Below are positions 1 to 64,000 of a DNA stretch of 64,000 nucleotides, one piece after another (within the stretch, counting starts at the first letter, position 1; the number at the start of each line of letters is the position of its first letter). The stretch spans positions 7,068,001-7,132,000 of the forward strand of contig OX597817.1 in assembly GCA_951406725.2 (NCBI GenBank). The letters run 5' to 3'. This DNA comes from Octopus vulgaris (lineage: Eukaryota). The notes beneath the pieces were generated by a model. That model was not told where the DNA came from and ran no database searches. It was given only the letters and a program-made list of their open reading frames with translations. The position numbers and the translations under genes are program-made.

Positions 1-182
1 TTATCACAGTTCCGAACTGTGAATCCGTAGTTTGGCTCCAGAGAAACTGATTTTTACACAGAGAAGTGTATAAAGCAAGTTATAAATAATGGTCATTATA
101 TATTTTTTCCTTTATTAGAAACAAAAAATATGTAATCACCATTACTTATAACTTGTGTTGTATATATATGAATATATATTTG

Positions 183-494
183 TGAAAGAGGACAACAAAT
201 GCCGAGGCATACTAGCATCTCAATTATATTATTCTTAAATTAGTTGGGCTCTTAAAGCTGTTTATCTGCGAATTTTCTATGTCTTAATTTTTTATCTGAA
301 TATCTACATGTCTTGATCTTTCATATATTCTCTACTCGTCTCAGAGACAGAATACCTCATATTCAGGAATACTCACCTATCACTTGGGATATCCCAGAAA
401 CAGCTGTAAGATATCAAACTAGTTCAGAATAATATAAGATAATGTATATGAATGTAGATGCTTGTTATGCCTCGGCGTTTGTTGTCCTCTTTCA
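183..494 (+). mobile_element. Non-autonomous Penelope-like/retrozyme-like cassette with terminal inverted repeats and a decayed hammerhead
   Basis: 183-220 is the reverse complement of 456-494 (about 3 differences); TA-rich flanks; internal cgtct...atatccca-GAAAC-AGCT-GTA-aga (337-411) matches the hammerhead at 44192-44239, but the CUGANGA box has decayed to cagagac. Confidence 0.55.
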
Positions 495-621
495 AAACTA
501 TATATCAGCTAAATAGGAAGCGTAAAATGGGTCCATTGCTCCCGTCTCAGTTACGAGTTTGGAACCCTAATAATCCGTTAAAGCAATTACCAAGCGTAAC
601 TATTTGTTTAGATCACCAATG

Positions 622-624
<3 letters not shown>

Positions 625-699
<75 letters not shown>

Positions 700-826
700 C
701 ATTCCATGTAGCAGGCTTGAGGATTACCGAGACATTTCTGACTGCAAAGAAACCAATGGTAGCTTCGTTAACCCACAAATATTTATCCACCAATGCAGTT
801 TTGGGTACTGATTTTGACATACATAC

Positions 827-857
<31 letters not shown>

Positions 858-1015
858 CATACATACATACATACATACATACATACATACATACACACAT
901 ACATACACACATACATACATACATACATACATACATACATACATACATGCATGCATACACACATACATACATGCATGCATACACACATACATACATACAT
1001 ACATACATACATACA

Positions 1016-1045
<30 letters not shown>
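625..1045. repeat. Compound microsatellites (TA)n(TG)n and (ACAT)n
   Basis: Directly visible; these explain ORFs 608-1241. Confidence 0.95.
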
Positions 1046-1046
<1 letters not shown>

Positions 1047-1048
1047 GT

Positions 1049-1335
1049 AGGCGCAGATGCGAGTGTGTGGTAAAATTCCTTTTCCCAACATGGTTCCGTG
1101 TTGGCGCGGCACATTTGGCATTTGTTTTCTACTATAATCATAATTCGACCAAAGACTTGTGAGTGGATTTGGCAGAGGGAAACTCCCAAGTATTTGTATG
1201 TGTGTTGGGGTTCTTTTGTTTGTGTTTGTCCCCCCAATCACCGCTTGACAACCGGTAACTTAGCGAGGCCGATAAAGTAACAACAAGGCTTCAAAAATAA
1301 CTCCTGTAATCTGTTTGTTCGACAAAAGCCCTTGG
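1049..1335 (+). mobile_element. Degenerate tRNA-derived SINE, family 1
   Basis: ggcgcag...gtgtgtggtaa head, gaccaaag.cttgtgagtggatttggcaga core and tttgtccccc..cgcttgacaacc body, homologous to the copies at 12057-12489 and 12972-13396. Confidence 0.75.
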
Positions 1336-1735
1336 AAATAGGTGAGATGAGCCATTTCTTTCTTAAAACTATCAATGATGTTCAAATGTCTTTTTTTTTG
1401 TGGAAAATGAGACCTAACAAACACCTAAATATCAAATGAGCTTCAAAGAATTGTTTCAAGCTATTTAAAGGGAGCCAGGAAACAGAAGGCAAGACGGCCA
1501 CTGACTATGCTTCCAGTACGACTGAACTTTGCACATGCGTATTTAGGTACACCAGTAAATACACATGTATATGTCTAGTCAAATACAAAAATAAACACTT
1601 GCATGTTGACTAGTTATGTTTTCCATAGACAAAATGCACAAAATTGATCTTAGTCGACGAGCAGTCTTTGAAGAATTCTCGATCGATTCTCCAAGGACTC
1701 GACATAAAACAGATAGTATTGAGTGGTATATACCA

Positions 1736-1739
<4 letters not shown>

Positions 1740-1832
<93 letters not shown>

Positions 1833-1943
1833 GAGACAGAGAGAGAGAGACAGAGAGAGAGAGATACAGAGAGAGAGATACAGAGAGAGAGATACAGAGA
1901 GAGAGATACAGAGAGAGAGATACAGAGAGAGAGATACATATAC

Positions 1944-1974
<31 letters not shown>

Positions 1975-1991
1975 TACACAGAGAGAGATAC

Positions 1992-2055
<64 letters not shown>

Positions 2056-2090
2056 GGATGGATGGATGGATGGATGGATGGATGGATATT
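1740..2090. repeat. Compound microsatellite (TA)n(GA)n(GACA)n(GATA)n(GGAT)n
   Basis: Directly visible. Confidence 0.95.
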
Positions 2091-2660
2091 CAGAGATATA
2101 GATATATGTATGTAGGCATGTATGTTAGTGAATATCGTTGTCTTTGTGAATAAATAATTATTTGTTTATACGGTTGGTCTACACATGAATGGCGGTGTTT
2201 CATAGAGTTTCTTTCAGAAGCAAAGGAATGGCATAAAAGCAAATCTCGTCATCAAGACATATACGTCAACAACAACGGCATACACATCACTTATTGACCA
2301 AAAAGAATGTGCGAATATGCGCTACACAAATATATATGCACATACACACACATATGGATACATATATACGTATATATTTGTTTATGTATAAGTGTGTATG
2401 TCTGAAAAATGTGAGTGTAAATTAATGTTGAATCTAATTACTAATAAATTTTAGGTGTCGTCTTTATTGGTGTCACATTTGATGAGTACCCACACACACA
2501 TACATACACATATGTGTGTATTATGTATATACACACACAAAGAAGTGCATGTACGTACATACACACACATGTGTGTATATATATATGTCTGTGTGTGCGT
2601 GTATATATATATATATATATATATATACAAACATGGATGTAAACATTTCTATACATAGCG

Positions 2661-2718
<58 letters not shown>

Positions 2719-3062
2719 TAATTCTTATGTGAGTGTACGTGTGTGTGTGCGTGTGTGTACCTCACAGTAGATATATATAATGTATGTATGTATATCATTT
2801 TCAGCGCTCGTAATTACATACTAATTAAATTTTAATCAAAGTATACCTTTTCCTTATTTTAAGCTGCTAAATCGCACCAAAGAAAAATAACGACTAAACA
2901 AAATAACACAATGCGGAAATATAGTTTTTTTTTTTCATATTTCGGTTCATATATGTGTCAGCTTCCTTGTACATATATACGTACATGCGTGAGTGCGCAT
3001 GTGTGAGCTTGCGTATATTTGTACGCGTGTGTGTGCGTGTGTCTGTGTGTGTGTGCGTGCGT

Positions 3063-3104
<42 letters not shown>

Positions 3105-3216
3105 CTATGTCTGTACAACTGGTGATGAGAGATTTAGTGAGAGGCAGAGTTTGACCTGAATGTACATATGTATACAAGTATATATATATAAATGTATATA
3201 TATATATATATATATG

Positions 3217-3267
<51 letters not shown>

Positions 3268-3270
3268 GTA

Positions 3271-3329
<59 letters not shown>

Positions 3330-3674
3330 ATGTATGTACGTGTGTGTGTATTTTCGTTAAATAAATATTCACAAATGTTTATCAACGAATTCATATATGT
3401 TCGAATTTAAACATATAGTATATATGTACGATTGTATGTGCATATGCTTCATCCATGTATGTATGTATGTATGTATGTATGCAATGCATGAATATATGTG
3501 TGTCTATGGAAAATCTGATGCCTGTATAAATATTTAGAAATTGTAGTGATTAATGTTCGAATAATTTTGTTTCCATTTTATCTTTCTTTTCAATATGTCC
3601 ATCTTTTAATAAACATTTCTATTTCTATGCATAGTATGATATTTCTTTATTTTCTTTAGTATTTTTTGATTAAT

Positions 3675-3704
3675 TGTTGATATTGCTGTTGCTGTTGTTG
3701 TTGT

Positions 3705-3771
<67 letters not shown>

Positions 3772-3784
3772 GCTACTACTGCTG

Positions 3785-3834
<50 letters not shown>

Positions 3835-3836
3835 GT
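3675..3836. repeat. (TTG)n/(CTA)n trinucleotide repeat
   Basis: Directly visible; source of the poly-L ORF. Confidence 0.95.
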
Positions 3837-4007
3837 TATCGATCCAATCTGCTTTACACTTATTTTCAGAATTTCATCTGACTTTGTTTTGTACGCTTAT
3901 TTTTCATGCGTGTATTTATATTATCCTTGATGTTATACGCTTAAAGTATTAATATTTGAATGAAATATATAACTAAAAATAATTAACTTGTACTGTTTAT
4001 GCTATCT

Positions 4008-4081
<74 letters not shown>

Positions 4082-4109
4082 GTGTGTGTGTATCTGTGCA
4101 AGATTGAAT

Positions 4110-4146
<37 letters not shown>

Positions 4147-4738
4147 TATGTGTGTGTGTGTATACCCATATATATATATGACGGCACGCACTGTATATTG
4201 AATAGATATAGTTTTGTATATATATATGTACAAACATAAACCTATAGACATATACATAAAAACCCATATATATATATATACACAGACAAATGCATATGTA
4301 TTATATATATATATATAATACATATATATATATATATATACTTGATATTCAAACGTACTATGGTATCATCAGTGAGTCCATTTACAAATACAGAGAACTT
4401 TAGTGGTATCCGTATGTATTCTGATCGTGCACATATCTAATATGCGTTATCACATATTTAATTTACTTCATTATTCAATCACTGATGCATTCGCATTTGT
4501 CTCTTTATGTGTGTGGGAGTGTGTGTATGAGTGTGTATGTGCGTGTATATTTAAATGAGCGTGTGCATGTGTATGTACATATGCAGATCCATATATATGT
4601 CCGGTGCATTTGTATACATACACACATACCCTCATGCTAATATCGGCTTTCAACTAGTGTGAGATAGGCACTAGATACGAGTTTTTATCAATTCTTCTAG
4701 AATTTGTGTAAAAATACATCGATCTGAAACCCGTATAT

Positions 4739-4873
<135 letters not shown>

Positions 4874-6369
4874 GTACGTCTTGTTCAAGCGCTGGTATGG
4901 GACAAACTCATAGGCACACATGTATATATATGTATAACAGTTACACATAGACATACATATACACACGCATACACACTCACGCGCACACATGCACACTCAT
5001 CTACAACGGGTATTCCCAATGTTTTTTGTCTACGAAATTCTCAGAACGCATCAGTCGCTCCAGGGCAATACAAGGAGGTACTTTTGCCACCCAGTTAAAC
5101 CTAACATGAAATAAAGAAATATTTGACTGTCTACTGTCATGCATTTCCATGTTACAAAGACAAATATAATTATATTGCATACCATGCTTGACAAATTTTT
5201 TATTTATTGCATTTATTTTCCAATTGAGAGAAGGTAAACAAATGCCTGGTGAAAATTTTCGTTATCTGTGAAGAGTAGAAATTCTCGTCATGCAAGACTT
5301 CACTGTAGTTGACATGCTGTTCAAGGAAAAATACTTTGTTGTTTTTTTTGTGGAGAAAGGAGGACGGCTCTGGGTATATTTTATTATTTTAAGAGTTAAT
5401 TTAGCTTTCCATTGCTTGAATTTCGTAAGCGGAGAACAAAGTCTAGCTCATCTGGTGTCAGTATCTTTGTGGAGAGGGAAGAATTCATATTTATTCTCCT
5501 CCATTCTAAAGCTAAACATCCGACGAAAGTCATGTAAAATGGATTTCCAATGTTTTTTGTCTACGAAATTCTCAGAACGCATCATTTACACTTATCTCGT
5601 ACACTTATCACTTGTGACACTTGTGACACATCTCGTACGATATGCTTTTAGCGTTTTGTTTTTCCCTCTCTACTTATGCACATTTGAATGTGTTTGTGCG
5701 TGCCCGTTTGTGTGGGTTGTGGGTGTCATTATGAGTGTGCTTGTATGTGTATGGTTCTTTATTAATTTGCTTGTGTGTGTGTGTGTGTTTGTGTGTGTGT
5801 GTGAGTGTCCACTGATAAAGTATATCTGAAAAATATCGGTGAATATTTCAAAATGTTTTTAATTTCGTTGGCTTAAGTTACTTGTTTTATGGAGAAAGGA
5901 GGACGGCTCTGGGTTATATTTTATTATTTTATAGAGCTAATTTATTCTCCATTACTTGAAGTTTCGTAATGGAATAAGAACATATTGCATATATATATAT
6001 ATATATATGAATCAGCAACTGGTTCCTATGGTATTGCCTATAGATTAAACATCCGACGAAAGTCAAGTAAAATGGATTCCGACATTGGAGTGTCACTGAT
6101 AAGCATTAATGCAATCTGGAATCATCGATGACCTGACACACTCGCTTGCTGCTGTAGGGTGGTTGTTACCCATGTCAGTCAATATATAATTGCTTTGGCT
6201 GTGGCTAAGAGTTGCTTTGACTCTTAATTCTAGCAGTGCTTGTGTTGGCTTGCACACTTATTCGCTTTAGTGACAACTGTAATTCTGGGTTTTGATTTTC
6301 AAATTGCGACTTGCCACACAAACACACACACAAACACTCCCACCCCATATATATTTATATATATGTATG

Positions 6370-6400
<31 letters not shown>

Positions 6401-6408
6401 CAGTAATA

Positions 6409-7010
6409 ATATTAAGTAATTAAGTATTACTTAAACTTTCCTCGAATGAGGCTTTTACATGCCGAAATCTACTTGGTGAAATTAATGATTATTCCAAATT
6501 AATTAATTTCACCCTATATTATTACTGATAACCATATTTCATCCCAGTAAATGACCACAACATCTTGTCTTGGCTGCACGCTGGTGGGAGGGGGTTGGTG
6601 ACACAAACTTTCATTCACACTTTGAATTTGGTGATACTGGTAACGGCTTTAGCTCGCTCTGATACTGAGTTGAGATGATGCCTTCTAGTACCTCGAAATT
6701 TAATATACAATTATTCATAATTGTAGTGTCCTACGCTGATGAGAAAAGAAGTTGGGTAAGACATAATTATCTAATTCTTATGCTTTCCTAAAACTTAATT
6801 TCGAAACGTACGTCCGTAGGTGACTTAAAATTGTATGATAGTTTGCCGTCATTTCTTTCTCTCTTGCCTGTCTGTGTTTGCCTTTCAAGTGCTGTGGTTT
6901 TACTGAGATCTCCCTTTTAGTAGAAAGAATAGCTATAACTCTTTGACTGCTATTTCTAAATTCGGTGTGTGGTGAGGCAAATCGTTGCTAAACCCTTAAT
7001 TACTTAATAT
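6409..7010 (+). mobile_element. Non-coding hammerhead-bearing cassette with 16-bp terminal inverted repeat in TA-rich microsatellite
   Basis: atattaagtaattaag (6409-6424) and cttaattacttaatat (6995-7010) form a perfect IR; internal hairpin at ~6475-6513; intact hammerhead at 6730-6820. Confidence 0.65.
6730..6820 (+). ncRNA. Type I hammerhead ribozyme (minimal stem III, long stem II)
   Basis: Stem I cctacg (6730-6735)/cgtagg (6815-6820); CUGAUGA 6736-6742; stem II gaaa...tttc (6743-6802) extended by aagtt/aactt and cataa/ttatg; GAAAC 6803-6807, palindromic GUAC loop, GUC triplet 6812-6814. Confidence 0.85.
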
Positions 7011-7083
7011 ATATTTATATATATGTATGCATGTATTTATACATATGTATGTATAAATATTTATATACATATATATATATGTG

Positions 7084-7141
<58 letters not shown>

Positions 7142-7317
7142 TAGGGTTTGGACAAAATAATGGAAACAACATCATAAATTTGAAATATCAATAAAACCGT
7201 CTAAACGTTGTTATTTTATGTTTTTTTTATTTATTATTAGTGCTGCTTAATATGTTTTGCTAAAATTGCTGTTTCTCTTCAGATATCATCAGAAATAGGT
7301 AATTGAAATTCATTAAA

Positions 7318-8325
7318 ATGGCAGATCTATTTAACTTGCAAAGAGGTCAAATTGTCGTGCTCATATGGGAGGCGCTAGCATAACGAAAACAGCCGAAATG
7401 TTTGGTGCATCAAGAAGTAGTTTCGAAAGTAAGATAACCTTTGAGAAAAAGGGTAAAACCTTCTCATCAAGGCAAAACTCCAGAAGAAATCCCAAACTTT
7501 CAGATAGGGACTGTCGGATCACAAAAATACAGCTCCCAAAATCACTGTAGAGCTTAATGACCACCTCGAGGACCCAGTTTCCACAAAAACTGTACGCCGA
7601 GAGCTGCGCAAAGGGGGATTTCACAGGAGGGTTGCAATCAGAAGACCACTACTTTGAAAAGCAAACGTTACAAAGACAAATGTTTAAAGTGGAGTAAAAA
7701 CCTACAGAATTGGTCCCTAGAGCAGTGCAAGAATGTTATTCTTTCGGATGAGCCATCCTTTATCATATATCCGACAACCGGCCGAGTTTACTTATGGAGA
7801 CAACCAAAAGAAGCATTTGATCCAGACTGCCTTCTTCCAACTTTGAAACAGAGAGGAGGATCTGTAATGATCTGGGAGGGATACATCTTGGAAATCCGCC
7901 GGCCCGATGATTTCCCTTCATAACAGAATTAATATTCAAGACTAAATAAGCATATTATCTGATCAAATTCATCCTATGTTTGCAGAACTCTTTCCGGAGT
8001 GAAACACAATCTTTCAGGATGATAATGTACCAATTCACACAGCTAAAGTTCTTACTGAATGGCACGAGGAACATCTTCGTGAAGTTGAACATCTTGTCTG
8101 GCCACCACAGTCATCAGATCTCAATATTATTGAACATTTATGGTGCATTTTAGAAAAACAAATAAGGAGTTGATATTCTCCACCATCATCAGTACAAGAA
8201 ATGGAGACTGTTTTAGCTGAAAAATGGACAAAGTTCCTTTGGAAACAATTCAGACTTTGTACGAGTCCATACCTCGTAGAATTCAAGCTGTAATTACTGC
8301 CAAAGGCGGTCTTACTCCATATTAA
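7318..8325 (+). pseudogene. Tc1-like DD36E transposase pseudogene
   Basis: Across frameshifts and stops it reads MADLFNLQRGQIV..GASITKTAEMFGASR (HTH), NVILSDEPSF (D1), FQDDNVPIH (D2), WPPQSSDLNIIEHLW (E), IQAVITAKGGLTPY*; 36 residues lie between D2 and E. Confidence 0.9.
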
Positions 8326-8366
8326 AATATTAAGATAAATTTGTTTGATCATTTCGGGTAGTTACG

Positions 8367-8410
<44 letters not shown>

Positions 8411-8413
<3 letters not shown>

Positions 8414-8640
8414 CTCTTTTTACTCTTTTACTCTTTTACTTGTTTCAGCCATTTGACTGCGGCCATGCTGGAGCACCGCCTTTTAGTCGAGCAAATCGAC
8501 CCCGGGACTTATTCTATGTAAGCCCAGTACTTATTCTATCGGTCTCTTTTGCTGAACCGCTAAGTGACGGGGACGTAAACACACCAGCATCGGTTGTCAA
8601 ACAATGCTAGGGGGACAAACACAGACACACAAACATACAC
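8411..8640 (-). mobile_element. SINE family 1, 3' half
   Basis: (tactcttt)n tail plus tgtttcagccatttgactgcggccatgctggagcaccgcc..., homologous to 12972-13190. Confidence 0.9.
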
Positions 8641-8690
8641 TTTTTTTTTCTTTCCCTTTTTTTCTCCAACGATCATTTCGGGCAGTTACG

Positions 8691-8732
<42 letters not shown>

Positions 8733-9411
8733 AAATATGTTACAAAAAGAAAAAAGAAACTACACGTGGAAATGTAAGGGGAAAGAAGAAACAAATAAGC
8801 GAAAATGTACTTTGGAAATCAAAGAAAGTAACGGCTTTTTATAAAAAGTAACCATACATATATATAATTAGATGTACTGAGATAGGAATAAGAGTACTAA
8901 AATACATTATTGTGAATTGTTAGAGAGATTCAAACACTATATTATGTATGTATGTGTGTATGTATGTATGTGTGTATGTATATTAATAGTCTGACAAAAG
9001 TTGATTTTTTAGATGTTTCCCTAGACCTAATCTCCCGCTGTTATGTACTGTATCGTAATCCAAGCGAGAAACGCTAACACGTACCAAAACAGTCCTGCCA
9101 CCCCTGTAGTCTTTTAAGAATTGAGAGCATACGTTAGGAATAGGATATCCAATATCCCTTTCTTCGAAATAGGTATTTCAGAAGCAGCTCCCTAGCTAAC
9201 AGATAAGATATATTGTAAACCTTCAAGTAAAACTTTGAATTATAAACATACAAATTAAATTATAAACGTATAAATTGAATTATAAACCTAAAAAAGACCG
9301 AGGAAAATAATTCCCTTCTAAATATTCTATATTGTGTGTATGTGTGTGTTTATGTGTGTGCGTGTGTGCGTTTATGTGTGTGTGTGCGTGTGTGTGTATT
9401 GTGTGTGTTCC

Positions 9412-9566
9412 TTTATGGTAAGAAGCTTGCTTCCCAACCAGCTGGTTTCAGGTTCAGTCCCACTGCGCAGCACTTCGGGCAAGTGTCTTTTATTATGTAT
9501 AAGCCTTAGGAGGCCGACCAGTATTCTGTGAGTGAATTTGGAAGACGGAAGCTGAAAGAAGTCTGT

Positions 9567-9570
<4 letters not shown>
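9412..9570 (+). mobile_element. SINE family 1, 5' half (tRNA head and core)
   Basis: tggtaagaagcttgcttcccaacc...ggttcagtcccactgcg (B box-like)...gtgagtgaatttggaagacggaa. Confidence 0.8.
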
Positions 9571-9600
<30 letters not shown>

Positions 9601-9607
<7 letters not shown>

Positions 9608-9885
9608 AAATAGAAAGATGAATTTTCTTGTGACAGATTATTCAAAGGTTTAACCGATACCTGGGTAGCAAAAATCACAGCGGAAAACAGCGCGGTTGGA
9701 GATAAGACCATTTGGTGTTGCAACCGTGCGTTGGAGCGGATAATTGAAGTTTAATATTATTAGTGAATGGAATAAATGGAGTTGAACGAAGATTGTACAG
9801 AATACCTTTTATTACATTAGAATGTAATAAAAGGTATTCTGTACAATCTTCGTTCAACTCCATTTATTCCATTCACTAATAATAT
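9601..9885 (-). mobile_element. (TA)n-embedded cassette ending in a perfect 65-bp fold-back palindrome
   Basis: Arms 9754-9818 and 9821-9885 are exact reverse complements with a 2-nt spacer; 9601-9818 is homologous to 37957-38150; (TA)n on both sides. Confidence 0.8.
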
Positions 9886-10859
9886 ATATATATATATATA
9901 TGACTAAGTTAAAAATTGTACGTACTCTGTGACTTATTAAAACAAAACCGGGTGTTGTACAATTACAGCATTTTTCGACGTAATCTCCTTGCTCTTCGAT
10001 GCATTTCTCCGAGGTTCACAAAATCGTGTGATGTATGAACCAACATCAACCAGTTCGATCAATTGAGCGAATGCACATTGAAGTAGCAAATTAATAACTG
10101 AGCGTTTTTCCTACAAACATTTGCGCACTTAACGTAAGTCTCAAGTGTGACAAGGTAGTTATTGGTGCAGTCCATCTGATGGGATTCCCCACAGTTCAGA
10201 TCTTTCCAATATCACTTGCTATATTCTTCAAGCGAAGAATATGGCAGAAAGATTTTTATCTAAAATACCACGCAATCGAATCGAACCCGAGTGTCGCATA
10301 ACGAACTTCGTAACCACTAATCCATGCCTTGATCCCAATTGAATACGAATAAAATTAGATGCTGAACCAAAATACGTGCTGTTTTAGGAGTGCTATTCTG
10401 TAGTCTTGGTAGGATGCAAATGAATGTATTTGATTTTAATGTTTGTATCATTAATATGCTATGCACACTGCAAACAATGTTGAACGTGTAAACTAAAGTA
10501 TTTGATAATATCCCTGGTTATAGAGCGTTTCAATTGGCTAAATATTTATATATCCGTATTTAGGAGAGAGCTTTGCGTGCTTTGACAGTTCCGAGTTGCA
10601 AAAGGTTTACTCAAGCAGAAGTACGACCACCTCCACCAACACCACCACCACCGCAATCATCGACATCGTCGTCGGTGCTGTTGTGGTAGATATCATTGTC
10701 ATTGCCATCATCAGCATCATCATCATCGATATCATCATCGTCATCATCACTTTCTTACTAATGAAATAAACATTATTCAACGAGAAAGAAAGTGAGAGAG
10801 AGAGAGAGAGGTAGAGAGAGGAGTAGAGAGAGACCTTCTGGACAGTGTCTCAAGCAGCG

Positions 10860-11030
10860 AGAATCAATAACAAAATCTCCAATTTGCAATTTGCCGTTTT
10901 AAATAAGGGACAAAAGAGACCCTCTAGTCCCTCGTGTAGAAATAAACGGAATGGTCATTGATGGGATGCCTTTCTTCATATGCCTACCGTGTCAAAGCTG
11001 CCATCGGGTTTAACAACGCCAATGACAGTG
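10860..11030 (+). mobile_element. Old dispersed repeat (SINE/MITE-like), with related fragments near 15005, 19230, 25620, 27820, 31630, 43120, 51450 and 58345
   Basis: Recurrent degenerate motifs gaaatagcagccaaatc..ctcaaatca and ggatggtca..gctggaatgcc..ggg(c/t)taaacaac. Confidence 0.35.
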
Positions 11031-11291
11031 AAAACAAAGACAACAAAATGAAATACTCTCATTATCAACAACAACAAAAACGAACATAGTGACATTGAAA
11101 CAACGGAGCAGCTAGACATAGCAGCCACACCACTTTGAAATCATATCCCCCTTTATTATAAACGAGAAACACATTCGATTTTGTTTTCCTTGACAAAGCG
11201 TCTGGAATATAAGAAATAGGATACGGGATGTGTCTAGTTATTGATATTTCTGAACCCGGAGTTGAACAATAACAACAACAACAACAACAAT

Positions 11292-11322
<31 letters not shown>

Positions 11323-12056
11323 GCAACAGCAATACCATCAACAACGGTGTAGACACCATTAGAGATACAAGCCACTATGGATTATGAGAATGTTCAGAAC
11401 ATCAGATGGGGTGTATTGAGTAGACATCGAGAAAAGCGACGTTTGCGTGTGTGTATTTGTGTGTAAATATGTAAAATTGACTTTTATTTTGTGGATGAAT
11501 AAATTCATATTAGTGCATTCGAGTATGTGTGTGTGTGTGTGATTAAGCGTTGCGTGTGTGCATGTATGCGTATGCATGCATGTGTGTGGTGTATGTGCGC
11601 AGGAATTCATTCGTCTACTATGGATTTTGTATTCTGATGGAGGGTAATTTGTGTGTATATGTATATGTATCTGTGTCGATTTGTGTTTAAAGATCGGGAT
11701 TATGAGCACGTATGTATGAATTTATATATACTTATATGTGTCAATTACTCCCATGTTTTTGTTGGTATGCGTAATGTATGAGTGTATATGTGTGTGTGTA
11801 AGAAGAGAACCTATTGATTTAAGGTACGAGCTTGTACATGAACATTTTGATGACTCATTAGACACAACCGGGTTTGTACAGTAACATATTGAATACTATG
11901 CACAGATACTGAAGACAAAAAAACACACACAAATATACGCAGAGACAATGAAGCACATACAAACACTGAAAACCATCCACAAATACACACTGAAGGACAT
12001 GCATATACACACAGGATAAACGGAACACACGCACTTAACAAAGGCATGTACATAAT

Positions 12057-12217
12057 ATGCGTATGAGTGCTGTATGGTAAGTAGCTTACTTACCAACCAC
12101 ATGGTCCCGGGTCCAGTCCCACTGCGTGGCAACTTGGGCAAGTGTCTTCTGCTATAGCCTCGGACCGACCAAAGCTTTGTGAGTGGATTTGGTAGACGGA
12201 AACATCGTATATATGTG

Positions 12218-12250
<33 letters not shown>

Positions 12251-12489
12251 CTGTATGTATGTGTGTGTGTGTGTGTGTTTGTGTGTTTGTGTTTGTCCCC
12301 CAGCATTGCTTGACAAATAATGCTGATGTGTTTACGTCCCCGTAAGTTAGCGGTTCGGCAAAAGAGACGGATAGAATAAGCACAAGGCTTACAAAGAATA
12401 AGTCCCGGGGTCGATTTGCTCGACTAAAGGCTGTGCTCCAGCATGGTCACAGCCAAATGACTGAAACAAGTAAAAGAGTAAAAGAGTAA
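12057..12489 (+). mobile_element. Full-length tRNA-derived SINE family 1 with internal (TA)n(TG)n
   Basis: A/B box-like head, central core, internal microsatellite and 3' tail ...gactgaaacaagtaaaagagtaaaagagtaa. Confidence 0.9.
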
Positions 12490-12900
12490 TACACTAAAAC
12501 ATACATGCAATTATATTAAACATACGCACATGTACACACTTACAAACACGGGAATGAATATTTTTGAAAACATTCAAAATATCATTCACGAAATTTGTGG
12601 GATTTATTTAATACCACAATATATATATATATCTATACACGGGAATAAATGAAACGTACTCTAGCGTACATGCACATACATAGATACGTACACAAACATG
12701 GAACGGATATATGAGACAGATATATTCACACACATACACACACACACACACATTCTGTTACATCCACTGAGACACACATGCACAAAATAACCTCAGCTAT
12801 TGCTGTGAATATCTATTAAGATGACTTGAGAGAATACCTAATCATACGTAAGGTAACATATACACATACAGATGCAAAAATGTAGATTCTCAGTCTTCTT

Positions 12901-12971
<71 letters not shown>

Positions 12972-12974
<3 letters not shown>

Positions 12975-13189
12975 CTCTTTTGCTCTTTTACTTGTTTCAG
13001 TCATTTGACTGCGCCCATGCTGGAGCACAGCCTTTAATCGAGCAACTCGACCCCGGGACTTATTCTTTTGTAAGCCCAGTACTTATTCTATCGGTCTCTT
13101 TTGCCGCTAAGTAACGGGGACATAAACACATCAGCATCGGTTGTCAAGCAATGTTAGGGGACAAACACAGACACACAAACACACACACG

Positions 13190-13231
<42 letters not shown>

Positions 13232-13396
13232 TACGACGGGCTTCTTTTAGTTTCCGTCTACCAAATCCACTCACAAGGCTTTGGTCGGCCCGAGGCTATA
13301 ATAGAAGACACTTGCCCAAGTTGCCACGCAGTGGGACTGAACCCGGAACCATGTGGTTGGTAGACGAGCTACTTACGACACAGCCACTCCTGCGCC
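12972..13396 (-). mobile_element. Full-length SINE family 1
   Basis: The reverse complement begins ggcgcaggagtggctgtgtcgtaagtagc...ggttccgggttcagtcccactgcg and ends in the (gtaaaaga)n tail. Confidence 0.92.
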
Positions 13397-13536
13397 TATA
13401 TATATATGGTTGTGTTTGTGCATGTGCGTGTGAGAGAGATGGAGAAAGAGGGAGCGTATATGTTTAGTGTTAATTATTGAAAACAGAGGACTGAATAATA
13501 TTGAGAGATTAATATATATTCTATTCAAGTCGATTC

Positions 13537-13658
13537 AGTCACGTGTTACTCTGCGTTTCACCAGCAACTGCGCATAGTCTTCAGGTAAGATATGACTGTC
13601 AGAACATTCCTGAAGATTCTGTGATTCCGTACGTGAAACTCAAAGGAGTGAAATGACT
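13537..13658. mobile_element. Small imperfect palindrome with two divergent hammerhead-like cores
   Basis: Minus strand: CUGAAGA (13578-13584) and GAAAC (13555-13559). Plus strand: CUGAAGA (13610-13616) and GAAAC (13635-13639). Ends agtca/tgact; TA-rich flanks. Confidence 0.4.
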
Positions 13659-13949
13659 ATTTATATATATATATAATCTCTTTTGTTTTTAATTATTTAA
13701 ATTCTTCACCCGAGGAAGGAACTAGCTGCTAATAAAGACACGAAGCTTCATCGTTGAAATGTCGATAACTATAACAATTTCACATTTCATACTTGAGAAA
13801 AATCTTGGATATTTTTACTGTTCCAGTTACTGAAGGTATTTGAAATGTGTGAGGTAGCTGGTTGATTTCTTTTTCTGAAAATAAATCGTATCCAAATCGT
13901 CAGTGAGACATTTACTCGCAGAACCAAATGTATGCACGTACGTGCATGT

Positions 13950-14057
13950 GTATGTATGTATGTATGTATGTATGTATGTATGTATGTATGTATGTATGTA
14001 TGTATGTATGTATGTATGTATGTATGTATGTATGTATGTATGTATGTATGTATGTAT
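13950..14057. repeat. (TATG)n microsatellite
   Basis: Directly visible. Confidence 0.95.
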
Positions 14058-14244
14058 GCTTGCGTTTTACGTGTATGTAAGAGAGTAACAATTTATACAT
14101 GACCGAAATTGGTGCTCTTAAATATCTTACATTGTTACATCGTATGCATACACAATCCAACATGCTTATATCTGATTCTACATACATACATACATACATA
14201 GACGTAAATACACACACATACACACACACACACACATATATATG

Positions 14245-14418
14245 TATACCTTGCGATATTTCTGCCGAATTTTTTTCAAAGTTCAAATGCCAAACAAGCC
14301 GAGTTAAACTTCTATCGTTTCAGGAGTCGATAAAATAAGGTAACTCTCAAAACTAGGGGAGATTATTTCAACTAAGCCCTTTCCCTTCATAACTGCTGAC
14401 CTTGTGCCTAAATTAGAA

Positions 14419-14420
<2 letters not shown>
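14245..14420 (+). mobile_element. Degenerate SINE family 2 followed by (CTA)n
   Basis: gttcaaat...ggagtcgataaaataag...gaccttgtgcctaaattagaaa, homologous to 40678-40942. Confidence 0.55.
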
Positions 14421-14490
<70 letters not shown>

Positions 14491-14525
14491 GTATATATGT
14501 ATATATATATATATTATATACATAC

Positions 14526-14557
<32 letters not shown>

Positions 14558-15329
14558 ATGTATGTATGTATATATGTGTGTGTGTATATGTATGTATCAG
14601 AACGAAACAAACAGACGAGCAGACAATCTAGGATAGAAAGAGAAGCGACAGAGAGAGTGCATGTATGTGACTGTATGGGAAGTGAAACCAAAGTATCGTC
14701 AGACATGAACCACAGACCCATCTTAAAGGCGTTGGTGTGCTTACTGCGTATCACAAATCCATAGTAAACGAGTTCGCGTGCTATTGCATGTGTTTTTGGC
14801 CTGAATTTACTTAATAAATAATTCAGACGTTGTTCGCATGAAATGCAAACAATCGTTAAGTTATTGTTAACCGATAAAATAATATGACTCATTGAATAAT
14901 ATCTCTTTTCGTCGCCACAAAATTACAATTTAGCTTGCTTTGAAATTCTGCCGCATTAAATAATTGAAAACTAAATTGATGTGAGCGTATAAGTGAGGCT
15001 CTATGTGGTCATTCAGCTTACTAGAAACTTTTAAAATGCAAGTAATTTCATGAATGGATTGTCTTTTGAAATTGATCACCTCAATCGGAGTTCAATTATG
15101 ATTAAACGACTGTAACAACTAACTATATTTCATTTCGACATTGTAAAAATTGTGAGCTACACAGACGATGCTTCTTTAATGATATTAACTGCTGCAAGAC
15201 CCTAACCTTAACCCTAGCCCTATCTGTTCCCCAATGTTACATAGGATCTGTCTTCTCACAAATCTTTGGTACACGGATCTATATCTAGCCTGTCTTGCGA
15301 ATCACAGTCAGTGGGAACTATTTGAGTAG

Positions 15330-15745
15330 TCACATTTGGAGATAACAGAATTTTTTCAAAATTCGTTGTACAAGCAGTGCTACTGGAGATCTTTGTTCGA
15401 GAAAATCTCTCCCTTCATGAAAGCATTTGAGTTGTACCCGAGCTTTGCTGATTCGGAGTGTTATGTCGAACAGCAGTTAATATGTGACAACATTTCCGAC
15501 TATCAGATAAATCAATCGAGAATTTCGATCCGTCACTTCCTTGGTGAAGGAAAGCTTGTAGGCTTTCTCCCGCGCATGGCTATAGCGAATGAAGTTGTAC
15601 AGTTTGCGGGGTGGAAAGTCTGACGAGAAAGCTTTTCCTTCACACAGGCTGAGCTTTAGAGTACATCTTGTGATTGAAGTCGAAAATAGAGCCGATATGA
15701 CTAAATGACTTGTACTGGTTATGTACAGCTGTAATTGGTGCAAAG
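15330..15745 (-). pseudogene. Highly decayed RTE-like LINE reverse transcriptase C-terminal fragment
   Basis: Minus-strand frames give ILD*FI..MLS and DITLRISKA, resembling the RTE motif VDxFxYLGSxLS..DxEIxxRIxKA; many lesions. Confidence 0.35.
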
Positions 15746-16089
15746 TATTAGAGGTAGACTATTACCTATGATATGTGAGGATAATCACGATCTGTGACAG
15801 CGATCTGCCGGATCGACCTTTGGGAGTCAGTATTTCTCTTACTGATTTTTATGTTATAAGCTATTTTCGTTATATATTGTATCAATTCATTTTGTTTTTA
15901 TTATTGTTGTTGATCTCATACTCTTTAGATCCTCGTAAATCTTTCTTCACCTTTGTACTCTTTTCAGCATCCTGCTGGATCATTAGTTCGTACAATATAC
16001 CTTGTGATATTTCTGCCGAATTTTTCATTCAGAGTTCAAATGCCACACAAGTAAAGTTAGTCTTCCATTAGGGACGATTATTTCAACTA

Positions 16090-16660
16090 TTACGTTCTGT
16101 GTTCAAATTCTGCAGACGTCGACTTTGACTTTCATCCCCTCGGAGTCTGGCTACCCGCATGGTTCTTGGTCTCAAGCATTTGTCTTATGAAGAAAAGCTG
16201 AAGATGCTTGACCTTTATTCTCTAGAAAAACGATGACGCTGTGGTGATCTCATTCTTGCTCACAACGTCATAAGCGGAAAGTGTAACCTCTCGAAAGAGC
16301 TGTTCTTCACTCCTGCTCCAGAGCGTCGGCTGCGGTGTCACTCCGAAAAGCTCTATCTGCGACGATTTCATCTCAATCGAAGTAGAGGGGCTTTCTCCGT
16401 CCGTGTGCGGATCCGTGGAATTAGCTACCGGACGAGATAGTAAAGATGCCGACGACCGCTCGGTTCAAAGTTTCTCTTGACCAGAAATGGCCTGAACTCT
16501 TTGCATGAACACCCTCCCTGTACATAACTCCATGTCCCCCTACATGGCCTTGCTTTTTGCTTTTTGAGCCAAAAAATTAACTTAACTTAACTAACCAGAG
16601 AAACACTGGTGTCGATGTAATCAACTAGTCCCCTCCTCCAAAATTTCCGGCCTTGTTTCT
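16090..16660 (+). mobile_element. SINE family 2 split by a CR1 insertion
   Basis: ttacgttctgtgttcaaattc...tttcatcccctcggagtc (16090-16147) resumes as ccagagaaacactggtgtcgatgtaatcaact after 16595. Confidence 0.75.
16148..16594 (+). mobile_element. 5'-truncated CR1-clade LINE (ORF2 C-terminus, 3' UTR and short repeat tail)
   Basis: Reads ATRMVLGLKHLSYEEKLKMLDLYSLEKR*RCGDLI...RLRCHSEKL...FSVRV..WN*LP...FKVSLD, the typical CR1 ORF2 end; tail (ttaac)n. Confidence 0.88.
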
Positions 16661-18609
16661 GTCTAAAGACACAATAATGATCATCATAAAGTAATAATGA
16701 TGGATCATTATTATTAGCACTAGTATTATTCGTAGTATTTTTGTTATTATTATCATTAACATTATTATTATCATCATTGCTTTAAATGTTGTTTTCTCTT
16801 GTTACAGCGTTTCCAGATTAGTAGCACACTATATGCGTGTAATAACATCCCACGTGTAATCCGAGTGAATGAATGATTAACGCAGACGACAGATGCGTAT
16901 AAGTGTAATCGTTATATCGATCAGAAAGCGAGTTGTTCCCTTTCAATTCGTCTTAACTTTATATTTGTTCTTTACTCCTTGTTTTAGTTTTTTCTTCTTT
17001 CCGGTTTCACATCTGCCCTCATTTCTCTCTACGTTCATTATATACAGTTTTCCATAATGTCTGCCTTCTTTTTTTCATTTTTCTTTATTTGTGTTATTTA
17101 TCTCGTCTTGTCATTCATTCTTAATCTCCAACTAACTCTTTAACACCTCCCACATATCTTCCTTTCAACGGTGCTTCCCACGTGACGACATCAAAAGCCA
17201 GTGCTGCATTGGGTATACGTCACAATTATTCGAACCTGTATTTATTGTAAGGAAACAAATATTAAAAGAAAACAATTGTTAGGTTATGTCTACGCACAAG
17301 TACGCTCACGCGCAAGTACGTACGCAATCCCTTTTACTCGCTCTCTCTCTCTCTCTTTCATACACACACACGTACACACACACAAGCATACATTAGTCAA
17401 GTGACTTCTATTATACCCTACGGTTAACCCATACCTTGCGAGTGGAATTTGCTAGACGGAAATCATACAATATGCTATTACACCATTCCTGTTTGTTTTC
17501 TGCCTGTTTCTCAGTCAAAGTCTGTCTGTCTGTCTGTTTGCCTCTCTCTCTCTCTTTCTCTCTCCCTCTATATGTGTCTGTGTGTTTGTGTGTGTGTCTG
17601 TGTGTCTGTGTATCTGTGTGTGTCTGTAAGTGTCTATGTAATTATTTGTAAACGTTCTTCGTGCCCTTTTGTGAATTACTATGTGTCTGTATATGTTTAC
17701 ATGTATGTATGTATATATGTATGTATGTATGTGTGTATGTATATATGTATGTATTTATGTATGTATGTATGTATGTATGTATGTATGTATGTATGTATGC
17801 ATACAAATATGTGGTCGCTCACCGGTCCGATATCCGAGTGGAAATTAATCCAACAGGTTATCAGCGTGCAACATTGTTATCGATTTAACAGTATGGTTTC
17901 TATAAATACATTCATCGCACTCTCTCTCCCCTATACACAAGCACACACACACACACAAACACTCACACAGTCACATATATATGCATACACACGATCACTT
18001 ACACAGTCATACATATTCACACACGTATGCTTAAACAAACACCCCTACATAAACTTAGAAGTAGAAGATGGTTAAAAGAATATAACGTCAGTTTATACGT
18101 AAGCATCTTAATATCTTGTTCTTTCAATCAAAGTTACCAATTCAAAACCTGCTTCTTTATCGATACTATTTTATTTTCATTGAAACGTATAATACAACCA
18201 ATAGGACAGGTTTGATGCAGTTATCTCCATCCTAATCTGTTACTGAGGTTTGATTTGAGAGAGAATCAATTTTTATTTTTAGCGTATTTGAGACCTTTCA
18301 TCATCCACATCACATTGAACCAATCATCTGGCCTCCGTGTTGTTGGTTAACGCGCTTGTAATAGCAGGGAAATGATGCTCAAATCAAGAAGCATTGTCTT
18401 AAACAAAGAGCAAGTGTAATACCAATTCTTGCAAAGAAATATATGTTGGTCTTAAGTCTGATAGAAATATCCTGAATTAGAGTTAAAAAAAAGAACAAAG
18501 AAAGTGTCGCTGAGTAATGTTGCTGGGAAAATTTTGGTAATTTTTGTTATCAAAGTTGATCCGGGTTTTCAGAAATAACACACACACACATACATATGTA
18601 ATATATACT

Positions 18610-18800
18610 AGTTTCAAAATTTAGCACAAGACCAGCAATTTTAGGGGAAGGATTTAAGTACATTACAACTTTTATTGACCCAAAAATTATGAAAGGTGAA
18701 GTCGACCTCAGTGAAATTTGAACTCAGAAGGTAAAAATAGATTAAATGTGGCTAACAATTTTGCCCAGCGCGCTCATGGTTCCGCCGGCTCGCTACCTTT
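18610..18800 (-). mobile_element. SINE family 2
   Basis: ttttattgaccc...tgaaaggtgaagtcgacctcagtgaaatttgaactcagaa...ccgccggctcgctacct, the reverse complement of the family 2 head and core. Confidence 0.75.
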
Positions 18801-19799
18801 ACCTTACTGTAATAATGAACAAGAATTAGATACTACATGGTTCAAATAGTTTCCACTTTTGTAGAGAGATATCGTAACTACCTTCCATATATAACGACTA
18901 TGCATAACAAAATAGATTTCTTTTGGAAGAACACTTTTCCGACGAATTAACAAACATTCAACGATACGCTACTTGAACGACTTAGTCGTATCTACCGTTC
19001 AACATCATCGAACGAATTGAATTTGCAGTCTGCTTACTGCTTCAATGAAGTCCATTGGGGTATCTGTTTTGGAATCGAAGAAGTCAAACAGTACATGCTA
19101 TTTCATTGAACAGGTAGCTCTATATGCTACGCTTCCTTCCGATACTTACAGTAAATACGTTACCTGATCAATTTTGCTAGAATACCTGTAAATCTCAATA
19201 AATTCAAACTAGTGAGGAAACTTCTAAGTGGCCACTGGATTTACAAGAAATATCAGTCAGATTTCCTCAAATCACTCACTGGCTTATGTGATCCTCGGTT
19301 GCTAATCTATCAGCTGTTAATGGTAGTTAGCTTCATGCAAGTTTGAATAAAATGTCCCATAGTCTAAGTATCACAAACTTTGTTGTTTATCAAAGACTGC
19401 ACTGTTCACTGCATTTCCCGTTTACGTTTAAGAATATAGGATTTGATTTCAAAAGAAGTTGGTTCCTATTTCTCATAAGTCGATAGACACACAAAATGTC
19501 TTTCGGTGTTAACACAAACCCCTGAAAATTTTGAGACTTATAAGTCTTACCCGTATTGGCTTTACTTTCATTATTCTATAAGCCTGCTTGTAGTAGCTTT
19601 AATGCACTGCGTTACAACAGCCATATTCCTGGATTTGCTCTAATTATAGAAAAATATTTATTTCGTTACTGCTTCATTAATATTTATAAAAGTAATTTTA
19701 ATTAAGGTAAATTGTTATTTCAAAATGATCTCCTATTAATGGATAATTATGAAAAGAGAGAGGAATAAACTGAAAATAATAATTATAGCAAGATTCGTT

Positions 19800-19834
<35 letters not shown>

Positions 19835-20594
19835 TGTGTCTGAATGATTAAGAAGTTTGCACCACAAGCATGTGGCCTCACAAAACGTATATCAACACGT
19901 CGCTATGGCAACAGGCATATGACCAAGATTCTCCTGCCTTACATCTTGGATTTGGGTCATTTACCACAGTTCTGCTTTTATCCAAGCCCTGTGAGAAAAA
20001 TTGAGTGGGCGGAAAATGTGCGGAACAGACTGCACTTGTATATAAAACATCCGGCCTTGTCGTACAACCGCTTTCACTGAATTGGTCTGAAGATTATGCT
20101 AATAATCCACTTGGCTTGAAAGAACTCCAATATTACGTACTGTTTCATTGAACACGTAGTTCTATTCATCGAACAACTGCATACTCACCGTCAAAACTGA
20201 CGGAGATCCATTTACGCAATTCTATGACTATTTATGCTGTATTTCTGCTAATAATGTCTAGAATTTCATGAATTCACGTCATCAGTAAATCGTGTATTAT
20301 TTTCGTTTTGTAAAAATTAGAACATTTCAAGGTTGAACCAACGACTTTCGGCAATATAACAAAGGGGAACAATGGGTGAGATCTTTCAGACAAGACTTTA
20401 CAATCAGGGTATATTAGCTACAGGATATTTTCCATCTCGCTCTTTACCGTCTGCAGTTGAAATTTAATTATTGATTTGTGAAGTGTCTTAAAATAATAGT
20501 CGTGTACATATCTAATCTTTCTCTTGACGTCTTTCGCTTTCTGTACTCTCTCAATCTATCTTTCTTGCCCCATCTCTTTCACTTTCTTTCTCTT

Positions 20595-20630
<36 letters not shown>

Positions 20631-20734
20631 GCCTTCTCATTTATCTTTCTAGCAACATATGAGGACTGAGCCTGCTGTAAGCATATATTGGAATAAATTA
20701 TCAGTATATAATTAGTGTATATACGATGGAGCAC

Positions 20735-20773
<39 letters not shown>

Positions 20774-20876
20774 CATACATATTTATATATATGTGTGTAT
20801 GTATGTATGTGTGCGTGTATATATTAATATACGTGTGTGTATGCATTTATCTATACGTATACATATAGACACTCAA

Positions 20877-20910
<34 letters not shown>

Positions 20911-21005
20911 GCACATACATACTACAATAAAGAAATATAGTATTCAGGAAAAAACAGAAAAAAATAATGAAATTACGTGTAATTCGTGTGCTTGTACACA
21001 TATGT

Positions 21006-21060
<55 letters not shown>

Positions 21061-21516
21061 TGTGTGTGTGTGCATAATGCATATACATATCAGTTGATCG
21101 ATCCGCAGTGTCATTAGAGTTTCAGATAGAATGCGTTGTGATATTTCTTCTGATTCAATGCATTCTCCTGTTTGAATTTGCCATTAATCATTCAGAGGTC
21201 GATAAAGAAAGTATTTACCTTGTTGGAACCTCGCCCAACATTCGTCATATCCAGTATGTTTTTTTTTTCCTTTTCAAGGTTGGGGGAAGTAATGGGGCGC
21301 CTATGTCTGCATATGACTACCTAGGTACCCTAGAAGAAATAGGAAAACCAAACATGGTACAGTCCATTATATATATGTGTATGTATGTATGTATGTATGT
21401 ATGTATGTATGTATGTATGTATGTATGTATGTATGTATGTGTATAGAAAATTATTACTTCTAAATCTCTGAAAGAGAATCATTCAGTAACAGTGCTCTAG
21501 AGTAAAGATTAATTGC

Positions 21517-21729
21517 CAACATAATGTGGCAGTCCTGGTTAGGATGATTGTTACTGTCATTTAGTCCCAGGAAACATCATCTCCAGTTGGTTGTACGACA
21601 CACTATCTGCGTCCTTGTTCGAAAAAAAAAAGGACGCAGATAGTGTGTCGGTTAGCTAGCTGGAGACGTCGTTTCCTGGAGTTAAATAACAGTAACAATC
21701 ATCCTAACCAGGACTGCCACATTATGTTG
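21517..21729. mobile_element. Fold-back/MITE-like element with ~100-bp inverted arms
   Basis: caacataatgtggcagtcctggttaggatgattgttactgt...cgacacactatctgcgtcctt (21517-21616) pairs with 21630-21729 around an A-rich spacer. Confidence 0.8.
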
Positions 21730-21790
21730 ACACATAATCTTTACTCTCTGTCTGTCTGTCTGTCTCTCTCTCTGTCTCTCTCTCTCTCTG

Positions 21791-21835
<45 letters not shown>

Positions 21836-22497
21836 ATATATATATAATTTGTAGCAGAGAATCGTATGGTTATCACAGAAAGCTCCTCTACCGAACGCGG
21901 CTATCTGACCACATAGACATTCATGTTTTACAAACCTCTGTGTTAATGATGCGTATATTTCTCTACTTGTTTATCCCCAAATCTCGTACAGCATCGTGTA
22001 ACACATGTATCGGGTAGTTCATCCAAGATGAAGAAAAGTTCTAGCGTCCCGTGTGGCAGGCTTGATAATTGCTGAGAAATCTCTCGGCGTGAAACCAATG
22101 TTAGGAATATTTTGCCACCAATATAGTTTTCAGCACCCATTCTCAGAGTTCGATGCGCATGCACAAACACACACACATTCACACATGCACACACATGTAT
22201 ATAATATATATATTGTATATGTGTGTGTGTGTGCGCACTCGCGTATATATGTATGTTCCTGTATGTATATGTATGTAGTTTTTCATTTCTAAATACAATC
22301 ATGTGTACGTGTGTGTATGTGTGCTCGTGCGCAACCGTGTGATGGGAGGGGGGCGTGTTTATATGATATATACATAATATATGTTGATATCAATTTCTTT
22401 GTCTTCTATCTGTTTATCTATGTATGCATCTCTTTTTCCCTCTGTCTGTCTCTTTCTATCTCCCAATCCGTTTCACTCGCTTCCCATATATATATAT

Positions 22498-22541
<44 letters not shown>

Positions 22542-24312
22542 AGACACACGCTTAAACTTGCATGACTTTACCTTATGTATGTATATATGTAATCATATAG
22601 ATTCGATATATTCCTGCATAAATATATTGATATCGGTATCTGTATCTGTCCAATGTGTCTCGGTTTACTAGTACCGGATCAACGTGTTGATTAAAACTCG
22701 AAATTCGAGATAGTGGTAAACAGATGCGTTACACAGACGGTAGAGATGAACTTCGAGTCGGTTGAGGTAGGTGAGAAGGAGACGTGTAATGGTTAATGGT
22801 CATTGTAAAATAACACCGGACATGAATAGATTGTTTCGGGAATAGTTGTCATATTGTCTTACTAAATAATGCATAACAAACGCATAAGGCATACGAAAGC
22901 CTACATCTGAAAAACAAAATATTACTTGAAAAAAATCAATTTGTGCAATTTTGTCTGAAGGATATATCTGGTCAAATGACTGTGAGGCTCGGCAAAACTT
23001 CAATACAACTTTAATTTCTTGAGAAAAAAAAAGTGGCAATCAACAGATAAGATCCATTAAATCGATTAAAATCCCGAAATAGAAATCTGTTAGTATCATT
23101 GGCTATTTTAGAAATCTCTATTATTGAACTCAAATTAACAGAATCAGTAGATCCTTGAACGCGATATTTAGTTTCGCTTTCATATGTTCGGGGCATATAT
23201 CTTAAATGTTCAATATATTCTTTTCATCAGTTTGTCTTCAATAAAATAAACAACCAGTCAAATACATGAGTCAGTTCAGTTGTCGTTTGCTTCTTCCAAA
23301 TTTAAGACCTTTTATCCTATATTAAACTGCCTATATTGGTAGAATCAGTGGCGTGTCAAAGAAAATAGCCTTTGCTAAATCTTGTTACCTTTTCAGATTT
23401 TATGATATAAAGTAACACTCGAGTATTGAGAACAATTCCGCCAACTGATTTCTCCTTATAAATTTTCTGGTGTTGTACGTATGCAAGGAATCAATATTAT
23501 TTGCATTGGAATAATATGGATTTGAAACCCATCACAGGCATAGCTTTTCTATATTCTCGAATTAGTAGAACACACTCTTACTATTACATATAGTGTGAGA
23601 TACGTATTCAATTGTAGCTAATTACAACCTCACAATAATAAAGCTGATGATGATGACGATGATGATGATGATGAGGATGATGATGATGATGATGATGATA
23701 TTTCTTTTCCAACATAGACAGGAGGCCACAAATACTAAGTCGGGTGAGAGGAGAGAAGACAATTAAATCAAGTGCAATTAAATCAAGGGACAACTAATAA
23801 ACTGAAACCCGAAATGTTTTGAATTCTCATAGTAAATACAATTCATTTACCTTATTCTACAACGCTTCCACTTGAGCGAAAGAACATTATAATAAATAAT
23901 AATATAATGCAGGTGGGCAGCAGGATCCCTACAAGAACAGACTGATATTAATTCAACATTCCATACTACCGAGTTCATTAAAATTATTTGGAAGCTAAGT
24001 ACGAAATTCGAATTAACCGAGTTAATATACTTCAGAAAAGATTTATAACTTCATACCATTGCGAGAAATCAATGATATTATTTTTGTATGCGCTGTTTGA
24101 GACACATACGTACATCCATAGACAAGTACACACATATATTTAGAGAAGGAAAGAATGTGTTTCGGCAGAACATATTTGGTATAATCGGTAGCACGATTAC
24201 ACGATAAGAGATTGATGCGTGCTTTGACTAACTACAGTAATGGGATTTTTCTGTCTTAAGCGTTCCTTCAATATGTATTTGTGTATGTGCGCTCAGACAC
24301 ACACACACACAC

Positions 24313-24359
<47 letters not shown>

Positions 24360-24485
24360 TACTCACACACATCTTTGCATGTGTGCATGCAAGCATGCAT
24401 GGATAAGCGAAATCTTAATTGTTTGTTTAAATGTAATATGTTAGTGTTTTACGTATGTTTGTGTTATATATGTATATATATATAA

Positions 24486-24563
<78 letters not shown>

Positions 24564-26415
24564 ATGTATATACATATACATATAAATTATCTTTTAAAAT
24601 GAAAATACACGCATTAAAAACACAAATGTATAATGTATTCCGTTATAACTTGGAAATCTTTGTAATGGTGTTCTTACTTTTAACGGTAAGAAATTACAGA
24701 TAGAAATTTCAAATCACAAATGTAGATTGAAATAATTAATACTTCTAATGTGAATCTTTACATAAAATAGATGGTTAAGATCTTCAATGAAAATAGTCTA
24801 CTGCTGACAAGTCCAACATTTCTATAACCATATCTTACGTTCACTAAAAGCCATAATTAACGAAATAACTTTCATTTGAATGAGGATGTGCGTGTGGTTG
24901 CGACTATTTCCGTGAGTGCCACTATATACTTGAGTATATTTTCAAAACTATCAGAAACCTCCCAGGAAAGTAGCATCTGGAAAGGAAGACAAGCTAGCAC
25001 AAATTGATTTGATCACGAAGTGTCTATAAGCAACTGGGATTTTCAATATATATATGTTTGTATGTTTTTATTTTTGTGCGCGCTTAAATGATTGGGATTC
25101 TATAAGCGTTTGCGTGTCTTGTGTTGGCTGGATATGAAAACTAAATACTTGTCTCATGTGGATATCCGAGTAAATATGTACGATTTTATCGTATGAGAAA
25201 CGGCTATGAATATGTATTATGTCTGTATGTATATATTATGTACGTACATACACACACACACACACACATGTATATACACTCACACACACTCAGACGTGTG
25301 TGTGTGGGGGGGTTAAGGGGTTTGTGTGTTAGTAATTTCTTTCAATTACTTTGAAACTTTCACTTGTGCATGTTCCACCGAAAAGCAACTGCGAAGTTTA
25401 TCTTCTTTAATATGTAAATATTTAAACTCCCGTCTCGTATTACAAACAAAGAGTAACAAAGTGCAAAGAGGTAAAGTACATTGAGCATTCCTTTTATATA
25501 ACCATCATAAGCGTGATGCTAATGAACGAAATTGGGGCCCAAGATTGTGATCGCTTCTGTATTGACTTCAACAGTTAATGAAGATTGACGAAAATTTGTT
25601 CTAATTTTGTTGTATTTGATATTGTTTAGCCAGGTGTTACAGGCTTAGGAAGACTGGTAGTGAAAGGTTAAATAGCCATTATCATTTCGTATTTTAAGCA
25701 AGTATAGTGAAAACAGCAAATATATGATGCAATAAGTGTTTCGAAGATCTGGTTTGAGAATAGAAAGAGCTATATAGAGAGTCTGTATTGCAAGGGCTAT
25801 GTAGAGAGCCCTTCGTTCTTTCAGCGTGTGCTCAATTGGATTAAAAAGGCAATGAATTTCTGTTAGAAATCCTGTATTTTAGTATTATTAATTCTTACGT
25901 GCTGCCGCAGAATTATCCGTATAAATAAGGGAATTTATGTGTGTGTGTATGCGTGTATGAGTGTGTGTGTATGCGTTTGTGTGATTTTTCTTCCTCTTTT
26001 TAATTTAGAATAAATTTTAACTGGCCATGTACTTGGTAGCAAGGTTGTAATGCAAAGTATCTTGTTTTAGCCATCATCCGTTAAATCTTCAGAAGATTTT
26101 GCAAATATTATAGTTCAGGATATCGTGATCATTTTTGACTAAATATTAGCCTTCTCTCCTTATGATCCAATATTTACCCACACTTTGCACCAGACGTGTT
26201 TGTTTGTATCCTGTTATTCCAACAATAATACGTATGATACTGAAAATGTATTTCGATAACTGGATTTTTAAACACCTTCTCAATAGGCCATAGTTGATCT
26301 TTTTCTCTCGATTTTTCCTAACCATAGGTATGTATGCATAAGGCAGAAGTTACAGAGTGACCCAAGACCGTAAACTTAGGGCATTGATGTGCCTATGCAA
26401 GAAACTCGTTTCGAA

Positions 26416-26515
26416 TAACAACAACAACAATAATAATAATAATAATAATAATATGAATAATAATATGAATAATAATATGAATATGGATAATAATAAATTT
26501 AATAATAATCATTAC

Positions 26516-26570
<55 letters not shown>
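26416..26570. repeat. (AAT)n followed by (TAT)n microsatellite
   Basis: Directly visible. Confidence 0.9.
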
Positions 26571-26572
<2 letters not shown>

Positions 26573-28345
26573 AATAGATATATATTCCAATATTTTAAGT
26601 TTTATTTTTCCATTTTCTTGTTTGCATATGTGTGTGTGTGTGTGTGTTCATACATACACACATACGTACGTACGTATGAACACACATCTATAATCATTAT
26701 TATTGTTATTATTCTTCTTATGAACATTCTTCTTATTATTATTGTGTTCGTCTCGTCATTATCATCATCATCATCGTAATCATCTTTGTAATATTAGTAT
26801 ATACATAATTATTTCAAATGTAACTGGCTATAAATAAACGACGAAATACTGTAATAGAAAGACTTAGCAATATCCGCGCTACTTTTTCGTATATTGTATC
26901 TTATATTCCATTTCAATGCATTCAATAAAATTTCAGCATTATGTCGAAGTATTATTAACATGCCAGTATATAGTTTGAAAGATGACAAACCATATAACAT
27001 TCAATAAAATTTTGAATTCGACACTAAATTTCTTTTTTTTTTTTTCTGTTTTGGCTCTGAAAGAGATACAAAACATAAGTTGCAATGCATCTGGGTTAAT
27101 AGATGAAATTATATTTCTGGAAGCGTCGACTGGAAAGCCTGAAATTTAATGTTTTTCTCTCTCATATGGTTTAATAGATACTGAAACGTTTATGTTTTCC
27201 CAGGAGCAAAAACAGAATATAAAATAAAGTGAAATAACCACAAAGAGTTATTGAATTCATGTTTCGATTCAAATGTACTTTTCTCGTCTTCAGCTCTTCT
27301 TCTATAAGCTGTCAGTTTCGTTTATGGAACAAACTGCAATCGATCCTCACTCGCGAGTGAATATGGCTTGATATCATATACCACGTAGTCGCTACTTGCT
27401 TAGGTACCAATATAGTTATACGGAAACATAGACATCGGCACTGTCGTCCTTAAGTTGGTGGAAAAGGCTGAAGGTGACAGCTTGAAGGAGTAATGTCTAC
27501 GTCGGCATCCGGCTATTATTTTAAACAGCAACGTCTGAGAGTTGCCATTCGGTCCACGAACTGAAACCCCGATGTGACACACATTAACCAAACACAAAAC
27601 TACATTCCTTCTCAAAACACATACAAAGTATATTACATGATACTTTTATTGTGTTTTTTGTTTGTTTTGTTAATTTTTATTTTAGTCGATAAGCGCCGAT
27701 TTAGTTTGCGTTTCGTTTAAAAGCATTTCAACCGTGACAGAACTATTTCTCTGGCACCAGTATCTATAACTACATCATCCAAAATGCTTCCTTCCTTATT
27801 TATGATTGTAGTGTATAATTCGATGGAGATTTAGCAGCTACCCGCTTAAAAGAAGTCATATTGTTCATGCATTTCTAAAGAACACGAACGGTTTTAGTGA
27901 AATGACTACAGAACTTCAACGGCTTCAGTGAAATGACGTGATTTGATCCATACAAACGAAATTGCGTTCAAGACATGCTTTGTAGACAGATCAAAACTCC
28001 TACTTTTAGGGATTTCGTCAGCTAGTTATATAAGAAAATTTATTGCTTTGAAACCTGGACAGACGTACACATTTACGACTCGCTATTTGTTGCAAAAACA
28101 AAAACAAAAAAACAGATTTACATATATTGGATGAAAACCTACGACCTGGAATCGAAACTATATGCTTGTTGTCATATACAATAAAACACTTACATATAGT
28201 TGAGTTAAATTATGCTTTAATTCTCCACTTCAGTTATATGCTCTTTCTCTGGATAGTTTGCTTTCTAATCAAGTAGTTTTTTATACACTTATATACGCAC
28301 ACACACACAGAAGCATACACACAGACACACACACATACCCCCCCC

Positions 28346-28379
<34 letters not shown>

Positions 28380-29741
28380 TGTGTTTACCCATAGACGCAT
28401 CGCAATTCGTTGAGAAACGTCCACTTGTTTATTGTTAAGAATTTCGTACATCACATGATATACGGATATACATGAGGTTTTCACGTTTAATTCACCTTTT
28501 ATTTGTTACTCTGCGAATCATATTTATCTTCAACAAATTCTTTATACAAATCTTCTTTCTGCCATAGAAACATTTCATTTTTATGAGAACTTATCCTTCT
28601 TTATTTTGTATTCGGTGAAATCACAGTTGTTATCTCATTGTCCTCTCTTCTCCCTTTATTTGAACGCTAGTTGCAATTAACAATCAACGAAAGAAAAACC
28701 GTCAGCGGATAAGGATTGAAGGGCCGTGCAGTTCAATAGTATGTCTTCCGCAAATAACACACAGCAAATGCAATTTAGTTAATACAATAAGTTGAAGCAG
28801 AATAAAATTGCTGCAACACTACAACAACAGAGCTAACTGCATAAAATCAGTCGATAAATCCAATTTTGAATTGAGAGAGAAAAAAGCAGAAAATAATGTA
28901 ATATCTATGTTTTGGATTGAGATTCTATGTAGAAATCCAATTATTAGCCGAAGAAGAAAGTTTTAAAAACAAGAAGTAGTGGATTATCAATGAGTTAAGT
29001 AAGTAAATCCTTGGCAAAAATGATCTGATAGAAGAGAAAAGAAATCCTTATATTCATACCATAATCCTTACTACTTAATTTGAAATATTCGCCTATGCGT
29101 ACGCTATAACATGGTACAGTAAAAATAATATACCCATGGCACAGGATTTTTCTTTGTGAAGTCAATGTACAATAGATCATTGACCTCTGATTATTAAGTT
29201 CAGCTATCAGAGATACCCAGCACAAGTAACTGGGGTGGCAGGACAAAACTATCTGAAGCGATTACAGATTTATGAGCACACTCAAACATGCTAACTAACC
29301 AAATGTTTATTGATTATAAATTCGCTGCCTGCTCTTTGCAAAGCAGAGTTGTACCTGCACTTCATACATAATCTTAGTTTGCACCTAAATAGATTAAACA
29401 GGAAACAGTTAATATTTTGGCATTGGAATCGTCATTGGGTTAGCTCTGGAATATGCATCGTTCTCCTTTATTCCACGAGTTCAAAATTCATCCAGTTGGG
29501 TGTTTTTCCAACTCTACAAAATTAATAATACTCTTTTGATTTTTTTTGTTTTTGTTTGTTCGTTTGTTGGCTTGTTTTTTTTCTTTCACGTCCAGTAAAT
29601 TCTGTGTTTATTGTCATATTTTAAACTATAGATTGTATTTCTGCCCAAGTTGAAGCCATGATTTGGGAGGTGATATGTTAACCATGTCATATGACTGTAC
29701 TCGCTATAAGAGTTTGTTTGTACATATATATATATATATAT

Positions 29742-30149
29742 ATCACTTTGATCACTTTGACCGACCAGTCCGACAGGCGTCCATTTGACACCGCTGGTCA
29801 CAGCACGCTGTCCACTCCTCTCTGGATCGCGCCTTTCTCATCCACGTGATCCAATCGTCCTCCTGAAATCGTAATTCCACCGTCGTGGAGGTCTTCCGGG
29901 TAGTCTTTTCCGCTCACGCGGGTACCAGTCGACAATTGCGTGCGTCCACCGATTATCGGTGAGCCGGGCGACGTGTCCAGCCCATCTATACTTGCTGCGT
30001 GTATACTCTGCGATGACATCTCTCACGCCGGACTTCTTTCTGATGATGTTGCTATTTATGTGCTCTCTCAACGAGATACCAAGCATTGACCTTTCCATGG
30101 CTCTTTGAGCCGTTACCAGTCTTTGCTGTTCTCCCTTTGTGGTAGCCCA
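29742..30149 (-). mobile_element. 5'-truncated RTE-clade LINE inserted in (TA)n
   Basis: ORF 29838-30176 gives AQRAMERSMLGISLREH...KYRWAGHVARLTDNRWT...WYPRERKRLPGRPPRRW (RTE ORF C-terminus); 3' tail (caaagtgat)2; (TA)n on both sides. Confidence 0.9.
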
Positions 30150-30844
30150 TATAAATATATATATATATATACACACACAATATGGGTGGGTGGCTAATTT
30201 GAAACTTTACAACCTAAAGGCAGAAATAAATACTTCACTAAAGTGAACAATGACAGTAATCGAATTGAATTGAATAATCAGCATTGGTATTACTAGAAAT
30301 AAATGTCAAAACAACTTAATAACCACAAAAGCACTATCTTAATGAGTTGACAAGGGAGAGAAACTCACTACGCTCGCAAATGATTTCGCATTTTGATACT
30401 TAACGCAGCTTAACGTTCATCAGTGCCCCTCACCGCCCCTAAGGTTAAACTCGTCTCGCCTTCCCAGCTTATGATTTCCTTCCCCAAAATTTCGGGCCTT
30501 GTGCCTAAAGTAGAAGAGATTTTGTTAAATCAGCCATAAATTTATGTATATATATATTATAAGTAATTATTTGGATTTTGGGTGTATATCTATTAGCATG
30601 CCGATTAAACCACATTCACCGTTTGGGCTACCTGATGTCATTCACAGTTACACCAAACACCTGAGGTGACGCAGACTGCGCTGATTAGTGCAACACAGCT
30701 TGATGCAGAGAACGCAAGAGGGACAGCTGCAGGATTGGTCGAAACGATGGTTGGGTTTGATAAAGATTCGTACCAAATCCGTTTTCCGTTCCCATCATCA
30801 ATTATGTGTGTGAGTGTGTGTTTGTGTGTGCGTTCGTGTGTGTG

Positions 30845-30883
<39 letters not shown>

Positions 30884-31170
30884 TGTGTGAAGCTGGTCGA
30901 GGGGCAGAGTAGCTAGAGCGTCGAGTACAATGCATTGCGATCCTTATCCTGACTGCTTGTGCTCTAAATTCGACCTCCGCTATGATCGGTGTTGCTTATC
31001 AAAGGAGATTGCAAGCACAGTGCTTGTGAAGTTGTATCTCCCTCGAATTCTCACAAAGTTGAATGTCTGGTTGTGTCAGTGTCTCACAACTCTATGATGA
31101 CTAAATCTATTAGCGAATACGTGGTACAAGCAACTGATTCATTCTCTATTGCGATTGGTGGTCATATTTA

Positions 31171-31207
<37 letters not shown>

Positions 31208-32029
31208 ACACACACATGCACACATTGAAGTGTGATATTACATTAGCTATATCTACAGCATCTGTTTGAAGTCTTGATAAAGGTTATGAACGTATTTACA
31301 CTTTCTGGGACTAAATTATTAGAAACATTGCCATATAAACAAAACATGATGAATTAATAAATAGTCAAGAAATATATATCGCAGTAAACAGGCATAAAAT
31401 ACAATAACAGACGAAACGAGCTCGGGGCCCACCCGAAATCGTGTTAGACCAATAGGAGAATGATGGAGTGTTCATTGTTGCTTGTTAGTTAACAGATCTT
31501 AGTGAACAGAAATATATTCAAAACTATTCTTGCGGTGAGCATACAGTTTCCACCCCCACCCCTTAAGTACTCTTCATACAGAAACATTTTATCTAGTGTG
31601 TCTGTTTATAAGATGCTAGTATGTGGCTTGACAGAGATTTGGCGAATACCTCTAGCAAGTGAGTTGTGTCTGCCTGGGTGACTCAGTTCGTAGAAGTAAC
31701 TACTTCGTCTCTACTGACGCAGTTACAATACAGATTTGCACATATTGTATTTATGACGATAATGTACTTGTGAAAAGGTTAAACATCACACCTTTACATT
31801 TTCGCACATCGCTAATGTATAAACACTTTTTTGGCTTAACGAGAGTTGACAATGGAATTTATATGATACAGAAAGGAGAAACAGTGACGTTTAAGTATTG
31901 ATCAATGCTTAAGAACATATGAGAAATGAAGCGAAATAAGTTTATCTAGAAATCAAAGTCATAATTTCAAGCATCAGCTCAATAGTATAAGTGAAGCAGC
32001 GACGTACAATCAATCATTTTGGTCTCATG

Positions 32030-33663
32030 TACTACTGGTACTTATTCTAGTAGCCTTGGAAAGATGAAAGAGTTGTTATAGGCAGGATAATATGAATGTC
32101 TAAAGTAGGCACAAGGTCAGATATCTAGGGGAAGGGAACATTCATTTAAAGCGACCCTGGTGGGGAACCCGGAAGAGTAAAAGACATAGTTTCACCTCGA
32201 CAGGGTTTAACCTCAGGATGTGAAGATATGAAGAGCTGACTTAAGTACTGTACAATATTTCACCCAAGAGCTAGAGAGTTTGGCAATCGAACGCTCTGCA
32301 AAATGGAGTTTTGTAATTAATAATAATTAGAATATTTTTAAAGTTATGCAGACGATAAGAAATTAAGGGTTTAGTGAATTATATCCATTGCAGTATTACG
32401 GATATACTATTCCTTTAATCTTTCACAACGCTGACCAAAATAGAATATGGCATTCATAGGACTTAATCGATCCTCGAATGTAGTTGGTGTAAAATTCTCT
32501 CGATCAAGGCGATAGAATTGAATTCTGAAATTAAAAAGAAGTGAACAAATATAACAAGGGATATGTTCGATGTTTTACTGATACTGACTGATTAGTTTCA
32601 CAGCAAACATAAGCTATATACATCTTGATGGCACCTAAACCTAAAATGAAAATGGATTTTGGTCGGTTAGATTTAACGAGTACAAGCATTCAGTGTGTTA
32701 TTTGAAACTACCTACACATTATATTTAATTATTTGTTTATGAAGCGTTTATTCAGAAGGTAACTAAATGCTAAATACTCCAAGCAAATTTTATCTGGCAG
32801 TCTACAAATCCTGCGATTTTGTTATTGCCATAATAAAAGTTTCTTACGTAGCTACAAGGCTAGAAACTTGAGCGACAACCTGAGTCGATTACATAAACCA
32901 ATAACGTTTCTAATATTTTATTTTAATGTCCACGGAAGACGAAATGACCCAATAAACTGGGATGAAATGTGAACTGAGTTGATAAATAGTTGCAACGGGA
33001 TCTTATAAAACATTTATATTACACATAAACATTTAGAGCGATCCACAGATGCAAGCGGATTTAGACAGGGAAGAGGTAGTTGATAAATAGAAGTACTTGA
33101 ATGGTACTTTATTTTACCAACCCCGGGCAAATAAAAGGCTAGTTTTTCCCCGGAAGATTTGGAATGGTAAGAAGCCTGAACAAATAACGAAAAACGGTTT
33201 TTTATCACTTTTTAAATTCCCATAATAATTCTTATTATAGACATAAGGATTACAATTTTAGAGGAGGGAGCAAGCCAATTACATCAAGCCTAATACTTGA
33301 CTAGTGCTATATTTTATCGACCCCGAAATGATGAACGGCAAATGGTTCTCTGGGACATTTCAGCTTCGAACATAAAAACGGACAAAATGTCGCTCAGTAT
33401 TTTGTGCGGTGTGCTAACGGTCTTGCCAGCTCGTCACGGAATAAGAATAATTAATGATAATTAAAACGGTATCAAATTTTGGCACGAGGCCAGCATTTTC
33501 GTGCGGAAAGTTGACCCCAGTGCTTAACTGGTACTTATTTTATTGTCTCCTAAAGGATGAAACGCAGACTTGACCTCGGTGAAATTTGAACTCAGATCGT
33601 AAAGACGGACGAAATGCGCTAAGCATTTTGTCCAGCATGCTGATGATTCGGCCAGCTCGCCGC

Positions 33664-33665
<2 letters not shown>
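32030..33665 (-). mobile_element. Cluster of at least four head-to-tail degenerate SINE family 2 copies
   Basis: Repeated ctggtacttatttt..gacccc..gatgaa...atttgaactcag...gccagctcgccgc units near 32030, 32860, 33100, 33240 and 33475; the last is the best preserved. Confidence 0.7.

Positions 33666-33728
<63 letters not shown>
33666..33728. repeat. (AAT)n microsatellite
   Basis: Directly visible. Confidence 0.95.
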
Positions 33729-33729
<1 letters not shown>

Positions 33730-33898
33730 TATTTTAAATGATGATGTTGGAGATTAATAAGGGTTAGGTTGAAAGCATAGGCGTCTTAGCTTTTTCTATA
33801 AATTTCATCAATGGGAGATACATTCTCTCGTATAGTGACCAATGCTATATACATACAAGTACGCAGATACGTACATGCGTGTGTGTGTGTGTAAATGT

Positions 33899-33937
<39 letters not shown>

Positions 33938-34258
33938 GCAATTATAGTGCTACATATACCTAGTGGCATTCAAAGAGAAGCAAAAGTCATTCAGTTCTAA
34001 ATGTCAGTTCTGTCTACCCGTGCACTTGGCTTTAAAATACGCGTTTTGCTTTCAACCCTGGAATAATCTCAGGAAAACGTTAGTGTGTGTGTATGTGTGT
34101 GTGTGTATTTTGTGTGTGTGTGTGTGTGTTGTGTGTGTGTGTGCGTGTGCGCGTGTGTGTCCGTGTGCGAGTGTGTGTGTGTCCTTGTATTATATCGTGA
34201 CTAAACATATGCGAAAACCTCTGAGTAATGATTATGTGCATTACCAGTCTCGAAATTA

Positions 34259-34259
34259 A

Positions 34260-34327
<68 letters not shown>

Positions 34328-34362
34328 CGACGACGACGACGACGACGATGATGATGATGATG
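34259..34362. repeat. (GAT)n(GAC)n microsatellite
   Basis: Directly visible; source of the poly-M and poly-I ORFs. Confidence 0.95.
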
Positions 34363-36933
34363 CACATTAACACGCTAACATACTTACACATATGCACACA
34401 AACACACAGACACACATACATGTGTGTAAGATTTCTCTGTCCTGTCTGTGATTTAATTTAGGATATCGCCCTTTATGCATATCAGCAGAAATATCCATAA
34501 ACCAATCTATATTCAATCATTCGTTTTTTTTATGAAGAACAATAGGATGAGTGGAATGGAAGCTGATGAAGCTGATGGATAACAGCATTCGCATATATTA
34601 ATATGCACTAACATACATTGTACATATATATGCACAGAGGTAGACATACACTCATATATATAGACACACACACACATATTGAAACATAAACACAGATACC
34701 CATATATAAATATATTTGTGTCGAGTATGTGTATGCGTGTGTGTGTGAGCGTACATGTGCGTGTGTGATTAAAAGTTGTAGCTTCTTAAATTGTAACTGA
34801 GTTTCATGTTGACGAATAGACAACCGGTTAAACTAGGGAAGTATTACGTGTATATTTAAGCAATAATATTCACAAACACATCGAATTGTTAGTGATCGCG
34901 ATTTGATTGGTTTACCGAAAAATCCCAAGAAAATATACCACATATTCCGTTAATCTCAAATAAAATTACTTCATATTGCCATGTCTTCATCAGCATATAA
35001 TCTATTTTATTCACAACACAACCAGAATTTATTTCACTTCATTTGTATTAAATATTTATCATACACAATCGCTAATGACGGCTATTGTTCGTGAAGCTTT
35101 ATTGCTTATGGATTTAAGAACGTTTGCTTGTTTTTTCCCGAGGTGTATGTTGTTCTTGCGAATAACGAATCTATTATAGAGCATTACATAGATAGATAGT
35201 AGTTGGAAAGTCCTCACTAATTATCTATGGTAACGCATATTAGATTTGAACAATTTTGCCGTTTATTCAAGAAATCGTTATTTCGAAGTAAATTATGGTC
35301 AGGTTAAGGTCCTAGTAAATGCTCCACTTATTCAGACCTTATGAGAAATTACAGTATATTAATATGTTTCCTAGTATTCCTCAGTAATCTAAAAAGGGCT
35401 TTTAATAAAAATGGCAAGCACATATCGATTATATATCTATGTCTGTCTTTGTTACATTAAAACATGAGAGGACTAATTTTAAAGTTGGAATACTGTAAAA
35501 AACAAAAAAAGCAGAACAATAGTATCAATAAATTCAAAACCGAGAAAAGAAGCCTAAATGTTCGTCCCACTGTTACCTGTATCTACATCCCTGAAACCTA
35601 TGATAAATATATTCCCAGTAAACTATACATATCATCGTATCAGAAACCCTTTAACGGAAATAACGTTAAAGTGAACTACAGCTGTATCTAGAACTTCGCT
35701 GCTTCCATGGGAAGAAAGTAGGAGAATCTTACTACTACGAATTCGCAAAACAGTTCTCTGTATAATTGCTACAAACGTAATAGCTAAACATTTATCACTA
35801 TGATTTAATGCTTTGCTATGTTTGAGCCAAGTTAACAGCGCTAAAACAGCGTAAAAATAACTTATGTAGGTCTTTTTCAAAAGCACTCAAAATTATTTCT
35901 CATAATATATAAATATATTCAGAGTGTGAGAAAGTTACTGCATTTCCCCACACTCCGGATTTATTTATAGACTAAAGGATAACATCAAAAATATGTATAA
36001 TCGATTTGTCCATTACATCCTCTACATGAATACTGCTAGAATATTTAAGTGAAGAATTTCAATATACTGTTCATTTTCTAAGATTGGAAATGGTGAATTT
36101 TTGTAGTTATTTCGATCAGTATTTTTCGAGAAATTTTCAAAAGAGAAATAGCTAAATTGTTAGATTTCCCAAACAGGATTTAAGATACCTCAAATTCTAT
36201 AGAAATCGTTTCTGAATTTTCATGAATTGGGTACTTTTCCACGTTTGTAAACACATGCATCGACCAATTCAGGTATGACTATAAATGCATAAATGCGTTA
36301 TGTGTGTACAATAAGAGGTATGAATGCAAGATACCGTAAAAGGTATTCACATATTGGTCCAGTGGCGGATGAGATCGTAGAATAGGAATGATCGCGAAAT
36401 AACCGAATTGTTCACATGCGTTTACTTCCATCTAGAGTTTAGATATACTGTGTTTTCAAGCAATTCTTTAAAGGGAATTACCATGGGCGAGCTGCAAAAC
36501 TACCTTGGACGAGCTGCAAAACTATCATTGAACTGTTACTCAGATTCTCACGTTCCCGTTCCCTGGACAGTTGTGATAAATACTGAATTAAAATTTATTA
36601 CAACTGTCCGACGGACAGAAATGTGAAACTCTAAGTAACAGTTCTGTGATAATTTTGCAGTTTAATAAAAGGTATTATTCTACCGTTTGTATTCGAGTAC
36701 TATTTTTTACACCTTGCTTTGCACGTATGTGCTCACCTGTTTATGTATTTGGGGATGGTCATGTTGCCAATTTAGCCAATAAAAACACACGCACTATATA
36801 TTTGGTGTTAATTTGCTTCAGCCTTTATCTTTTACTTTAATCGTATTTCGGCAGAATGACCATCCCTAAATACAACAATATGTGTTTCAATACACGATTT
36901 CAGATCAAGAATCTTGCAAAACAAATATATAAA

Positions 36934-36978
<45 letters not shown>

Positions 36979-37611
36979 GCACACACACGTGAGTGTGAGT
37001 GTGAATGCGCACGCACGCACACACACTTACACACGCAGATGGATAGATATTTACATGCATCCATACATACCTACATACATGCATACATACATACATATAG
37101 TAATTATGCTTTATTTTCAGTGAGCACAGCAATGCTAGGTTTACTATAATCACGCTTTTTACAAACAGTTCATCAGAGACAGTCAACAGATGCAGATATG
37201 TCTACACATAAAGGTATATTGTGTGTACGTGCGTGGGGATGTGGGTGTCTGTTTGTGCATGTGTGTGTGTGTGTGTGTGTACTACAGGGAGTGGGGAGGA
37301 AAGGTAACAATGGTCTACTTTTCAATCTCTCTCTAACCCTGACCCGATTGCTTAACATGTTTGTTATTAATAAATGTTATTCGTATTTTATTTTTATATT
37401 CATTTTCTAACACGAGGTCAAGCAGTTAGGTATTGTCTTGATTAAACCTATCAGCTTCGAAGAATTGTCTTCAAAATGTTTGCAGATTTGTAGACTTGCA
37501 GATTGCCTAACATTTGTCAAGATGAATCTGGTGCAAAGCAGTTGATATGCTTCCGTAAAACATTTAAATAGTCATATGCTATGGATCGGAAAATAAAACA
37601 AATTTGCGTTC

Positions 37612-37729
<118 letters not shown>

Positions 37730-37752
37730 CTAATGTTCTAATGCCTATTTAG

Positions 37753-37886
<134 letters not shown>

Positions 37887-37923
37887 GTGTATATATATAT
37901 ATTATATATGTATATATATATAA

Positions 37924-37956
<33 letters not shown>

Positions 37957-37962
<6 letters not shown>

Positions 37963-38213
37963 AATAGAAAGATATAATCTTGTAGTAGATTAATCAAAAG
38001 TTTAACCGATACCTTAGTAGCAAAAATATACGGTTGGAGGTACAACCATATGAACCGTGCGTTGGTGCGGATATTGAAATTAGAACATTATTGGTGAATT
38101 GAAGAAATGGAGCTGAACGCAGATTGAACAGAAATCGTTTTATTTCATTCTACACGTTTTCGAAAGGCACAAATTACAAAATCCGATGGAATAATGGGAC
38201 CATATTGTGTCTT

Positions 38214-38217
<4 letters not shown>
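37957..38217 (-). mobile_element. (TA)n-embedded cassette with a 5'-truncated hammerhead (sister of 9601-9885)
   Basis: Minus strand reads GA-gaaagacacaa...ttgtgcctttc (stem II)-GAAA-ACGT-GTA-gaatg; C15.2 is missing and the CUGAN part of the core is replaced by (TA)n. Confidence 0.65.
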
Positions 38218-38289
<72 letters not shown>

Positions 38290-38290
<1 letters not shown>

Positions 38291-39320
38291 CCACAGTCCC
38301 AACATATTCTTTTGCCTGAATCATTCCTCTACCTCCTTCAATCCTCTGGTAAAACTCTACCTTTTTACCGTGTACGTATTAATGCCAGCTTCTGCTACTT
38401 GGATATTCTTGAAGTTTCTCTATTTCATATTATTTCTTATTGTTTAGGCTGCTAGTAAGAGAAGCCTCTTTCCACAAAAAGCGAAAGTTATCCATCACTT
38501 CTTTTTCTTCCGGTACCAAGCAATCTTCAAAGTTGATGCTTTTAAATCCAATCTTGATCTTAAGATGAGTTTCTCGAGTGTTTGAAGGATTCACGTACCA
38601 TCAGTAGTTGTTGATATTGTTACAGTCAGGTCATCTATGCAGGCTCTTATTGGTTGCTTTTGCATACAGGATTGTGTCTGAGGCCATTGAAACTTGACTT
38701 CTGCTGACTTGATTACCATAATGTTGCGCTGAGTTATAGTAACTTTTTAAGATTTATGCCAATCTGATCCTGTGAACCCTGCTGTAACTCTCATCTGACT
38801 GCAACAATAATTCAGAATGAGATCGTTGCTCTTTCTGGGGGCACGGTATCATTAAGGGCCTCCTCTACTAGTTTTTGTGCCATAGACTGATATGAGGTCC
38901 AAATCACAGAACTACCAGATTTTCTTTACCTTCCCTCACTTCTCTCAAGAACCGCATAACTCTATGTTCTAATCATCCTGGTTCTCCACCTTTCTGTACC
39001 AATGTACAAAGGGTGGAACGTTGTTTGCCGACGGAATAGAATACTGAAATATATCTTTCCTGTAATGTTTTGTGGTGGAGTTTTTCTGAACTGATTGTGC
39101 CCCTTCATATTCTCTTTGTTAATGATCCAAAGCCTCTCCGTATACCTCCACTAGTTGGCAACACTTCCTCTCTGCTAGATCATTTAGAGAATCTTCCATA
39201 GTTGTTTGAGGAAATTTTGACATTGTGCCCTGGAACAACGACTGGTCGTGCTGCAATTATAACCTGCTGAACTCCAGCTTGGTTTTCTTATGTCAGTGAT
39301 TGTGGGAAACTCGGCACAAA
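38290..39320 (-). pseudogene. Decayed RLE-type non-LTR retrotransposon reverse transcriptase (HERO/R2-R4-like)
   Basis: Minus-strand motifs include FLKQLWKIL, VQKGGEPG*LEH, EVREGKENLVVL, QKLVEEAL and QPIRACIDDLTVT (the FMDD-type catalytic motif position), with many stops and frameshifts; 38290-38460 (IEGGRGMI) may belong to a second element. Confidence 0.75.
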
Positions 39321-39325
39321 TATAT

Positions 39326-39367
<42 letters not shown>

Positions 39368-39370
<3 letters not shown>

Positions 39371-39764
39371 TTATATATAAAAGTCAAGTTGTGTGTCTGT
39401 CTCCTACGATTTAGATTCCTAACTACTCCCACATTTTGCGGTGCAGCTTAACCAAAACCGGGTATCTTATAGTCGTGATTCATATCGAGCCCTTCTGGGT
39501 ATTAGCGCGCGTCTACGATGAGTCTACGATTTTTAAAATAATTTACCATTATTCTTTTCCATTTTAATGCATTGTTCGCTATTATATAAGGGAAGTAACT
39601 CTCTAAAAATGTTTACGATGAGTCAACGATTTAAAAAAAATTTACCATCGTTTTTTTTCCCATTTTTAATGCATTTTTTTGCTATTTTTTGGCTATAACT
39701 CTCTAAAAATGCTTATATAGTTATTTCCCTTACAAACCCGAGCAACGCCGGGCGATACTGCTAG
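39368..39764 (+). mobile_element. Non-autonomous Helitron
   Basis: A|TC start, subterminal hairpin cccgagcaacgccggg, CTAG|T end; homologous to 58470-58862; internal ~100-bp duplication. Confidence 0.85.
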
Positions 39765-40677
39765 TATATATATATATCATAAATTACGTAACATCACTCA
39801 TTCTTATATCTTATTGCCGTATTCTTTGTATATGTTCAGCATTGCTCTATTTCTTATTTTCTTGTTTGTTTTTTTATTTGCTTTTCGTTTTTTTATTTGA
39901 GTTTGTTTTCTGTTTTTCTTTTATTCCATTCAAGATTGACATTTATCAAGGGTAGGTTACAACGTTCTACGTGTTCTAAACAAAAAAAGAAAAAGCGAAA
40001 ACTTTAAAGCTGAGAAGTACGACCAGAAAATTAATAACTGCTTTCTGTTAACATTCGAACAATACGCCATATTGTGTTTTATTTACTTTCACGCGTCAAA
40101 TCTGAGGCGAGCATTTAAGAAGCATTTTTGCCGCCAAAGACACACGGAACGATAACTAAATGCTATGTTCAATGACCCACTTACATGCTTTCGGTTTCAT
40201 GTGCTGAATAATTACGTGAACCAGCAAATTTCCAAAAGATGAAAAGTATAGGGAATCTCACCTTCGTATTTTTTCAGATATATACATATTATGAATATAT
40301 TTTTTACCAGTAATATGCTTTAAAATACCTGCAAAAATCTATTATGCTATACACGTAAGCGTATAGAATGATTTCTTTCGTAGTTCCTTTTTCATATATC
40401 TCTTATAATTCGTAGTTTGCTCATTATAGGCTTCCTGAATACAACATGTGTGTTTGTTGGTCTCATTTGCCTTCTCTATAGATTCGAAAAATACAAAAAT
40501 ACATTACTTCTCTAATCAAGTCGTACTCTCTAATAACACCCACACGTGCACACACAGGTACATGCACACACACCCATACTGCATATGGTGGATCTCTTTC
40601 TATCGACATGTACTATTCATTTGTTTATATACAACTAAGTTACCTGCTCCTGAATCAGAGTGCTATATGAATGTACA

Positions 40678-40942
40678 CAAGGCGGTGAGCTGGCAGAAAC
40701 GTTAGCACGCCGGGCGAAATGCGAGCCGTATTTCGTCTGCCGTTACGTTCTGAGTTCAAATTCCGTCGAGGTCAACTTTGCCTTTCATCCTTTCGGGGTC
40801 GATAAACTAAGTACCAGTTACGCACTGGGGTAGATAAATTAAGTACCAGTTACGCACTGGAGTCGATGTAATCGACTTAATTCGTTTGTCTGTCCTTGTT
40901 TGTCCCCTCTATGTTTAGCCCCTTGTGGGTAATAAAGAAACA
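40678..40942 (+). mobile_element. Full-length tRNA-derived SINE family 2 (Meta/MESC-type core) with 14-bp TSD
   Basis: Head ggcggtgagctggcagaa, B box gagttcaaattcc and core gcctttcatcctttcggggtcgataaa.taagtaccag; TSD tatatgaatgtaca at 40664-40677 and 40943-40956; 32-bp internal duplication at 40801-40864. Confidence 0.92.
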
Positions 40943-41344
40943 TATATGAATGTACATGGGATAATGGGGTGGATTGGTTACGAACGTGAAACTTCGTCCT
41001 TGTCCACATTGTAAGTTTAAAGACCGTAGAAAAATGTTTTGCCTTTCATTGTTCTGTTTTCGATAAAATAAAGAATATCATAGGCAGAAAGTTCCATTCA
41101 AAATGTAAGTCTTTATGCCGATGTGTTCATGGTCGCCTGAAGCTTTCTAACTGCAAATTTAAATTCCATAGATCCTTCTTAATTACCTGCGTGTCTATTT
41201 TTCCTTTTTTCTTATTTATTTATTTATGTATTAACTTATTTTTTGCAAGAATTTTTATAGGGTAAGGTATCTTTGTGGTAAGTATCCTTTTCTTGCGGGA
41301 TACCGTGTGTCGGCTTACCCACCGAGGAGGCAATTATACATGGT

Positions 41345-41885
<541 letters not shown>

Positions 41886-42263
41886 GTGAGTATATATATA
41901 TCTATTACTAAACTTCCCGTCTATATGTATTTCTTTATATTTAATATTAACAGCTGTGTGTTTAGCGGAAACATATTATTATTATTCTGGTGAGCGTGCG
42001 ATAGTGTATGTTTGTGTGTGCATGCATGTGCACGAGGGTGGGTTTCGGTATATAATATTATGCGTGTGTGTGTATGTATATGTATGTAAATACGTGTGTG
42101 TATTTCAGTGAACCTGTTTGTGTGCTTGTGTTTATTATAGACTTTGTAGGTGATTTGGAGATTGTATCTTTCTGTTTGCATTGTGAGATTTGTGTTTCAT
42201 TGGAGATTGTTAATGCAAACTGAATGACGTGTTTATACTTTTATAAAGGCCTATGTTTATATG

Positions 42264-42314
<51 letters not shown>

Positions 42315-43769
42315 TGTGTGTGTGTGTGTATGTATTTATGTATGTATCTATGTATGCATCTATGTATATGTATGTCTATAACTATATATATGTTCATAAG
42401 GTGAGGATATATGTTTACGAAACCTTATGTTTATTTAGTCATTTTCACATTTTCAATTTGTCTTGCTCTGTGCTACTAACTACCACCCACGTATCATCCA
42501 CACCATGGCCACCACCAGCAATGATTCGGTTACAGCCCCAAATAACTCCCTCCGTTCGGTGTACTTTCTTCAATGCACGCTCTTCTTCACTTCTAACTCT
42601 CCCCGTCTCCCTTTCTTAACTCCTTATTCATCTTCTCATCCTCCAGGCCAAATTTCAATTACTCCTCCTCCTTCTTCTTCTCAAATTTCGCTCACGAACT
42701 TCTGCATACTTTATACTAATAACCTTTTAGAAATTGCTCGAAACGTTAGATATTTTTCTTGCTACAACAAACTAACATTTGGCTTTATTCAATTGATAGC
42801 ACTGAAATACTAGAAATGATAGTATTACTAGTTACAGTAGTTAGTGTTTTGCCATTGTGCACTGTGTTTTTTTTTATTTTATTATTTTATTATTTTTTGT
42901 TTTTACTTGTTGCTTTTTCGTTTCAAATCCACTTGAGGTGACCTTCGCATTTACCCATTTGTTTAGACGGACAAATATGTTCTGCTCCATTGTACAGACG
43001 GACAAATATGTTCTACGTTGGTCAATACAGTTAAATAAATTTCTCAGCCATAAATGTATGAAATTAATATTTACGGAATCGAAAAAGGGAGCCCGTATAT
43101 ATATCCGTGAAATTGCATAAAAATAGCAGCAAGAATCCCATTAAATCATACTCTATAACCTTAAAAGGATGGGCATATTAGATAACGCATTTTGTAAAAA
43201 TGATATTCTGTTTTATGGTTTTTGATAATGGGATTCCTTGTTCAGGACATTCCTAGGGCTAAAAAAACAATAGCAATCAATATTTCTGCTCATTAGGGCA
43301 GTGGTGAAGAGAATGAGAGACCTTTAGACCTAACTACTAGAAAACCGAAATAGATATTTGTAGCATTTGCTTTTATCCTCGTACGTCTGGATCTGAAATG
43401 TCATTGAGACTGACTTTTCTTTTCATCTGACCGAGTGTCAGTAAAACATATATCATGTAATTCGCTTGGAATCAATTCACTAAAATAAATCCTTCAAATA
43501 AAATGTGTATCATTCTGTTAATGTGAAGAATCGATAGTTATTCAGGTCTTTCAGTTTGTGTTAACCACCAATGTGAACGCCCGACTGGAGCAATGACCGC
43601 AAATTTTAAGTACTTTTCTGTGTTTATTGTGTGTCGACTCTGTTTATATCTTAACTTACAAGTTGTTGCTTCTTTTTATATTTAATATTACAATTAGATA
43701 AATCAACAAATGTACAGACATTTCTACGCAATGCTATATTCGAGTGAGTCATATACATATAAACATACA

Positions 43770-43850
<81 letters not shown>

Positions 43851-43887
43851 ATAATATATATATAATACATATATACATGTATTTATA

Positions 43888-43934
<47 letters not shown>

Positions 43935-43935
<1 letters not shown>

Positions 43936-44376
43936 AATTAACAGGATGAGTTATATATATATATATAGAAATTAACAGAATGCGATAAAAATAATCCGAG
44001 GCTGTGAAAGATTTCAGAAAATTTATAAATAGAAGGTCGTACAGGAATCTTATATGTATACCATTCTGCCTAAATAATGGAACTGAAGATAAAATATCCC
44101 TGCATATCTCACGTCTGTTCTCATTCCTCCACTTCAATCTCTATTTTATATCTTATGTAGAATAACTGATGCTTAAGCATTTTCTCACACCGTCTCCGAT
44201 GAAGCGTTATATAAAATATCCCGGAAACAGCTGTAAGACCATCTATTTATAAATTTTCTGAAATCTTTCACAGCCTCGGATTTTTATCTCATTCTGTTAA
44301 TTTCTTTCATATATGCAGATGCTGATATATGACCTACGTTGGGCTCCTCATTCGCATAATCACCGAACCTGGAGCT

Positions 44377-44453
<77 letters not shown>

Positions 44454-44646
44454 TATGAGAGGTAATGGTGTCAATAAAACCCAAATGTGTCAAGTAATGC
44501 TGAGTAAGTGCTGTGGACAGACTATAGTTAAGCTCCAGGCTTGGTGATTATGCGAATGAAGAGTCCAACGTGTGTACATGTAAAAAAAATCTCAGAATGG
44601 GAAACTCTTTCACAGCCTTGGATTTTTATCTCAGTCTGAAAATTTC
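43935..44646 (+). mobile_element. Rearranged Penelope-like pLTR cassette with nested inverted repeats
   Basis: IR 43967-44044 / 44231-44305; IR 44336-44384 / 44523-44571; direct copy at 44607-44646 of 44264-44304; hammerhead at 44192-44239; (TA)n interspersed. Confidence 0.7.
44192..44239 (+). ncRNA. Minimal type I hammerhead ribozyme, U4C variant
   Basis: Stem I gtct/agac; CCGAUGA 44196-44202; weakened stem II; GAAAC-AGCU-GUA 44224-44235. Confidence 0.6.
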
Positions 44647-45328
44647 GTATTTATGTATATATATATATATATACACATATATATGGGGAGGTATGGGGGT
44701 GGGGAGGTATGGGGGTGGGGGTGTATATGTGTGTGTGTAGTTAGAATATTCTTTATTAATATATTTAAAGCTTTAACCGGTTTCACAGTTTACACAGATT
44801 TTCAAAAAGTTGAAATAGAAAGCCGTGTCTTAATTCGCAGCTGTCTTGCTTCTTACTAGTGTTTGAAGCCTACCCTATGTTTATAGGGGGTTCATGGCTC
44901 CAATTAGTATATGCTTTGAATAGGACTGATTGGTAGAGGATAGTCACATGACTGGTCTTAGAAAGTTTTGTAGGTTCCCCGCTACGTCCGTGTGTTAGTA
45001 TCAAGTGACAATGTTCAGCGCCGTAAGTTAAGGCAGACACAGTTGACTGAATATGTCTAAACAATCAATGCTCTGAATGTTTTGTCAAGTGTCGGTAGAG
45101 AATGAACACATAATTTGCATGTTTCCCGTTAGGCTTGTGTTAGTGCCACGTGACTGTATATTTTGCGCCAACAAATTTAACCTGTCTGGTGGAAGAGTGG
45201 ACAGGAGTCGTTTGTATGTAGTCCATTGGCTAAAGTTTAGGTTGTTAGCTGTGTAGATTCATCATGTTAAGTAGCAACATTAGTTTTGTGAGCGAATAAT
45301 AATTTGCGTATGTACACTGTTAGAGTTC

Positions 45329-45690
45329 GTTAAGTATTGGCTTGTATTTTTGTATGAAAGTATTTTCTGTGTTCATTTATGTTCATCTGTGGTATTCGCT
45401 GAACATTGGTAGAGTGGGAAGAAGTGGAATTTGGGGGACTTAATTTTTGCACACATGTCTATGTGTCTATTCAGTGAAATCTGATTAGTACCGAGGTCTT
45501 GCATTTGTTGTCGGTGAACGGTCAGTCTATTTCTTAGAGAAAGCTTTGTTTTACCTATGTGATCTTCATTACATCCTTGACATTTGATAACGTTTAATAA
45601 ATTCCCTGAAGAACATGTAATATGACTTTTTACGGTAAAAATCTGTCCTCATTTGAATTTGTATGTTGTGTCTTCAATAAAGTTGATGCG
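45329..45690 (-). pseudogene. Penelope-like element GIY-YIG endonuclease remnant
   Basis: Minus strand reads FK*GQIFTVKSHITCSSGNLLNVIKCQGCNEDHIGKTKLSLRNRLTVHRQQMQD...LNRHIDMCAK, then after frameshifts KFHFFPLYQC...ENTFIQKYKPILN; this matches the PLE pattern CxSxNxIYxIxCxxC...YIGxT...LRxRxxxH...E..FI....P.LN. Not present in the ORF track. Confidence 0.85.
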
Positions 45691-46641
45691 GGACTTTCAT
45701 CAACCACTTATGCGGATTATCCTCAGTCACTAGCACACCATGGAAACCGAGTCCAGTCGTATAAATCACGGCACTCGAGGCAGCATGGAACAATCCATTT
45801 TATATATGTAGATAGTATAGTAAACCAATAGTCTACTGATCTATTGATCAGGTCTTTTTATTATGTAAATTTCAATTGAAAGAAACTATATCAGATCTTT
45901 TACATTTCTAAGCTCCATTGTTCTATGCTGCATGGTGCTTTGTGCAACTAACTGAGTAAAGTTCTCGCCAAAGCAATACCATATTCTATGCTAATAAGAA
46001 ATGATCGAACAACCATCTTGTTAGAATAGAACGACTGCAATCCCTCATTTGCTGATCAGAGACACAAATAAAGTTGAATTTTGTAAATTCTTGTAAACCA
46101 TTTCCAGCCTGGTTATGCATATTTGTGAACAGAGATAAATTGGATTTAGTAAGTTGGGATCTAATATTTGCTCAGAGAGAATCGTGCTAAACTGAATAAA
46201 GAACAATCCGATATAGTCTGGAATCTATCTACAAAGGGAATATGTATACAATAGAATGTGGAATTTCGTTTCATGAAACGTTGCGCAATGATTAGAGAGA
46301 ATAACAGATGGCTAGTAGCATTGTTTAGACTTATTAAAAACACTACATCGCTGCATAAATGAATTATTTGGATATACGTGGCGGGATTCTCTGCCTCTAT
46401 CGTTCTATCGTTCTCCTACTTCTCTTATACTCTCTCTTTCTCTCACTCTTACACACACACACACACTGACACATCAATACATACACGTGTAAATGTATAT
46501 ATGCACATGCATTTAGAAAGACAGACGACAGAGAGGAACATGTATAAAAACATAGAACTTAATAATTACATATATACAGGTGTCTAATTACATGCAAATA
46601 AAGTAATTAGAAATGCGCAGGTGCGCTACTACGTATCGATA

Positions 46642-46673
<32 letters not shown>

Positions 46674-46929
46674 CATATATATATATATACATATATATAT
46701 ATATGTATGTATGTATGTTTGTATACCTTCATACATGTACACATAACTATACATAAACAAACAAACACACGCACAGTTTGATAGATTGATTGAATGATTG
46801 CCTGATCTCAATCAGTTTTTTAATGTTAAGTGACCCAATTCAGTAGAGATGGCTGAGAAAGGATTCAGTTCTAATTAACTGGATTATAATTATTATCATC
46901 ACCATCGTTCTTATTCGTATTTTTATTGA

Positions 46930-47460
46930 GTGGGAGAGTAGCACCTGGCATCAAAGTGACACTGAGGTACAAATATACGAAGCCCAATATACCCATCATG
47001 GCTACCCGTCTGATAAGGGAACACCAGGCACATGCATCACAACGGTGTGTACGCTACATTGTGACCTCACATCAGATAAATAGCGCATGACCTTAGAATT
47101 TTCTTCTGGTCGAGTAGCCCATCCCACGCGAGAGGTCCCTAAATAAGGTTTTTTTTAAGGAAAATTAACAAAACGCCCGTGTTTCCAGAGATGAATTATT
47201 CAAACCCCAAAGAATTCTTCTTAATATATGGCTATGTTGCTCCCCAACTACTTCTGCTCATGATCAGAGATGCACATATTGTCAGCCACTAAAGGACATG
47301 CTGAACTGGTTAAGGTCAAACAACTGACAAGCAAATCTGTAGTATTGAGCAGAATATTTGCTGTAACCCATCTTTTATACCAAGACAAACCAATGTACAT
47401 GATAATACTTCCAATCAGTTAAGGTCAAAAGCCATGAGAGCTGTTGCTTGGTACTGCATA
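46930..47460. mobile_element. Probable interspersed repeat fragment (unclassified)
   Basis: GC-richer block abutting a (TAT)n tract; family not assignable from this window. Confidence 0.3.
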
Positions 47461-47484
47461 TTATTATCATTATTATTATTATTA

Positions 47485-47535
<51 letters not shown>

Positions 47536-48225
47536 TTTATTTTGTTTCAGTACATTACTAGACTGAACATATAACCATTTTTGGAGATTTTTTTCTGATA
47601 TATTAATGTATCTGAAAACAGCATTCACTAGAAACTCGCTCCACTTTCCACCGACCTTTTCGTGGTCTGTTATGATTGTGAACGCAGAGAGCTGGAAGAA
47701 AATACTCGGTGTTCTATCTGCCGCTCTGCCGATTTTGCCGATTTATTGCCCATTGTAACAGAGCACACTCCTGAATTTAGTTACTAATGTTTACACATTA
47801 GATCCGAATTCTTCTGTCATTACTCCGAGATCCTGAATTGATAACAATCTCTAATAACACACTGGCTTCAAGACTATGCAAATATTTTATCAGAAATAAC
47901 TTAGTATGAATTATTCGTTATATAGAGGTATAATTTCGAATGTGACGACTCATACATATGTGAACTCTAATCCTCATCAAGTATATCTGTGGTCAAATTC
48001 ATTCGAGATGGTTTGCGTGTTAGGAACTCAACTTGCTTTCATGTTGAGGTTATTACGTTTTAGATCAGCCATCTTTGAATCATATAAAGCTATGAATAAT
48101 AGCATGTTAATTTTGGGTGGAAGATTTCATTTTTGTAGCAAAAGTCGGAGCTTGCCCGTTGGACTCAAACGCAAAATTTACGTGCTACGGTTTACAGCTT
48201 TATATAATTCTTATAATGAGAACAA

Positions 48226-48257
<32 letters not shown>

Positions 48258-48967
48258 CATGTGTGTGTGTGTGTGCGTGCATTGTGTGTGTGTGTATGTG
48301 TATGTGTTTATGCTTGTATACAAAGGTCGGTACAAAGAGAAAATGCTCTACACCGTAGCCTCAAATAACACCTACATTTCTAAGGAAAAGAAATACGTTC
48401 CAAATATTACAGAACAAAACGCATACTAAATCAGTAAGAAAATAAATATCATGATTATTCGCACCTTTCATCAACAACAATAACAACAATAGAAATAGCA
48501 GAGAATATATTTAGAATTAGACCTGAGAATATTACTTTTCGCCTCGAAGTAAACAATCACCTGCCAAATTAGTCTGCAACATCATGTTAACATAAACAAA
48601 AGATAACAAAACATGTTTTTTTCAGCGCTAATCGAGCAGATCGTTATAATCTATTGAATATCGCTTAAAAGCTAGTCAACAACAATAACAGATTATATAC
48701 TTCTAAAAGAATGTATTTCAAGCTATAAATATACATCAGCAACTAAATATCTATTACTAGTATATTAAATTATTTTATTCCTAAACGGTTGGTAGATTTA
48801 TCATTTGGAAGGCCTAACAACTCGTTGGAAACGTGTATGCGTTCCTTCAATGTATATTTAAGTACGTCTGTCTGTATATGTGTGTGTGTATGTGTGTGCT
48901 TATTTGTGGGTTTGTATTAGTGTGTGTGTGTGTAATATATATATATATATATATGTATGTATATATG

Positions 48968-49023
<56 letters not shown>

Positions 49024-49940
49024 TACACACGCGCACGTGTATGTGCGAATGCAGTTGTGTATACTAAGAGAGAAATGTTACTTCTCATAACAGTAAACAG
49101 CTGGAAACGAGGAAGTTTGGAGGAGAACAGCTGATATATTTACATATTAAAAGACTGTGAATAAGAAAGATGAAGCTAAAGTATCGAATGTTGACTAGTG
49201 ATAGTAGTTCGAGGGAGATGCTACAAAAACAAAACTAGCAACAACAATGTCTTGCTTAACCTTATCAACAATCTTCACTGGCAGTCGTAGCTGAAATGGT
49301 AGCAATAGTTCCAGAAGATGTGGCAGTAAAACTAATTTAATCTCGTGTATTACGTAAATAATTTTAGCAACTTTAATATAAACTAGATTTGAATACAACA
49401 ATAGGATGTTTCTAAGTTACAATATAACTTACAAAGCCCCCATTTGAATTAGAAAAGAAATCATTACAAAGACGGGGAAATGAAATTTCGTGAGTAGCAA
49501 GGAAGAAAGTAAAATATATAATGAAAGAAAGTAAGCAAGAAGTAGAGAAGAATGAGGAGCAAGTATTTATATCTTTATGGGTTAGGTACTCATTATTGAG
49601 CAGCTCACACGTTCGGGCTCGCTTCACGCCTGTTTAAAGGGAACAGAAATATAAACAAAAGTATTTTTCTTCCATCTGTATTTGAAAAATATAATTGTTT
49701 TTCTCATCATAGAATTAGAGGCATATTTCGAAAGTATGACCTTGAAATATAATGACTCAAAGTTTTTCATTCGGGTTTCAAAATATGAGTCAAACTCTGT
49801 GGTTATTAAATTGATACATCTGCAGCCTTATTTTAACGTCAGAAATTCACATCTAGAACGACTTTCTATATTTGTAATTTTCACATATGTGCTTTGTAAT
49901 ATTTTGCCGTTACTGAGGTCAATTAGTTTTAACGGATGTA

Positions 49941-50326
49941 TCTCTCTATATATAAACGGCAGTTTGTCTGTGCGTGTTTCTGTGTGTCTGTTTTCTCGTA
50001 CCCTCACCCTGACCACGGCTTTCAACCGATTCTGATGAAACTTGACACACACATAGCCCAATGTCATAATTCAAAACTAACGCAGCCAAAATTTTGAAAA
50101 GTTCCCCCAGTTCTGAAAAAAATCGATAAATTCGACATGGGGTCGAGAATCATAAACATGAACCACAAACTGTCTAGGGGACGCAACTCCATCCTTTTTT
50201 AACTCTCAAAAAAAAATTTACCATCATTTTTTTCCATTTTTTTGCTATTTTTTGGCTATAACTCTCTGAACATGCTTTATAGTTATTTCCCTTACAAACC
50301 TGAGCAACGCCGGGCGATACTGCTAG
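49941..50326 (+). mobile_element. Non-autonomous Helitron (different 5' body, shared 3' end)
   Basis: A|TC start; 3' ~120 bp shared with 39368-39764, including the hairpin and CTAG|T. Confidence 0.82.
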
Positions 50327-50479
50327 TATTTTATAAGTGGGTGGTAGAACGAAATTGCGATGAAATTTCTAAGTAATGTCGCATTGTGCTCATCTAGTGT
50401 GTTATCGTAGTTAAAGTTCTGGATTGAGTCTTAATCAAATATCAACATACTTCAGTCTATTTATATACGACTAACATAC

Positions 50480-50875
50480 ACTCAGTTTCTGGGAGCTTCT
50501 TCGACGTGGAAACTAATCGTGATCAGGACCGCCATCTGGATTGCTATCAGCCCTTCCATTGTATGGTCTACTCTCCGCTATTGCTAGCAGAATTCCTCTG
50601 ACTTCACGGGTCTTAGAAGTTCCCTTCCGAGGCACAAGTTCGAGTAAGGTTGTTTATGGAAGAGCAGTCATTACCCATGCGTACCAGCCTTTCCTCTGCA
50701 CGCTACCGATGTTATGCAGAGGAAAGACAAAGGCCGATGCAGTTTGGCACCATTGGCATCGCAACTCACTTCTACAGCTGAGTGAGTTGCAGCAGCGTAA
50801 AATACAGAGCACGCAGCCTGGTCCGGGAATCGAATTCACTTCATGATTGGGAGCCCGACACTCTAACTTCTGAGT
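50480..50875 (-). mobile_element. tRNA-derived SINE family 3
   Basis: Minus-strand head gttagagtgtcgggc...gaattcgattcccggacc (B box-like); body homologous to 55400-55500 (cgctattgctagcagaat...cttcacgggtcttagaagt). Confidence 0.6.
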
Positions 50876-50897
50876 TCACTTAAAGAATAATATACAT

Positions 50898-51175
<278 letters not shown>

Positions 51176-51270
51176 AACGCTCGAGAGGTGTTCTTTATAT
51201 GTTATTTATATATATATATATAATGGCGGTGCCCCAGCATGGCCACAGCTTGTGAGCTGAAACTAAATAA

Positions 51271-51319
<49 letters not shown>

Positions 51320-52180
51320 AAATTTAAAGGTCGTGGGCTCAAATCTACTTCACACACATGTTTACATATATATGTGAGTGTTCCTGGGTGTGTATGTATG
51401 TCCATAAACGCATATTTTCTACTCCATGCGTCCTTTGTTGTTAAGACAGGAATTAGAGTTTGAAGAGGTGACTGCTATTTCGATCATAATGCACAACCTG
51501 ATAGAAGGTCCGTCGCCAGCATGACATGCAATAGTTTCCATAACAGGTCACTTAAGGATCGAGTAAAGAACAAATAATGATTGAGTGACAATTTAAACAC
51601 AATAGGTATGTGCCGATCTGTATGCTTTAAAAAATGTGAAATTCTGGGAAGGTACATCTTATTTTAAAGAATAATTACACTTGTCAAGAATATGCGGTTT
51701 TCGAGCTGTAATCCTGTTTTCTTGTTTAATCAATAGTAGAGGTGCTGTAGTGGAAATTTTATGATATATTTTATACTTACTTTTAATCATTTTTTTCTAT
51801 TCTTTATCCTTTTATGCTCTACACACAATTCACTTCAGTTATTTAATCAAAAGTTTATTTTGAGTTTCCTCCTCTGACGAAAAGTTTATCTAACCACTAT
51901 TGAAAAAAATCGCAAACGTATGAAATTTAAATTTATCAATTTGTATTCCATTCGTTATATGTACTGTTTGAATATTCTGCCACTGCACGCGCCTCATGGC
52001 ATTACACCTATTTTAACAGGCACTCAATTTTGGGCTGATGATCTTGTAGGATAACGATTATTAAGGCGTTTTTAGATAAATAGTTACAGGTTATACGCGA
52101 ATACCAATCTTTCTCCCCATCTTTCCCTCTCTCTCTCTCTTTCTCTCTCTTTCTCACAGTATATATATACATACATACAT

Positions 52181-52250
<70 letters not shown>

Positions 52251-52277
52251 AAATAAAAACATGATGCCAAGTATTCA

Positions 52278-52355
52278 GCGGTACATATGTTTCGGGCCTT
52301 TATTAGACGGATTTATAACAATGCATAATATGTGTCTATGGCCTTCTTCAGCCGC
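52278..52355 (-). ncRNA. Type I hammerhead ribozyme (minimal stem III, long stem II) in a (TA)n-flanked cassette at 52249-52520
   Basis: Minus strand reads gcgg-CUGAAGA-aggcc.tagac...gtcta..ggccc-GAAAC-AUAU-GUA-ccgc; stem I gcgg/ccgc; stem II ggcc/ggcc plus tagac/gtcta. Confidence 0.82.
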
Positions 52356-52520
52356 GCACAATTACTACTTCAAGGACATGTATTACATCAAAAATTCTAC
52401 GTTGGGGATGCAAATCCTCTCAGTCGCGTACGACATAATGCGGTACCAGCACACTCCACCACCTACATCACTAAACGGTATATACAGGTGCTTACAATTA
52501 TCAAGTACTCACCCTGAATT

Positions 52521-52584
<64 letters not shown>

Positions 52585-53380
52585 GTATATTTGTGTGTGT
52601 GTCTGTATGTATGTATATGTGTGTATGCAAATTTACACACACGTATATAATTGTGTATGAGTTTAGCTGTTTATCACGTGTGTAAGCGCATGTATTTGCC
52701 TATACGTGTGTGTTTTGTGTATGCGTGTGTTTGTGCGCGTGCGAGTGTGTTTATGGTTAGAAATGAAATTTTCTTTACCAGAATGTGGGACATTCATATC
52801 GTGCCGGTGTCTCTACATTACCTTAATTCGCATACGATATTCTGTCCGATTTTAATCGGATAAAATGTGTCTCTCATCCGCTTAGCTCTGTAAAATCCAC
52901 TGCTAAGTACTAGAATTATGGACATGAATTATGCCTATCTTAACAACTTACGCAGCGAAATAATCGTTTTTATTTTTACTATTGCTTACGTATTTCCTTA
53001 ATTCTCTATTGAGAAAAAAGCAACCTTTAATCGTGTATATTATTGTGCACACCGCATTAATGTTTTGTAACCGATCTATGTTCAAATCGACACAAAATCC
53101 ATTTCAAGTTCTGAATAAATGAATATATTATAATGGAGGAAAAAATGTACTGAAAATGTGGTTGGTTGTCATATGGGACGTCACCAAGCCACTAGTCTCC
53201 TTCAAGATTAAATATTTGCAACAATAGAATATGTTGCCAAATAACTATTCTCCTGATTACACTCACACACACACATGCATATATATATATTGAAAACAAG
53301 TGGATGTATTCCACTGAAACTAGGTAAATAGATTCTTCAAACAGGGACAGTCAGTAGCGACACCTGCTGGGTCTGACTAC

Positions 53381-53423
53381 GCTGCATTGATAAAGGGCAA
53401 ATACCCTGAAACATGTCTGCAGC
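53381..53423 (+). ncRNA. Minimal type I hammerhead ribozyme, U3-A8 covariant core, in a TA-flanked cassette at ~53291-53590
   Basis: Stem I gctgca/tgcagc; UUGAUAA 53387-53393; stem II aggg/ccct; GAAAC-AU-GUC 53408-53417. Confidence 0.72.
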
Positions 53424-54062
53424 TGTCTGACTGGCAGGAAGAAGCGGCTGACCTCCCTTGTTCGAAGGTTTATAATGGACGCAGGTTGTGTGTCAAATAG
53501 CTAGCTTGAGGCGGTGGCCTCTTGGAGCTAATCAGCGACAGCTTTAGTCTTATATTTATAAGACTGCCATGTAACTATGGCGATAACTATTAATATATAT
53601 GTATATTTACATATATATATATATGTATATATGTATATACATATCTCTATAATTGTGTCTATGAGAGTATATTTGGATATAAATAGGAGAGAAAACAAAA
53701 GACCGATGTGTGTATGAAAAGTATTTGTTCGAGACTAACAGTGTTCTTTGACATAGCTTCAGTCGTCATTTATTACTCAAGAGGTAAGAAACACGATGAT
53801 AAAAGTGAACTCATACAAGCGGCGGCAGGAATCCACCGCTTACAATAATTTAATTCAAATATAAACATATCTGCAGCAGAATGTGCCGATGTGATTGAGT
53901 GTGTAAGTGCGTATAAATTGTAGGAGACATGTGTACAAGTGTATATAGTATTATAGTATTATATACACACACATATATTTATATGTGTATGTGCGTGTGT
54001 GTGTGGGGGAGGGGGGTGTACGTTTATATATGCACATACATGAAAATATATATGCGTTTATG

Positions 54063-54167
<105 letters not shown>

Positions 54168-55329
54168 GTATTATGTATCTAAGTATAGATATTTGCATAT
54201 ATACATATATATATATATATGTCTATATGTATACATATATATTTATGCATATGTATGTATGCATGCATGTATGAATGAGGTTATCTTTTAATTTTGTGTA
54301 TGTTCTTCATAAGAGAGTGAAGCCGGTCGCTAACTAAGTAACAAGCCACAAACCGGATTTTAAAATTAAACGAATATATTAAATTTTACATAATCTTATA
54401 ACAGATTATAATTGTGCCAGCCTGCCGATATGCATGTAACTGCAAATATTTCACATTTAATAACACTCCGAAATAGGACCACCGATGTATTAAGAAGGCT
54501 GTTACTTCAATCATCTACAAAAAGCTAAAAACGTAACACAAATCGAGACAGTACAAGTGGTAGTGTAGAAACAAACAGAATTATTCATGCGCAATTTCGT
54601 TCAAAATGGATGTGAAACACAGCCACTCATGCCGTCGAAAACAGCGGCTAAATCTCTCACAGCCGAAACATGCCGTCTAAAATAAAACAGAAAAGAAGAA
54701 ACATATTATAAGTAATACTATGTAGATATCGTTAGATGTTACAACTTTCGTATTCTCTGCAAACAATTGTCTTATTATCAACCTATGTTTTAAGAATACG
54801 ATGTATAGCAAAATCTAAACTTTTGTTATTTTCTTTCTCTCCTTTCGAGTTAATTCATATGGTTCATTATAATGATTATCTGATAAAACCTCTCTCTTTT
54901 ACTATTCCACCCTCTCTCTCTCTCTTTCTCATTCACTCTCACTCTGTGTGCATCTCTCTCTCTCCTTATTTGTATGCATGTATGTAAGTATGTACGTTCG
55001 TACATATGTTCGTATGTACGTATCTATGTATCTATGTGTATATGTATGTACGCATGTATGTATATCATGTATATCATTATAATATAATTAGCCAGATAGG
55101 CAGCGTTTCTGCCAGATTATTTAATGGACATAGGAAAATACAGTGTAGGTGCAACTGACAGAACCACCGCTATTTATGACTAAGCGCATTGACTTGCCTC
55201 CTCCATACATGTTATCAGTAACTGACAGTTGTATTCAGAGATCCAGATAAGTGTTGGAAAACACAAGCGGGTTGCCCATATTCATAGCCACAGCACATAA
55301 TAGTTTTCCACTGAGGCTAAGTGTATATT

Positions 55330-55500
55330 TATGAAGCTTTCTCAATATGATACTGTAAAGAGGCCATCTAAGTTCATAGTCTTTCGGCCCTCCTTGCCAA
55401 CTGGACAACCATCAGCTTTTCAATCCTCTGATCCGTTCTGCGCTATTGCTAGCAGAATCCTTCTAACTTCACGGGTCTTAGAAGTCCACTTCCAAGGTTA
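55330..55500 (-). mobile_element. SINE family 3 body fragment
   Basis: Homology to 50530-50635. Confidence 0.55.
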
Positions 55501-55600
55501 TCTTACATATGCCTTACATTCTGGAAAGTTCTAGCGGAATACAATCGCTCTTAATTAATGAGTGATCATATATGACTTTGTGAAGTCACGTGGACTAGTG

Positions 55601-55756
55601 CAATGCTCCGCAACCTTTTCGCACTTGCGGTACACTTAAATTCTTTTCAAACTTCGGCTGCACACCTTATATATAGGGGGAAAATATATTCAGATTAAAC
55701 TGCTGCACACCTAGCATCGTCTCGTGGCACACTAGCCTTCTGCTGCATACCCGTTG
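55601..55756. mobile_element. Decayed hAT-type MITE
   Basis: Begins caatgctccgcaacctttt and contains repeated (g/c)gcacac subterminal motifs; right end eroded. Confidence 0.35.
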
Positions 55757-57262
55757 GTTAGCGTGTTGCAGTCTCTATCTGGCGATCGCATCGTGTTTCG
55801 TTAAAGATATATGGCGTTGTACCATACAGATTTGATTATGAAGCGCTAGCTGATACCCCTGGTCTTCCTGATCACGTTTCTTAGATTTTCACACCTTTGA
55901 GCTGCCTCTTTATGCTTTCTATACATTTGACACTATATCGCCGGGTAATACTCTCTCTGAGGTACACTAGTTCAGAACCATAATCAGTGATCACTTCATT
56001 GCAAGCCATAGGATCTCGAACATCGCACTATACAATTTCATATTCCATTTCTTACATACTTCGTAAAACCACACGTTTCAGTAAGAATTTCAATTCCCAC
56101 ATAGAAAATTTAGAAATAGTGGAGGATAGTATATTACATTGTCTCTTGAAGATGCGTGTACATACACAGGGGGAGAGAATTTATATACTTTTATATATGT
56201 GTGTTTGTGTGCGTATGTGTATTGTATACCTGTTGCTATATATGCGTGATTTTACGCATGTGTGTCTATATGTATGTGTGTATGTGTTCAAACATGCATG
56301 CACTAAAATATATGTAGTAAATATAAAGTGAAAATATGCGTTTGGTAGATAGTCATCAAACAAGGGAGACAAACAGAAAAAAGAGATAGCTTAGATTGAG
56401 AGAGAGAGAGAGAGAAAGACAGAGAAAGAGAGAGAGAGACAGAGAAGTAGACAAAGGATATTATATAGGCTTAGTACTATATAAATGTGATTCTTTTTGA
56501 ATGTACGTGTTCAAGAGAATATTTATTGGATTGCGAAAGAAAGAAAAGTTGGAATAGACAAACCACTATAACATTGACTCATAATGCACAAGATATATTA
56601 AAACAAGATGAAAGTTTGCCCATTATATCAAATATTGCTTTGGCAGTTAGCCACCTCTGAATTACAGTTAGGTGTAAACGTTTACCAACAACAAAGAGGT
56701 GTCAGACTACAGAAGATTGATTAAAAACACAGGAACACATTTCATATGTAAAGACGTACACACACCACAAAAATCTTGACTACATCTCAATACACACGTG
56801 TCATCATCCAAGCAATTTCATATGCACGCAAATGTATTGAAGCACGTGCATGCACATTCAGACACAAGCGCATATGCATGCACACACACACACACACACA
56901 CCTGTTGAAAAGTGATTATACTTCAGTTGAAGCTTGTTCTTTTTTACATAAAACAACTATATCAATATATGTGTATGCGCTTGTGTATATACATACATAA
57001 ATGAAAACATACACACACACACACATATATATACATGCCCCTCCCCCGCACGCACACATACTCATATACACATACACACATATATAAATGCAGTAATATA
57101 CCACATTAGCGTTTAGAAGAATTTGCGGTATATACTGGATGCATAAATATCTATTTGTATATATATATATATATATATAGATATACATATAGATAGAGAT
57201 AGAGATAGAGATAGAGATAGAGATAAATATAGATATATATACGTATATATCTATATCTATCC

Positions 57263-57342
<80 letters not shown>

Positions 57343-58469
57343 CTCTCAATATATATATATATAGTTCCACTTTACAGAAAACAAAAGACGAAGACAGGTG
57401 AGGGAACAAGAAGAGGTGTTAGTTTGATGATCGAGGAAAAACGGAAAAGTCTTTGACGCTTCGAGCCTACGATCATATGCATGTGTGTGTGTGTGCGTGC
57501 GTGTGTGTAATCCTATACATATATCCGCCAACATATCTGTATACACGCTCACTCACATACGCTGACCTACACATATATTTGTAATAATTTCCCAAGTAGT
57601 ATCTAAGTGTTGATGTGTGCGCGTGCTCAGGCGCGGTCGTGTGTATGTGTTTGTGTATGTGCGTGCGCGTTCGTGTCTGTATATGTGTGAATATGCGTAT
57701 TTTGTCATAAGCATATGTCTATAGATTTCTATACTTGTGTCCCTGTGTGTCTCTGTATGTTTGTAGTCTTTATATATATATATATATGCACTCATCTCAC
57801 GTTTTTCATTCTTCGATATATGTATTGGTGTGCGAATAATGATGAACATATTACATAGACACATTGGTTATGAATGAATTTGGAGAGTAATAATTCAGAT
57901 CTTGTGAAGCTGATAAATATTTGAATATGATTTACTATTTAGCTTCTTTGGGTCGACGGGGGAATTATGTCTAAATTTAAACTGCATCGCTGACTTCCTC
58001 GTTACAGGGATGTTTATCGTAATTCTACACGGCTTCCAATCGAGATGTTCGCATTCAAACGAACAATTTGGATGTCACTGTCGCGGTCAGATCTTGCAGA
58101 TATTAAAAATAAATCTGTATCGCTATCTTTATACAGGAAGAATGAAGTTTTTTCCTCCCTCAATTGAATGTGGTTACAAGTTCTTTAGCCATCATAAAAG
58201 ATTAATTGCGATTTAGAGCCAAGTTAAACATACGTCCCAAGATACTCTTATAATGATTTCCTCCTACATCATTTTTTTTTCATACATATCATATAGATAA
58301 CCATGTTTCCTAATGTCACTCAAATGGTCAGTACGATCGCGAGATGTTTGAGGGAGATCTTATTGCTATTTTGATTAAGTGGACCAATCACTTACAAGTT
58401 CTCTCGCTAATCTTGCTTGTATACATTCACATCACAGGTGATATAAAATGTCCACTGCGTGATGTGTTA

Positions 58470-58862
58470 TCTTTATATATAAAAGAGAGGTTGTATGCTG
58501 TCTGTCTCCTACGATTTAGATTCCTAACTACTCCCACATTTTGGGGTGCAGTTTAACCAAAACCGGGTATCTTATAGTCGTGATTCATATCGAGCCCTTC
58601 TGGGTATTAGCGCGCGTCTACGATGAGTCTACGATTTAAAAAAAAATTACCATCAATTTTTCCCATTTTTCATTCATTTCTGGCATATATAAGGGAAGTA
58701 ACACTCTAAAAATTTATTATTAAATCTCAGAACTTAAAAAGCTACAGTAACAACCCCTTTGTGGTTAGCCATATTGAGATGGCTATTATACTTTACATCT
58801 CTAAAAATGCTTATATAGTTATTTCCCTTACAAACTCGAGCAACGCCGGGCGAAACTGCTAG
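58470..58862 (+). mobile_element. Non-autonomous Helitron
   Basis: A|TC start, hairpin ctcgagcaacgccggg, CTAG|T end; 5' body nearly identical to the 39368 copy. Confidence 0.85.
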
Positions 58863-59694
58863 TTACTAATAAATTTGAAAATAATTTCTTGACATGATGT
58901 TTTCGGTTAGGTTCCAACGGTAAAAAAAATTCCCACCTGTACCTCGTGAAAGGATACGCAAACCGTTGTTCAGCATCAGTCATCTGGATCATTACGACGT
59001 AACAAAATATATTTTCTCTGAAGTATAAACTCTATTTTCAATTAATTTATGTTTACAAGATATAACTATCGTTCCGTTGACAAAATATGACGAGGTATAT
59101 GCGGTGACGTTAAATATTTGACCAGAATTTCATTTGTTAGCCATGAATTTTTCGTAACTTTAGGCGAAATTCGCGTTTAGGAATTTTGGTGCTTATGCAT
59201 CAAACTGATGCAATAAAATAAATTATTTCTGACAGGAATTGCAAGAGAACAGCGAATGCCATTTATTGAATGCCTTTACTTTCATAAACAAGACATCAGC
59301 TACTAAATTTTCTGTATTTGGCAAAAATAATGTCTTAGAGACACAGAAAGAAAAGTGATTGGGTCTTTCGATATTTTAGTGGTTCTTTTATGATAAATAT
59401 TTAATGCAGGAAATAAAGTATATCGGAATACCCGGAAATCCAAACCAGATGTAATGTACCATTTATTGTATTTCTAGATAAAAGCTATATCCGAATCTGC
59501 TGAAGGGAAACAAAATGATTACTCATGCGGAGAGGATGACTAATATCATAGGAAGTAGTGACTTTCAACAAGCTATAAGCATGCTAGGCATACAATTACG
59601 AATACAGAACCACACACAGTAACTCACCCACTCATTCACATCCTCGCTGTCTTTCTTCTTTTTCTCACTCATATATATATATATGTATATATAT

Positions 59695-59965
<271 letters not shown>

Positions 59966-60892
59966 ATATGTTTCTTTATTAGCCACACAGGGCTGCACAC
60001 AGATAGAACAAATTACAAGGTAGAGCTTTTCTTTTGAAGGTTTAAAAAATAAAAAAAATAAAAAATAAAAAAATAAAATAAAAATAAAATAAAAAGGGGG
60101 GTCGATCAAAAGGGATCGTAAAAGGAGAGAAAGAGGACAAAAAAAAAGGGGGGGTTAAAAAAAAAGGGGGAGAGGAAAAAAATTGATCAATAGGGATCGT
60201 TATCACAGAAATGTCAATATGAAGTGTAAAGGGGAGGACAGGTGAGGTTTACCCGTGGAAAGAAAAGCCTACGGAAAAGACCACGGTAACCTCGGTCAAT
60301 GAAGTCACATGTTATATTTCTTTTTTTTTTTTTTTTTTTTTTTGCAAATAAGCAACTCTCTGTATTAATTTTTACGGTTCATAGAATCATAGTCAAGGTG
60401 GCTTCGTCATTCATACGTGCCATCCTTGCTACATTCACCCATCTTTTTTTAAAACATTCACTAGACAAAACTTGCCTCTCTACTCTCACTTTTTTCTTCA
60501 AGTGATACTTGAAGAAGTTGATGAGAGATTGACCAGAGAGGAAAGTGTTTGTCTCTAATCCTTTCAGACGCGTCCACCAGATACATTCTTTCGCCATAGC
60601 CACAAGTATGATAAAAATAGCTCTTCCTTCCCGTTTGAAGGAAGGAGGCGTGACGATATTAACGATAGACTCGGCTGATAAACCGACACGTCCCACACGT
60701 GACAGCAGTCGTTCGACATAAGCCCACAGGTGGGAAATTGCTGGACACTGCACGATTGCGTGCAGAGCGGTTTCGTCGCTCTGCCCGCATCTCGGGCAGG
60801 TCGGCCCCGTGTTTCTCGAGCCATGCCTATAGAGCTTATCCCGAACGGGTAGCGCTTCTCGGTAGCACCGCCAGGCCAGGGATCTCTGGAAA
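59966..60892 (-). mobile_element. 5'-truncated Tx1/L1-clade LINE (zf-RVT C-terminus and 3' UTR) inserted in (GATA)n
   Basis: Uninterrupted frame 60892-60379: FQRSLAWRCYREALPVRDKL...CPRCGQSDETALHAIVQC...LW...AKECIWWTR (CCHC finger typical of L1/Tx1 ORF2); the 3' UTR ends in aataaagaaac. Confidence 0.88.
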
Positions 60893-60911
60893 TAGATAGA
60901 TAGATAGATAT

Positions 60912-61000
<89 letters not shown>

Positions 61001-61293
61001 TGTTTAGAACTAGACATGCTCCATGTAGAAGACACGCAGTAGTGCAGAAATGAATTATACTGCAACTCCGAACACTTCATCCAGGACCAGGACCAGGCCC
61101 ACGTCTTGAAGAGTGGCTATGAGAGAAATCCCTGTGTGTGTCTCTTTCTCTGGTTCCCTATCTCTGTTTATATATCTACATACATATACATATGTGTGTG
61201 TGTGTGTGTGTCAACCCCAGTTGTGCGTATATGTACATCACTACCTTTCTCTTTCACTCTCTCTATGTATATATATATTTGTATATGTATATG

Positions 61294-61348
<55 letters not shown>

Positions 61349-61499
61349 ATATATGTATCTGTATGTATGTGTGTGTATGTATATGTCTGCTTGCGTGTGT
61401 TTGTGCCTATGTATTTATACATATTACAACATGGCATACCGCGTGTACAGACGCACTCGTATACATATAGATGTATCTGAACATGCAGAGACTCATGAT

Positions 61500-61529
61500 T
61501 ATTACTACTACTACTACTACTACTACTAC

Positions 61530-61606
<77 letters not shown>
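61500..61606. repeat. (CTA)n(AAT)n microsatellite
   Basis: Directly visible. Confidence 0.95.
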
Positions 61607-61607
<1 letters not shown>

Positions 61608-62577
61608 TTACCCGATGGTCAGCAAATGCCTTTTCGGTTTAAGCTCTAGTTTATCGCTCCTCCAGTGATAATGTGACCATCACCAGTTTACGTAATCCTG
61701 ATAGACCGATTTACCTATCATAAGGCAATTTAGTCAATTAGTGCAGTTAATAAAATCAAAGTGCGTAAAAAAGTTTGAAAATCACATTGTACTAAAAAAA
61801 TGCACATGCAGATTTTAAGCCAACCTCGTTCTTCATAGACATGTAAACAACTTGATTTCATGTAAAATACTCTCATAGTCAGAAGAAAAAAATCTCACTA
61901 AGACTGTTTTCCAAAGTTTTGCAGGGTTTTGTTTTAACTCTAGATATTGTCTATAAATAGCATGCTTCATTTCATATCCTTCACCTCGACTCAATCACGA
62001 TCGATTTTGACTTTATTTTCGTACAATATTGATAAGAATGGGTACTTGCCAATATACCCGAGGCGATTAGATAATCAACAAAACCCCCTTCAAAGTGGTC
62101 CACCATCATGCCGAAACCAAATGACTGAATTCTGTGAAAGACTGAATAATTATAGAAATATATTATCGGAATTAAGTTTCCAATGGAAGTACGCAGTGTG
62201 CTTAAAGAGTTAAAAAAAAAAACACATTAGCTATACTCTCTGTGTTCATCCGAAAACTCACATATACCTCTCGATTTATTCTATTATTAGTCCTCACACT
62301 TAGACTACGTTACGTTCAACAGATCTACTAAGACCCAAATATATACGTGTATATGTGTGTGTATGTGTGTGTGTGCGTGTGTGTGTGTGTGTTTCAATAT
62401 TTAGAAGTAATACAATGACTTACGGTAGGAGTGTTTCGTGCTTTGGCACTAATCTCTTTGATAAGTGCCAACGCACGAAATTCTCGGACCTTGAAACACC
62501 TACTTCTGCAAAATATTGATAAAAAATATACTTACACTCATATTTTGAGTTCTATTTTTCCTGTCTCCATCAACATA

Positions 62578-62628
<51 letters not shown>

Positions 62629-64000
62629 ATATAATATAATATAATATAATATAATATGATATAAATAATATATATACATATATACACACATATATATGTA
62701 TGTACATATGCATATAAGGGTACAGGGGGAATACGAAATACGAAAACATGGAATATGAACATTGTTTTACGAACAACGAAAGAAACAACTGGAAAACAAG
62801 ACAAACAACATAAAGAACGACCCTCCATCAGTTGTCGGCTGTTTTTCTACTCCGTATTTGGAGAAAAAAGGAGGCGGTCACAAGTTTGGATAATTCTTTA
62901 TTATTAGTATTTTCGATCGTTTAAACAAACTTTTCATTATAAGAATTAAATTCAAAATGATAACGATAAAAACAAAGCGTTTCCAAAATTCTGACGGCCT
63001 CCCTTTTTCTCTACAAACAATATCTGTACGCCACTTCAAACGCTATATATAGCAGGCATGCAGGCAGAACGTTTAATTTAGACATGGCCTGAGCCAATAC
63101 TGGCCGAAACTTAGCTAAGCATCTAAGTATTTTACAGGGTTTCGCGGTGGGAGCGCTAAGTAGTGATGTGTATAAGTACAAAGTTATTTCTAGTTCAGAT
63201 ATGTATGGGACATATTCCAACGCTTAAGAAAGCCATTCCCTGTGTTTCTTTTTCTTGCTGTAGACATACACCAGTCTCAGATGGCAGCGCCAATTGCCAG
63301 ACTGAAGGATGCAAGCATTACGGAGCGGTACACTCTTCTCCAGCTAGAGAAACCGGACATGGTGCGCTGCGAGGTGGTAGGAGAGATTGTCTCTCTTATA
63401 ATATCCTTGTCATCGTGCAGTGATTAGTAGCGCAAATAGGCGACTCACCGCAAAGAAATTACAGGGCAGTTAAACAGTACTGTGTACAGATATGAGGTTA
63501 TTACTAGTATATATATATATGTGTGTGTGTGTGTATGTCTACATATACATAATGTACGCATGTGTGAATGTATGTATGTATCTATATATGTCTGCATGTA
63601 TGTATATATCTATGAATTTATGTGTATGAATACCGTTGTCACTCTCAGTCACAGAACTAGATTCACTCACTACTACATTCCGTATATAATTAAAAACAAT
63701 TGTTAATTAATATTTTGATTGTTTCATCTGCCCTTTTTTTTTTTTACCAGAATTGGTAATTTAAATAATATTTGTTCTCACCAATAATTAAACAATAATC
63801 AAAATTCTTTAGTTTATTATTACATCACTTCTGCCAGCATCCACATTATTAAATTTGTTGTATGCATTTGCCTTTGTATTTTTGATAGAAACGTAACGAA
63901 GGTTAGATGTACGGTATGCCGAAAGAAACGAGTTTTTGCTAATTACTATAATAATTATGGCAGTGAAGATTTTGAAAATTACTATGGTAACCTAGCTTCT

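Follow-up and report, generated by a model that had tools for sequence, protein, structure and literature searches.

The locus at 9.6 kb of the window (the whole 64-kb stretch of DNA analysed) raises the question of whether a ribozyme may decide where an inserting retroelement turns back on itself. At its centre is a perfect inverted repeat, the arms of which (9754-9818 and 9821-9885) are complementary at 65 of 65 positions and flank the dinucleotide AG. Arms of this kind have a chance expectation of about 1e-30, and local alignment does not extend them beyond 65 bp. The palindrome is unique in the window among perfect, not low-complexity inverted repeats having arms of at least 14 nt and spacers of 0-11 nt. 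The initial annotation had described the perfect 65-bp palindrome exactly as it is written, and had given correctly the letters and coordinates both of the palindrome and of a sister copy located elsewhere in the window. The long dsRNA hairpin that a transcript was supposed to form is a computed fold only, predicted at -98.7 kcal/mol.

The palindrome marks the point at which two pieces of one abundant repeat, 217 and 67 bp long, meet head to head within a (TA)n tract. Positions in the repeat are numbered from the predicted ribozyme cut, the first base after it being +1. The left arm, found on the + strand by palindrome search, lies within a 5'-truncated main copy (9602..9818, - strand), spanning +218 to +2 downstream of the predicted cut according to the alignment to the sister and to contigs of the family. 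The right arm belongs to a short inverted copy (9819..9885, + strand), covering -1 to +66 in the arm alignment. A (TA)n run adjoins the element 3' end on the left (9569..9601); it is the tail of a SINE-like repeat, and likely the insertion target. The tract 9451-9561 is repeated elsewhere in the window. On the right, the outer end of the short copy has a 4-nt ATAT overlap with an (AT)10 run (9882..9901), in which a target-site duplication is indistinguishable from the microsatellite. Both window copies of the repeat, this one and the sister, have (TA)n on both sides. Being truncated at the 5' end and accompanied by an adjacent inverted copy, the structure at 9602-9885 is probably an ordinary Penelope-type inverted-end insertion; such an end had been claimed, and the head-to-head truncated copies and (TA)n flanks sustain the claim. 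As a single insertion, the locus is real and of an ordinary kind.

Hammerheads in terminal repeats are standard for Penelope-like elements (PLEs), and the repeat is likely the ribozyme-bearing end of one of these. Inverted 5'-truncated copies and palindromic junctions are described as standard in endonuclease-bearing PLEs (PMC3846280, PMC8557442). Features shared with the insertions reported there are the head-to-head arms, the palindromic junction, the 5' truncation, the (TA)n target and a terminal piece of about 200 bp. In contrast to known PLE insertions, the inner ends of the two arms coincide, at the ribozyme site, the outer end of the short arm is internal (+66) and is not the element 3' end, and no ORF is linked to the element. 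Self-priming on an antisense template has been proposed for PLE palindromic junctions, with no tie to a ribozyme in the available portions of the two papers (PMC3846280, PMC8557442). No report mapping PLE inversion points to the hammerhead site was found in the literature covered, which includes few subscription papers.

The cut site is predicted from the sister copy (37957..38217, - strand), which lies between (TA)n runs and continues beyond the site as far as G8 of the ribozyme core (-67). Aligned over 192 columns, with several indels, sister and 9.6-kb copy agree in 163: 54/65 in the arm and 109/127 in the remainder; 38149 of the sister is homologous to 9818. The minus strand of the sister reads GAAA-ACGT-GTA|GAATG, as the initial annotation had it, with the predicted scissile bond at 38151/38150. 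Hammerhead residues (G8, A9, G10.1-C11.1, G12, A15) are numbered by general convention. The remnant found in the sister (38151..38217, - strand) includes G8-A9 (38217-38216), helix II (38215-38162), GAAA (38161-38158) and GUA (38153-38151). Helix II has 10 bp and one mismatch, and is closed by G10.1-C11.1 between GA and GAAA; its predicted stability is modest (z -1.9, 8 of 200 shuffles being equally good). The half-motif occurs once in the window and 0.05 times per simulated window, by a descriptor written after seeing it. Of the CUGA box the sister keeps only G8-A9, and then ends into (TA)n; its helix III is decayed, an A being found opposite G16.2. In contigs of four public runs, X1-X4, the family sequence beyond 9818 includes GAAA-CATGT-GTA, located behind a helix II strand containing GGCC. 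C15.2-G16.2 and the palindromic loop are thereby restored, and helix III is a proper one. The CUGA box and helix I of the 9.6-kb family are unseen in the sister and in the loose ends of contigs, which show 30 letters. Rfam search of the sister gave no hammerhead match, and the best 150 of 219 Rfam matches in the whole window are all microRNA-type hairpins with scores below gathering. The partial motif is located about 190-220 nt from the element 3' end. Judging from the letters, 38151/38150 and its homologue are probably a hammerhead cut site. The claim of such a site is largely sustained, by G8-A9, the long helix II, GAAA, GUA and the helix III of the contigs.

G10.1-C11.1, GAAA, a tiny helix III, a palindromic loop and GUA are shared with the type I hammerheads described in pseudo-LTRs of metazoan PLEs (PMC4209133). 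Helix II differs, being a 54-nt extended hairpin in the window family and 7-8 bp long in the metazoan PLE hammerheads of the same paper; it is nearer to the 'half core' spacing (35-50 nt) reported for some Naiads (PMC8557442). Paired hammerhead motifs on opposite strands, 100-700 bp apart, have also been described (Cervera and De la Pena 2014, PMC4209133).

Against the assignment to PLEs stand the unseen CUGA box and helix I and the lack of a linked gene. No reverse transcriptase or GIY-YIG gene was found linked to the element, a search for longer homologues of one of its six frames having given none; three element frames are blank in Pfam, and codon signal is absent in all six. The exact 22-nt element pattern had 0 matches in metagenome, viral and prokaryote contigs. 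Non-LTR retrozymes, the units of which are reported to measure about 300-390 bp and to carry a hammerhead each (PMC7229834), were considered and rejected: both window copies are solitary, and are not tandem repeats of about 300-390 bp. A 575-nt contig of X3 has 406 nt of upstream sequence, for which neither a second piece nor a joint is listed. The published octopus Naiad families were rejected similarly, as 0 of 5 short motifs were found in the supplementary file of Craig et al. 2021, a comparison in which one motif had wrong letters and line breaks can mask a match; the Naiad ends compared bear no resemblance to the 9.6-kb element. Motif search in the supplements of two papers gave no consensus for the family. 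According to the supplement of one annotation, PLEs occupy 6.83% of the genome of O. vulgaris.

The junction has been looked for in the contigs of X1-X4 (104, 1037, 400 and 11 records; X3 is RNA by guess, the other three are DNA-type), aligned to 9600-10250, a reference that could reveal turn-backs at this one site only. Most copies read through the cut site. Read-through is clearly the rule in the family; the ribozyme site serves as a stop only occasionally, and is not where the element normally has its 5' end. The apex of the window palindrome falls at +2/-1, the main arm ending at +2 and the short arm starting at -1; its proposed coincidence with the predicted cut is hence correct to within 2 nt. 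The apical letters T-A-G (9818..9820, + strand) are those of positions -2, -1 and +1 of the uncut element, and T9818 fits either arm. The turn-back had been read as a-gaatgtaat. The letters are right, but A9819 need not be an extra base: in X1, X2 and X4, contigs of the read-through form follow the right arm starting at 9818 (loose ends 'before 9818').

The exact window junction, CATT-AG-AATG, is crossed by no contig listed among the four runs. In X2 and in X4, a single contig has TC inserted behind 9817, forming a spacer-free palindrome CATTC-TA-GAATG, the length of the match beyond the insertion being not given. Depth of these contigs at 9817 is 106.8 of 553.7 in X2 and 35 of 226 in X4. The TA-centred junction, found in no X1 or X3 contig, is present in two of the four runs, i.e. 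in two of the three DNA-type ones. The junctions of X2 and X4 may belong to loci other than that of the window, or to this locus if the window has lost 2 nt; a mild sign from the sequences points to separate loci. No strand-changing joints are listed in X1-X4 contigs, a weak negative since high-copy contigs are short. A depth drop toward the apex was rejected as evidence, because the same edge effect is seen at the 3' end. The right flank opens with a middle-repetitive element (9926-10008), with a summed depth about 20-30x that of unique flank.

It is very unlikely that the palindrome is an artefact of assembly or of a chimeric read. The exact junction being spanned by no listed contig would suit an artefact, and so would an apex 2 nt shorter than the X2/X4 junction, as a read error at the hairpin tip could give. 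However, the occurrence of CATTC-TA-GAATG in separate runs argues against an assembly artefact, the near-identical junction being found in independent runs at depths of 35-107. The arm, moreover, is only 65 nt long and ends in target-like (AT)n, followed by a flank (9926-10250) assembled in other runs too, and another locus ends at the same +66, into (AT)n, in two X4 contigs with a loose end before 9754; the outer end of the short arm is thus recurrent.

The perfect arms had been attributed to a recent event or to gene conversion, and comparison with the contigs agrees with the former, the insertion being probably young. An X3 contig differs from the window element at 1 of 169 bases, and the right flank differs from X1 and X2 contigs at 12 of 325 (3.7%). 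So few changes in the element would have a probability of about 0.07 if the insertion age were half of the 3.7% flank divergence. X3 contigs leave the right arm and flank uncovered, and have no bearing on expression. In one X1 contig 195 nt left of 9926 are without match to the reference, which excluded the left flank; this is a hint of an empty allele at the locus. Both arms share a minority letter, T at 9773 and A at 9866, where the family has G in 94-99% of depth (X1, X2, X4).

The initial annotation had explained the apex by supposing that self-cleavage gave the template RNA its 5' end, and that the cDNA snapped back at this end. The letters at the apex speak against a self-cleaved template: the right arm includes A(-1) and the X2/X4 junctions have TA, and cut RNA lacks both. 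Snap-back fares no better, as a loop of 0-2 nt would be hard to prime within one molecule. Cleavage could be rescued if synthesis of the cDNA ended by run-off at the 5'-OH (+1), a T or TA was added, either untemplated or from (TA)n, and the cDNA then snapped back or met a second one. This is unlikely. It would account for arms that both end at the same place (+2/-1) and are identical, down to the same minority letter, and for a TA-centred X2/X4 junction that stops short of the stronger ACATGT palindrome; in addition, R2 proteins offer documented cases of snap-back following full-length cDNA (PMC11371274). Yet the letters to be added are those of the uncut sequence, an agreement expected, if random, 1 time in 4 for the window and 1 in 16 for TA. 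The locus has in common with R2 snap-back junctions the order of cDNA end, its complement and target (PMC11371274). R2 proteins are however reported to prime at internal cDNA positions, and the window junction, in a different element class, has a spacer of 0-2 nt (PMC11371274). Metazoan PLE hammerheads are described as cleaving weakly in vitro (PMC4209133), and in the available account of PAc, the Anolis Poseidon element, no RNA reads began or ended at the ribozyme site (PMC11167929); both observations go against cleavage.

Other insertions of the window bear on the same point. A hammerhead motif scan identified three further complete or near-complete hammerheads in (TA)n-bounded repeats (44196 +, 52351 - and 53387 +), and 0 in 40 simulated windows. 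The first is part of a head-to-head insertion of an unrelated family (43968..44304, + strand), which came from the motif scan and was not chosen for its breakpoint. Its complete motif (44196-44235) reads CCGATGA..GAAA-C-AGCT-G-TA. The inverted arm (43968-44044) is identical at about 91% and has its end at -5, in the centre of palindromic loop 3, and 5 of 5 letters beyond the cut match the uncut template; this arm cannot derive from cut RNA. An end at -5 would have a chance of about 3% were ends uniform over about 235 nt, an estimate made on a single case. A partial copy of the 3' end of this family is found at 44603-44646, and an inverted pair (44344-44376 / 44531-44563, about 91%) around (TA)n(GA)n adjoins the insertion. 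The second element (about 52249-52521, - strand) has a complete motif at 52351-52282, with CUGAAGA, a long helix II region and GAAA-CATAT-GTA; layout is as in the 9.6-kb family, with no alignable similarity. The third (53291-53590, + strand) hosts a compact hammerhead (53387-53417), in which helix I has 6 bp and helix II 4 bp, and whose core, TTGATAA, is the U3-A8 variant. The U3-A8 covariation has been noted in Cercyon elements of Schistosoma (PMC4209133).

Together with the two copies of the 9.6-kb family, these make five hammerhead-bearing insertions in the window, of which four reach upstream of the cut, to -67, about -127, about -191 and about -240, the last three boundaries being approximate and taken from the flanking microsatellite or junction. 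Both inverted arms of the window end at most 5 nt upstream of the cut site, neither of them precisely on it. A preferred region finds its main support here, with one extra case; that the arms end upstream of the cut is the main argument against a cut template. The retained A(-1) or TA, the read-through majority, the four insertions reaching upstream and the arm at -5 leave cleavage with snap-back unsupported.

The same data have been weighed against chance, i.e. an ordinary Penelope-type inversion breakpoint that fell at the site and was noticed through a very large scan. Set against the depth summed over the two bins next to the apex, palindromic contigs account for only 0.16% in X2 (106.8/67,696) and 0.05% in X4 (35/64,655), contig depth not being equal to copy number. 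Such low figures would suit chance, any TA can be a symmetric joining point, and the starts of the main copies, from -67 to about -240, are scattered. Still, two of two inverted arms end next to the cut site, a symmetric junction needs both arms ending together, and similar junctions occur in two of three DNA-type runs. Chance is therefore rather unlikely, and the coincidence with the ribozyme is probably not fortuitous.

The evidence leans toward a folded, uncut ribozyme over self-cleavage and snap-back. The best explanation, held tentatively and at less than even probability, is that each cut strand of the (TA)n target would prime one cDNA, that both cDNAs would stall where the folded, uncut ribozyme has its helix III / GUA region, and that a T or TA overlap would serve to join them. 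The +66 end of the short arm would be an internal priming site, chosen by AU-rich overlap with the target, or the product of a later deletion. All junctions observed carry uncut-RNA letters past +1, and the sister ends within the ribozyme core at -67, as a stall would have it. PAc has been reported to cut and extend both target strands in vitro, and is predicted to act as a dimer (PMC11167929). What it inserts is mostly unprocessed RNA, also when mutation has made the ribozyme dead (PMC11167929). Cutting of both strands, the predicted dimer and the unprocessed template favour two stalled cDNAs. AT-rich targets and a start of reverse transcription downstream of the hammerhead are common to PAc and the window locus; the PAc work, in its available portions, offers no mapped 5' or inverted junctions (PMC11167929).

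Several points go against a stall. If uncut RNA were read freely, the 6-nt palindrome ACATGT at -9..-4 should be preferred to TA for joining, and the use of TA would point to a hard stop, for example a real cut. The TA at the X2/X4 junction may be untemplated or target-derived, and these junctions may be the same locus as that of the window. PAc reverse transcription is reported to start at sites lacking homology to the target (PMC11167929), a poor fit with +66 priming by overlap. The minority letter common to both arms suits a single template as well.

In a different proposal, reverse transcriptase would read to U16.1, hop to the 5' strand of helix I and write GAATG; the hairpin so formed would self-prime for 65 nt and be joined to (AT)n. 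The 5' strand of helix I is complementary to +1..+5 by definition. The proposal yields exactly the CATTC-TA-GAATG of X2 and X4, and explains the minimal loop, the identical arms and the non-standard +66 end, all with no need of cleavage. It is nonetheless quite improbable, as the 5' strand of helix I of the family is unseen, the asymmetric comparison case at -5 is left unexplained, and no precedent was found in the literature searched. It is possible, though not likely, that the hammerhead itself sets the turn-round: RNAs could be paired as dimers through the palindromic helix III, and cDNAs be joined at GUA/loop 3, or a minority of RNAs could be cut.

The role of hammerheads in animal PLEs has been called unclear (PMC8557442). 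If the hammerhead sets the turn-round, inverted-end breakpoints would be a genomic record of ribozyme action in animals, and the retention of the motif, in spite of a cleavage that is weak, and dispensable in vitro, would be accounted for. If arms end preferentially at the ribozyme, breakpoint maps drawn from existing genomes would separate cutting (+1) from folding or dimer pairing (-1 to -9) and from chance. The 9.6-kb locus and the -5 case found 34 kb away pose this breakpoint test without settling it.

Remnants of other mobile elements are interspersed in the window. The tract 7561-7923 (+ strand) resembles what we take to be a piece of Tc1-type transposase, and 29838-30206 (- strand) presumably the end of an RTE-type LINE; neither has a Pfam match at E 0.05. 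Another remnant, that of a LINE, is located at 60382-60870 (- strand) and includes a zf-RVT domain (PF13966, E 5e-06). Inverted pieces of a further repeat, 88-95% identical and about 480 nt apart, are found at 12107-12489 and 12972-13346, and the pieces at 8419-8640 and 9451-9561 are related to this pair.
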